Shown here piece by piece: positions 1-64,000 of a DNA stretch of 64,000 bases (its first letter is position 1; each line of letters begins with the position of its first letter). A program made the position numbers and the translations under genes. The notes under the pieces were generated by a model. The model did not search any database, had not been told where the DNA came from, and saw only the letters and a program-made list of their open reading frames with translations. Origin of the DNA: Octopus vulgaris (lineage: Eukaryota). The DNA is taken from the NCBI GenBank assembly GCA_951406725.2, contig OX597833.1:42780001-42844000 (forward strand), given 5' to 3'.

Positions 1-62
1 CATATGTGTATATATATATAAACTTGGAAATGGATGCGTGGCGCTTAATCCAATATAATAAT

Positions 63-65
<3 letters not shown>

Positions 66-122
<57 letters not shown>

Positions 123-255
123 GCATATATATATATACATACATGCATACATACATATATACACACACACATATATATATATGTATACACACATATAGAC
201 AATAGACACACATACATACACAAACACTCACATACGTACATACACGTGTACACAT
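66..255. repeat. (TA)n plus degenerate CA/TA microsatellite
   Basis: Direct simple repeat; source of spurious IYIY/HTHT ORFs. Confidence 0.95.
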
Positions 256-1179
256 ATGTCGTATACTGGCTCTAAGAAAGAGAGAACTTAATATAATTGT
301 AAAGTGATAATGTATTTGAAAAATACAATGCCTCATATTGTCCGGCAAATGATGTATATCCAGACAACTGAAGCATTGAACCATTTAATTATCATAACAC
401 ACATGCATACACGCGCACACCCCTCTGTACCTTCTACCTTTTACTTGTTTCAGACATTGTATTGTGGCAGTGCCGGGGCACAGCCTTGAAGGGTTTAGTC
501 GAATAAATCGACTCCAGAACGTATTTTTTCAAGTTTGGGACTTATCCTATCGCTCTCCTTTGCCGAATCGCTAAGTTATATGGAAGGAAATGTCCGGCTC
601 TTCTGAAGTAAGGCTGGCCTTTAAGTGTTAAGTTTTATTGCTTCTGTATTAACATTTAACCGTCCTGTAAAGGAACACTTCTTTTGCCAACCTTTTGTGC
701 TTAAGTTAGACTCTTCTGTGTCAACGTTCACAACTTCAGTGTTAAGCTTTGAACATTAACAAAGATTTGCTGATACATTTTTAATCCTCTTGTGTTAAGA
801 TCCAACTATCCTGTGTTAAAGTCAAACCTTCCTATGTACATTTTTGCTTTGTTTTCATTGCATCAAGTTACAAGTGTTGTGGAGCGGTTACTTACAAAAT
901 CTCCTTTATATTCTGTCATAAATTTGTAATAAAACGCGGCTTTTTGAAATATGACAACCTTTCACTACTAATTTTTTTTTACTTATAGGCAAAGGGCCAG
1001 CAATTCTAAGACTGAGGGTTATTCTATCACATCGACTCCAGTTCTTGACTGGCACTTTAGTTTATCGACAACGAAAGATTGAAAGGTAAAGTTGACTTCG
1101 GGAGCTTTTGAGCATAAGGAGCTAGAAATAAACACTGCTAAAGCAGATTAGAGTCCATTACGATGACAATTTAAAAAAT

Positions 1180-2510
<1,331 letters not shown>

Positions 2511-2660
2511 AGAATAGAAATTAACCTCGGCAAGTTTTCCTGCAGATTTCCAAAGATATACGTAATTCTTTTGATGTAAGAAACGAAACTATGAATTAGA
2601 AACAAATAAATATATAATAAACAAAAATAATCGACAGAAATATTCTGTGATACTTTACCC

Positions 2661-2700
2661 TAAAACCAAATTGGTTTCGACATGTTACCCTCGTCAGTTT
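2661..2700 (-). ncRNA. Candidate minimal hammerhead ribozyme motif (weak helices I and II)
   Basis: Minus strand: aaa-CUGACGA-ggguaacauguc-GAAA-ccaauuugg-UU-uua; helix III ACCAA/UUGGU. Confidence 0.35.
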
Positions 2701-3030
2701 CGTTACCTTGGTAACAGTTGCCAGAATTCTCAGATTCTCTGATATCTGCATGACGTCACTAGGATAGGCATAGTGGTGTTATGAAATGCCTTAAAATATC
2801 TTCAGACTGCATATGATAATTTTGATATGCCTCAGTGATACATAGGCATAGGCACACATAGATACATACAGACACACACACACACACACACATACACACA
2901 CTCATTCCTTTACTTATTTTATTTTAAGCGTATTTCAACCACACCTCAGCAGAGAAGACGTACCGAAAAATAGAGAATAGGTATGCCGCATATGCATTGG
3001 CACGCACTCACATATTCGTATATAGATAAG

Positions 3031-3135
3031 GTATGTATGTATGTATGTATGTATGTATGTATGTATGTATGTATGTATGTATGTATGTATGTATGTATGT
3101 ATGTATGTATGTATGTATGTATGTATGTATGTATG
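3031..3135. repeat. (TATG)n microsatellite
   Basis: Direct repeat. Confidence 0.97.
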
Positions 3136-3154
3136 TGTCTAGTAACAAATGGAA

Positions 3155-3430
3155 AATGGATCTTTCGTCAGTTTCGACGACGACGAATATCCCAGGTGTC
3201 CGATCAATGAGTCAGATACTCATTGTAGTTGCGTGTAAGTAGTTGAGTATTCCATAGTCACATTTACCCTTACCGCAATCCTCAGATACAATAATACGTC
3301 ACTTCCGACTCATTCGATGAAACCAATTTCACTGACACGACTATGGTAAAATGATGAGGATATGACACAAAGGAATCGAACCGGAGATCACACAGTTGCG
3401 ATGCGACCTTCTTAACCAATCGGCTATCTT
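3155..3430 (-). mobile_element. Decayed tRNA-derived SINE
   Basis: Reverse-complement tRNA-like head at about 3370-3430 (B-box-like GGTTCGATTCC; A-box-like TAGCCGATTGG). Confidence 0.45.
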
Positions 3431-3524
3431 TGCATGCGTGCACGTTAGTTTATGTGTAATGCTAAATTTCAACTCTACATTTCTTTTTCAACCTTCCGCT
3501 CCTATCAAACACGCACACACGCAA

Positions 3525-3525
<1 letters not shown>

Positions 3526-3615
<90 letters not shown>

Positions 3616-3747
3616 CTCTCTCTCACTCACTCACTTACACACACACACACACACTCTCTCTCTCCCTGTCTCTCTCTCTCACTCACTCACTCACTCACTC
3701 ACACACACACACATACACACTCTCTCTCTCTCACTGTGTCTCTCTCT

Positions 3748-3779
<32 letters not shown>

Positions 3780-3800
3780 AATACACACACACAAATACAC
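3526..3800. repeat. Compound (CA)n(CT)n(CTCA)n microsatellite
   Basis: Direct repeat. Confidence 0.95.
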
Positions 3801-4278
3801 ACGCACACATCCCTTTCTTCTTGGCGGTATCAGCATCTGTGTACCCGGGTCTGTTTTCTATGTATGTAAATGTGTGTGTGTGTATGTATGAGTGTGTGTG
3901 TGTTTGTGTGTGTGCGCGTGTGCCTATGCAACAGTGTCGTGTTTGGTGCAGGTGATGTAGAACATTCCACAAGTACCAAAATAATTCCATGGTTAGTCAT
4001 TTGATATGTAAACTAGTGCATACTACATCTCACTACTAACCTCCAACGACTTATACATACTCTTACAGACAAACAGATGTACACTCAAACAAATAGACAC
4101 GCTCACACACACAAACTCATACATATATATATATATAACTACATAGGCATTGAGAAACACATGTATACGTGCATGCACACACACACACATACATTTATTA
4201 TGTATATATACGTCTATACAAATATACACAAATAAGATATATAGACAAATATATATATATACCTACATATGTTTGTGT

Positions 4279-4412
<134 letters not shown>

Positions 4413-4677
4413 GTTTATATATATATTTACACGTCTATATGTATACGTGCACATATACATACACACACATATATATACACACATGCACAAACGCTCACGT
4501 ACATATGCGTGTATATCATGTTTCTTCGTAAGTACTTCAAATGTTTAAAGATTAAAGCAGACAAATGCAGACTTACAGATACGCATCATATGCATGTTTA
4601 AGCACATACCCCCGAGCCCCACACACGGACACACACACACACACACACGCCTACACATTCTCATGTAGGTACTCAAT

Positions 4678-4905
4678 CGAGCTGGCAGAAACGTTAGCAC
4701 GCCGGATGAAATGCTTAGCGGTATTTCGTCTGTCGTTACGTTGTGAGTTCAAATTCCGCCGAGGTTGACTTTGCCTTTCATCCTTTCGGGGTCGATAAAT
4801 TAAGTACCAGTTCCGCACTGGGGTCGATGTAATCGACTTAATACCTATGTCTGTCCTTGTTTGTCCCCTCTGTGTTTAGCCCCTTGTGGGTAATAAAGAA
4901 ATAGG
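4678..4905 (+). mobile_element. SINE family A (tRNA-like head + Nin-domain-like core), monomer
   Basis: Near-identical to the copies at 8931, 28131 and 33474; B-box-like GAGTTCAAATTCC; core GGTCGACTTTGCCTTTCATCCTTTCGGGGTCGATAAATTAAGTACCAG. Confidence 0.9.
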
Positions 4906-5200
4906 TACCGAATCATAAATTTTCATATACTGAGGCTTACACAATACACACACACAAACACACACACATGCATTCACGTACTGATGTAACTATACACGTA
5001 TATATCTACACAAGCACGGACTCTTAGATAAATGCACGCATATTAGGCAAGAGAGAGCGTGTGTGAGAAAGGAGGACAGAAAAAAAGAAGAGTGAGAAAG
5101 CATTCACCAAGAAGACTCATGCACAAACACAAGAGGTCCTTTCTTCAAAATATAGTCCATTGTTTTGCTATGTTTCAGACACCCTTGTGAATACGCTTAT

Positions 5201-5252
5201 CCACCGCCGCCACCATCACCACCACCACCACCACCACCACCACCACCACCAC

Positions 5253-5289
<37 letters not shown>

Positions 5290-5440
5290 ACCACCACCAC
5301 CACTACCACCGCCGCCGCCGCCGCCACCACCACGACCACCAGCATCACCACCACCACCACCCACCACCGCCACCGCCGCCGCAACCACCAGCATCACCAC
5401 CTCCACCACAACCACCACCACCAGCATCACCACCACCAGC

Positions 5441-5472
<32 letters not shown>

Positions 5473-5521
5473 CAACCACCAACAACCGCCACCACCACCA
5501 ATACTGCCCGTCGCCGCCACC
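5201..5521. repeat. Compound (CCA)n/(CCG)n/(CAA)n trinucleotide repeat
   Basis: Direct repeat; gives poly-P/H/G pseudo-ORFs in several frames. Confidence 0.95.
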
Positions 5522-6094
5522 TAAATTCTGTCGTATATTTTTAAAAATAAAACTCTGAAGAATGTTTCACATTTACTGACTTGTTAAAGATGTCCAGATG
5601 TACGACCAGAAAACTCGAGAATTCCTCTATTAGGCGCGTCTCGTTCATTCCACTTCACACACTTACACGCTTTTCTCCATTCTAACGTACAGACGATAAA
5701 GTATGAGCACAAAATTGGTTGAAAGAGTGGTTAAACCTAAAAACAACAGCATGACTACTCCCCGCCAGAAAGGAAACGGAAACAAAAATTAAATAAATAA
5801 ATAAACTCAAAGGCAAATGTTGTTTAGCTTCAAATGAGCCCTGTTGCAACCGACCGATGTTGTAAGGCATTCTATCCGTAACCATCACTTGGTTTACTTC
5901 AGAAGCGAAACACTGGTATGTGTTTAAGAAGCCGTTGAATGGATCGATGTTGCTCGTCCTTGGGACCTGTGAATTCTAGGCACAGCTCTTTCCTTCAAGT
6001 CAAATCACTAGAAAAGATCAAGCAAACAGGAACAAATTCAGGTTCACAAAACATACTATGTTCTCCTTCTCTCTCTCTTTATCTTCTTGTCAGT

Positions 6095-6146
6095 AGGTGA
6101 ACAAGTAAGTGAACAAGTAAGTGAACAAGTAGGTGAACAAGTAAGT
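6095..6146. repeat. 12-bp tandem repeat (GTGAACAAGTAR) x4
   Basis: aggtgaacaagt aagtgaacaagt aagtgaacaagt aggtgaacaagt aagt. Confidence 0.9.
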
Positions 6147-6679
6147 CTGTCCCATTCGCTTTTCTGTTTTTATATCTCTCGTCTTTTAATGTCTTCACTG
6201 TCCTCTACCAAACTTGTTGTCGGTCGAGTATGACTATTTACTTGCTAAGCTATCATATCTAGGTTTCTGAATCACTCCCTGTATATGATTTGCATTTTCT
6301 TCTTTGTCGATCGCCGTACGATTTGATCTGTAAATGATAAGAAGCGAAACCAAGTGATGCAAAATATTTACTTTGCCCAACCTTTTGTGCCAAACCATCA
6401 CCTTATTTGCTGACTAAAATACAAACAAGCCAATAAAAGATCGTATCCTGTAAACTGCTTCTTGCAGGTCGCTCGATTTACTAGAACTAGTCACCAAAGC
6501 TTCCGCAAATCACATGCTAGTTACATCTTAGATATCAAAACAGCTCAAAATTTCTGATGGAATTCTTCTGATCAAATGTTTGATCAATCAGCAGAAATAA
6601 CCAGGAGCTAAACAATGACAATAGCAATAGTTAAAAATGTGAATGGAAAAATAATGCGAGAATCGGCAAATTAAAGAAT

Positions 6680-6890
6680 AGACCCAACGTTTCCTCTGCA
6701 TGTGGTAAAAGGCGACTGCAAGACGTTGAGGTAGGATTTGCTCTCTGACCTCGTAAAACCCTCACCAGCAATGACTACCCAAACAGATCTACGGGCTGGA
6801 GGGTTGTTGCCTGAATGGCGGAAAGGAGTCATCCTTCTGGAGTAGGGAGTCACCAACAAACGGCGAATGCAGCGACACACTGTTACATTG
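6680..6890 (+). mobile_element. Probable RTE-type LINE 5'-UTR remnant
   Basis: GC-richer island. tgtggtaaaaggcgact and catccttctggagtagg resemble gtcgtcggcgactaa and catccttctaggagaag in the 28602 element. Confidence 0.4.
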
Positions 6891-8930
6891 CATGTCCCCT
6901 TACTACTATTGCAACTACTGTGTTATTTCACTTGCGTCCTCAAAGCATACACTTAACCATTACATTATTTCAAAACTCACTAATTATAAAATACGTTTCT
7001 GGTATTGCCTGAATATTTGCATTCAACCATTATTAAGAATAAAACAGACCATTTATATTCTACAGTTTCAGATATTAAACTAATGTTCTGTTTAAGTTGC
7101 ACTCTCAAATGTTATGCTGCACTGTGACTTATAGACCCGTTTGTTGTGAAGCAACGTATTTGCTGTCGTAAATATCATGCATCATCGAAACTTGCAGTTA
7201 CAAATGCTGTGATTCACTATCTCAGTTGCTTTGCAGCACTGAGACTTGTAACTCTAATTCTAGTCAGGCAGCAACAACATAACTTTCAATCATATAATAT
7301 TATAGATATTTAACACTAAACGAGTTAATCTACTGTGTTACAGCACTGCTGTTAACTTTCAATCTCTTTTTTCTCTGATAAATTAAAATTTTCAATTATC
7401 ACTGACGTCATACTGCATCATAACACACATCTTATGAATTTTACACTACCATTGCATTTTAATATGCCTGCTATATTGCATTCTTCGATGATTAACATTT
7501 AACCTATCAAACTGTTACCTTAATGTTCTATTGATGTTACTCGTTAAAGGGTCAACATTCAACATAATTGTTAAGTAATAGGTCACACTGCACACTTCCT
7601 GACAGTCAATCGATGTGATATTCTCCTGTAGTCTAAAGTGTAAAATTACAGTCTTATATGATATATAAAGTATCCAAGTTCTCCAATTTCATCTGAAGTC
7701 TAACTGCTCCCTGAACGCTAAATTGCAGTCTACAGCAATTGCAGTCTAGTTACATCATAAACATAGCTACAATGTGACACAATAGAGCAGTGCAAAGCGA
7801 AATTGATAAAACGTCGACTTCTTGTGGTATTTAGTTCAAATTCTGCTGGAGTTAACTTTACCTTTTATTATTCCCGGGGTATAATATATATACTGGGATC
7901 GATTCAATTGATTGTTTTCTCCCCAAAATATGTTGCCATTTTCCAAGTTAAATAATCACATTATTAACATTATTATAATTAATCAACATTATTGTAACTA
8001 ATCAAATAATAATAAATACGTATACTATATTACAATATACTGCATTGTACCTTAATTAGTAGATTAAATAGTCACTGTTGTACATTATATTGCCGTCTAT
8101 TGTATTACACTTACACAAACCTGCAGTATATGGTATTCAATTACACTTTAGCACGTTGCACATTGCATCCTCATTATCTTAGATGCAACATATTGTATAT
8201 TAGTTGAAAGTTTCCTTGTTTTTAATTAATTGCATTGTAATTGCATGGCAACTTTCAGTATATTGCTTCTTAATCGCATATTAATTAACTAACTTTAAAT
8301 AAAATTATAATTTCATGTTAACTTGTAATTAGACACAAACTGCATGTTAAACATAATTTTAACTTTTAATGCATTTAAAAAATTGCCAAGTTTCTGTGTA
8401 TTGCATATAATTCTGCAGGCTAAAACCAGTTACAAATGCATGCTAATTGCAAGCTAAGTCAACTGCTAGTGCAATACTCTCCACATATTGAAACCGAATT
8501 TTGTGTCAGAATAAAATATCAGATACAGAATAGATCTCCGTTCTGCATACCCTTAGACTCACGGTCTCTGATGATAAAAATTAGGCAGAAATTACAATAT
8601 AAAATTTAGACAATTACTTCAGGTCGAGAACCTACTCCAGTTGTGAACAACTCTTGACCTAATATTAAACAAGTTCAACCCAAACTTGAGTATTTCTTAC
8701 ATCTTATACGAAGCAGCTGCCAGATGTCTACAACATAAATGAAAAGCGCTTGTTAGAATCAAGTGGAATCATCCTTGTCGTAACCGACGGAGTGCCAGTT
8801 TATATGTATTTTTCCTGTATGTATATTTGTATGTATATGTTTCGAATGTATATATCGAGTTAGTGACATTCCCTTGTCTCTCGCGCTGCCGGAAACCGAC
8901 TGAAGTAGTAACCGGTTACGTTGAAAAAAT

Positions 8931-9162
8931 GGCGGCGAGCTGGCAGAAACGTTAGCACGCCGGGCGAAATGCTTAGCGGTATTTCGTCTGCGTTACGTTG
9001 TGAGTTCAAATTCCGCCGAGGTCGACTTTGCCTTTCATTCTTTCGGGGTCGATAAATTAAGTACCAGTTACGCACTGGGGTCGATGTAATCGACTTAATA
9101 CCTATGTCTGTCCTTGTTTGTCCCCTCTGTGTTTGGCCCCTTGTGGGTAATAAAGAAATAGG
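8931..9162 (+). mobile_element. SINE family A, full monomer with 18-bp TSD
   Basis: TSD ggttac(g/a)ttgaaaaaatg at 8914-8931 and 9161-9178. Confidence 0.93.
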
Positions 9163-9552
9163 TTACATTGAAAAAATGTAACCAGCGACGCTAATGCTTC
9201 TAAGCTGCAATATCAAATTATTAATAAATCTTCGGAAAGTGCATCTCAGAATCTAGACCTTTCAAAGTACAGAAACTACTTTGACCACGAATAGTTGAAG
9301 ACCTCCAATGATACATTGTAAGCAAGCACGCCATTTACATATTTGGGACAAAGCCACTGTTATATGTTATGACATAGACAAAAACTTTATCGCAAACATG
9401 TGTTCTCTTCAGTTCCAGAACATCTTCGCTCCCGAAGAGCTGCCGAAACTTCTCTCTATCTCCTTCCTTTCTCTTTCAATAGAATGTTATAGAAAATATC
9501 TCGGACAATCGTTTCTACCACAAACACAAATACATCTTAGATTACATAAAAT

Positions 9553-9850
9553 TGCTAATCCGAATGTGTTCTAAAAATGCTAATCCGAACGTGTTCTAAA
9601 AATGCTAATCCGAATGTGTTCGAAAAATGCTAATCCGAATGTGTTCTAAAAATGCTAATCCGAATGTGTTCTAAAAATGCTAATCCGAATGTGTTCGAAA
9701 AATGCTAATCCGAACGTGTTCGAAAAATGCTAATCCGAACGTGTTCGAAAAATGCTAATCCGAATGTGTTCTAAAAATGCTAATCCGAATGTGTTCGAAA
9801 AATGCTAATCCGAATGTGTTCTAAAAATGCTAATCCGAATGTGTTCTAAA
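9553..9850. repeat. 25-bp minisatellite, about 12 copies (TGCTAATCCGAAYGTGTTCKAAAAA)
   Basis: Units start at 9553, 9578 and so on; only two variable positions; no spacers. Confidence 0.97.
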
Positions 9851-10449
9851 ACTTCATTCACCAACACACCACAAATGCACAGACATGTTTTAGCTAACTG
9901 CTTTCTATTCTACCATTACTGCAAAAGTAATCCTCTCAGCTAGCAAGATGTCTACCTCCTGCGATTCGCTTTCTGTCTAGTTCTCGTTATTTCTAATAAT
10001 TCCCTGATAAACACTCCCCTCATTCACTAGTTCGATAGCTTCGTGAAACCAGTGTGTATTCAGGTTTTCGAGGTATTTTGGTGATTGTCAATACTAGAAC
10101 CTCTCCCTGAACAGGACATTAATCTAAAGCAGGAATAACGCTGCTGTTATTCATTTTCACATGAATTGACAGGAGCAAGGTGGGATGACAAGCTTTGCTG
10201 AAGGATACAACGCAACGCCGGTCTAAGAATCGAAGCTACAGCCTAACGATCATGATCTCAGTACTCTAGCTCCTAGGATACACGTCTTCCTCTACCTAGA
10301 ACTCATCTGGAACTTCCCGTCAACTTTTGCAAGAAACAACCAGCAGAATTCCAAGCTGAATATCAGCCTCGCCATAACAGACTAAAATATAAAATAGCAT
10401 TAGCCTATGAAGTTATATTACAACTTAACTTTAGTATAATCTATAACAA

Positions 10450-10523
10450 TATTTTTTTTTATTTCTTTTATATTGCTCTTATATGTTTCAGCCCAAAGGC
10501 TGTGGCCATGCTGGAGCACCGCC
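10450..10523 (-). mobile_element. Isolated CR1-like LINE/SINE-B 3' tail
   Basis: Reverse complement reads GGCGGTGCTCCAGCATGGCCACAGCC...GCTGAAAC followed by an A-rich tail. Confidence 0.7.
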
Positions 10524-11415
10524 AATATGTGCGAATTTCTATGTAAACGTTCATTATAAAACATGCTACATATCTTACTCCATCCCAACTCAACTTCTTG
10601 CGTATCAAAATGCTCGTAACCTATTCCACGCATAGGCTAGAAGCTATAGCCAACACAGCGTGTAGGCTATAGCATTTTATAATATCGTATTTGAATTGAA
10701 TTCAGATGTGTGAATACAATGTTGCACCATGTTTATCCTGTTGTAGCATAAACTGCATTTTGAAGTGTTTAGCTGCACATTCAACTTATTTACACAGCTC
10801 ACACAATCAATTATACGGTACATTTAAGCTATTATACCGCACAAGTGATCTCTTACACTGCGCGCTTAAGCATTTATAAAGAACAAGTGAGCTATTATAC
10901 TGCTCACTCAGTCTATCATAAGGAACATATAATCTCTTATACTGTGCACTTAATCAATAAATAATGGATACATTATCTTTTATACTACACAAGTTATTTT
11001 GCTGAACACATAATCTTTTATACTTGGCATTTAAAGTTTTACTGCGTGCATAACATAGCAAACTACGCACACAACCTGGGTGAGTAGCTGAATATAGCAA
11101 ACCGTATGGAAACCGAATGTTGCTTCTAGAAGCTTAATGTGTCATGTTGCATCTTAACCTGCATTCTAACATGTCAAATTACGCCATAATTATAACCCCA
11201 ATATCACCAGTTTGCAACTGTTGTTTGCAATCTCGACTGCATCAAGAATGCAATTTTTAATATGGTGCTGCGATGTATCAGCTAACTTACAATATATATC
11301 ACCAGATGGCGCCAGTTTAAGCAAGGAAAACAATTGCGCCTTATGCTTCAACAGATTGTGAAAGTGGATTGCGTGTATTTGTATGAATAAACCAATGTTG
11401 CTTGAGTGTTTGCAC

Positions 11416-11468
<53 letters not shown>

Positions 11469-11822
11469 TGTGTACGTGCGCGCATACATTGTGCATGCGT
11501 GTGTATGTGGCCGACGTTTATTAGACACGTTTTTAACTGCAATTTTCTTTAACGTACTTCCTGAGTTAAACATAGACTGAGGATAGGAGATTGACTTCAG
11601 GTGTGTTTCCAGGTGTTCATAGACCACTACTAGTCAGCAACTGGCAGAACGTCAAAACCTACATTCTATAAAGTGTCAGCGGCAAGTATGAGTGATGAAG
11701 GTTTTGGCAAATATACACAAAATATCCAGAGGACTCTCAAGTCGTAGACTGTGGGCAGGTTTTATAAGTTACAAGATCCGAACTGAATAGGAACCTATGC
11801 CGGTACAAGATACTCTTTAGAG

Positions 11823-12022
11823 CAGTGGTTTTCAACCAGGGTTCCGCCAGTACAGTCCAGGGGTTCCGCAAGAAGTTACAAAACTGCTAAAATGGCAGTA
11901 ATTTTTAATTTTCCTGTGCAGATATGTGTGCATAAGACTATTAAATTATTGCACAGGGGTTCCCCGAGCCAGTGGAATGTTTCCTTGGGGTTCCGCTCCA
12001 GCAAAAAGTTTGAAAAGCACTG
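11823..12022. mobile_element. hAT (Charlie-like) MITE, 200 bp
   Basis: TIRs CAGTGGTTTTCAA / TTGAAAAGCACTG; perfect 8-bp TSD CTTTAGAG at 11815-11822 and 12023-12030; subterminal GGGGTTCC motifs. Confidence 0.93.
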
Positions 12023-12519
12023 CTTTAGAGACACAAGAGTGCCAAAATTTGGTGTTCACTACGTACTATTTCAGTATCCGACGCTCGTTGACTTTTGAAA
12101 TTGTCAAATATTTGTTGCCGTCTGAGTGGCAGCTGTCGTACGAGTTACACTGTAAATATCACTGCGCCTCAAATGCTTGGCAAATAAAAGTTGGACGATT
12201 TCTCCCAGCTGGTTGCTTTGAGAAACAGGTACGATGAAGGAAACATTTGGTTCTTGTTTTATGCTCTACTCATATCCTCATTAGCTTTTCAAGTACTACT
12301 TGAAGGAAGAGCTACTAGTGTAGAGACAACCTATAGTCTTTAAAAGGAATCAACTTGACTATCTCACAAAATGTGTAGCCTTATTTATGTTACAAGCGTT
12401 AATAATTATTCTGAGTCCGATAAGTTTCAATATAATTAGCTAGACAGTCCCCCAAATTAATTTACCATCACGTCTATGTGAGAAATCATCAAAACAACAA
12501 CAATTATAATAGTTTCCAA

Positions 12520-12975
12520 TTTAGGCGCAAGGCCACCAATTTTGTGGTGTGGAATCAGTTGTTACCATCGACGTAAGTACGTGACCGGTACTTTATTTTA
12601 CTGGTAATGAAACGGTGAAAGACAAAGCGATCCCGGTAGGATTCGAACTCAGAAGGTAATGAGCCGGAACACTTTTTCCGACGCTCTAATGAGTCTGCCA
12701 ACATGTTACTTTTACTAATAGTTGTTACTGATACAAAATACTGATAGTTGTTACAAAATTTCTAACAGTGTTAGAAATTTTGAGTGGTGGGGTTACGCTG
12801 ATACCATCAGCTCCAGTACTTGGCACTTGACTAGTACTTTTATTTTATCGAACTTAAAAAACGATGAAACTTACAGTTGACGTTAGCGAGATTTGAACTT
12901 AGGACGTAAAGAGCCGGAACAAATACTACATAGCAATTTCTTCCGACTCTCTAATAATCCTGCCAGTTCACTGCC
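12520..12975 (-). mobile_element. Two decayed family-A-related SINE copies
   Basis: Diverged reverse-complement matches to the family A core and B box (gaactcagaa, ccgacgctctaa). Confidence 0.6.
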
Positions 12976-12983
12976 CTGAATAG

Positions 12984-13045
12984 CATCATCATCATCATCA
13001 TCATCATCACGATCATGATCATCATCATCATCGTCATCGTCATCG

Positions 13046-13102
<57 letters not shown>

Positions 13103-13155
13103 ACAACAACTCAAACAACAACTACAACAACTCAAACAACAACAACAACAGCAGC
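12984..13155. repeat. (CAT)n then (CAA)n repeat
   Basis: Direct repeat. Confidence 0.95.
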
Positions 13156-13397
13156 ATTTTGTCCGATGCTGTGGATTGTTAGAAACGTTAACGCAAAGGA
13201 CAAAATCCTTTGCAGTATCCGTTCCAGCTCTTTGCATTTCAAATTCAAACCAGCCAAGTTCTTCGCCATTCGTATTTCGAGGAGTCCATTTAATAAGCAC
13301 CTGTGCTTTATTAGACGTCGATGTAATCGTCTACACTCCACTCAGCAGTACTCTTTCCCCAAATGTTTGTGGCCTGATGCCAATATGAGATGTCATT

Positions 13398-13420
13398 ATA
13401 TTATTATTATAATTATTATA

Positions 13421-13483
<63 letters not shown>
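13398..13483. repeat. (ATT)n repeat, likely a SINE tail
   Basis: Direct repeat following decayed SINE sequence at about 13170-13395. Confidence 0.9.
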
Positions 13484-13485
<2 letters not shown>

Positions 13486-13592
13486 TGGGTCAATAAATTA
13501 AGTACCAGTGAAACACTGGGGTCGTTGTAATCGTCTGGTCCCGTCCCCTAAAAATTCCAGGCATTGTGCCTATAGTAGAAAGGATTATTATT

Positions 13593-13970
13593 AAGCTGGC
13601 AGAATCGTTAGCACGCCGGGCGAAATGCTTCGCGGTATTTCGTCTGCCATTAAGTTCTGAGTTCAAATTTGCCTTTCATCCTTTCGGGGTCGATAAATTA
13701 AGTACCAGTTACGCACTGGGATCGATATAATCAACTTAATCCGTTTGTCTGTCCTTGTTTGTCCCCTTTGTGCATAGCCCCTTGTAGGCAATAAAGAAAT
13801 AGGTATTTAGGCCCCTTCTTTACGTCCTAAGTTCAAATGCCGCTGAGGTTGACTTGGCCTTTCATCGTTTCAGGACCGATAGAATAAGTGCCAGTTGAGT
13901 ACTGGGGTTGATGTAATCAAATGTACCCTACCCTAAAATTTCAGGTCATGTGAATTTAGTAGAAAGGATT
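13593..13970 (+). mobile_element. SINE family A dimer (head-core-tail1-core-tail2), preceded by a core-tail2 fragment at 13486-13590
   Basis: Two core copies; the second ends ccctaaaatttcaggtcatgtg...agtagaaaggatt. Confidence 0.85.
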
Positions 13971-14855
13971 AATATTAAGGATTAATATTAACAACGCCAG
14001 TGAAGTAACAGATTTCAAGAATAACTTGTTGCTTAATCCGCCAGCCAGTCGTCGCTGGAGCATACTTAAAATCAAAGATATTCCAATTGTGCCCACTCGG
14101 GGCACAGTTGTTCAGGACCTTTATCCAACGTTATTTTCTATATTTTACTTTTTATGGTAGAGAGTGATTTGAGGAAGTCTTGGACTGCTATTTTCTCCAG
14201 CTCTAATGAGCTTATAGTGTAGGGCTGCTAAACGCTTTTCTCGTCTGCAAATTTGAAACTGCTCGCTGACGTAATCGCTAAAATCTCGGCTTGATACCAA
14301 AAACAATAATAGAGTATAATACTAAATACCAAACAATTTGTAAAATTTTATAAGTCAGATTGTTAGTGAATATGCGCTCTCGTAGTTTCGCATGCATTTG
14401 CAATTTCCTCTTCGCGCTAATCAGGCCTCCCATCTCTGCCGTCGAGGCCTCCTAGTTGACATGTAAATCTCTAGTGAAGAGACGTATGATTAGGGACAAC
14501 ACACAGCTACAGATAGGCGGAATACTGTTGATTCAATGGGTGGTTTGTTAGTTTGCTGTACTCAACAGGGAGACTGTTACATCTACTTAATGCAATGAAA
14601 GCCAGTGATAAAATACTAGGGCTGGGTGCTTGGGATTCGGACAATAATTAACGAAAAAGCTTGGTTGCGTGATAAAGAAATTCGCTACAAAACTATGCAA
14701 TTTGTGTGTCGGTCAAACTGTGCGGCACTTTGATGAGCTAATCAACAATTAATTAATTAATTAATTAACAAATTGACAATAACGATGAATATAAACATGA
14801 ACGTATGCTTTTATTGGTTGAATGAGCTGCCGAAGTGTGGGTGCGTGTGTGCATG

Positions 14856-14990
<135 letters not shown>

Positions 14991-15629
14991 TATATATGTA
15001 CGTGTGTATGTATATATGTATCTAGCTTTATATATATATATATATACTTGGAAATGGATGCGTGGCGTTCAATTAAATAATTAATAATATAAATATAATA
15101 TATATATATGGATATATAGGTACAAGATGTCACTAACAGTAAACAACATGAAATACGGAAGCAAATGAGTTAAATATGCAAATAACAAGAAAAAAATGGA
15201 AAACAAGACCAGCAATACAAAGAATTCAAAGAACGCCCCTTCATCAGTTGTCGGCTGTCTATCTACTCCCCATTTATGCACACACACAACACACATGAAT
15301 ACATTTATGTAAGTATATATATATATGTGTGTTGGACAAGAACATTTCTCAATAGATAAGGCAAAGTTATCAATGACCTTTTTAACTTAGACAAAAATGG
15401 GAACGGTCAACTAGAATATTTCAAATTTAGTATTTTATTGCTGCTTTCTTTTGTTGAGCACTTGGAGATAAAAAGCAAACATGACAAAGGTAGGATGTGA
15501 ACTCGGAACGTCAAAAACCATAAAAACCACATGGCAATATTGTTTGATGTTCTGTTTTTTTTTTGCCAAAATAGTCTAACGATTTTATGAATACATCACT
15601 CCAATTAGAAACTGAAATCCTATTCCAGT

Positions 15630-15800
15630 GTAGGCCCACGGCCTGAAATTTTGGAGGTAGGGTAGTCGTTTACATCGCTCCGATAGAGCGAAAAGTGAAC
15701 CCGACTTTGGCGGCATTTGAACTCAGAGCGTAAAGCCGGGAGAAATGCCGCTAAACATTTCGTGCAACATGGTAACAATCCTGCTAGCTTGCCGCCTTAA
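15630..15800 (-). mobile_element. Decayed family-A-related SINE (tail2 type)
   Basis: ggcctgaaattttgg...atttgaactcagagcgt...gctagcttgccgcctt is the reverse complement of family A. Confidence 0.7.
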
Positions 15801-15995
15801 TTAGTATTAATAACAGAAATTAAAAGTGTCATTTTACACCATCGTTACACCAAGTTTTACGTTACCGATTGTGGGAAAAGCGGTAAGATGGAGTCGAAGA
15901 AAAACGCAAGAAGATTACATCTTTTATCGCTGTTCTCTCTCACTCTCCCTTATTCTCTCTCTACTCACCCTCTCTCCCGTTCTCTCTCCCTTTCT

Positions 15996-15998
<3 letters not shown>

Positions 15999-16081
<83 letters not shown>

Positions 16082-16301
16082 TAGGAGAGGGAAAAAGGTA
16101 AGAGAGAAAGAAGTGTTAGGTAGCTGAACAATAATTCTTCTACAGTCACGCACGCAAGCACTCTCTCTCTCTCTCTCTCTATGTCACTCTCTCTCTCTCT
16201 GTCTCTGTCTCTCTCTCTCTCACATACACACACACATGAGCATGTATGCACTGATATAAAAGGAGAGACAGGAAGCGAGAAAGAGGTTAAATAAAGGACA
16301 A

Positions 16302-16390
<89 letters not shown>

Positions 16391-16508
16391 ATGTATGTAT
16401 GTATGTATCTATCTATCTATCTTTCTCTGTATGTATGTGTGTATGTATTTATGTATGTATGTATGTATGTATGTATGTATGTATGTATCTATCTATCTAT
16501 CTATCTAC

Positions 16509-16554
<46 letters not shown>
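15999..16554. repeat. Microsatellite cluster (TA)n(GA)n, (CT)n, (CTAT)n, (TATG)n
   Basis: Direct repeats. Confidence 0.93.
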
Positions 16555-17298
16555 GTAAATAATGAATAGAACGTTTTACTGACGCAGTAAATCCAAGAAA
16601 ACCGCTTTTGTTGGACTCACCGACTTAATAAAACTTATATTCAATATAGCCACAGCCGACGGGGAAAAGGATAAAAGAGCACACACACACACACACACAC
16701 ACGAACACAAATATGCGTGTATAATATACAGGGTACAAATTGCGTGTGTGTTTGTTCGCGCTTAGCACATGATTCTACAGAAATCTAGGTAGAGCCCTTT
16801 ATGCTGGGGGCCGTGCGATTAAGCTATATTGGCACTGTGTTAGAAATGTGTTGAGTAAGCGACAGCCATTTTGGGTGGTGTCTCAGGCTCCTTTAAACAC
16901 GCGCACACACTCATGCACGAACACACACATATATGAACACACGCATATACTTGCGCCTCCACACACAGGCTCCCCCCACCCACACACTGTGAGCGGTAGG
17001 TTTATTCGATCTCTTTCTCGGTTCATTATCACCGCCGCTACCTGGTACATGGTTGCCTTTAGTTGGAATTACCCTGTTTGAAGCATGTTGAAGCTAGATC
17101 CGACAATAACTTCGTTCCTTCCCCCAGCCAGCCCCCAGAAGCCGTGACAGAGGTCAATGGCGCTACACTCCACCTTCTAACTAAAAACTATTAAACATAC
17201 ATACACACATACACATACACACACACACACACGCACACATGAATATGCACACACACACGCGCACAAACACGCGCATACACATATCTGTAGATTATCTT

Positions 17299-17452
17299 TT
17301 TCTTTATGGCCCACAAGGGGCTAAACATAGAGGGGACAAACAAGGACAGACAAAAGGATTAAGTCGATTACATCGACCCCATTGCGTAACTGGTACTTAA
17401 TTTATCGACTCCAAAAGGATGAAAAGTAAAGTCGACCTCGGCGGAATTTGAA
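17299..17452 (-). mobile_element. 5'-truncated SINE family A with 16-bp TSD
   Basis: TSD atctgtagattatctt at 17283-17298 and 17453-17468. Confidence 0.9.
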
Positions 17453-17840
17453 ATCTGTAGATTATCTTGCATGGTTATATCAGCTTCTACAAACTGGCAG
17501 AATCGTTCGCTGCATGTCAGAACGAATTTCGCTAAGATTGACTTTACTTATCATCGTTTCGGGGTCGATAAAACAAGTACCAGTTGAGCCTTGAGTCGAT
17601 TTAATCGACTATCCCCCTCCCCCTAAATTACTGGCCTTGTGCCAAAATTAGAAACCGACATTAAGTCTGGAAGAAAGGTCGGTATGGTCGTAGCTGGGAC
17701 ATCATTTTATCATAGATATAGTGGATTTCGCTTGACTTGGGATTAAACAGCAAAGGTACTCGTAAAAGGAGAGTTTGTACACTCAATGCCTGCATGACTG
17801 TTGGATCAAGTCTGACCATGGCTAAACAACAACAACTGTA

Positions 17841-17880
<40 letters not shown>

Positions 17881-19031
17881 CAGCACAATAAGTGGGCCGT
17901 TACGTGGTTTATTGACCTTCGAGAAATAGTAACTAAATCTCTTTGAAGTAACAAATTTTGAATTTCTTTGGATTATATTACTGTCGCATTTGGGTTGCCA
18001 TAGAGTTAAACAACAACTTTGAACCTTCGATGAAATGTTTGTATAGTTGGGCTGTTGTTATTTAGCGCTGGTTTGGCCTAATCGAGAGGAATTATGATCA
18101 TAGGAATAACATACGAGATCATTCAGTTTCTTTATCTGTACGTAAGGACTTCAGGACCACATTATCCAACACATCCTATTTTAAGACTGTAGGTTGCGGT
18201 TTATTAGAAATTTTGCCGCTATGTCTCTTGAGTGTAACAGCCAAGGCTACCATGACGCAAATTCTATGTGGGCGCTAGACTTGCGCGAAATTATAAACAA
18301 ATCTCCTTCAGATCTTAGCCGTATTTTTTCAAAGACAGAATAAGATGTATCAGATATTGTAGACCGAGCTATGCCTGAAAAAGTAAAAGACTGGTTGGCG
18401 CAGAAATTCAACTTTTGCGAGAACTAAACTTTTATAACAGTAATCTCCTCATTTATCTTAAGAATGAAGGGCGTCCCGATGCGGACGCTCGACCTTCTTT
18501 CTAGGTTTAGTAACCAAATCTTCCTTAAGTCACATCCAGTCAACTTGATAACAAAACATTCAGCAATGTAGTCCAAGGTGTGTAAATCATCTGGAGGAAC
18601 AAGGGTGGAACGACATATTCCAAAGGAGTGAGAGGTTCTACCTGTTGTTAAATAGTAAGAACACAATACCAGAGGTACTACTGAAGATAGCAAGGGTAAC
18701 CTCTAATCATTGCTGTGTATTGGTCGGTGGGATGCACTTTATATTTGAATGAGGGAAAGCTGGGGTGATCTGGATTGTAACATATTTTTCTTAATCTATG
18801 TTAAGCATCTCTCTCCCTCTCTCATACACACACACATACACATACAGATGCTTACACACGCACACACGCACAAGTATATTTAAGTAGTCACGTTAGTAAC
18901 TCGAAGATTGAGAGTGCAGGACCTTGCATTTGAAAAAGTTTTATAAGTTCGTACACACACATATACGCACATACATAAACACACACATACACACATATAT
19001 GCCTGTGTGTGTGCGTATATATATATATTTA

Positions 19032-19071
<40 letters not shown>

Positions 19072-19362
19072 TGTCTGTGTGTATGTGTACATGTATGTAT
19101 ATACGTATGTATATATATATGTGTGTATGTGTGTGTGTATGAAAAAATCGGCTGTAAAACAACATTGCGGAATTAGTGGGCAACAAATATACAATAGAAT
19201 TCGATAAGCGTAACGATACATAACGTGCATGCATACATGCATACATACATACATACAAACATACATACATACATACATACATACATACATACATACATAC
19301 ATGTACTCTTGTGTCCACGGGAACACAAACACCGCATGCATGTAGTGTATGTATGCATGTGA

Positions 19363-19395
19363 GCAACTGATGATCAACATGAGAAATCAACTTGC
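19363..19395 (+). ncRNA. Degenerate minimal hammerhead-like motif
   Basis: gcaa-CUGAUGA-uca(aca)uga-GAAA-ucaac-uugc; helices I and II form, but helix III and the NUH site are defective. Confidence 0.35.
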
Positions 19396-19525
19396 AAAAT
19401 CAATAAGAAAAATATATTTGAATTTTTAAAACAAAAAATTGAAATTTAAAGCAAACTGTTGGACGCAATGTTGTGTGTACGAGTGTCTGAATGTATGTAT
19501 GTATGTATGTATGTATGTATGTATG

Positions 19526-19556
<31 letters not shown>

Positions 19557-19973
19557 GTGTCCCTATGCTTGGTGGAGTGCAGAACTATATATATATATAA
19601 CTTCAAGAAAGTTAGGGGTTGTGAATCCAACCAACTAAGGGATAATATCTATCCAATATACAGCTGGTAGAATACCCAATTATTAATACACAAGTGTTTT
19701 TTATTGCATTGCAATTACATTACCTAGTGTACTAAATGGGTGAAGTTAAAGAGATATTTTACCATTAATAAAAAAACATGAATATTTTTTATAATAATTA
19801 CTGGTATCCTTATATATTACTATATTTTATATCTTATATCTTATATGTAAAGAATAATATGTTATATGTATGTATGTTATTGTAATTATCAGTTTAATAA
19901 ATAAACAAGTTAACATAATTTAATGTCTAAAAGTTGATGAACCACCTATTATTCTCCTCCATTTTCTTATTTG

Positions 19974-20020
<47 letters not shown>

Positions 20021-20575
20021 TGACTGTGGACGTTTTGGGATGTGTGTCTTTGTATCGTGCGTGAGTGATTTTGTGCGTGTGTACTGGTTTATATCTTTGG
20101 ACAGATTATGTATGTGCATGAGTGTATGTGTGTGAATCTGTCACGATAGATGCGCAATGGTTTCAAGTGAATATGAGCGCTAAGTGCGTGAAGTTATACC
20201 TGTGTGTGTGTGTGCGTGTGTTTGTGTGCGTGAAACAAGCTTTTATCCGAAGTTTGAATTGACAACTAAATGCATGCAAGTAAAGTTTCGTATAGCGTAC
20301 ATATGTATAATTGTGTATGTATGTCTATGTGTGTGTGTATGTGTATATGTGTTTGTGTATTATAGATGTGTGCGTGTGTGCGTGTTCTCATTTTCTTCTT
20401 TTTTTTTTTGTTTGGAACTTCACATGGCTTCAGCTGAAGTGCTGTAGTTAAAAAGCAAGTTCGGTGTGAATGTGTGTAAAAGCTTGTGCACATGCATGTG
20501 TGTATGTTTGGGTGTGTGAGAGAGTATGTGTGTGTCTGTGTGTGCGTCTTTGAATACACACAAATGTTCTCAGCC

Positions 20576-20606
<31 letters not shown>

Positions 20607-20867
20607 TATAGCTAGATAGATAGATACACATATGAACATTTGATGTATGTTTTCTATCTTGATAGCTGGGTATATGTATGCACACCCATATCACACATAT
20701 GTATATATATACATGCATAAATGTATATATATATATATATGTGTGTGTGTGTAAATGTATGTATGCGTGTTGTGTGAATGTTCTTAAAATCTTGCGTGTA
20801 TGCGTGTTGTGTGAATGTACTTAAAATCTTGCGTGCGTGTGTGTATGCGTGTGTATGTATATATATA

Positions 20868-20917
<50 letters not shown>

Positions 20918-21349
20918 CGTCTATTTCAATACTGCGTTAAATATAATTAGGGGGCCCTTACCTGAAGTTAAAATTCAGCACTGTGCAACTGCAGAATGGC
21001 ACAGCCAAGTTGAATACAGATGTTAAAAATCAAATCTCCAAGAACGAAACAAATAAATTAGACCGAACTAAGAAATCCTTGTTCGCAATTTCCACTTATT
21101 GTTAATATTAGTAGTAGTAATAATAATAATAATAGTAATAATAATTTTCTTATTACTACTACTAGTAAAGGGTTAGTGTTTCGGATAAGGTCACTTGAGT
21201 GTGTGTGTATGTGTATGTGTGTGTTTGAGATGTTCTGTTTAGTGTAAGTTTTTTTCTCTACTTTTTGGTAAAAAGAGATTCCACTGAAGCGCTTACGGTC
21301 CGTAAGTTGTGGGTGATGCTATACAAGAGAGAGAACGTCCGCCCGCATC

Positions 21350-21368
21350 AACAGCATCAGCAAGCAGA

Positions 21369-21409
<41 letters not shown>

Positions 21410-21745
21410 CAGAGGCGATATCAGCATTAACAGCCAGAGTAGCAGCAGCTGCAGTGATGCTGGTGCTGATGATGATGGTGGTGGAGGTGGTGTTGGTGGT
21501 GATGCTGGTGATGGTGATGGTGGTAGTGGTGTTGGTGGTGCTGATGATGATGGTGGTGGTGGTGGTGGTGATGCTGGTGATGGTGGTGGTGGTGGTGATA
21601 CTGGTGGTGGTGGTGTTGGGGATGCTGGTGGTGTGGTGGGTGGGATGATAATGTTTAATAGAAGATGGCGATGGAGAGGGAGAGGGAGAGCGAGAGAGAG
21701 GGAGAGAGAGAGATGGAGAGAGGGAGAGAGAGAGAGAGAGATAGT
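21350..21745. repeat. (GCA)n/(GGT/GAT)n trinucleotide and GA-rich repeat
   Basis: Low-complexity direct repeats. Confidence 0.9.
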
Positions 21746-22262
21746 TAATGTGTTATAATGGGGAGGTTGTTTTATAATCTGTTGCGAGGAGCAAAAGAAA
21801 AAAAAAAAGAAAAAGAAAAGATGAAGAGAAAGAGATAAATGGAAAGAAATAAAGAGGGAGTCGGAGAGAGCGGTACAAATGGAAATGGGTAGGGAGGGTA
21901 GAAGAGTGAGAGGAAGAGGGAGAGAATGTGAGAGAGATAGAGAGAGAGAGGGAGTTTAGATGTGTGATGGATGAGAGGTGGCGGAGATAGAAGAAAGGAG
22001 GTGAAAGACAGAGATGAAGATGAGTGGAGAGAGGGGGGAAGTGAAGGGTGAAGGATAGTAAGACAGATGACTAAACTGAAGGAATCTTATGTTTCATGGC
22101 AAGGAAAGATAGATAGATGGATAGAGAGTGAGAGAGAGAGGAGGGGAGAGGGAGAGAGGGAGAGAGAGAAAAAGAGGGAGTGAAAGAGTATAGGGGAGAG
22201 GTTAATACAGCAAGAGCAATAATGGCAGAGAAACATACATACACACACACACATAAATATAA

Positions 22263-22323
<61 letters not shown>

Positions 22324-22481
22324 TATGTAGGTATAGAATGAGAGAGGGGAGAGACAAGGAGTATATAAGGAGACAAACTGTCAGATTGTAAGATAAATAT
22401 ACAGACGAAAATTCGTTGATAGACAGGGACAATCAGAGAGAGAGAGAGTGAGAGAGAGTGAGAGAGAGAGGGAGAGAGGGG

Positions 22482-22521
<40 letters not shown>

Positions 22522-22746
22522 CGAGGAGCGTAGACAGATATCCAGACAAACAGATTGATAGGTCGATCGATTGATCTAGAGTAAAAAAAAAAACAACCAA
22601 AAATCAAAAAAAAAAAAAAAAAGAATAAACAAAATTTATAGAGATAGCTAGATAGATAGACAGTCCGATCGATAGATGAATTGTCAGATAGATGGATATA
22701 CAGATAACTAGTCTGACGGGGAAATATATAAATTGGAAGATTCATA

Positions 22747-22867
22747 TGCATACATACATACATGCATACATACATACATACATACATACATACATACATA
22801 CATACATACATACATACATACATACATACATACATACATACATACATACATACATACAATACATACA

Positions 22868-22898
<31 letters not shown>

Positions 22899-22932
22899 CA
22901 TACATACATACATACATACATACATACATACA
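22747..22932. repeat. (CATA)n microsatellite
   Basis: Direct repeat. Confidence 0.97.
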
Positions 22933-23330
22933 AACATATAGGACATATTCAACAGATTATATATATGTATGCATATGTACAATTTGTTGAATATTAAGCT
23001 ACGCAGACGGTGAATACTTTATTCATTTATATGACCGTTGTTTTTAAAAAGTTTAAAATATTCATGTATATCTGTAGCCATATGCATGTCTGTATATATG
23101 TATATGTAAATATATATATATATGCATATGTTTATATATATATAAACGCATTGCTGTGTGTATATATATATGTACATATAGGTATGTAGGCATATTTATA
23201 TATATTTGTGTATGTATACATATATCTGTCTGTGTGTGTGTGTCCCTCTCTCTCTATCACTCTATACACACACACACACATATATATATATACACATATA
23301 TGTGTGTATGTGTATATATTTATATCCATA

Positions 23331-23393
<63 letters not shown>

Positions 23394-23425
23394 TATATAT
23401 ATATATACCGGAGTAAACACATAAA

Positions 23426-23461
23426 TGTCTGATGAACGGCAACGAGAAACTCAGAGTAACA
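23426..23461 (+). ncRNA. Minimal type I hammerhead ribozyme motif in a short (about 90 bp) unique segment between TA arrays
   Basis: ugu-CUGAUGA-a cg GCAA cg a-GAAA-cucagag-UA-aca; quasi-palindromic helix III ACUC(A)GAGU. Confidence 0.65.
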
Positions 23462-24280
23462 GATTTTGTTGAATTTTCTGCTGCTTTAAATAAAGTATAT
23501 ATATATATATATATGCATATCTCTTAGTGGGGTGTTTCGGGTAGATTAGGTCGCTAAGCAACAGATATGAAAGATGCTGATTATGATGCTGATGAGAGAG
23601 ATTTTTAGGATGAAGAATATGACGATGATGACGGCAGTTAGCGGTGGTGAGCATGAGAGTAACGTTAAAAGGGTGGAGGGGGAAAAATGTTACACACACT
23701 CAAACTTACACTCATACACATACTTAAAACGCATACATTCACACAAACACACACCATACCAACTCAAGCCTACAGTTACATACACATACTCATATAAAGT
23801 GATGTATATATATATATATATAAATGCTATCTTTCGCTAATACGCGCAAACTCTCACTCTGAGGTAAATTAGAAACTTTATATTCACAATCTCCTCTTTG
23901 CAGTCGCTTACTCTCAAGTATTCTTATAAAAGACGACACCCATACACTTCTACACGCATGTATTTAAAAATATATTTATATATATAAGACAAATACGTAT
24001 ATACTCAATCATCCGCAATCTGTAGAACTGTCGCATAAATATACACCAGCGCGCACGGACACACGATTATATACATGTATACAGTTATATATATTTACAT
24101 ACATGTATACATACCCTGATATATATATATGTACATACGTACAGTCACATTCATACGTTTATTCCCACATATACACGTTCATGCATACTATCCATATAAT
24201 CCCTGACATCAGGGCTGGTTGTCTTAGCACCAAATCCTCAGCCAAAGCAATATGCTGGGACTCCATTTATATATATATAC

Positions 24281-24281
24281 A

Positions 24282-24365
<84 letters not shown>

Positions 24366-24386
24366 CATCCATCCATCCATCCATCC

Positions 24387-24456
<70 letters not shown>

Positions 24457-24611
24457 ATATATATATATATACACGCACACACAACATGTATATATAAAGA
24501 TAGCGAGATAGATAGACATGTATGTATGTATATATTATTATCATTGTTGTTGTTCTAGCTATTGTTGTTTTTGTTATCATCATTATCATCATCATCATCG
24601 TCATCATCATC

Positions 24612-24691
<80 letters not shown>

Positions 24692-24700
24692 TATTACTAT
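24281..24700. repeat. (CTAT)n/(CCAT)n and (CAT)n microsatellites
   Basis: Direct repeats. Confidence 0.93.
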
Positions 24701-25119
24701 TATTTAGAGGATAATTTGATTCGGGGTTCATGCAACTTAAGGTTTTAATGGATTGTCGCAGAAATCCAGCTCGCATGTATGTTTGTATGTGTGTGTGTGT
24801 GTGTGTGCGTGTGTGTGTGTGTGTGTGTGTGAATGTATGTGTATATATATGTATGTGTATAAATATATATATATATATGTATATATGTATATATATATAT
24901 GTATATATATACATATTTATACATACATACATACATACATACATACATACATACATACATACATTCATAGAACGAAACATAAGAAGCTCTAAAGAGAAGT
25001 GGGAGTGATGAAGTTAAGATGGTAGGCGTTGGGGAAAAGGGGAGAGGAAAGAAGGTGAGAGTAGGAGTAAGAAATGTGTAGGAGAACTGAAATTGTAGTG
25101 ATGTGCTGGAGGAAAAGTA

Positions 25120-25186
<67 letters not shown>
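25120..25186. repeat. (CTA)n repeat
   Basis: Direct repeat. Confidence 0.97.
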
Positions 25187-25399
25187 AATCAGCGATGGAT
25201 CCCTAGATTAAGCTGATGGAAATAGCAGCTAAATCTTCCCAAAATATCCCGTTACTCCAACCGTCTTAATACAAGAAAGCTGTGGTTCCACAGTGCATTT
25301 GATCAAAGATCTGTGAGATCACGGCTGACCTGTGGCTGCAGAGTGTTAGCAATTGTCAGATATATTGGCATATAGATACATACATTGCCGGTCAGGTAC

Positions 25400-25545
25400 G
25401 TGGTAAGTAGCTTGCTTACGAACCACATAGTTTCGGGTTCAGTCCCACTGCGTGGCACCTTGGGCAAGTGTCTTCTACAATAGCCTCGGGCCGACCAAAA
25501 GCCTTGTGAGTAGATTTGGTAGACGGAAACTGAAAGAAACCCGTC

Positions 25546-25633
<88 letters not shown>

Positions 25634-25860
25634 ATGTGTGTGTATATGTTTGTGTGTCGGTGTTTGTCCCTCCAACGTCGCTTGACAACCGATGGTGGTG
25701 TGTTTACATCCCCGTCACTTAGCGGTTCGGCAAAAGGGATCGATAGCATAAGTACTAGGCTTACAAAGAATAAGTCCTGGGGTCGATTTGCTCGACTAAA
25801 AGGTGGTGATCCAGCATGGCCGCAGTCAAATGACTGAAAGAAGTAAAAGAGTAAAAGAGT
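25400..25860 (+). mobile_element. SINE family B (tRNA head, internal (TA)n(TG)n, CR1-like 3' tail)
   Basis: B box GGTTCAGTCC; tail GGTGATCCAGCATGGCCGCAGTCAAATGACTGAAA + (GTAAAAGA)n; about 10 copies in the window. Confidence 0.92.
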
Positions 25861-26517
25861 ATAGATATAGAAATACATAGAGTGACAAATACACAGGCAG
25901 ACAGAATAGACATAGAGGTACATATTGACTGACAGGCAGGCAGATAGGCACACGGGCAAATAGGCAAACTGTCAGATAGACAGATATACACAAACAAATC
26001 TCATACAGAAACGCACATAAAAATATACCCATAGACCATGAGGCATACACGGTAAGTCAAAATGTTATATATATATATACACTAACATGGACACACATAT
26101 ACAGACATGTACTCGAACAAACATCTACACAAACATATGCACTCAAACATATACACACAGCATACAATTATACACACAAAACACCTCCCCCCGCAGGCAC
26201 TCAGACACATACATGTACAGACTCACACATATAACGGTACAAGCGCACTTGTACATACACAACAGTACATACACACCCACACAATAGTACAAGCTACCAT
26301 TTAGAATCTCTCATATATTTTCTTCAAGAATTCTTCGACTAAAAAAAAAAAAAAAGAAAAAAAAAGCGAAAAATTTCTTCAGTGCCAGCAGTTTGGTAGA
26401 ACTCTTTCTCCTCCGAGAGGATTCGACGCTAAACCTTATTTCGCAGTCCTCGTCTTACTACTACTACTACTACTACTACTACTAATTGTAGTAGTTGTAG
26501 TAGTAGTAGTAGTAGTG

Positions 26518-26563
<46 letters not shown>

Positions 26564-26972
26564 CAGTCTTTTATTTTTAAGTTTTACCACTTTCAGCCAT
26601 GCTGGGACATCGCCTTCAAAGATTTTGGTCGAAAAAATCGATGCCAGTAATTATGTTTATCATTCTTTCTTTTTTTTTTTTAGTCTGAAACTTGTCATAA
26701 TGGCCGAAACACGAAGTAATGAGGGATGTAAACAAACCAACGCCAGTTCTCAAGCTATGCTATGCACTCACGTACACACATACACAAACACAGATGCACA
26801 CACATACACACGAACAAATTAATGGAAAAGAATAAGTTTCGCAGAGAAAGAAGGGCCATTGCTCCTGCATAGAGGAAGGTTTTTGCAGATTGGTAAGATT
26901 CATAAGGTTGTTACTGCATTTTCCGGCGTACAGGTCGAATTTTTCAGACCAAAATTTACAGCGTAAATTTAT

Positions 26973-27373
26973 AGGCGTAGGAGTGGCTGTGTGGTAAGTA
27001 GCTTGCTTACGAACCACATGGTTCCGAGTTCAGTCTCACTGCGTCGCACCTTGGGCAGGTGTCCTGCTATAGCCTCGGGCCGACCAAAGCCTTGTGAGTG
27101 GATTTGGTAGACGGAAACTGAAAGAAGCCAGTCGTATATACGTATATATGTATGTGTGTGTGTATGTCTGTGTGTCTGTGTTTGTCCCCCCAACATCGCT
27201 TGACAACCGATGGTGTGTTTACGTCTCCGCAACCTAGCGGTTCGGCAAAAGAGACCGATAGAATACGTACTAGGATTACAAAGAATAAGTCCTTGAGTCG
27301 ATTCGTTCGATTAAAAGCGGTGCTCCAGCATGGCCACAGTCAAATGATTGAAACAAGCAAAAGAGTAAAAGAG
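26973..27373 (+). mobile_element. SINE family B, full length
   Basis: Starts AGGCGTAGGAGTGGCTGTGTGG (A box); same body and tail as the other copies. Confidence 0.92.
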
Positions 27374-27482
27374 AGAGCCAAAATGGGCAGGCCATCGAAA
27401 CGACTTTAGACGACCAAAAACTATATTTGAAATGAATAAAAGACTTCGAAACATAGTGGTATTGTTTGAATGTTTACACTAT

Positions 27483-27784
27483 ATCACGTGATCACGTGAC
27501 TGACCAGACCATCAGATGTTGCTACACATCGCTGGTCACAATGCGCTTCGCATTGTTTTAGCCTTCGAACGACGCCACCCCGCTGGCTAAGCGAGCAGGC
27601 CAACAGAAGAAAGAGTGGTGAAAGAGTACAGCAGGGATCACCAGCCCCTGCCGGTGCCGGTGCCTCGTGGCGCTATTTAGGTGTTTTCGCTCAATAAACA
27701 CACACAACACCCGGTCTGGGAATCGAAACCGCGATGCTCCGACCGCGAGTCCGCTGCCCTAACCACTGGGCCATTGCGCCTCCA
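27483..27784 (-). mobile_element. tRNA-derived SINE family C with structured middle and LINE-like 3' stem-loop
   Basis: Minus strand begins TGGAGGCGCAATGGCCCAGTGGTTAGGGCAGCGGACTCGCGGTC...GGTTTCGATTCCC (A and B boxes) and ends GACCAG...CTGGTC + (CACGTGAT)2. Confidence 0.85.
27554..27636 (-). ncRNA. Candidate HDV-like (ingi/Vingi-hallmark-type) ribozyme fold within the SINE
   Basis: P1 CCCUGCU/AGCGGGG, P2 UGUU/AACA, P3 GGC/GCC with loop CUGCUCGCUUA, and J4/2 GGCUAA, in HDV order. Confidence 0.45.
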
Positions 27785-27907
27785 TATACAATGTCGATTT
27801 ATATGACAGAAAATATAATATGTACATCTGTAGGCGGTGTCTTCGGGGAGAAAAATGTATGTGAGATTAGGAATGTATGTGTGTGTGTGTGTATGTGTGA
27901 GAGAGAC

Positions 27908-28000
<93 letters not shown>

Positions 28001-28130
28001 AGATATTCTGGGGCGGAAGGAGTGAGTTAAGTGTTTAGGTCAATTGTGTGTATGGCAAAACACAATAATGGTGACAGGAAGAGAAAAGATCGGAAGGATG
28101 AATGAACTTGAGTGGTAAGGTATGCAAGAA

Positions 28131-28362
28131 GGCGGCGAGCTGGCACAATCGTTAGCACGCCGGGCGAAATGCTTAGCAGTATTTCGTCTGTCGCTACGTT
28201 CTGAGTTCAAATTCCGCCGAAGTCGACTTTGCCTTCCATCCTTTCGGGGTCGATTAAATAGGTACCAGTTACGCGCTGGTGTCGATATAATCGACTTAAT
28301 CCGTTTTTCTGTCCTTGTTTGTCCCCTTTGTGCATAGCCCCTTGTGAACAGTAAAGAAAAAG
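28131..28362 (+). mobile_element. SINE family A monomer with 12-bp TSD
   Basis: TSD aaggtatgcaag at 28117-28128 and 28360-28371. Confidence 0.92.
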
Positions 28363-28601
28363 GTATGCAAGGAGTTAGTTTATTTATTGGAACAACATCC
28401 ATCGCAGTAATGGTAAAGTTGCAGAGAGATGAAACTGCACCTGTGAGTTCGTGGTTGAAAGTTAGTAGTGTTTGAACCTTTATCAATCCTTCTTTTTGAC
28501 TCAGTCTTGGATCTTCGTGAACGAAGTAGTAGTTCTCGTATTATGAGCATTATTAATATACGTGTGTTTATGTATGTATGTATGTATGTATGTATGTATG
28601 T

Positions 28602-29151
28602 CAGGTCCCTTTCGAGTGCTACTGGTAACATGGAACCCAGTAGAACCTGTTGCATGGTCGGGTCGTCGGCGACTAAACCGGCAACTCCACCAAGCTTGCT
28701 TCGTGAGGAGGGTGTTTATTGGACAACCTGCGGGATGATAAACAAAACCCGTCAAAGGGCGGAGGAACTCTTGAGAGTCAACGGCCATCCAATAAATGTC
28801 TTAAGGCTGTATCATGCGCGGGGACAGAAATAATCGGACTGAATACCCGATAGCGCGGTGAAACCATTAGGAGTGAAGGACTCCTAGCATTTGTTAGGGC
28901 ATCCTTCTAGGAGAAGTTAACTCAGGTAACTGGGATAACTCCGACATAAAACCTGCGGCTTAGTAGGTTACCGATGATATTGACTTGTTCTTCTTTTCGG
29001 ATTATGGCTGCTGTTATTTAGCGAGTGGGATTGACTCAGTGCACAGCCTTTCCTCACTTTAAACAAAATCTTCTTGTACAGGCATTGCACGATAACAATA
29101 TTGATTTAGCTTCGAGCAATGGCCATACTGGATAACGAGGGGGAAGCCACC
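28602..29151 (+). mobile_element. Non-autonomous bipartite RTE-derived element between (TATG)n arrays
   Basis: Structured GC-rich 5' part with RTE-UTR-like GGGCATCCTTCTAGGAGAAG; the last ~45 bp match the 3' end of the zinc-finger LINE at 46296-46340; ends in (TATG)n. Confidence 0.7.
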
Positions 29152-29280
29152 ATGTATGTATGTATGTATGTATGTATGTATGTATGTATGTATGTATGTA
29201 TGAATGTATGTATGTATGTATGTATGTATGTATGCATGCATGCATGTATGTATGTATGCATGCATGCATGCATGTATGTA

Positions 29281-29450
29281 TCTGTAGCCTCGGAATCAGC
29301 TTTCTCCTCTTTGGTTTTGAGAAGCCTAATTTCTCAAGGTTGGTATTTAGGCAGTCTGTTACATAATCCCAGTGCCCCAATTATCACAGGTATAAGCCTA
29401 AACTTGTAATCTGGATAGAGTAGCTATAAATACCTCACTAGTACAGCGTA
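29281..29450 (-). mobile_element. R4/Dong-like RLE LINE C-terminal fragment
   Basis: Translation YAVLVRYL*LLYPDYKFRLIPVIIGALG / YVTDCLNTNLEKLGFSKPKRRKLIPRLQ with one frameshift. Confidence 0.75.
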
Positions 29451-29478
29451 TGTATGTATGTGAGTGAGTGTATGTGTA

Positions 29479-29720
29479 GTGGAAGGCGCGTGACTCAGTG
29501 ATTAGGGTGTTGCACTCAATATCGTATTACTGGACCTTATGGTACGTTATATTCTAAAGCAAAAGCATTTCATTTCACGTTGCTTCAGCCAACTCAACTA
29601 TAAATGAATAACCCTGAGACGGACTAGCGCCCCGTCCAGGAGGAGGAGGTGGTTGTGACCTTTCTCACTTATATGCAACGGAACCAGAGAACAAGCCCTG
29701 CGAGTCCTAGGACTCCAGAG
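29479..29720 (+). mobile_element. Decayed tRNA-derived SINE with V/Meta-like central domain
   Basis: GGAAGGCGCGTGACTCAGTGATTAG head; aaccctgagacggactagcgccccgtccagg...atgcaacggaaccag; shares tttcacgttgct with the 30618 SINE. Confidence 0.6.
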
Positions 29721-29747
29721 AATAATGCCCAGAAGTTAATGCGTAAG

Positions 29748-29762
29748 TCTATCTATCTACCG

Positions 29763-29831
<69 letters not shown>

Positions 29832-29888
29832 ACCTTCCTCTCTCTCTTTCTCTCCTTCTCTCTTTCCCTATATATATATATATGTATG

Positions 29889-29924
<36 letters not shown>

Positions 29925-29995
29925 TATGTATGTATATATATATATACATATATATACATATATATGTATATATATATACATATATATATTTGTAT

Positions 29996-30070
<75 letters not shown>

Positions 30071-30075
30071 CATAT
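29748..30075. repeat. (CTAT)n, (CT)n and long interrupted (TA)n
   Basis: Direct repeats. Confidence 0.93.
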
Positions 30076-30312
30076 TTAAAATTGAGGATAAAATCTTTAT
30101 AAGAAATTATCAGTAGTTAGCGTGAAAAACCTCGTAAGAGAAAAAATCCGTAAATTTTTCCACTTTGAAAATATTTATTTATATTATATAGAGGTTACTA
30201 CTATTCATAGATACCGCACACTAGGAGGGACCCTTGCGGTCAAAACTAGTAAAATAAACAAAATTGTACCGAATGTAAAACTTCAAAGCAAGTCATTTAA
30301 AAAAAGAATTTA

Positions 30313-30376
30313 GCTACATATCACCTGTGATTTCGCAATTAATGCAGAATATGCATTCTATGCTCATCAGTGCAAC
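30313..30376 (-). ncRNA. Type I hammerhead ribozyme, intact core
   Basis: GUUGCA-CUGAUGA-GCA uag AAUGCA uauuc UGCAUU aau UGC-GAAA-UCAC ag GUGA-UA-UGUAGC; all three helices pair; AUA cleavage triplet. Confidence 0.85.
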
Positions 30377-30533
30377 AAACTCAAGACATATAAGAAAAAA
30401 CATAACATTACAAACCCGACAGCCAACCGTAGAATTCGTCGTAGCATGTACGAACGTTTATCTTTACATATCTATGAAAATGGCGGGCTTATTCGCAATG
30501 CATTTCGGTACGAAATTGCTTACTTGTACATTC

Positions 30534-30586
<53 letters not shown>

Positions 30587-30617
30587 ATATATATATTTAT
30601 TTATACACATAAATACT

Positions 30618-30953
30618 GAGGCCCCCTTCGGTCATGACTGGCCATGGGATTACACCTAGAAAGTTACACTCCCAGGCACAAATCCGGGCAAGGTTGTTTA
30701 TGAAAGACCAGCAGTCGCCTATGCACGCCGGCCTCCCCTCTCCACGCCACCAGTGTTATCCAGGGGGAAGGCAACGGCCGATACAGCTTGGCACCTGTGA
30801 CTTCGCAACTCATTTGTACAGCTGAGTGAACTGGAGCAACGTGAAATAAAGTGTCTTGCTCAAGAACACAACACGCCACCCGGTCCGGGATTCGAACTCA
30901 CAACCTCACGATTGTAAGCGCGACGCTCTAACTATTGAGCCTAATGCCTTCAC
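30618..30953 (-). mobile_element. tRNA-derived SINE family D
   Basis: Minus strand GTGAAGGCATTAGGCTCAATAGTTAGAGCG...GAGTTCGAATCCC head, then gttcttgagcaagacactt...cactcagctgtacaaatgagt conserved-domain-like segment, then GC-rich LINE-like remainder. Confidence 0.85.
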
Positions 30954-31219
30954 ATATATATATGTATGAATATACATACAAACACATCCACAAACTTATA
31001 TATATATGTTTGTATATGTGTGTGTATGTATATATATTCTACGATGAATTAGGAAACGGTGTCGCGTGACAATTCTGTAGATATTAATATTTTATAGGCT
31101 TAAGGCGATAACCATGTATTGACTGAAGAAAACATTTTTATATTGGGGCACATAAGCCCTCGACGGAAAGGAATGGGTTTTCCGTGTGCATGGGACTCGA
31201 ACCAACACCTCATATATAT

Positions 31220-31496
31220 ATATAAATTAGAGATTTATGCAATTCAAACAATGATAGACATAAACCAAAACATAAAAAACAAATGAAATATATTTTTATA
31301 AAACATATAACTAGATCACAAAAAGTATAAAAATAAATAATCAATATATAATAAGTATATTGATTATTCATTTTTACACTGTTTGTGATCTAGTTATATG
31401 TTTTATAAAAATATATTTTATTTGTTTTTTATGATTTGGTTTATGTCTATCATTGTTTGAATTGCATAAATTGTGGTTTTATCTCTAATTTATATT
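31220..31496. repeat. Long AT-rich palindrome (arms about 130 bp, loop about 6 nt)
   Basis: ataaattagaga...ataatcaatata is mirrored by tatattgattat...tctctaatttat, with a few mismatches and one ~10-nt indel. Confidence 0.92.
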
Positions 31497-31573
31497 TTAT
31501 ATATTTATATTGTGAAATTTGATTTAATACTAAATTGAATTTTTCCCTGTAAGTTTGGAGTTATACTCCCTAA

Positions 31574-31576
<3 letters not shown>

Positions 31577-31663
<87 letters not shown>

Positions 31664-31690
31664 CATCATTATTATTATTATTATTATTAT
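31577..31690. repeat. (ATT)n repeat
   Basis: Direct repeat. Confidence 0.97.
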
Positions 31691-31702
31691 AATATATATT
31701 GC

Positions 31703-32048
31703 CAACCACATGGTTCCAAGTTCAGTCCCACTGCGTGGCACCTTGGGCAAGTGTCTTCTACTATAGCCTCGGGCCGACCAAAGCCTTGTGAGTGGACTTG
31801 GTAGACGGAAACTGAAAGAAGCTTGTCGTGTATATGTGTATATATATATATGTATATATATGTGTGTGTGTCTGTGTTTGTCCCCCCAACATCGCTTGAC
31901 AACCGATGCTGGTGTGTTCATATCCAGAAACCGATAGAATAAGTACTAGGCTTACAAAGAATAAGTCATGGGGTCGATTTGCTCGACTAAAGGCGGTGCT
32001 CCAGCATGGCCGCAGTCAAATGACTGAAACAAGTAAAAGAGTAAAAGA

Positions 32049-32049
<1 letters not shown>
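31703..32049 (+). mobile_element. SINE family B (5'-truncated, small internal deletion)
   Basis: Matches the family B body and tail. Confidence 0.9.
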
Positions 32050-32106
<57 letters not shown>

Positions 32107-32870
32107 TTGCATAGTATGTGCATGTGTGCGTGTATATATGTGTGCATGTATGTGTTTGTAGTATGTATGTACATTAATTTGTCCGTATACGTATGTAAGT
32201 ATAGATGAAGTACAGCGTTTCGTTTTACTATTACTTCTTGAGCCATTCTCTAACTAATCGTAAATATTGAACCATAACACAACTGCTTCTATATCCTATC
32301 TGTATACAAAAGCCAACTCTAAATCCGACTCACTGCAATAGCGACCCAATGATCGTTTGTGTGTTTACCCTGTCATTCACTCTAATATTTACCATCATAT
32401 ATCGTTTGTTATTTTAGCATCTCCATTCTGAAGATGGCTACGCGTACGAACAAAAACGTAGTTAATCTGTCCTCTCGCGTTAATTCAGAAAACATATTCC
32501 ACACATTCCTATAGACAAAGCGTATGTTTCGACATTAAATTGTTTAACAGATGAAACTCAGGCAAACACGCACGCATGAACACACACACGCACACACACA
32601 CACACACACACGCATTCTTTCTCTCTCTCTCTCTTGATACACATACATACACACGTATACACAAACACCTATGCTCACGTCTGTTGGTATATTCTTGTAT
32701 ACCTAGCCAATATATTTTCTGTGTTTCTTAATTTCAACATTAATATGTGTATATATGTATGTACATTTACGTATGTGTGTGTGTTTGTGTGCTTGTGTCT
32801 ATGTATATATACATATATACACACATAGATGGAGATACATATATGCATTATATATATAGTATGTATGCAG

Positions 32871-32905
<35 letters not shown>

Positions 32906-32921
32906 ATATATATTTATATAC

Positions 32922-32961
<40 letters not shown>

Positions 32962-33473
32962 GTGTATATGAACATGTTAAATATGTATGTGTTTGCATTT
33001 GTATTTATGAGCTTACGCGTACATATTATACAAAAGTAATGGTTGCGAAGAATATTTCCAGACTATAACCATTATACCAAAATAGCGACTATCCCATTCT
33101 GCATGGAACTGTAGTTAACCTAATTCTAGAAGTAGTAGGAGTAGCAGTTCCAGTAGTCGTATCATTACCACCAACATAAAGATACGCAAAGATACAGTCA
33201 ACGCGGAAACATGTACTGAGTTGAAAAACCTGCTAGATTTAGCAACGAAAATATCCTTCAAATTACATGTCTTCATAAAAAGAAGGAGAGCATATCAAAT
33301 AATGCAGTTCTTACTCTACAATGTCAAGGAAAAGTCCTCAATAGCGGCAATTGAAATGCATTTGATTCATAAGTTTATAAGTTTATTCAGTCACGGTTGA
33401 CCTTAGGCTGTACGTGAACGACACAGACAAAAGCAAATTTAGAATTAACGACGATATCATTAACAATAATTAA

Positions 33474-33707
33474 GGTGGCGAGCTGGCAGAATCGTTAGCA
33501 CGCCGGGCGAAATACTTAGCAGTATTTCGTCTGTTGCTACGTTCTGAGTTCAAATTCTGCCGAGGTCGACTTTGCCTTTCATCCTTTCGTGGTCGATTTA
33601 ATTAAGTACCAGTTGCGCATTGGGGTCGATATAATCGACTTAATCCGTTTGTCTGTCCTTGTTTGTCCTCTCTGTGTTTAGCCCCTTGTGGGTAGTAAAG
33701 AAATAGG
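33474..33707 (+). mobile_element. SINE family A monomer with ~16-bp TSD
   Basis: tatcattaa(g)caataat at 33455-33470 and 33708-33724. Confidence 0.92.
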
Positions 33708-34132
33708 TATCATTAAGCAATAATAACAACTGCTTTGAAGAAAAATCTATGCTGTTGCTTGACTTGCTCTAAATAGCAACTAAATCTTCAAACTACTTCC
33801 CTGTCGTCTTAAAAACGAAGAAAAACATTGGATAAAATACACACAATACTTGGAAAATATTTGAAGAGTTGTGTTCTTGTACGACCTTCATCATAGGTCT
33901 ATTTGGGCATGATTGGCCTGGGATAGAACAACAATAATGATTACAAATGTTAGCATAAGATTAGTAATTTCGGGGGAGGGGGCAAGTTGATTACATAAAC
34001 TCCAGAACTCAACTAGTACTTGTCTTATCGACTCCGAAAGGAGGCAACGCAAATTCGACCTCGGTGGATTTTAAACTCTGAACGTTGAAACGGACTAAGT
34101 ACCAAATAATTTTCTTTTGCTTATTTTAGGTC

Positions 34133-34229
<97 letters not shown>
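34133..34229. repeat. (ATT)n repeat
   Basis: Direct repeat. Confidence 0.97.
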
Positions 34230-34230
<1 letters not shown>

Positions 34231-34925
34231 GAGGAATTATGTATTACTTTATCTGTGAAGGTACTAGACCTATTATTATTATTCTGATTAATTTTGGAGA
34301 GGTTATATATTAAAACGGACTAAGATTTTAAACTCTGAACGTTAAAACAGACTAAGTACCACTAAGCATTTCGCCGGGCATGCTAACGATTCTTCAAGTT
34401 TGATGCCTTACAACAACAACAACAACATGATTCTCTGTAATTTATTCCGACTCATGGCATTCTGAGATCAAATCCCCTAGAAGTCTCAGTTGTTTATTCC
34501 GACTCTCTACAGCCTGAGTTAAAATTCCGCTGCGATCAACTTCGACTTTCATTCTTTCAGGGTATCAGTTCAAGACGGTTTATTTGACCGAAGCTAGAGA
34601 ATGTCGGACATGATGTCTTGCAGTATTTGTTGAGCCTCTTTATGTTCTGAGTTCGAATTTCGTACTTAATTATTTGTGTAATAGACTTAAACCGTTATCC
34701 GGTTTAACACCACTACTTGGCATACTGAGTGTCTTTAACGGGTTCTTCTCTTTTGCAAGCATTCGAGCCAGGCTTCAATGAAACTGTCCTTATTTCCTGC
34801 CATTAATGTTGGAGGCCCTATAAGGACACAAACTTTCTTCTTCATTAAAATATATAAAAGAAATAATAAAAACAGTAGCAGCAACAGTAATATCATTAAA
34901 AATATACGGGAAACTGTTATAAAAT

Positions 34926-35109
34926 ATCGTGACATATATTTGCCATTTAAATATGGCTAACCCCTAAGGGTGGATGCTACTGTAGTTTGTAGCCTCAGGA
35001 GGACACCTCCTCCAGCTGGTTACAAACTGGCTCCGCCTGGGGCTACAAACTACAGTAGCATCCACCCTTAGGGGTTAGCCATATTTAAATGGCAAATATA
35101 CGTCACGAT
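34926..35109. repeat. Near-perfect inverted repeat, 74-bp arms with 36-bp spacer
   Basis: 34926-34999 is the reverse complement of 35036-35109 with 2 transitions. Confidence 0.93.
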
Positions 35110-35768
35110 GTGTTGCAACTACTGTTTATAACTCGCTCTACGATTTATTATTATTTTAAAATAACAACAACAAAAGCAATCCAGCAATATGAGCAACTAC
35201 AACAACACCAACAAGCAATTATCTCAAACCAGTCATCCTTGACTGGTACTTTATTTCATCCCTCTCAGAAGCAGTAAAGGCAAAACAGACACTGGCAATA
35301 TTTGAACTCAGAACGGAATGCGTTGGTACAAACACAGCTAATCATTTTGTCCAATGCGTTGACGATTTTGTTAATTCGCCATCTTAGATTACAGAGGATA
35401 TATCTAGGGCGGTGCTGCTACTATACACGCAAAGATTCCAAACTTCACCCCAAAAAATAATTCGTCCCTTGTAAGTAGCTGATTATCAGTAAAACTCGAG
35501 TATGACGATCTGCATGAGCGGACTTGATTTCATATATGGAATAGTGCTGCTACTATACATAATACAAGCATTCAAGGCTCTATGAGATAAAGAAAAGAAT
35601 GCCATCGAACTGATTGGTAAATGTTCACGCACTATAAAGCATTACACCCATTTGCCCATTGAAGTGTTGTATTTTCACTTTGTCTATTCTACTGCTGCTA
35701 GGACGGATGCTCTCTTCTGAAATAACTATGCATCAGCCGACTGAACTCCTTTTGTAATCCCTTTCAAG

Positions 35769-35812
<44 letters not shown>

Positions 35813-36160
35813 ACACACATACACACACAGAGAGGCATACGCGCAAACACATACAAATGTACGCACGCGCGTACAAACAAACAAGCAAACAAGCAAACAA
35901 AAAAGAGCAGGCCACCTAACTGGTTAGAAAGAAAATGTACACAGTCTATTGTTTACAACAACCGTTAGATCAATTACGTAGAAATACTAGCTAGAAATAG
36001 CAGCAAAAATCTCCCCCAAATCTCATTGTGTCATCTTACAAATAGCAGGACGTAAAATGGATTAGTTCTAGACATTGCTGTGTCTGGAAAATAAACGAGA
36101 TGGTCATGGCTAGAACGTATTTTATCATGTCTACTAGATAAGGGTTGATATAGAACTAAA

Positions 36161-36225
<65 letters not shown>

Positions 36226-36245
36226 GCAACAATAGCAACAACAAC
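36161..36245. repeat. (CAG/CAA)n repeat
   Basis: Direct repeat; a similar array lies at 17825-17885. Confidence 0.95.
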
Positions 36246-37036
36246 TGCATCACATTAAGTCTTCTTTTTCAGATCTCTAAGCTTCTTTAACCGCTGTTTC
36301 TGTTGTTCCGTTTACTACAGACTTGAATCGTTACAGGTTAAGTAGCTACTCTGTGTTGATAAACTCAGAAACCGGTCCACAGATGTTGTTTTGCGCTAGA
36401 TGGGAGTTCTGAACCCCTTGCTCGAAAATACAAGGACGCAAATATTGTATCGTATAGACAGATGGAAACGATGTTTCTTGGAGCTAAACAACAGTAGCAT
36501 CGTCCCTTCTAGGACAGCCACATTATGTTGCAAATAGCCTTTACTTTACTTTACCTTAAAGAACCGTTTCTGAATAAATCTTAGAGATTTCTTCTGACTC
36601 TTTACGTTCTGAGTTAAAATTTCGCCGAAGTCGGCTTTCTTTTATCTTTTCAAGATCGATAATTAAAGTACCGATCAAGTACCGGCGCCTATGAAACCGA
36701 CTAACCTATGCACCCCCACCCCCCACAAAAGCTGCTGGCCCTGTGCCAAAATCTAAAACCATTATTTTGAGTGGTTCACTTATCTAGATTTCACAAAGCT
36801 AGAAAATATTCCGGTTTCCATAGAAATAGAGGAAATAACTTAACGAGGAAAGAAACATTTTATAAAAGTAAGGAAATAGTTCTGTATGATGTCATTTCGT
36901 AATCAATGAGTGTATTGTTCCAAGAAAGGTTTCTCGTGATTCATAAATCATGTTGACGCCTCTGTGTGACACCCCACCCCCACGATGAACCTGCAAGTAA
37001 ATCGCCCTCAAATTGCAGGCATGGCTGTATGTTAAG

Positions 37037-37560
37037 AAGGCGACGAGCTGGCAGAAACGTTAGCACGCCGTGCGAAATGCGTAGCCGTATTTCGTCTGCC
37101 GTTACGTTCTGAGTTCAAATTCCGCCGAGGTCGACTTTGCCTTTCATCCTTTCGGGGTCGATTAAATAAGTACCAGTTACGCACTGGGGTCGATGTAATC
37201 GACTTAATCCATTTGTCTGCCCTTGTTTTCCCCCTCTGTGTTTAGCCCCTTGTAGGTAGTAAAGAAATAGGTATTTAGTCTGTTTTTTATGTTCTGAGTT
37301 CAAATTCCGCCGAGGTCGACTTTGCCTTTCATCATTTCGGGGTCGATAAATTAAGTACCAGTTGCGCACTGGGGTCGATATATAATCGACTTAATCCGTT
37401 TGTCCCCTCTATGTTTAGCCCCTTGTGGGCAGTAAAGAAATAGGTATTTTGTCTCTTTTTATGTTCTGAGTTCAGATTCTGCCGAGGTCGACTTTGCCTT
37501 TCATCCTTTCGGGGGCAATTAAATAAGTACCAGTTGCGCACTGGGGTCGATATAATCGAC
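37037..37560 (+). mobile_element. SINE family A head-to-tail trimer (one head, three cores)
   Basis: Core repeated at about 37105, 37290 and 37462, joined through aaagaaataggtattt. Confidence 0.9.
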
Positions 37561-38268
37561 ATGTACATGTGTGTGTGTGTGTGCCTTTGTGTTTGTCCGA
37601 CCGCCACTTAACAACCGGTGTTGGTTAACATCTCGACACAGGACCCGATATAATAGTACCAGACTCAAAATATAACTAGGGTCTATTTGTCCGAGGGTAT
37701 CTCCATCAGTGGCTGTAGTCCAATGAGTGAAACAAATAACTGGTAAAAGAAAAGAAAAAAAATAAGCAGATACACTGATGACTACAATCTATAGATATAT
37801 TCTATAGTACAACATAACATTGAAAAACAAAATTCTATACCACACAGACATGTCTGCTACTCTTTGCTATGAGTTATGTAAAGGAATATTTTTCTTTTCT
37901 TTTGTAGTGCATTTGGGAATATGCTGGAGTTGGTCTGGTGTTGATAATTTGTGAAATTTGATATAGAATTTGGCACGACGCTGTTCATTTGAGTCTTTAC
38001 TTTTAGAAACTTCGCGTCTGGGCTTTACATTTGCACTTTCATATCAGTGTAGGCCTACAGTAGAACTGCGTGTGACACCATACGAATACTCGACTTTTAT
38101 ACAGGCATTCTGTAGACTTTCATTCAAACTAAGCCATTTAATTCTAAGCAAATTCTTTTCAGATAATATATAATACCTTACCTCTTACTTATTCTCTCTC
38201 CTTCTGTCTGTTTGTTTGTCTCTCTTTCTCTCACTCTCTCTTACTGCATATCTATGTGTTTATGTATG

Positions 38269-38316
<48 letters not shown>

Positions 38317-38326
38317 CATACATGTA

Positions 38327-38390
<64 letters not shown>

Positions 38391-38398
38391 TATATATA

Positions 38399-38892
38399 CA
38401 GGATAGAGTGAATAATTACGCAAAACTGAAAATAACACTGACATCTCATTTTAACAGATATATTTACCAAAAATTGCATAAAAATTTCTTGAAATAATAA
38501 AGAGTAAATTTATTCAATAAAATCGCCATTAGCTTCAACCACAGCCTCCAGACGACTGCAGAAACTCCTGCAACTCTTCTGGGCAGCCTTGTTTAAGTTG
38601 GTGAATGCTGCCATAATCCGTGCCTTCAGTTCATCTTTGGTGTTACCAGGAGTTTTGTTGGTCTCTCGCTCAACTGCGCCTCACACATAATAATCAAGGG
38701 GATTGCAGGCTAGGGAGTTAGGTGGCCAGATGTTAGGGGTGATGTAGTCGCAGAAATTGTCTAACAGCCATGACTAGGTTCTCCTGCCTGCTTGGCATGG
38801 TATAGAGTCCTGTTGCTTGACATGGGGTCTTCCAGCAGCCATCCTCTTGACGCAGTGCAGCACTACCTCCTCCAAGCACTTCATGTAAGCAC
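38399..38892 (-). mobile_element. maT-type (DD37D) Tc1/mariner transposase 3' remnant with terminal repeat
   Basis: QQDSIPCQAGRRT*SWLLDNFCDYITPNIWPPNSLACNPLDYY: 37 residues between the two D residues; continues to RLEAVVEANGDFIE*; ends at TA|CAGG. Confidence 0.88.
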
Positions 38893-38952
38893 TCTGTATA
38901 TGTGTGTCTATGACGTGTATCTGTGTTGTGTTCGTGTGTATTGTGTGTGTCT

Positions 38953-39019
<67 letters not shown>

Positions 39020-39348
39020 GGTGTGAGTTTGTGTACGCATGCGTGCCTGTGTGCATAAAAATGGAGAAAAAAAATAACGCAGAATGGCCAGTAGCATGTA
39101 TTTGCACAACAATGATGAAGAAAAGAATATTTCATATTGTACATGGTTAGTTCTTGATTTACTGAAATTATTTTACATCTTGTCTTCTACAATGCTTAAT
39201 ACACATATATTAGCCTTTGTTGTTCAAGTATATGCCACAGGCTACTTCGATTTACTTCCTTTTAGTACATTCTCCCTCGGCCTCAAATGCGTTCTAATAA
39301 TTTTAGTGCATGTCTAAATATCTCGTTTTGCTGGAGATGATTTAGATA

Positions 39349-39414
<66 letters not shown>

Positions 39415-41075
39415 ATGTATGTATGTATTATGTATGTATATATATGCTGGTAATTTATCCATAAGTCAGGGAAAAAACACGCGAAAAGACATTTTGAGCA
39501 TTTATATTTTTATGTAATCGAATAGTACATCCGGTATGTCAGAACGCCATCATTAGTTTCGAAACTGCTGTTGCACTGGGTAAAGATTTAACTAATTTAC
39601 ATGCTATTATAGATTTATATCAAATGGATTACTCTACTTAAAACATACCTACACCACCAAATAAACTATATCTCATGATGCTACTTGAGTACGTTGAAGA
39701 TCTCGTGAAACGGATGAAATTGAAAGCCATATTTTTTGATTCCACGTTCCTCTTATACAGGGCGTTATGATTTAAAAACCCTCCTATAGTAAATACCGTT
39801 CTACAGTGAAAGTATTAGTCCGTTTTAAGTTAGACCTCTTTAATTTAGTGAAAAATATTAGATTCCATAAGTATCATAACCCCTTTCAAACTAGAATGAA
39901 ATCTGATATTTATAACTTTAGAAGTTCTAAAAAGAAGTTCATAATTTCGGATAAAACTTATACCTATATGAAACTACTGATGATCTATATACGTTGCTAA
40001 AAGGCATCATTTTCACTAATTATAAGAAAGCTAACGTAAAGAGATACAATGATGTAAATGATGAGGCTAAATTCCTCGCTAAATGTAGTAATATCGACGA
40101 TAGATTAGAATGCTTAGCTAAGAGAGAAGTTTTATTACTTTAAAAGACTATAAACCTAATTTTCATGATAAATCTACTCATGGATTCTTAAACCCAGCAA
40201 GATCTGAAATAGAGGTAGTAGCTAAAAGAATACTAAGAAACATTAATAATAAAATTAGAAAAATTACTGGGTTTCAACAATGGAATAACAGTTTTATTGT
40301 AATAGATTGGTTTAAGAACATTAAGAATATGAATAAGGTTAAATTCATCCACTTCGACATAATAGATTTTTATCCCTCTACTCATAGATGCTGCTGAATA
40401 TAGCCATTGAGTTCGCTAAATCATATGTTGATATTGACTCTTTAGACTTAGATTTTATCAGGTGTGCGCGGAAAACACTTGCTTAGCAAAGGATTAACTT
40501 GAGTAGAAAATGTCGCATTATGATGAACTATTTGATGTATCTACGACGTCGTACGATAGAGCTGACGCCTGTGACTTTGTGGGTTTATTTGTATTAAACA
40601 CATTGAGATCTAAGTACCCGCCTCATGACGTTGGTCTATATTGAGTCGACGGTTTGGGTATTTCCCATGGGTGTGATGGTCACACCCTTGATAGATTTAG
40701 GAAACAACTTATTTCTACCTTAAGTCAATTAGGCCTTCAAATTACAGTTGCTACTAATCTGTCTGTATTTGATTTTTTAGATGTTTCTCTAGACCTGAAC
40801 TCCACGTATAAACCTTTCCATAAGCCTAATGAGAAACTCGCCTGTGTACCTAAACAGTCTTGTCATTATCCTGCAATTTTTAAAAACCTGATAGCTAATA
40901 TCAATTAGTAACAGAGTGTCTAAACTTTCTTCCTCTAAAGAAATTTTCAAGAAAGCAGCCCCCTACTATAACAATGTCTTAACCAGTAGTGACTTCAAAG
41001 ATAAATTAATATATAACCTTTCCAATATTAATCAGAATAATAATAAATAATAGATGTAGTACTTTCAAAGATAAA

Positions 41076-41076
<1 letters not shown>

Positions 41077-41114
<38 letters not shown>

Positions 41115-41123
41115 GTAATAGTA

Positions 41124-41209
<86 letters not shown>

Positions 41210-41228
41210 AAGAAGAAGATGAAGAAGA
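41077..41228. repeat. (TAA)n(GAA)n expansion inside the Penelope RT-EN linker
   Basis: Direct repeat between coding remnants. Confidence 0.95.
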
Positions 41229-42070
41229 ATATTAGACCTAAAATAGACAAAAGAAAATTATTTGGTTCGCCCCTTTCTTTTCCCTTAATAGTAAAAACTA
41301 ATTTAGGTAAAAGATTCCTGTCTCTCCTAGACAAATACTTTTCAGTAACTCACAGATACAGAAAAATATTTAAGAGGCATTCCGTGAAATTATTATATAG
41401 CTGCTGTTCCAATATAAAACGTATCGTTACAGGAGGTTAATACTATCTAGACCCAGGATCCTGTCCACTTGATCAACAATGTATGATTAAATTTGTTAAA
41501 TACGAGGCAGGAGTTACCGCAACGGTAGATGATAATACAATAGATAAGAAGACCTATATTGGATTATGTGAAGGAGAAGTTAAAAATCGCTATGCCAATC
41601 ACATAACCTCCTTCCGACATAAGGACAAAAGTAAAGTTACTAAGTTGGCTAGCCACGTATGGAGTCTGAAATCTAACGCAACACCACATGGGATTAAGTG
41701 GAAAATAATTGAAAAATCCACACCTTATGTTAATGGATCAAATAAATGTAAACTATGATTAGCTGAAAGAGCTCAGATCCATTTCAGATCTAAGATCCTT
41801 AATTCGCTACTGAACTCTAGGCTTGAAATTTTCAGCAGTTGTAAACATATGTCTAAGTATATTTTGCGGAATTGGAAAATTCTGCCTATACCTGATTAAC
41901 TTGTTGATAACTTTCCAGTCTAATAGTTTAAGGTCTAAAGAGAATAACTCTTTTACCTTTTTTTTACTTTTTGGTTTTCCATTTTTAACCTTGCGCGTTT
42001 TCTATATGCTTCCTTCTCAAATTTTCTTGTATTTCTCTCATGAAAAAGTTTTAGTTATGATATGTGGTTT

Positions 42071-42125
42071 GTGTCTGATGATTATCTTTGAGGTGTTTCT
42101 TAACATATGAAACTGTTAGTAGCAT
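42071..42125 (+). ncRNA. Hammerhead motif in the Penelope 3' pLTR
   Basis: gugu-CUGAUGA-(27 nt, weak helix II)-GAAA-cu guu ag-UA-gcau, about 190 bp downstream of the GIY-YIG end. Confidence 0.7.
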
Positions 42126-42239
42126 ATAAACACATATATTGTGTCTATTAAGTAATATTTATATCTCACCAGATGGACTACTTTTTTGTTGATCTTATAT
42201 ATATAATGTGTGTGTGTATCTCTCTCTCTCTCTCTCTCT

Positions 42240-42276
<37 letters not shown>

Positions 42277-42329
42277 TATGTATAATGTATAGGTGGTCTC
42301 TCCATACCGAGAAAATTATTACGAGATTC

Positions 42330-42660
42330 GTAAGTCGAACAAATCAACCCAATTTAAGCCTACTACTTATTCTATCGGTCTTTTTTGCCCAACCGCTATG
42401 CAACGGGGACGTAAACACAGTAACATCGGTTGTCAAGCGATGGTGGAGGACAAACACAGACACACAAACACACACACACGCACACACATATATATATATA
42501 CATATATAAGACGGGCTTCTTTCAGACCAAATGCACTCGCAAGCCTTTGGTCGGCCCGAGGCTGTAGTAGAAGACACTTGCCCAAGGTACCACGCAGTGG
42601 GACTGAACTCGGAACCATGTGGTTGTGAAGCAAGCTACTTACCACACAGCCACTCCTAAG
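42330..42660 (-). mobile_element. SINE family B (3' tail missing)
   Basis: Reverse complement of the family B head and body. Confidence 0.88.
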
Positions 42661-42709
42661 CATGTATATATACATATAAAATTCAAATAATCAAAATATA
42701 TAATAAAAA

Positions 42710-42966
42710 GTCAGGGTACAGTATGTATCTGTTTGTTTGAAAGAGGAATTTAAACCCTCCAAAACCACGCATCTCTCACAATATGTAAACACGCACGGAA
42801 AAATAGCAAATACATTTCTCCGAAACAGTCCTCCCATTTGTAAGATACATTTAGTAAAATACAAATGAAATCAGAGATATCATCGTATCAATTGATTTCG
42901 CTTTCTGTGAGAGATGCGGGGTTTTAACTCCTCTTTCAAGCAAACAGGTACATATTGTACCCTGAC
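42710..42966. repeat. Inverted repeat, ~60-70-bp arms and ~125-bp spacer (MITE-like or inverted retro-remnant)
   Basis: gtcagggtacagtatgtatctgtttg...gcatctctcaca versus tgtgagagatgc...caaacaggtacatattgtaccctgac. Confidence 0.85.
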
Positions 42967-43349
42967 GTTTCTTAAAATTTATTATATATATTGGACATGG
43001 ATGATCGTTGCATTCTTTCTTGTCTTGAGGTTCACAGCCAAACGGCTGGGTAGATTCGCGTGAAAAATACAACACATATGGGGACGGGTGCATATATTGA
43101 GCTGCAGTTTGTATTTTTCCCTAGCCCACATAGTTACCGAGAAAATCGATTAAAACTTTTTCCATTGGAATTCCCCTGTTTGTTCTGCTCACACAGCCGG
43201 GATATACCATTTCACTAGCGACAAGGAGAGTACAGGTTGACAGTCAGTCAGAACTTTCATTATGCTGTCTCTCTTCTTTCACCTCTTTGTGGGGTTAATA
43301 ATCTTAATCTTTAGTTACAGTTTCTAATCCAAACTACATAATAGGCAGA

Positions 43350-43430
43350 ATTGTCGGATTAAGACAGTAGGATGTTTTGAGGGAGATTTGGCTGCTATTT
43401 CTACCAGGTCTAGCTACTATGTAAAGGTCT
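43350..43430. mobile_element. Representative of an old dispersed repeat family (GATTTGGCTGCTATTTCTA motif)
   Basis: Diverged versions of the motif recur near 6470, 14180, 17925, 18210, 25220, 33235, 33770 and 35995; class unknown. Confidence 0.5.
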
Positions 43431-44045
43431 GAACTAAATTTTCATTCACATATTTGCAATTCAAAACTTTAACATAATCTTTTCCATAAATCAACTATCG
43501 TAAAAATTTTATACGATGATCTCACATTTTCTATGTATGTATGTGTACCTTAAAAGACGTCAATCATCACGACATACGCCTTCACTCACTCACTCTATCT
43601 CTCTTTCTCACCCTCTTTCTCTCTCACATGCACACGCGCAAGTACGCACGCACACACACATACACACACTCACACGTCCATTTCACATACCTTCTATCAA
43701 TTTCTGCTCGCTGCAAGTAAAATTTTTTACGGATACAACTGCTTACAAAAATAGGGATTAATGTATAATTTCTTTCTAATTTCATAATTAAATCAATGAT
43801 TTAATGATTAGACAGACGTCCAATAGAATAGCCCTCAGAAACAGACTACGCACAAATTCGTTCTTCACAACTCCTGAAACTGTTTTCTGACAAGTGTAGG
43901 GCGAATCAGAAAATTTTCATACAGCTGGAGGCTCCAATCGAAACAGGAGACCCGAAATGATAAGGTTGAGAAGCGCTGTTATAGATTATGCCTAACCGAA
44001 AACGATCACAGCCACATCATTCAAACAACTGGGCTTAGTTGCTAG

Positions 44046-44075
<30 letters not shown>

Positions 44076-44076
<1 letters not shown>

Positions 44077-44321
44077 ACGTGGTCTGATCAATAAGTATCC
44101 GGACTGGTGGCATAGTAACGAAGTTAAAGTACACAGAGTGAAGAAGCTACACACCTTCCTTCCAAGCACTGCTGTAAACAGCGGAAGTAAGATAGACCGT
44201 CAAAACTTAGTGCACATGCACAGCAGTATTCAATGTCAGTCGGTGCCGAGCGGTTTTACTCCGCGTGCTTTAGCTTCGTTACTATGGTTACAGTCCGGAT
44301 TCTTATTGATCGGACCTCGTA
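44076..44321. mobile_element. mariner-type MITE with TA ends
   Basis: TIR tacgtggtctgatcaataagtatccggactg / cagtccggattcttattgatcggacctcgta, extending imperfectly to about 60 bp. Confidence 0.9.
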
Positions 44322-44349
44322 TATATGTGTGTGCGTATGTACGTCAATG

Positions 44350-44380
<31 letters not shown>

Positions 44381-45528
44381 ACACACATACACGCACACTC
44401 ACACAAACATATACATGTACATATACGCGCGTACATGTGTGTATATTTGTGCGTACGTATAACATTTCGAAATATAACACATACATACAAATGCATAGAC
44501 TCTCTCGCACATACACTCGAACGCACACATATACACACTCATATATTTGTCCTAGCTTAGATTGATACATCTATCTATGCATTTGTAAGTGTGCATGTCT
44601 GTATAACTAAAAGCATGTATGCTTGTATGTGTGTGTGTGTGTATGTGTGTATGTGTGTATGTGTGTATGTGTGTCTCATTTGCGAATGTCACAGATACAG
44701 GAATCAAAAATTAAAAATAAACGTACAAAATAAAATAAAATAAAAAATATAATACAAACACACAAAATCCTCCCCAAAATGACAATCTCTTCTCTGTTGT
44801 CTGATCACAAATGAAATGCTCTTTGCTTCACCCACACCACCACAGCAGGTCTTCTCTTTAGTTGTAATACGGCACATGTGATCTCACAATGATATTTGGT
44901 CGTGTTAGAAATTAAAACACTAAGCACAGTCTATTTATTTAACTTTGCCATTGTATGTAACTCAACAACACTATGAACTTTTTTCTAATTTAAGCGGAAG
45001 TTGCATGCTAGCATACCGGAAGAAGGCCTTATCAACAACACCCACAGACCATTTTTATTCACGTCTTTCATCTTTTCTTGTCTCTCTTTTCTTTTTATTC
45101 CTTGTTTCCATCCCATTTTTTGTCTTTTCTGGTGTTCTGCACTTTACAGATTTTCTTTTTCATTCTCTTTCATTCTTTTTCTTACATATTATCCTTCGTT
45201 CCTCTTTTTATTTATCTATTCATCACTTTTCATTTACTTCTATTTTGCTCATTCACAAACGGGCATTTTTAGATTGGAATTTTTATATTTTTTTATTTTT
45301 ATGTTCTTCATATTTTCTTTTCTCTTATAACAGAACTTGATTTATAACTTATACTGCTACTACAGTGCAAGACAGATTTAGATGAAGACCGTTTCAGCGG
45401 CACTCTATCTCTAAAGTGCAGTGTAATATATGGGATACCGTGGTATTTCTATGTTAATTCAATACGTGTGTGTCGGTGTGTGTGTGTATGTGTGTGTGTG
45501 TGTGTGTATGTGTGTGTGTGTGTGTTTG

Positions 45529-45576
<48 letters not shown>

Positions 45577-46295
45577 CCAGGCATGTATAACATTTAAGTA
45601 ATGCAAGCTTTTGCTACCTATCCGGTTTAGTTAGCCATTTATGTATGCGTGCATGTATGTTTATATATGTGTGCTGTGTGTGCGTGTGTGTGTATAATTA
45701 TATATTAGCTTACAACTAGACAAAGAAGCAAGCAAGCAGGCAGACAGGCGAACATGTAGCATTGCTGCTTCTATATTCAGGAGTCAGTTAGCTTCTACTC
45801 TGAGAGACGTCGGTGTTTTGAATCTGTGGTTGAGTACGTTATATAATCACTAACATTTGAAAGACCTAATTGCGGTCTGAATCGGTAAGATACAACTAAC
45901 GGAGTATAGAGCAGATACCAGTAAAAGTAACACACCTAGATATTTATATTTATTAATTAATTTATTTGTTTGTTTATTTTTGCTTACTTGCTCCAAATAG
46001 TTCTCTCATCGCAAGGCTAGACTGTATCACTGATACGAAAGCAATTCATATACTGCAGAGTTTCGTAACTTAGTGATAGTATTACAGAGTTATGCCAGAA
46101 TTATCTTCGTTTGCGATACCAATCGTAGTTTTACGATTGCAGCACAGGTAGTGGGCCACCTTTACGAAGAAGAAATTTTCGTTTCGTTGAAACTATTCAG
46201 GGTACAAGTACTTATATATATATTTGTCTGTGTGTTTGTGTATACATACATACATACATACATACGTACATACATACATACATACATACATACAT

Positions 46296-46628
46296 AATGG
46301 CTGCCCGCTCGTTATCGAGTATGGCCATTGCACGAAGCTTAACTATTACTGGTGCTGTGATCGAATGTGACTTTTTAGCCCAGATAAAGATCTACAATGT
46401 CTTGTACAGAATTGGCAACTAAAACCTTTACCGGTAATAGCCGGCTGTAGTTGTAACTGGGCTTCATGTACCTTTGCATGTCGTTTAAGTCCTCCTGCCG
46501 AATTACACTCTCTTCCACATGTCCAACAGATATGATTAGTATGGTGTGTAACAACACCACCAGTGGCCAGGTTGTCACTCATCTGTCTCGCTTTATGACT
46601 ACGAAGATGACTCTTGAGTCCAGCTTTA
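46296..46628 (-). mobile_element. RTE-like LINE 3' end encoding terminal C2H2 zinc fingers; tail (TATG)n
   Basis: ORF 46346-46645: ...GLKSHLRSH, CWTCGRECNSAGGLKRHAKVH, CQFCTRHCRSLSGLKSHIRSQH*; ~50-bp 3'UTR then (TATG)n; 5'-truncated in a microsatellite. Confidence 0.8.
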
Positions 46629-46759
46629 TACATACATACATACATTCATACATACATACACACACACACACATACATACATACATACATACATACATACA
46701 TACATACATACATACATACATACATACTCATACACACGCACACACGCACACACACATAT

Positions 46760-47153
46760 ATAGGGTATCGCCCAAAAATGTATACACACTTTAGCAGCTG
46801 ATAACTCAACTAATGTTTTTTTCTTTCCAGATTAAGTCCGTTGGAATCAATGATGGTAGTCAGACTAAGCTTTGAACAAAGGAAACTCATTCCAAAATGC
46901 TAATGGAAGTGTAAAAACGCAGTTGAAGTGCTAAGACAGTTTAGGAGGGAGTTTCAACGCGACTTACTATCACTCGAATTAGAGGTAAGTTTGAAGCCGA
47001 CGAAACTGTTCAGAATATCCGCGAAAAGCGTTCCGGAAGACCACGAAAATCGTCAGCCCCCACAAAGCAAGAAGGAGTGCTAGAAACGTATCAGCAAAGT
47101 CCAAGAGAATCTGTGCGGCAAGGAAGCCGTGAGGTAGGTATTTCAAAATCGTC
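46760..47153 (+). mobile_element. Tc1/mariner-superfamily transposase 5' remnant (DUF4817-like HTH)
   Basis: MVVRLSFEQRKLIPKC*WKCKNAVEVLRQFRREF / RLTITRIRGKFEADETVQN...RSGRPR...SPRESVRQGSREVGISKS; TIR-like start TA|TAGGGT. Confidence 0.82.
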
Positions 47154-48045
47154 TGGATGAAAGGGAAAGTTGACCTCGGCGGATTTTAAACTCAAAACGT
47201 GAAGATGGGTGAAAGGCCGCTAAGCATTTAATCTGTCGTGATTGTCATTATTATTATTATTCTTATTGTAAAATATTACAAATCCGCCATAATTATTAAC
47301 TGGCACCTAACCCAATAAATCGCAAAACACTGATCTAGATTCAGTTACATATATCACCTTTATGCTCCATTGGACATAAAATTATATAAAAGACAACAGG
47401 AGCAATTAAAAATAGAACTAGACTCATGCCCGGCCATGGACGATCCTTGCTGCATGGCTAAGACTACCATCGAGATATAACATCGAAATGCTGAACAAGA
47501 CAAAACGAAGCGAAATAAAGAAATGTTGAAACGTATAGAGACAAATCTCTGGCGTGCCTACAGTTTGTGTTTGTGCGTGTGCGCGCGGCTCTATGCGTGT
47601 GTGTTCCTGGGTTCATGTGCATGCACACACTGTGTCACACGTAATCAGCCCGATCGGTTCAATCAATGCGCGCCATTTAAGCTATAATATTTTACATAAC
47701 CACATCAGAGGAAGTAATAGGCATTTACGTCACAAATCTTCTCTCAAACTAATAAAAGAGAGCGGTGCTTTTTTTCCAGTCTCTTGATCTACTTCCAAGC
47801 GTGCCCACTCTTACAGTCGACCGCTTTCAGTGTATATCAGTCAATATGTGGATAGCGATAACGTCTCTAACTCTTTTTCCTATTTAAGCAATTTCTTCTG
47901 TATGCCACTAATCTTGTATCACGTGTGTGTATATTTATATGTACACATATGTAGTTCTCAAATCACACACAAACATACATATATTTATGTGTGTATGTGT
48001 ACATATATACATACATGCATATCATATATATATAAACCACACGTC

Positions 48046-48112
<67 letters not shown>

Positions 48113-48176
48113 ATGCAGGCGTGTGGTTTATATATATATATATATGATATGCATGTATGTATATATGTACACATGC

Positions 48177-48727
48177 TCTTTCTCTTTTACTCTTTTACTT
48201 GTTTCAGTCATTTGACTGGGGCCATGCTGGAGCACCGCCTATAGTCGAGCAAATCGGCCCCAGGACTTATTCTTTGTAAGCCTAGTACTTATCCTAGCGG
48301 GCTCTTTTGCCGAACAGCTAAGTTACGGGGACGTAAACACACCAGCATCGGTTGTCAAGTTCATGTTGGGGGACAAACACAGACACACAAACATATACAC
48401 ACACACATACATATATATATACGTGTACATATATACGATAGGCTTCTTTCAGCATCCGTCTACCAAATCCTCTCACAAGGCTTTGGTCGGCTCGAGGCTA
48501 TAGCAGAAAGCATTTGCCCAAGGAACCACGCAGTGGGACTGAATCTGGAACCATGTGGTTGGTAAGCAAGCTACTTACCACACAGCCACTCCTGCGCCTT
48601 TAGTCGAGCAAACCAACCCCAGGATTTATTCTTTGTAAGCCTAGTACTTCTGCCGAATCGCTAAGTTACGTGGATGTAAATACACCAACATCGGTTGTCA
48701 AGCGATGTTGGGTGGACATACACACGC

Positions 48728-48760
<33 letters not shown>

Positions 48761-48920
48761 TACGACAGGCTTCTTTCAGTTTCCGTCTACCAAATCCACT
48801 CACAAGACTTTGATCGACCGAGGCTATAGTAGAAGACACTCGCCCAAGGTGCCACGCAGTGAGACTGAACTCCGAACCCTGAGGTTGATAAGCAAGCTAC
48901 TTACCACACAGTCACTCCTA
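48177..48920 (-). mobile_element. Two tandem SINE family B copies (48177-48600 and about 48595-48920)
   Basis: Two reverse-complement heads and bodies joined at a cgccttta overlap. Confidence 0.9.
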
Positions 48921-48924
48921 CACT

Positions 48925-49400
48925 ATGATAAATGCAAAAATATGTTGGCGGTAGCGTGTGCTTTTGGCTTAAGTCAAGCGAACGTAGTTTCGTGAAAATG
49001 AAAGGATTTTTACTCACATTCAAGATACTTCAGGGATGTAGAGCACTGTAATCACCAAGGAAAGAGGTAAAATCATCGAAGGAATAGAACATCTTATTTC
49101 CTTCAGGCTTGAACGATAGACCCATCAGCCTATCCCCATAAGCCAGATGATAGTTCAGGAGAAATCGTTTTTCTTGTACACTCGCCTTAAAAAGAAGTAT
49201 GCTGACGACGTGACAGAGGATTTCAAGATCGGTCCAAAATGGTTTATACGATTCAAGCAGTGACATAAACCTTATCATAACGTTAAGTTTTAAGGCGAAA
49301 GTTCATTGGTGGATTCATTAGCAGCGACTGAGTTTTCTAATATTAATGAAGGTTAAGACAGCGGCTTTATTCACCAGCAATTTCCAAAGTATGCCATGAC
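48925..49400 (+). mobile_element. Decayed Tigger/pogo (CENP-B HTH) transposase fragment
   Basis: EEIEHLI, IVQEKS, DFKIGPKWFIRFKQ and HNVKF*GESSLVDSLAATEF resemble the F.AS.GWF.RFK and GE..S.D..AA..F motifs. Confidence 0.7.
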
Positions 49401-49471
49401 AATTGAACTGCATTACCTTTATAGCGTACCATGTTTAGAGCAATACATATGTTGTCATCCTTGTTTTCCTA

Positions 49472-49888
49472 AACTCATTTACTCTTTTAGTTGTTTCAGT
49501 CATTTGACTGCGGCCATGCTGGAGCACCGCCTTTAGTCGAATAAATCGACCCCAGGACTTATTCTTTATAAGCCTAGTACTTATTCTATCGGTTTCTTTT
49601 GCTGAAACGCTAAGTGACGGGGACGTAACCCCCCCCCCCCCCATTAGTTGTCAAGCAATGGTGGGGGGACAAACACAGACACACAAACATATACACACTT
49701 ACATATATATATATACATATATACGACGGGCTTCTTCCAGTTTCCGTCTACCAAATCCACTCACAAGGCTTTGGTCGGCCCGAGGCTATAGTAGAAGACA
49801 CTTGCCCATAGTGCCACGCAGTGGGACTGAACTCAGAACCATGTGGTTCGTAAGCAAGATACTTACCATACAGCCACTCCTGCGCCTA
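49472..49888 (-). mobile_element. SINE family B, full length
   Basis: Reverse-complement match from head to tail. Confidence 0.92.
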
Positions 49889-50003
49889 AAAGTAAATAAA
49901 AAGTAAATATAGCAAAAGTAAAAGTAAATAAAGCAAAATATATATCATAATTATTTACATTATTTACATTCGACCGATATTTGTCCTCATCTTCTTTGTT
50001 GTT

Positions 50004-50049
50004 AACACAACGTTTCGGCTGATATACCCTCCAGCCGTCATCGGGTGTC
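50004..50049 (-). ncRNA. Minimal hammerhead variant inside a 23-bp inverted repeat
   Basis: GACAC-CCGAUGA-c-GGCUG gaggguauau CAGCC-GAAA-CG-UU-GUGUU; U4C deviation. Confidence 0.65.
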
Positions 50050-50747
50050 TTGGGGAAATTTCGAATGTAAATAATGTAAATAATGTACATAATTCCTCAT
50101 CTCTTAAATATAGAACTGTATATATCATAATTATTCGTAACAAAGTAGTGAAGATGGTATTTATATAAAATCTTTTTCTTTATTATTTAAATCCTAAAGC
50201 GATTTCTGAATCCCCTTGTGTGTGGATATGGGTGGGGGTTGAGAAGTGTGGAACCACCTCTTGGCCACTATTTCTCCCATGTCTACTCTTACCCGGATCA
50301 ACAGCATCTGGCAAGGCATCAGTGGTGGCTTAATTATCATAAAAACCACCGTGTGTGAGGGACCGCAATAACTGTTGTCGCAGCATCCTTCTAGGATTTG
50401 ATTTCACGTGATTACTGATTATCTCATTTTAGCCTATCACTAGGAAGTAATCACGGATTCTCAGAAAGTGGTATTCGTGTTGTACAAGCGTTTATCGCTA
50501 TGATCCAGTGACGTAAACACATCTCTTTATCTTGACCTCGTTTGTCATTTGTCGTCTACTGAATGTCCAATGACAACGGAAGCATAGCGACGCGTACAGA
50601 CCTAACCAACTGGAAGCGCATAGTTACAAAGCAACGAGACTGAACAGTCATCTGAGAGGTCATGGACGGAAACTTAGAAATGATACGGGCAACATTGAAA
50701 CACAAGGAGACGGCAATCATTTATAAAGATGTCACAATCACCTTGCG

Positions 50748-50975
50748 TGTATGTATGTATGTATGTATGTATGTATGTATGTATGTATGTATGTATGTAT
50801 GTATGTATGTATGTATGTATGTATACATTATGTACGTATGCATGAGTGTATGTGTATGTGTGCGTGTGTATGTGTGTGTGTGTGTGTGTGTGTGCGTGTG
50901 TGTGTATGTATGTATGTATGTATGTATGTATGTATGTATGTATGTATGTATGTATGTATGTATGTATGTATGTAT
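50748..50975. repeat. (TATG)n/(TG)n compound microsatellite
   Basis: Direct repeat; preceded by a decayed RTE-like segment at about 50270-50745 containing gcatccttctagga. Confidence 0.93.
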
Positions 50976-51629
50976 GTCGCTTTTGTATTTCATCATTTAA
51001 ATTCCTCCTCTGAAGAAGGAGCTGCTTTCTTACAAAGATGCAAAACTCCATCTTTGGAATGGAGATAACGTAAACAACGTCACACTTTAAACTTGAGAAA
51101 AGTCTTGCATATTTTTACTGTTCCACTTACAGATTGTATTTGTAATGTGCGAATCAGCTGATTGATTACTTTTTCTGAAAATCGAAGCTTATCCAGATTG
51201 ACAGTTTGGCATTTACTTACAAAATCAAGTGCTACAATTATTATTGGTATAAATATAAATTTACAATCCGGATATAGAAGCTGGAGGCTTCGTATGTATA
51301 TTTTGTGTCACCCTGATTCGGCCAGGGTATTGCGTTAAGATTGTGCGTATTTGCAGAATACCCAATCATTTACATGTTCATTCAACGTATCACGCGTTCA
51401 TTTAACACGTTCATTTAACGTATCACACGTTAAATTGATCAAAACACTGAATGTTGATCGTTGAAACGGTCGGAAGATCCTTCATACATATGTACACATG
51501 AGTATACGTGCGTATATGAGTACGTTTTTGTGTATGTACATGAATGTGAGTGTGTGTGTGTGCGCTCGTGTGCGTCTATATGTATGTGTGTGTGTGTGTG
51601 TGTGTGTGTTTATATTGCTATAGATTGCA

Positions 51630-53055
51630 ATTTGCAAGATTATTTCATTGAGGAAAACAACCTCTTAGATAATACACAGTATGGTTTTCGGACTGAACGT
51701 GGTTGCCTGACACAACTATTACAACACCATAACTCTATCCGCAATAATCTCCAATAAAGTGGAAAGGACACTGAATGCGTACACCTTGATTTTGCTAAAG
51801 TGTTTGACAAGATTGATTATGGAATTATCTGTCATAGAATAAGGAATCTCGGTATCAAAGGAAACTCGGAGAATGACTCTTTGACTTCCTACGAGATAGG
51901 AATCAATATGTTGCTACAAAGAGTTATCTCTCAGCAAAGTCACTCGTAATAAGTGGTATACCTCAGGGTACGATTCTAGGAACATTGTTATTTACCATAT
52001 CCCTATCAAGCATAAACTCACAAGTGCAATTGGCCAACCTAATGAATTATGTCAACGACACCAAAATATCAATGGCTATCCAAACTCCAGAAGTTGCCAT
52101 CACACTCCAAGATGACCTAAATGTTATTTATCAATGGGCTGATAAAAATAATATGATATTTCAGCGCCTTCATTATGGAGGTCGAAAAAGCCAGCTTCTA
52201 TATATGGCTGAAGCGGGAAGACCAAAAATGGCTTGAAAGTCATAACATGCCGGCGGAAAATAACATCACTAGGTTAGACAAGCTGACACTGAATTACCTT
52301 CGCTGACTGACAGGTGACGGTCGTTTAGGGGATGCGTGGCTAAGACTACGCGCCTTCATTGGTCAGTTAAAGTTGAGACAGTGTCACGTGATAACTTGCT
52401 GGGGCTGCCTGCTGGAGGTAGCAGCAGGTATTTAAAGGGAAAAAAAATTGGCAAGACAGTCAGTCGCCCGCTGACACTCGTTGACGCTACATCGAAGAGG
52501 CCAGGGAACAGAAGAAAGAAGAAGAAAGAAGACATGTACCCAACACCAGAGCTGAAGACACCTCCGAAAGGGGGGGGCGCCACGTCAAAATGGTAGAGGA
52601 GTAGGGGCCGAAACTGGACGTGGTTCCTCCTCATGATGTCTTGAGCTAACTGGATACTATAAAGGAGCTGTTGTGGTAGCAGACCACGAAACTTGGTTGA
52701 AATTCCTGCCAGATGACTCATTGATTCAGAGCACTAACGACATGCAGAATTTAGGAATAATCATGTCAAGTGATGCCTCTTTCATCAGTCATATCACCAA
52801 ACTGACCTCTGACGTCTCATAGGGTGGATCCTACGAACCTTCACGACAAGAGAACCGGTAGTTATGCTAACTCTGTGGAAAACATTAATTTTGAGCAAAT
52901 TAGATTGCTGCTTACAGTTTTGGTCTCCAAATTCACCCGTTCTTATAGAAGAAATTGAAGGGTTACAAAGAACATTTACCTGTAAAATAACTTCCGTTAA
53001 TGGCCTTAATTACTGGAAACGTCTGAAAGCTATGCGTCTTTACTCTCTTGAATGC

Positions 53056-53105
<50 letters not shown>

Positions 53106-53552
53106 CTAATATATAGTTATGGAAGATCCTGGAGAGGCATGTTCCAAACATCGGCATTAAAGCGAATTTTAATGCTTGAACTGGTATGCCATCTTCAAAC
53201 TCACGGACAAAAATGCTCTACTGTACCAGTCTAATATTCAGATGTCCTCAATTATTCAACTGCTTACCCAAAGAGATTAGAAATATAAAGGGGGGCTTTA
53301 CTGAAACCTTAAAAAGAAAGCATTGAATGAACTCTTAATGACGATACCGGTCCGGCCAACCATTCAAGGATACACTCAGTGGGGACCAACAGCTATAAAC
53401 TTGATCATTGACCAACTTTATATCTATAAAACTTTCACTCATAAATCATAAACAACAAAGATAAAAACAAAACAAAACAAACTAAGGCGGTGCTCCAGCA
53501 TGAACACAGTCCGGTGACTGAAACCATTAAGACAACAAAAGAATAAAAGAAT
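51630..53552 (+). mobile_element. Disabled, 5'-truncated CR1-like LINE (RT domain to 3' tail), interrupted at about 52207-52705
   Basis: QYGFRTERGCLTQLL, LDFAKVFDKID, SGIPQGTILGTLLF, YVNDTK (decayed FADD), LQDDL, NLGIIMS, GWILRTF, EGLQRTFT and LYSLECRRERY. Confidence 0.92.
52207..52705. mobile_element. Unclassified ~500-bp GC-richer insertion within the CR1-like LINE (possibly a solo LTR)
   Basis: The LINE frame ...QLLYM resumes as LPDDSLIQSTNDMQNLG after the block; internal TATTTAAA; no clear TSD. Confidence 0.5.
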
Positions 53553-53741
53553 TATGGAAGAATCATTCCGACAAGTTTAAAAGTAGTGAAAACAATCTTA
53601 CAAATTTTAACTTATAACTCAATAAACAAAAAAAAAATCTTGCTTTTAATCGTTGTGTTTCTTTGGAGAATTGAAGATTATGGAACTAGTGTTTATGGAC
53701 AAACACTTCTTTCTCTCTCTCTCTGAGCGTCTGTCTGTTTA

Positions 53742-53777
<36 letters not shown>

Positions 53778-53830
53778 TATATACCGCCCCACAGACAAAC
53801 ATACACACATAGATACAAACACACACACAG

Positions 53831-53889
<59 letters not shown>

Positions 53890-54195
53890 TGTAGCAAAAC
53901 AATAGGGGAGAGTTTCTTCATATTATTTATTTATACTTATTTAGCTATTAAATATTTAACTGAACATGTAACTAAATATTTTATGAACAAACTTTCTTGT
54001 TTTCTTATGCTCTGTATATGTACTCTATGGCCTATCTATTAACTGTATTGCCCAACCAAATAAATCTCGGTGTCCTCAAAGTTTCCCATTGGGTATTCCG
54101 GAACATACATGAACTTCTAAATATTTACTTGCTGTACAATAAAAAGTTAGATCGCACTACATACATACGTATGTATGTTTATCTCTCTCTCTCTC

Positions 54196-54269
<74 letters not shown>

Positions 54270-54871
54270 TAAATATATATATATGCATATATATATATAT
54301 ATATACGTATATATTTTCATTAAGTGTATAAATGTATACACGTACTTACACGCACACACACTTACCTACGCGCACACACACTCACACATGTGTATGCATG
54401 CGTTTATATATATATATATATATAAATATATATATCAAATATAGATAATAATAATAAAAAGTATGGAGGCTTGTACATCCACAAAATTGATTTACTTTTT
54501 GGTTATATACAGCACGTTATAATGACCTACACGTGTTTCCGTTGCAGCTACATCTCACAGTTGCAAATGCAACAGCTAACATTTTGTAAACATTTGTAAA
54601 CCATAGAGACCCCCTAATCTCGCCCACGTGAGTATAAAGAAACAAGTAAAAGCAAAGAAGAATGAGAACATAGGGCATAATCAATGAGTGACAAGCTCTG
54701 GAGAGAATAGCAAGGATTCGATCGAGAATGAACTACATGCGAAAGTGAATAGCCTAAGCAATAGCGGAAGCCTTAGTACACTGTACATTAGAAATTAAGA
54801 AGACTACCCCATACACACACACACTCAGAACGCATCTAAGAGATACAATAATAAGCGATCCGCACATCTAG

Positions 54872-54912
<41 letters not shown>

Positions 54913-54918
<6 letters not shown>

Positions 54919-55292
54919 GGAAGTTGTCTGTGTATCGCAGGTTGGTAGCCTTCAACTAACACTATCTCCTCCGAGACCCTGCAGCGCAAATTGACCAGCA
55001 TTGAGAGTATGATAGAAGAAGGCTTGCCCTTCCTTCCGTAGAAGAAAAAAATTCAAATCGGACCATGTTAAGACCAAAAATTATTTACATCAAAACGGTG
55101 CTTTTTTTCTATGAAAATCCCTATTTTTTGCGATTTTTTGACTACTGTGTCACCATCTTTCGATGTATTTCAACCAGAAAAATGTTCACTTAAAGAGAAT
55201 AACAAGCTACATAATGCAAAATTTTTACTTTTCAAAAATTCCAATTCTAAAGGGTCGAAACAAACCCGAGCAACGCCGGGCGATACTGCTAG
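54913..55292 (+). mobile_element. Non-autonomous Helitron (copy 1)
   Basis: 3' hairpin CCCGAGCAACGCCGGG followed 8 nt later by CTAG|T; 5' end lies in a (TA)n array. Confidence 0.82.
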
Positions 55293-55310
55293 TATATATA
55301 TATATATATA

Positions 55311-55823
55311 TCTATATATATAAAACTGTAGTTGTGTGAGTGTCTGTCCCCTTCGATTTAGATTCCTAACTACTCCCACATTTTGCGGTGCAGTTTAACC
55401 AAATTCGGGTATCTTATAGTCGTGATTCATATCGAGCCCTTCTGGGTATTAGTGCGCGTCTACGATGAGTCTACGATTTTAAAAATAATTTAACATCATT
55501 TTTTATTCCATTTTAATGCATATTTTTTCGTGTGTCGATGGCGGCGGAGTTGGCGTCCACGCTCACACCTGCACCTGTTTGCTTCTCCCCTTCTTCCCTC
55601 CCTCGTGAAACTGTGGGGAAGGGAGTGTAAGGAAATCAACGTCGTAATGCGTTGTCAAGGAGACCAGCGTTCTTTTAGAACAACGACTTCATGGCTTGAA
55701 GTCGCCAAAACAGAAATCGCTAAAAAAGCTGAAACAGATCCACAAAAACGGCAATTACCGCCACACAGGCAGGTTTCCTGTGCAAACAATTTGCACAACC
55801 GAATGTTTTAGTTGTTGCACAAA
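55311..55823 (+). mobile_element. Helitron 5' portion (copy 2, no 3' end of its own)
   Basis: A|TCTATATATATAAAA start; first ~200 bp nearly identical to copy 3. Confidence 0.75.
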
Positions 55824-56319
55824 TCTTTATATATAAAAGCAAGGTTGTGTGTCTGTCTCCTACGATTTAGATTCCTAACTACTCCCACATTTTGCGGTGC
55901 AGTGTAACCCAAACCGGGTATCTTATAGTCGTGATTCATATCGAGCCCTTCTGGGTATTAGCGCGCGTCTACGATGAGTCTACGATTTAAAAAAAAAATT
56001 ACCATCATTTTTTATTCCATTTTAATGCATTTTTCGCTATTATATAAGGGAAGTAACTCTCTAAAAATGTCTACGATGAGTCAACGATTAAAAAAAAAAT
56101 TACCATCATTTTTTATTCCATTTTAATGCATTTTTCGCTATTATATAAGGGAAGTAACTCTCTAAAAATGTCTACGATGACTCAACGATTTAAAAAAAAT
56201 TACCATCATTTTTTATTCCATTTTTTGCATTTTTTGCTATTTTTTTGCTATAACTCACTAAAAATGCTTATATAGTTATTTCCCTTACAAACCCGAGCAA
56301 CGCCGGGCGATACTGCTAG
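55824..56319 (+). mobile_element. Non-autonomous Helitron (copy 3) with internal ~101-bp tandem repeat
   Basis: A|TCTTTATATATAAAA ... CCCGAGCAACGCCGGG...CTAG|T; repeat units start at 55968, 56070 and 56171. Confidence 0.87.
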
Positions 56320-56342
56320 TATATATATATATATGTACATGC

Positions 56343-56947
<605 letters not shown>

Positions 56948-57309
56948 TCCAAATATCCACAAATAAATATAACCTCATCCAAGAATAAAAAATATATAAC
57001 AATATATAAAAAAAAACAGTAAAATAAATATATATCAACATCAAAACAACCATCACAATAACCAAATAAAATATTAAAGAAAAATTAAATTGTATTATAC
57101 ATATTTTATTGTGATTTTAACAAATAGAAACGAAAATAACATTATATGCAATATATATATATATATACATACAAAATAAAAATTAATTCTAAAAAAAAAT
57201 TTAAATATTTATTAATCACAATTCCGGTCTTTCAAAATGTGACCTCGTGTGTACCGTTGGCGATTTTTTTTCCTCTGTCTTCCCTACTCTGGATCTTTCC
57301 TTCTCCTAT

Positions 57310-57344
57310 GTTTCCGACGAAGAGCTCCGCTCGAAACATTAAAC
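57310..57344 (+). ncRNA. Minimal hammerhead variant
   Basis: GUUU-CCGACGA-a-GAGC ucc GCUC-GAAA-CA-UU-AAAC. Confidence 0.6.
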
Positions 57345-57440
57345 CCTCCTCTTTTCCTTCTTTCCTGAGCGTCCAATAATACTATATTTGTTCCACGTCC
57401 TCGCGCTGTTGTGTTTTTTTGTGCTTTCTTGTTTGGATTA

Positions 57441-57487
<47 letters not shown>

Positions 57488-57489
57488 AC

Positions 57490-57642
57490 AAGATACTGTG
57501 ATAGCCTGGGCTTCCGAGGCCCACAGCTCATGCACTAAATGGCAGTTGCTAAAAAGCATTCGTGAAGTAAAACCATGTAGCAACACCAAATGGCGGTGCC
57601 GCAGCATGGCCACAGCTCGTGAGCTGAAACGAGAATCAATCA
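57490..57642 (+). mobile_element. CR1-like LINE 3' end fragment
   Basis: Ends GGCGGTGCCGCAGCATGGCCACAGCTCGTGAGCTGAAAC, the same stem-loop type as 53484-53524. Confidence 0.65.
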
Positions 57643-57657
57643 ATATATATATATATA

Positions 57658-57688
<31 letters not shown>

Positions 57689-58520
57689 ATTGTATGTATG
57701 TACACATAAACATATATACTTTCTACATACTTACTACAAATAGTTGAGTGACAAGTCTCTTTTACAGAACATAGCAGATATATTTTGAAGACAGCGCTAT
57801 ATTCTGGAATTAAAGTGAACACTGTTTTTTTTAATCGGTGCTTTATACACATATACAGTTGTGTCTATGAGTGTGTGTATGTGTTTGTGAGTACGCATAT
57901 ATGCATTTATGTATCTATATCTACATCTGTATATGCACTCGCTCACACATACACACACACATATGCATGTGTGTGTGCGGATGTATCTGTATATGTGCAT
58001 ATTTATGTTCATGCAAAATGATTCAATATAAACAAATACGAGTGTTCATACATAAGTGAATATGCATATACATGCATGTTTATTTTTATGCACGTGATTG
58101 TGTATATTAATGTTCATGTTTGTATACAGAAATGTTGTAATGATTCAGCTGTTAACGTGCCTTTATGGGAATGGTTGTGAATATATTCTTGTATAACAGT
58201 CGTTAAGATTGGAATGTTCTGTTGGCAACCGCTTTTGTATGACGTTTTGCAAGCATCGTCAATTTTTAAGCAAAATGAGCCTCCGTATGCAGGGCTAGCA
58301 ATGCTGGCAAGACTGTTACTGATTAAACATGCATGTTCATAAAGCAGCACACGAATAACTGATTGGTTGGGAATTAATTCACTTAATTCACGCGTCAGGT
58401 TATATTGCGTTGGTAAGCAGGTGTTATCGCCAAGCCATTTAATGTAGATTGCCTTTTTCTAGGAGGTAACAGCACACGCTTTCGAGATACGGCTTATGGT
58501 AGATATTTTCTGGAAATTCT

Positions 58521-58902
58521 TTTCTACTCTGGGCACAAGGCCTGAAATTTTGGGGAGGGGAACAGTCGATTAGATCGACCCCAGTGCGCAACGGTACATA
58601 ATTTATCGAACCCGAAATGATGAAAGGCAAATCGACCTCGGCGAAATTTGAACTCAGAACGTAAAGACAGACGAAATACCTATTTCTTTACTACTCACAA
58701 GGGGCTAAACACAGAGAGGACAAACAAGGACAGACAAACAGATTAAGTCGATTATATCGACCCCAGAGCGTAACTGGTACTTATTTAGGATGAAAGACAA
58801 AGTCGACCTCGGCAGAATTTGAACTCAGAACGTAGCGGCAGACGAAATACCGCTAAGCATTTCGCCCGACCTGCTAACGTTTCTGCCAGCTCGCGACCTT
58901 GC
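58521..58902 (-). mobile_element. SINE family A dimer flanked by one 17-bp TSD
   Basis: TSD tattttctggaaattct at 58504-58520 and 58903-58919. Confidence 0.92.
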
Positions 58903-59490
58903 TATTTTCTGGAAATTCTGCTGCTACTGTCATGAGCCTCAAAATGTTTACCTTGTCCCACGAGAAGCAATCCCAAACAAGTTATAGTTTGTATTATTTG
59001 GAAAATAATACTACAAAACGAGAAATGTTTTATACATTCATATCTTCAATTACTCAATTCGCAACATCTGTTGTGAGTTGTGTACTTTTCACGGAGTAAT
59101 ACTCGAATGACCTACACGCCATTTAGTCTTAATGACACTATTTGAAGACATTTTCACGTAATTATATCTTGTGTTAAAACAGCGAAATACTCGTTTCTCT
59201 TTCTCTTGTTTCTTGAAGCTATAAATCACAGGAATCGGCATTGCAAAAACAAAAAAACAAATAAACAAACAAACAAACTAAAAAAGAAAAACAGCTATTG
59301 TCTGTTGACAACAAAAGAACAAACAAAAGAACAAAAACATATTAACTTAAACATATTAAATTACTGAAAGACAGCGATGTTTCAAACTGAACTTCCGGTC
59401 CCATATAACACTGTAGTGGAAACTGTCGTAAAAATGCGCCGTTAAACAGGAGAAAAACACCCTACCCACGTCTTTGAGCGTTTTCATCTG

Positions 59491-59492
<2 letters not shown>

Positions 59493-59522
<30 letters not shown>

Positions 59523-59830
59523 CTTCTTCTTCTTCTTCTTCTTCTTCTTCTTCTTCTTCTTCTTCTTCTTCTTCTTCTTCTTCTTCTTCTTCTTCTTCCT
59601 CCTCTTTTTCTTCTTGCTTTTCCTTCTTCTCATTCTCAGTCTTCTCCTTCTCCTTCTTCTTCTTATCCTTCTCCTCCTCCGTTCTTTCTTTCTTGCTTTC
59701 TTTCTTTCTTGCTTTCTTTCTTTCTTCTTTATCATCATCGCTTACATATTCTCTTTTTCTCTCTTACTCTATCAATACATCATTACTACCACCGCCACCG
59801 CCGCCGCCACCACCACCACCACCACCACCG
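59493..59830. repeat. (CTT)n, (CTTT)n and (CCA/CCG)n repeats
   Basis: Direct repeats. Confidence 0.93.
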
Positions 59831-60039
59831 CTATCGTCACTGGCTGTTTTTTTCCTTTGATACTCGATGTACAAGAAGCCATTGAGAGTTGTACTTCCCA
59901 TGACAAAGATATTAAAATCGTCTGAGAGGCTCGTTTGGAAAAACTATTACGATTATTCTTAAATCGTTATCGTAAAGATATATGAGATATTCATTGGAAT
60001 TAAAGAAACTATAACAATAGTCGTAATCACCACCACTTC

Positions 60040-60056
60040 TGCCATCATCATCGTCG

Positions 60057-60092
<36 letters not shown>

Positions 60093-60331
60093 CTATCGCT
60101 GTCATCGTCAGCAGCAGCATTGTTGTCGTATAGTCATCATCATCGCCATCATTATCGTCATCATCGTCATCACCATCATCACTACTATCCCTCTTCTCCT
60201 CCCCTCCTCCCCCTCCTCCTCCTCCTCCTCTTCTCTTCCTCACTGCCATTGTCATCAGTGTTGTTATTAAGATCCTCCTCCTCCTCATCATCATCATCAT
60301 CATCATCCTCACCATCATCATCATCATCATT

Positions 60332-60393
<62 letters not shown>

Positions 60394-60394
60394 T

Positions 60395-60455
<61 letters not shown>
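60040..60455. repeat. (CAT)n/(CCT)n compound repeat
   Basis: Direct repeat. Confidence 0.95.
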
Positions 60456-60456
<1 letters not shown>

Positions 60457-60469
60457 GATCGGATTGAAT

Positions 60470-60900
60470 AGGGAAGAGTCGGTGGATCACCTAACAGAAG
60501 TGTACGATTGGTTCAGACGTTTCCAAGGTGGCCGAAAAAATGTCTGTAGTGACGAACGGTCTGGGAGACCCGCAACCAGCAGAACTGAGAAAAACATCTC
60601 TGATGTGCGTGCAGCCGTGAGGGGAAATCGTCGAATCACCACCAGTGAGTTATCAGAGGATGTGCAGATTAATTACAGTCCAGTTCAGTCGATTTGGGTA
60701 TCACTGATGATTTGGGTGTTTGTTAAGTTTGTACCAACACTGCTTTCTGCTGACAACGCACTTGCCCATTCAGCGCAGCTTGTGCAGCAGTTTCTGGCTA
60801 GACACATCATTCCCCAGGTTCAACAGCCTCCGTATTCTCCAGATCTCACCCCTAACAACTTATTCCTCTTTCCAAAAATCAAATCCCGCTTTATGAGGAT
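60470..60900 (+). mobile_element. Internally deleted mariner transposase remnant
   Basis: VYDWFRRFQGGR...DERSGRP...NRRIT...KFVPTLL is joined directly to DNALAH...PPYSPDLTP..LFLFPKIK; the first catalytic D region is missing. Confidence 0.9.
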
Positions 60901-61015
60901 GTTAAAAGACAGGGGAGGTATATAATACATGCTCCTGGTTTATAAGAAGCGTAAGGTTTTTAACTCAGGATAAAAAAATGTAGTGTATTATAAATAAAGA
61001 ATACAAGAGTAAAGA

Positions 61016-61302
61016 TTTAGTGGAATTTATAAAAAGGGTATCTATTATCTTGGCATGGAGATAATTTTTCGACCCTTTCATTTAATAGTATTTTAATAGT
61101 GAAAAGAATTCTATAGCGTTCAGTTGTACATAGGTCACAGCAATTATCTGGACTTTTAAAACTAATCTTCTTATATATTTCATTGCCAGATAAATATACT
61201 CAGGCTAATTAACGAATGTTTGTTAGGATTTCGAAAACTAAGTTCATGGTTGGCGAGCCTAGCCTTGCTAAAGGTTTTGCAAGAACCGATATAAGAATAT
61301 TC
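61016..61302 (-). mobile_element. Penelope-like GIY-YIG remnant truncated by a SINE
   Basis: YIGSCKTFSKARLANHELSFRN...LSIFIWQ, then in a shifted frame CDLCTTERYRIL...LLNERVEKLSPC. Confidence 0.8.
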
Positions 61303-61451
61303 TGTGATAAGAAGTTTGCTTCCGAAGTACATAACTTCTTGTTCAGTCCCACTACGTGGCATCATGGGCAAGTGTTATATTCTGCTGTAGCTCCGGGCCA
61401 ATAAAAGACTTGTAAGTGGATTTAGTAGACGGAAACTGAAAGAAGCCCGTC

Positions 61452-61453
<2 letters not shown>
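61303..61453 (+). mobile_element. SINE family B 5' half (diverged)
   Basis: gttcagtcccactacgtggca...gacggaaactgaaagaagcccgtcg. Confidence 0.85.
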
Positions 61454-61486
<33 letters not shown>

Positions 61487-61489
<3 letters not shown>

Positions 61490-61887
61490 TTTTACTCTCT
61501 TTTACTTGTTTCAGTCATTTGACTGTGGCCATGCTGGAGCACCGCCTTTAGTCGAGCAAATCGACTCCAGGACTTATTCTTTGTAAGCCTAGTACTTATT
61601 CTGTCGTTCTTTTAAACCGAACCGCTAAGTTACGGGGATGCAAACACACCACCATCACTTGTCAAGCGATGTTGGGGGGACAAACACAGACAGTCAAACG
61701 TATACACGCACGCATACACATATATATACGACGGGCTTCTTTCAGTTTCCGTCTACCAAATCCACTCACGAGGATTTGGTCGTCCCGAGGCTATAGTAGA
61801 AGACACTTTCCCAAGGTGCTACGCAGTGGGACTGAACCCGGAACCATGTACTTGGTAAACAGCCTACTTATCACACAGCCACTCCTA
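61487..61887 (-). mobile_element. SINE family B, full length
   Basis: Reverse-complement match. Confidence 0.92.
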
Positions 61888-61888
61888 T

Positions 61889-61969
<81 letters not shown>

Positions 61970-62540
61970 CTTTATGTATGTATATATATATATATATATG
62001 TAGGCATGTATGTATGTATTATGTATGTGAGTATGTGTGAGTGTTTGTGTGCGCGTGACTATGTGTGTTGTGTCTATTCCACACCCAACGATTGAAAACC
62101 GGTGGTGATTTGTTTACGATATTGTAACGTGACGGCTCTGCAAAAGAGACCGATAGAATAAGTATCAGAGATAAGGACAACTACGTACTGAGGTCAGTGT
62201 ATCAGTCAAAAACCTCTGAAGGCGGTGCCTCAGTCTAATCACGAAAACAGGGAAAGGATACAGGATGAAGATCACTTTCAGTTAATCTAATCGTTCTTCA
62301 TCCAAGTCAATGTTGTTGTTGTTCTAGTTATTGTGGTTTAGACCTAACTCAGCCTTCATCGAGCTAACATATGATCCAAGGGTTTCCCGAACATAAGCTT
62401 CCCGACATTTTATAATTACGAACGTATACATTGTTACGTATTTGATTTCGAGGTTCCTGGTTCGAAATCGTGTGTTGAAGCATATATTGTTATATTCCAA
62501 GATTATCATTTTTTTTTGTTAAATAAACACATGCACTATA

Positions 62541-62752
62541 TTCTTTCTTTTACTTGTTTCAGTCATTTGACTGCAGCCATGCTGGAGAACCGCCTCTAGT
62601 CGTGCAAATCGACCCCAGAGCTTATTATCTGTAAGCCTAGTACTTATTCTATCGGTTTATTTTTTTTACCGAACCGCTAAGTTACAGGAACGTAAAAACA
62701 CCGGCATCGGTTGTCAAGCGATGTTGGAGGGACAACAAGGACGCACAAACAC

Positions 62753-62847
<95 letters not shown>

Positions 62848-63005
62848 CTATGGGCTTCTTTCAGTTTCCGTCTACCAAATCCACTCACAAGACTTTGGTC
62901 AGCTCGAGGCTATTGTAGAGGACACTTGCCCAAGGTGCCACACAGTAGGACTGAACCTAGAACCATGTGGTTCGTAAGCAAGCTACTTACCAAACAGCCA
63001 TTCCT
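62541..63005 (-). mobile_element. SINE family B with expanded internal microsatellite
   Basis: Reverse-complement match; (CA)n(TA)n at 62745-62847. Confidence 0.92.
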
Positions 63006-63402
63006 GACTTCAGATTTATTTTCTTATTGTTCTTATTTCATGCCTTTTCTCTGAAAGTCTTTCGTCACACATCCCGTGATCTCTTCAACCACTCTCTATC
63101 CCAGGAGTGTCATCTTGTCCTGTTGTTGTTTACATTATTTAAAACGGTAGGATCTTATATCCAACAGGTCGAACAAGCGTACAGAAGCACACTCTTTGGT
63201 TTGTGTTGAAAAATTATTAACGTGACATTGTCGTTGGTAAAATGTGACGCCTGTATTAAGTATGCGTGCGTGTTCGTGTCTGTGTGTGTGTGGGAAGGGT
63301 GTATGTGTGTATGCGTGTGTGTGCACGCTCACATTTATATAAATCTCTGCTTGCCCGTATTGCTGCGTGTCAGCCTGTGGTCGAATTTGTATGTGTAAAC
63401 GA

Positions 63403-63473
<71 letters not shown>

Positions 63474-63598
63474 TGTGTGTGTGTGTGTGTGTATGCAAAA
63501 ATTTAGATTCGAATGAATATGGTACTTAATTTAGATGTACCAGAATTTTGTATGGTGTTACCCATAAAAATTTGTTGGGTGATTATAATCAAAATAAT

Positions 63599-63789
63599 CA
63601 ACAAGAATGACTCCGGTAATTTGGTACAATCGTTTCGCACTACATCATTTTATTAAATGTTGTAAGTATTACAACAGATTTAAGATGCTGAGTACTCATC
63701 AGCCAATTATCTGTTGTAATACTTACAACATTTAATAAAATGATGTAGTACGAAGCGATTGTACCAAATTACCGGAGTCATTCTTGTTG
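63599..63789. repeat. Inverted repeat, 81-bp arms and 29-bp spacer (Penelope-pLTR-like inversion)
   Basis: 63599-63679 is the reverse complement of 63709-63789 with 2 transitions. Confidence 0.93.
63621..63706 (-). ncRNA. Type I hammerhead ribozyme, intact core, long helix II
   Basis: UUGG-CUGAUGA-GUACU...(cauc/gaug, uuaaa/uuuaa, uguuguaa/uuacaaca)...AGUGC-GAAA-CG au UG-UA-CCAA; GUA triplet. Confidence 0.85.
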
Positions 63790-63828
63790 CTCATTTTGAG
63801 TATATGTGTGTGTGTGTGTGTGTGTGTG

Positions 63829-63890
<62 letters not shown>

Positions 63891-64000
63891 GTACGTGTAC
63901 ATGTCTGTAAATTTCGGTGTGCCCTATGCGTGATTGCGTATGTTTGTGAATGCGAGCCGGCCAGTGTTTGCGTTTTCGTATGTGTGTGTGTTTGTTTGTT

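Follow-up and report, generated by a model that had tools for sequence, protein, structure and literature searches.

A hammerhead-bearing repeat family of the Octopus vulgaris genome, probably an animal non-LTR retrozyme mobilised by Penelope-like elements

The window, a 64,000-nt stretch of Octopus vulgaris DNA (contig OX597833.1), carries a type I hammerhead ribozyme motif that lies in one copy of a dispersed, non-coding 494-nt repeat. We consider it highly probable that this repeat is an animal non-LTR retrozyme family mobilised by Penelope-like elements (PLEs), and that the window copy is a dead-end, 5'-truncated insertion with a single ribozyme. As to whether the template for such insertions is circular or linear, we see the two as about evenly balanced.

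Results

The hammerhead motif and its predicted fold

The minus strand from 30376 to 30313 forms a type I hammerhead in which the 11 core positions are intact. C3 U4 G5 A6 N7 G8 A9, G12 A13 A14, the A15.1-U16.1 pair and an NUH site are all present, and the GAAA (G12-A15.1) occupies 30334-30331 (Table 1). Helix I pairs 30376-30371 with 30318-30313 (6 bp including two G.U) and, beyond one bulge, gains 6 more pairs up to 30382/30306. Helix II is formed by GCA/UGC plus AAUGCA/UGCAUU, with pair probabilities of 0.86-1.0. For helix III, 4-5 bp had been proposed in the initial annotation; the 4 bp stand, A15.1-U16.1 included, and the fifth pair does not, as it would force an impossible 2-nt loop. The predicted cut, between 30319 and 30318, was placed by the standard hammerhead numbering.

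Table 1 Features of the window copy, its hammerhead and the candidate helper family (window coordinates unless a locus is given).
Feature	Position	Strand	Basis or description
Type I hammerhead with extended helix I	30306..30382	-	30313-30376 plus 6 further pairs
Catalytic core C3-U4-G5-A6-U7-G8-A9	30364..30370	-	sequence
Helix II	30335..30363	-	3-bp base, 3x3 internal loop, 6-bp distal stem, 5-nt loop
G12-A13-A14-A15.1, near-palindromic helix III strand, U16.1	30320..30334	-	sequence and alignment
Predicted cleavage site AUA, A17 = 30319	30318..30319	-	hammerhead numbering
Main arm, covering about 457 of the monomer's 494 nt	30068..30524	-	96.7% to the L002 monomer by blastn, over 457 nt
End point E1, where the window copy passes at its 3' end into (TA)n	30068..30080	-	family ends
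Internal TA-like motif E2, second fixed family end, read through by the window copy	30171..30195	-	family ends
5'-junction stub of 9 nt, an inverted copy of 30449-30457	30528..30536	+	sequence
(TA)n microsatellite target flanking the element on its 3' side	29869..30075	.	sequence
(TA)n microsatellite target flanking the element on its 5' side	30535..30605	.	sequence
Young Penelope-like family with a 781-aa RT+GIY-YIG frame	L141:945-3290 (G000:C16); L037, L050, L056		

The description of a fully formed type I hammerhead, with its core, helices and AUA site, held up against chance. The canonical descriptor matched only once within the whole window, and at equal strictness none of 300 dinucleotide-shuffled windows (both strands) contained a match. 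Relaxing the descriptor to middle strictness gave a match in 1/300 shuffled windows, and at loose strictness the rate was 0.10 per window. No hammerhead family was reported by Rfam for the motif, even at E<=10, and its folding z-scores were modest (-0.75 to -1.4). The window also includes two minimal hammerhead-like motifs, at 57314 (+) and 50044 (-), that combine a CCGA core with a helix III which is palindromic or very short; L047 holds a motif near-identical to that at 57314, so both are likely to come from other repeat families.

Folding with ViennaRNA predicted that helices I and II form with native flanks and that the helix III strand pairs with the CUGAU core. In this model the active fold lay 2.6 kcal/mol above the minimum; the model, which has no core or tertiary terms, put about 0.3-0.4% of the ensemble in that fold and gave a helix III pair probability of 0.01-0.02. 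Dominance of alternative folds had been named at the outset as evidence against the ribozyme, and in ViennaRNA the misfold does win. Since the program ignores core and tertiary contacts, this prediction weakens the case for monomer activity without excluding it. Computed on the L002 monomer, whose letters are identical in the window, the helix III strand forms a self-duplex at -11.2 kcal/mol and a hairpin alone at 0.0. A near-palindromic helix III is a pattern tied to dimeric hammerheads in the available text of PMC4209133.

A family of hundreds of copies with a 494-nt period

The block around the motif had been described as unique. That does not stand: among 2438 first-look genome candidates, all 40 that were scored are 92-100% identical to it over most of its length, and the suggested check of copy number and tandem arrangement returned hundreds of copies, some of them in head-to-tail pieces. 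A 22-nt hammerhead pattern gave 247 exact genome matches (reversed control, 0) and is exact in 24/30 top copies, which together suggest roughly 300 or more hammerhead-bearing young copies. The head-to-tail period is about 494 nt (of 19 tandem pieces, 18 fall at 481-497 nt and the other at 600), and the unit has a GC content of 32%, no ORF and one type I hammerhead. Both its size and its GC content fall within the limits reported for retrozymes (51-972 nt, GC under 45%) in the available part of a preprint (10.64898/2026.07.22.740005). Two tandem hammerhead cores were found in 17/29 distinct loci selected for length and in 5/89 loci from the first 100 listed pattern matches; the latter is the fairer figure, as a count of 0/59 came from a set biased by the exclusion of earlier loci, long arrays among them. 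The family therefore has the two consecutive hammerheads by which the preprint recognises an active element. As a non-coding head-to-tail repeat, it supports the initial suggestion of a retrozyme-like unit.

An older subfamily, 78% identical to the young one, shares its period and its ends. The strict core is intact in 26/29 young and 21/29 older copies, and N17 is A in the former and mostly C in the latter. Between the subfamily majorities, 0/11 core positions differ, a count that is not significant alone, compared with 16/64 at other hammerhead positions and 33/104 upstream; the E2 motif differs at 2/31 positions. The two subfamilies were then aligned, leaving out L014 (a local duplicate of L007) and L105 (hammerhead not found), to give 53 distinct rows in which 91.5% of cells are paired, against 15-43% in slid controls. 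The A15.1-U16.1 pair is invariant (53/53). Compensatory changes between the subfamilies were seen at the helix II base (C-G/U-A) and in the distal stem (A-U/G-C), and this covariation counts as two events between two subfamilies, not 51. Changes in helix I are one-sided and helix III barely varies; 22/53 rows have lost the pair at the base of helix II and, as aligned, 32/53 rows have lost the outermost helix I pair, which is broken in the older subfamily. The retention of core and helices over 22% divergence, with compensatory changes, argues for selection on the RNA fold during spread.

Several loci show features of their own. A U.U mismatch marks the helix II base of one older lineage (L081-L110) and is found alike in the HHR_Amex2 motif as given in PMC7229834. 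L007 and L014 (G000:C8:100868382-100875383) lie 3.5 kb apart with a common 3' flank and a different 5' structure, and represent a local duplication with rearrangement. L113 (C57, a small contig) and L114 (C13, a chromosome-size contig) have identical arm coordinates and are possibly a haplotype duplicate in the assembly.

Insertions have two fixed ends and paired arms

For insertion anatomy we followed the listed order within the first 100 pattern matches (247 in all), excluding earlier loci, and surveyed 59 loci; choosing loci by their hammerhead favours E2 arms. These loci contain 96 arms, ending at E1 (36), at E2 (48) or elsewhere (12), with E1 and E2 about 100 nt apart. (TA)n follows 71/84 of the E1/E2 arm ends, and among the block matches a TA-rich run lies at or just past E1 in 30/30 loci. 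Arms on both strands were present at 29 loci, and in 26 of these an E1 arm is paired with an E2 arm. Most insertions span 0.4-2.7 units with an inverted second arm; an arm is longer than one unit at 13/59 loci, and the arms reach up to 1332 nt. The family shows the Penelope footprint of partial tandem, inverted 5' copy, one-sided tail and microsatellite target, and the first three of these make up the PLE signature in the available text of PMC8557442. By analogy, the E2-to-E1 stretch would correspond to the tail geometry of PLEs, with a tail of ~100 nt; in PMC11167929, as far as available, the tail is delimited by two RT start sites in vitro.

The two arms of a locus resemble each other more than they resemble other loci. 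Tandem duplicate sequence within a locus has 88/2759 differences (about 5.9% between loci) and inverted duplicate sequence 60/1659 (about 8.5% between loci), and rare alleles are common to both arms in 27/138 cases against 1.4 expected. This likeness and the shared rare alleles indicate that both arms come from one source, which fits a circle or a homogeneous multimer alike. The arms also read straight across the predicted cleavage site, which implies a template that had either stayed uncut or been re-ligated. Junctions overlap by 2 nt or more in 17/36 loci. Fold-back, which would leave equal 5' breakpoints in the two arms, was rejected as a general route (6/36 loci against 3 expected).

The window copy is an ordinary truncated member

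The window copy corresponds to monomer positions 47-502; the first ~46 nt are missing, which leaves it shorter than one unit. Its divergence from the family majority is 2.9%, within a family range of 1.4-6.5%. The second G.U of helix I is due to G30314, a letter present in 0/29 other young copies though usual in the older subfamily. The 9-nt stub at the 5' junction stops at monomer position 122, the same point as a 16-nt stub in L003; its chance is about 0.006 per offset, with 7 offsets tried, and it is likely to be a micro second arm. The (TA)n flanks and the lack of an adjacent coding remnant were confirmed around the block as first described, and a target-site duplication is unreadable inside (TA)n.

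Five stop-free frames of the block gave no accepted Pfam domain; the single match was below its cut-off and was rejected. An RT + GIY-YIG ORF, as in autonomous PLEs, is absent from the window copy, and no conserved flank or gene was seen beside it within the window. With only one hammerhead, it lacks the two-consecutive-hammerhead arrangement and fits the inactive monomer class of animal retrozymes in the available part of 10.64898/2026.07.22.740005. A single hammerhead means that it cannot release a unit alone, and it could still cut a read-through transcript. It was initially rated the best candidate in the window for current activity, a rating that finds no support in a copy shorter than a monomer, with one hammerhead and 2.9% divergence. 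As an ordinary truncated family member, it is unlikely to act as a source.

Penelope-like elements and the candidate helper

GIY-YIG elements are numerous in the genome, and in several of them a 781-aa frame is open. We examined 50 loci out of 6136 first-look candidates, and the 781-aa frame that was read scored above the Pfam cut-off for GIY-YIG and just below it for RT. Copies of this family, too, have two fixed ends at (TA)n, reached directly in 9 copies and after a ~38-nt tail in 5. It also has a cysteine-rich linker ahead of the nuclease and a minimal hammerhead of the U3-A8 variant about 1 kb past the ORF. Other variants were seen in L046 and L052, which have U3-A8 hammerheads with GCAA replacing GAAA, and in L051, where a hammerhead-like motif with an A3-U8 core variant was recognised by eye after the GIY-YIG ORF, at about 2030-2060 in the GIY-YIG sense.

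No pLTR homology to the unit was found among the 50 GIY-YIG loci, two of which (L038, L077) contain separate older unit copies, and 21 frames from PLE loci had no significant match to the unit. Without unit homology at these 50 loci, we infer a helper only indirectly. RT or GIY-YIG remnants occur in 5/59 loci with 3.5-kb flanks (L154, L182, L186, L190, L197); they were rejected as a coding parent, being separate insertions of which none is continuous with an arm by coordinates.

Family sequence was also found in contigs of guessed-RNA runs, in which DNA or intron carry-over is possible and which reveal neither ends nor strand nor circles. In 3/3 such runs the contigs have the family letter at position 30314, not that of the window copy, with the proviso that contigs drop rare variants. 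Words sampled from the unit recur in run contigs that bear four different organism labels.

Discussion

The family was compared with the animal non-LTR retrozymes of Cervera and de la Pena 2020 (PMC7229834) and of Li, Clavereau and Pollet 2026 (10.64898/2026.07.22.740005). In the available portions of these papers, retrozymes are likewise non-coding head-to-tail units with one type I hammerhead and low GC, present as dispersed monomers and short arrays alongside autonomous PLEs in the same genome. They differ in unit size, which is 170-400 nt in invertebrates (PMC7229834) and 51-972 nt in the preprint, against 494 nt here. Further differences are the insertions of mostly 0.4-2.7 units with an inverted second arm, the long two-part helix II and the lack of a pLTR homologue among the 50 GIY-YIG loci. 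On its sequence, the family appears to be a retrozyme of already known type, sharing the tested features of animal non-LTR retrozymes. The words ribozyme, hammerhead and retrozyme do not appear in the main text of an octopus repeat annotation (PMC13282606). In the literature we found no paper on cephalopod retrozymes, and supplements or repeat libraries may list the family.

With PLEs that carry pLTR hammerheads (PMC4209133, PMC8557442, PMC11167929, in their available parts) the family shares the partial tandem plus inverted 5' copy, a tail at one end, a (TA)n target and a palindromic helix III. It differs from them in having no ORF and in a tail of about 100 nt as against 30-40 nt. The PLE hammerheads are minimal or of the U3-A8 variant, whereas the octopus unit has a canonical C3-G8 core and a 4-bp helix III.

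In L1 twin priming, two oppositely oriented cDNA arms are primed from both target ends. The octopus family resembles this in its opposite arms and in the overlap at their junctions (at least 2 nt in 17/36 loci). It departs from it in using a single fixed motif for the second priming and in that the arms often cover the same unit positions, which is impossible in one pass over a linear monomer.

A mechanism can be proposed for the PLE-mobilised retrozyme. Multi-unit loci would be transcribed and the hammerhead would cut each unit to give unit-length RNA, a cleavage that is probably assisted by dimer formation, with two palindromic helix III strands pairing, or by protein. The unit-length RNA may then be circularised. 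A Penelope-like RT/GIY-YIG protein would act in trans, nicking (TA)n on both strands, and the two DNA ends would prime reverse transcription, one at E1 and the other at E2. Joining of the two cDNAs would produce a two-armed insertion; the window copy would have obtained its E1 arm and, as partner, only the 9-nt stub. More tentatively, and with less confidence than in mobilisation itself, each insertion may stem from one self-cut, re-ligated 494-nt RNA circle that was read more than once round, with a Penelope enzyme pair priming from both nicked strands at two fixed TA-like sites 100 nt apart. Circles have already been proposed as templates for more-than-unit copies in the available text of PMC4209133, and in that of 10.64898/2026.07.22.740005, 8/9 predicted Xenopus retrozyme dimers showed no cleavage in vitro.

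A rival of comparable, and likewise doubtful, standing differs at the hammerhead step alone and overlaps with the mechanism above: a Penelope-like enzyme would copy uncut read-through RNA, with the hammerhead dispensable or a slow relic and no circle formed. Arms that cross the cleavage site and the misfolded state predicted as dominant by ViennaRNA would suit it, and homogeneous master arrays would likewise give similar arms. For the anole (lizard) PLE, the available part of PMC11167929 reports that unprocessed RNA is the main substrate in vitro and that hammerhead mutants are without effect on insertion in vitro. On the other hand, core and helices have been kept over 22% divergence with compensatory changes, and related coral, mussel and axolotl units yield circular RNA according to the available text of PMC7229834.

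The initial annotation had also offered a solo pLTR, that is, the 3' end of an autonomous PLE cut short in reverse transcription, whose parent, with its ORF, would still be present in the genome. Coding PLEs have the same target, ends and tandem/inverted anatomy, most PLE hammerheads are single motifs of truncated elements in the available text of PMC4209133, and 50 of 6136 first-look candidates is a small GIY-YIG sample. Yet in arms of up to 1332 nt the sequence upstream of a unit is the previous unit and not an ORF, the repeat has a 494-nt period and is absent as a terminal repeat of the 50 GIY-YIG loci, the remnants in 5/59 loci are not continuous with any arm, and the coding PLEs seen bear short variant hammerheads unlike that of the unit. 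We therefore regard a solo pLTR as improbable. Least credible, and very unlikely indeed, is a host-used ribozyme currently active at the window locus, for example in cutting an intron or read-through transcript: the core is intact and helices I and II are predicted to be stable with native flanks, but this is one among hundreds of similar copies with ordinary divergence, with a single hammerhead, a weak palindromic helix III, a G at 30314 that is missing from the 29 other young copies though common in the older subfamily, and no conserved flank or gene seen in the window.

The window copy itself is of little weight. The family as a whole offers countable genomic evidence, in the form of 26/29 two-armed loci that pair the two fixed ends, for Penelope-like mobilisation of animal retrozymes, a route proposed in the papers cited and not shown there mechanistically. 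It also points to two priming motifs and to a candidate helper whose 781-aa frame is open. If the circular template were correct, PLE integration and dimer-gated hammerhead cleavage would both have a natural read-out in this family.

Some smaller features were noted in the window. A motif in the 5' part of the unit at 30476-30487 (+), kept in both subfamilies, is YY1-like and could be part of an internal promoter. Elsewhere, the frames at 41180-41440, 51877-52236 and 60450-60925 look like, and are presumably, remnants of non-LTR RT-like and mariner-like transposons.
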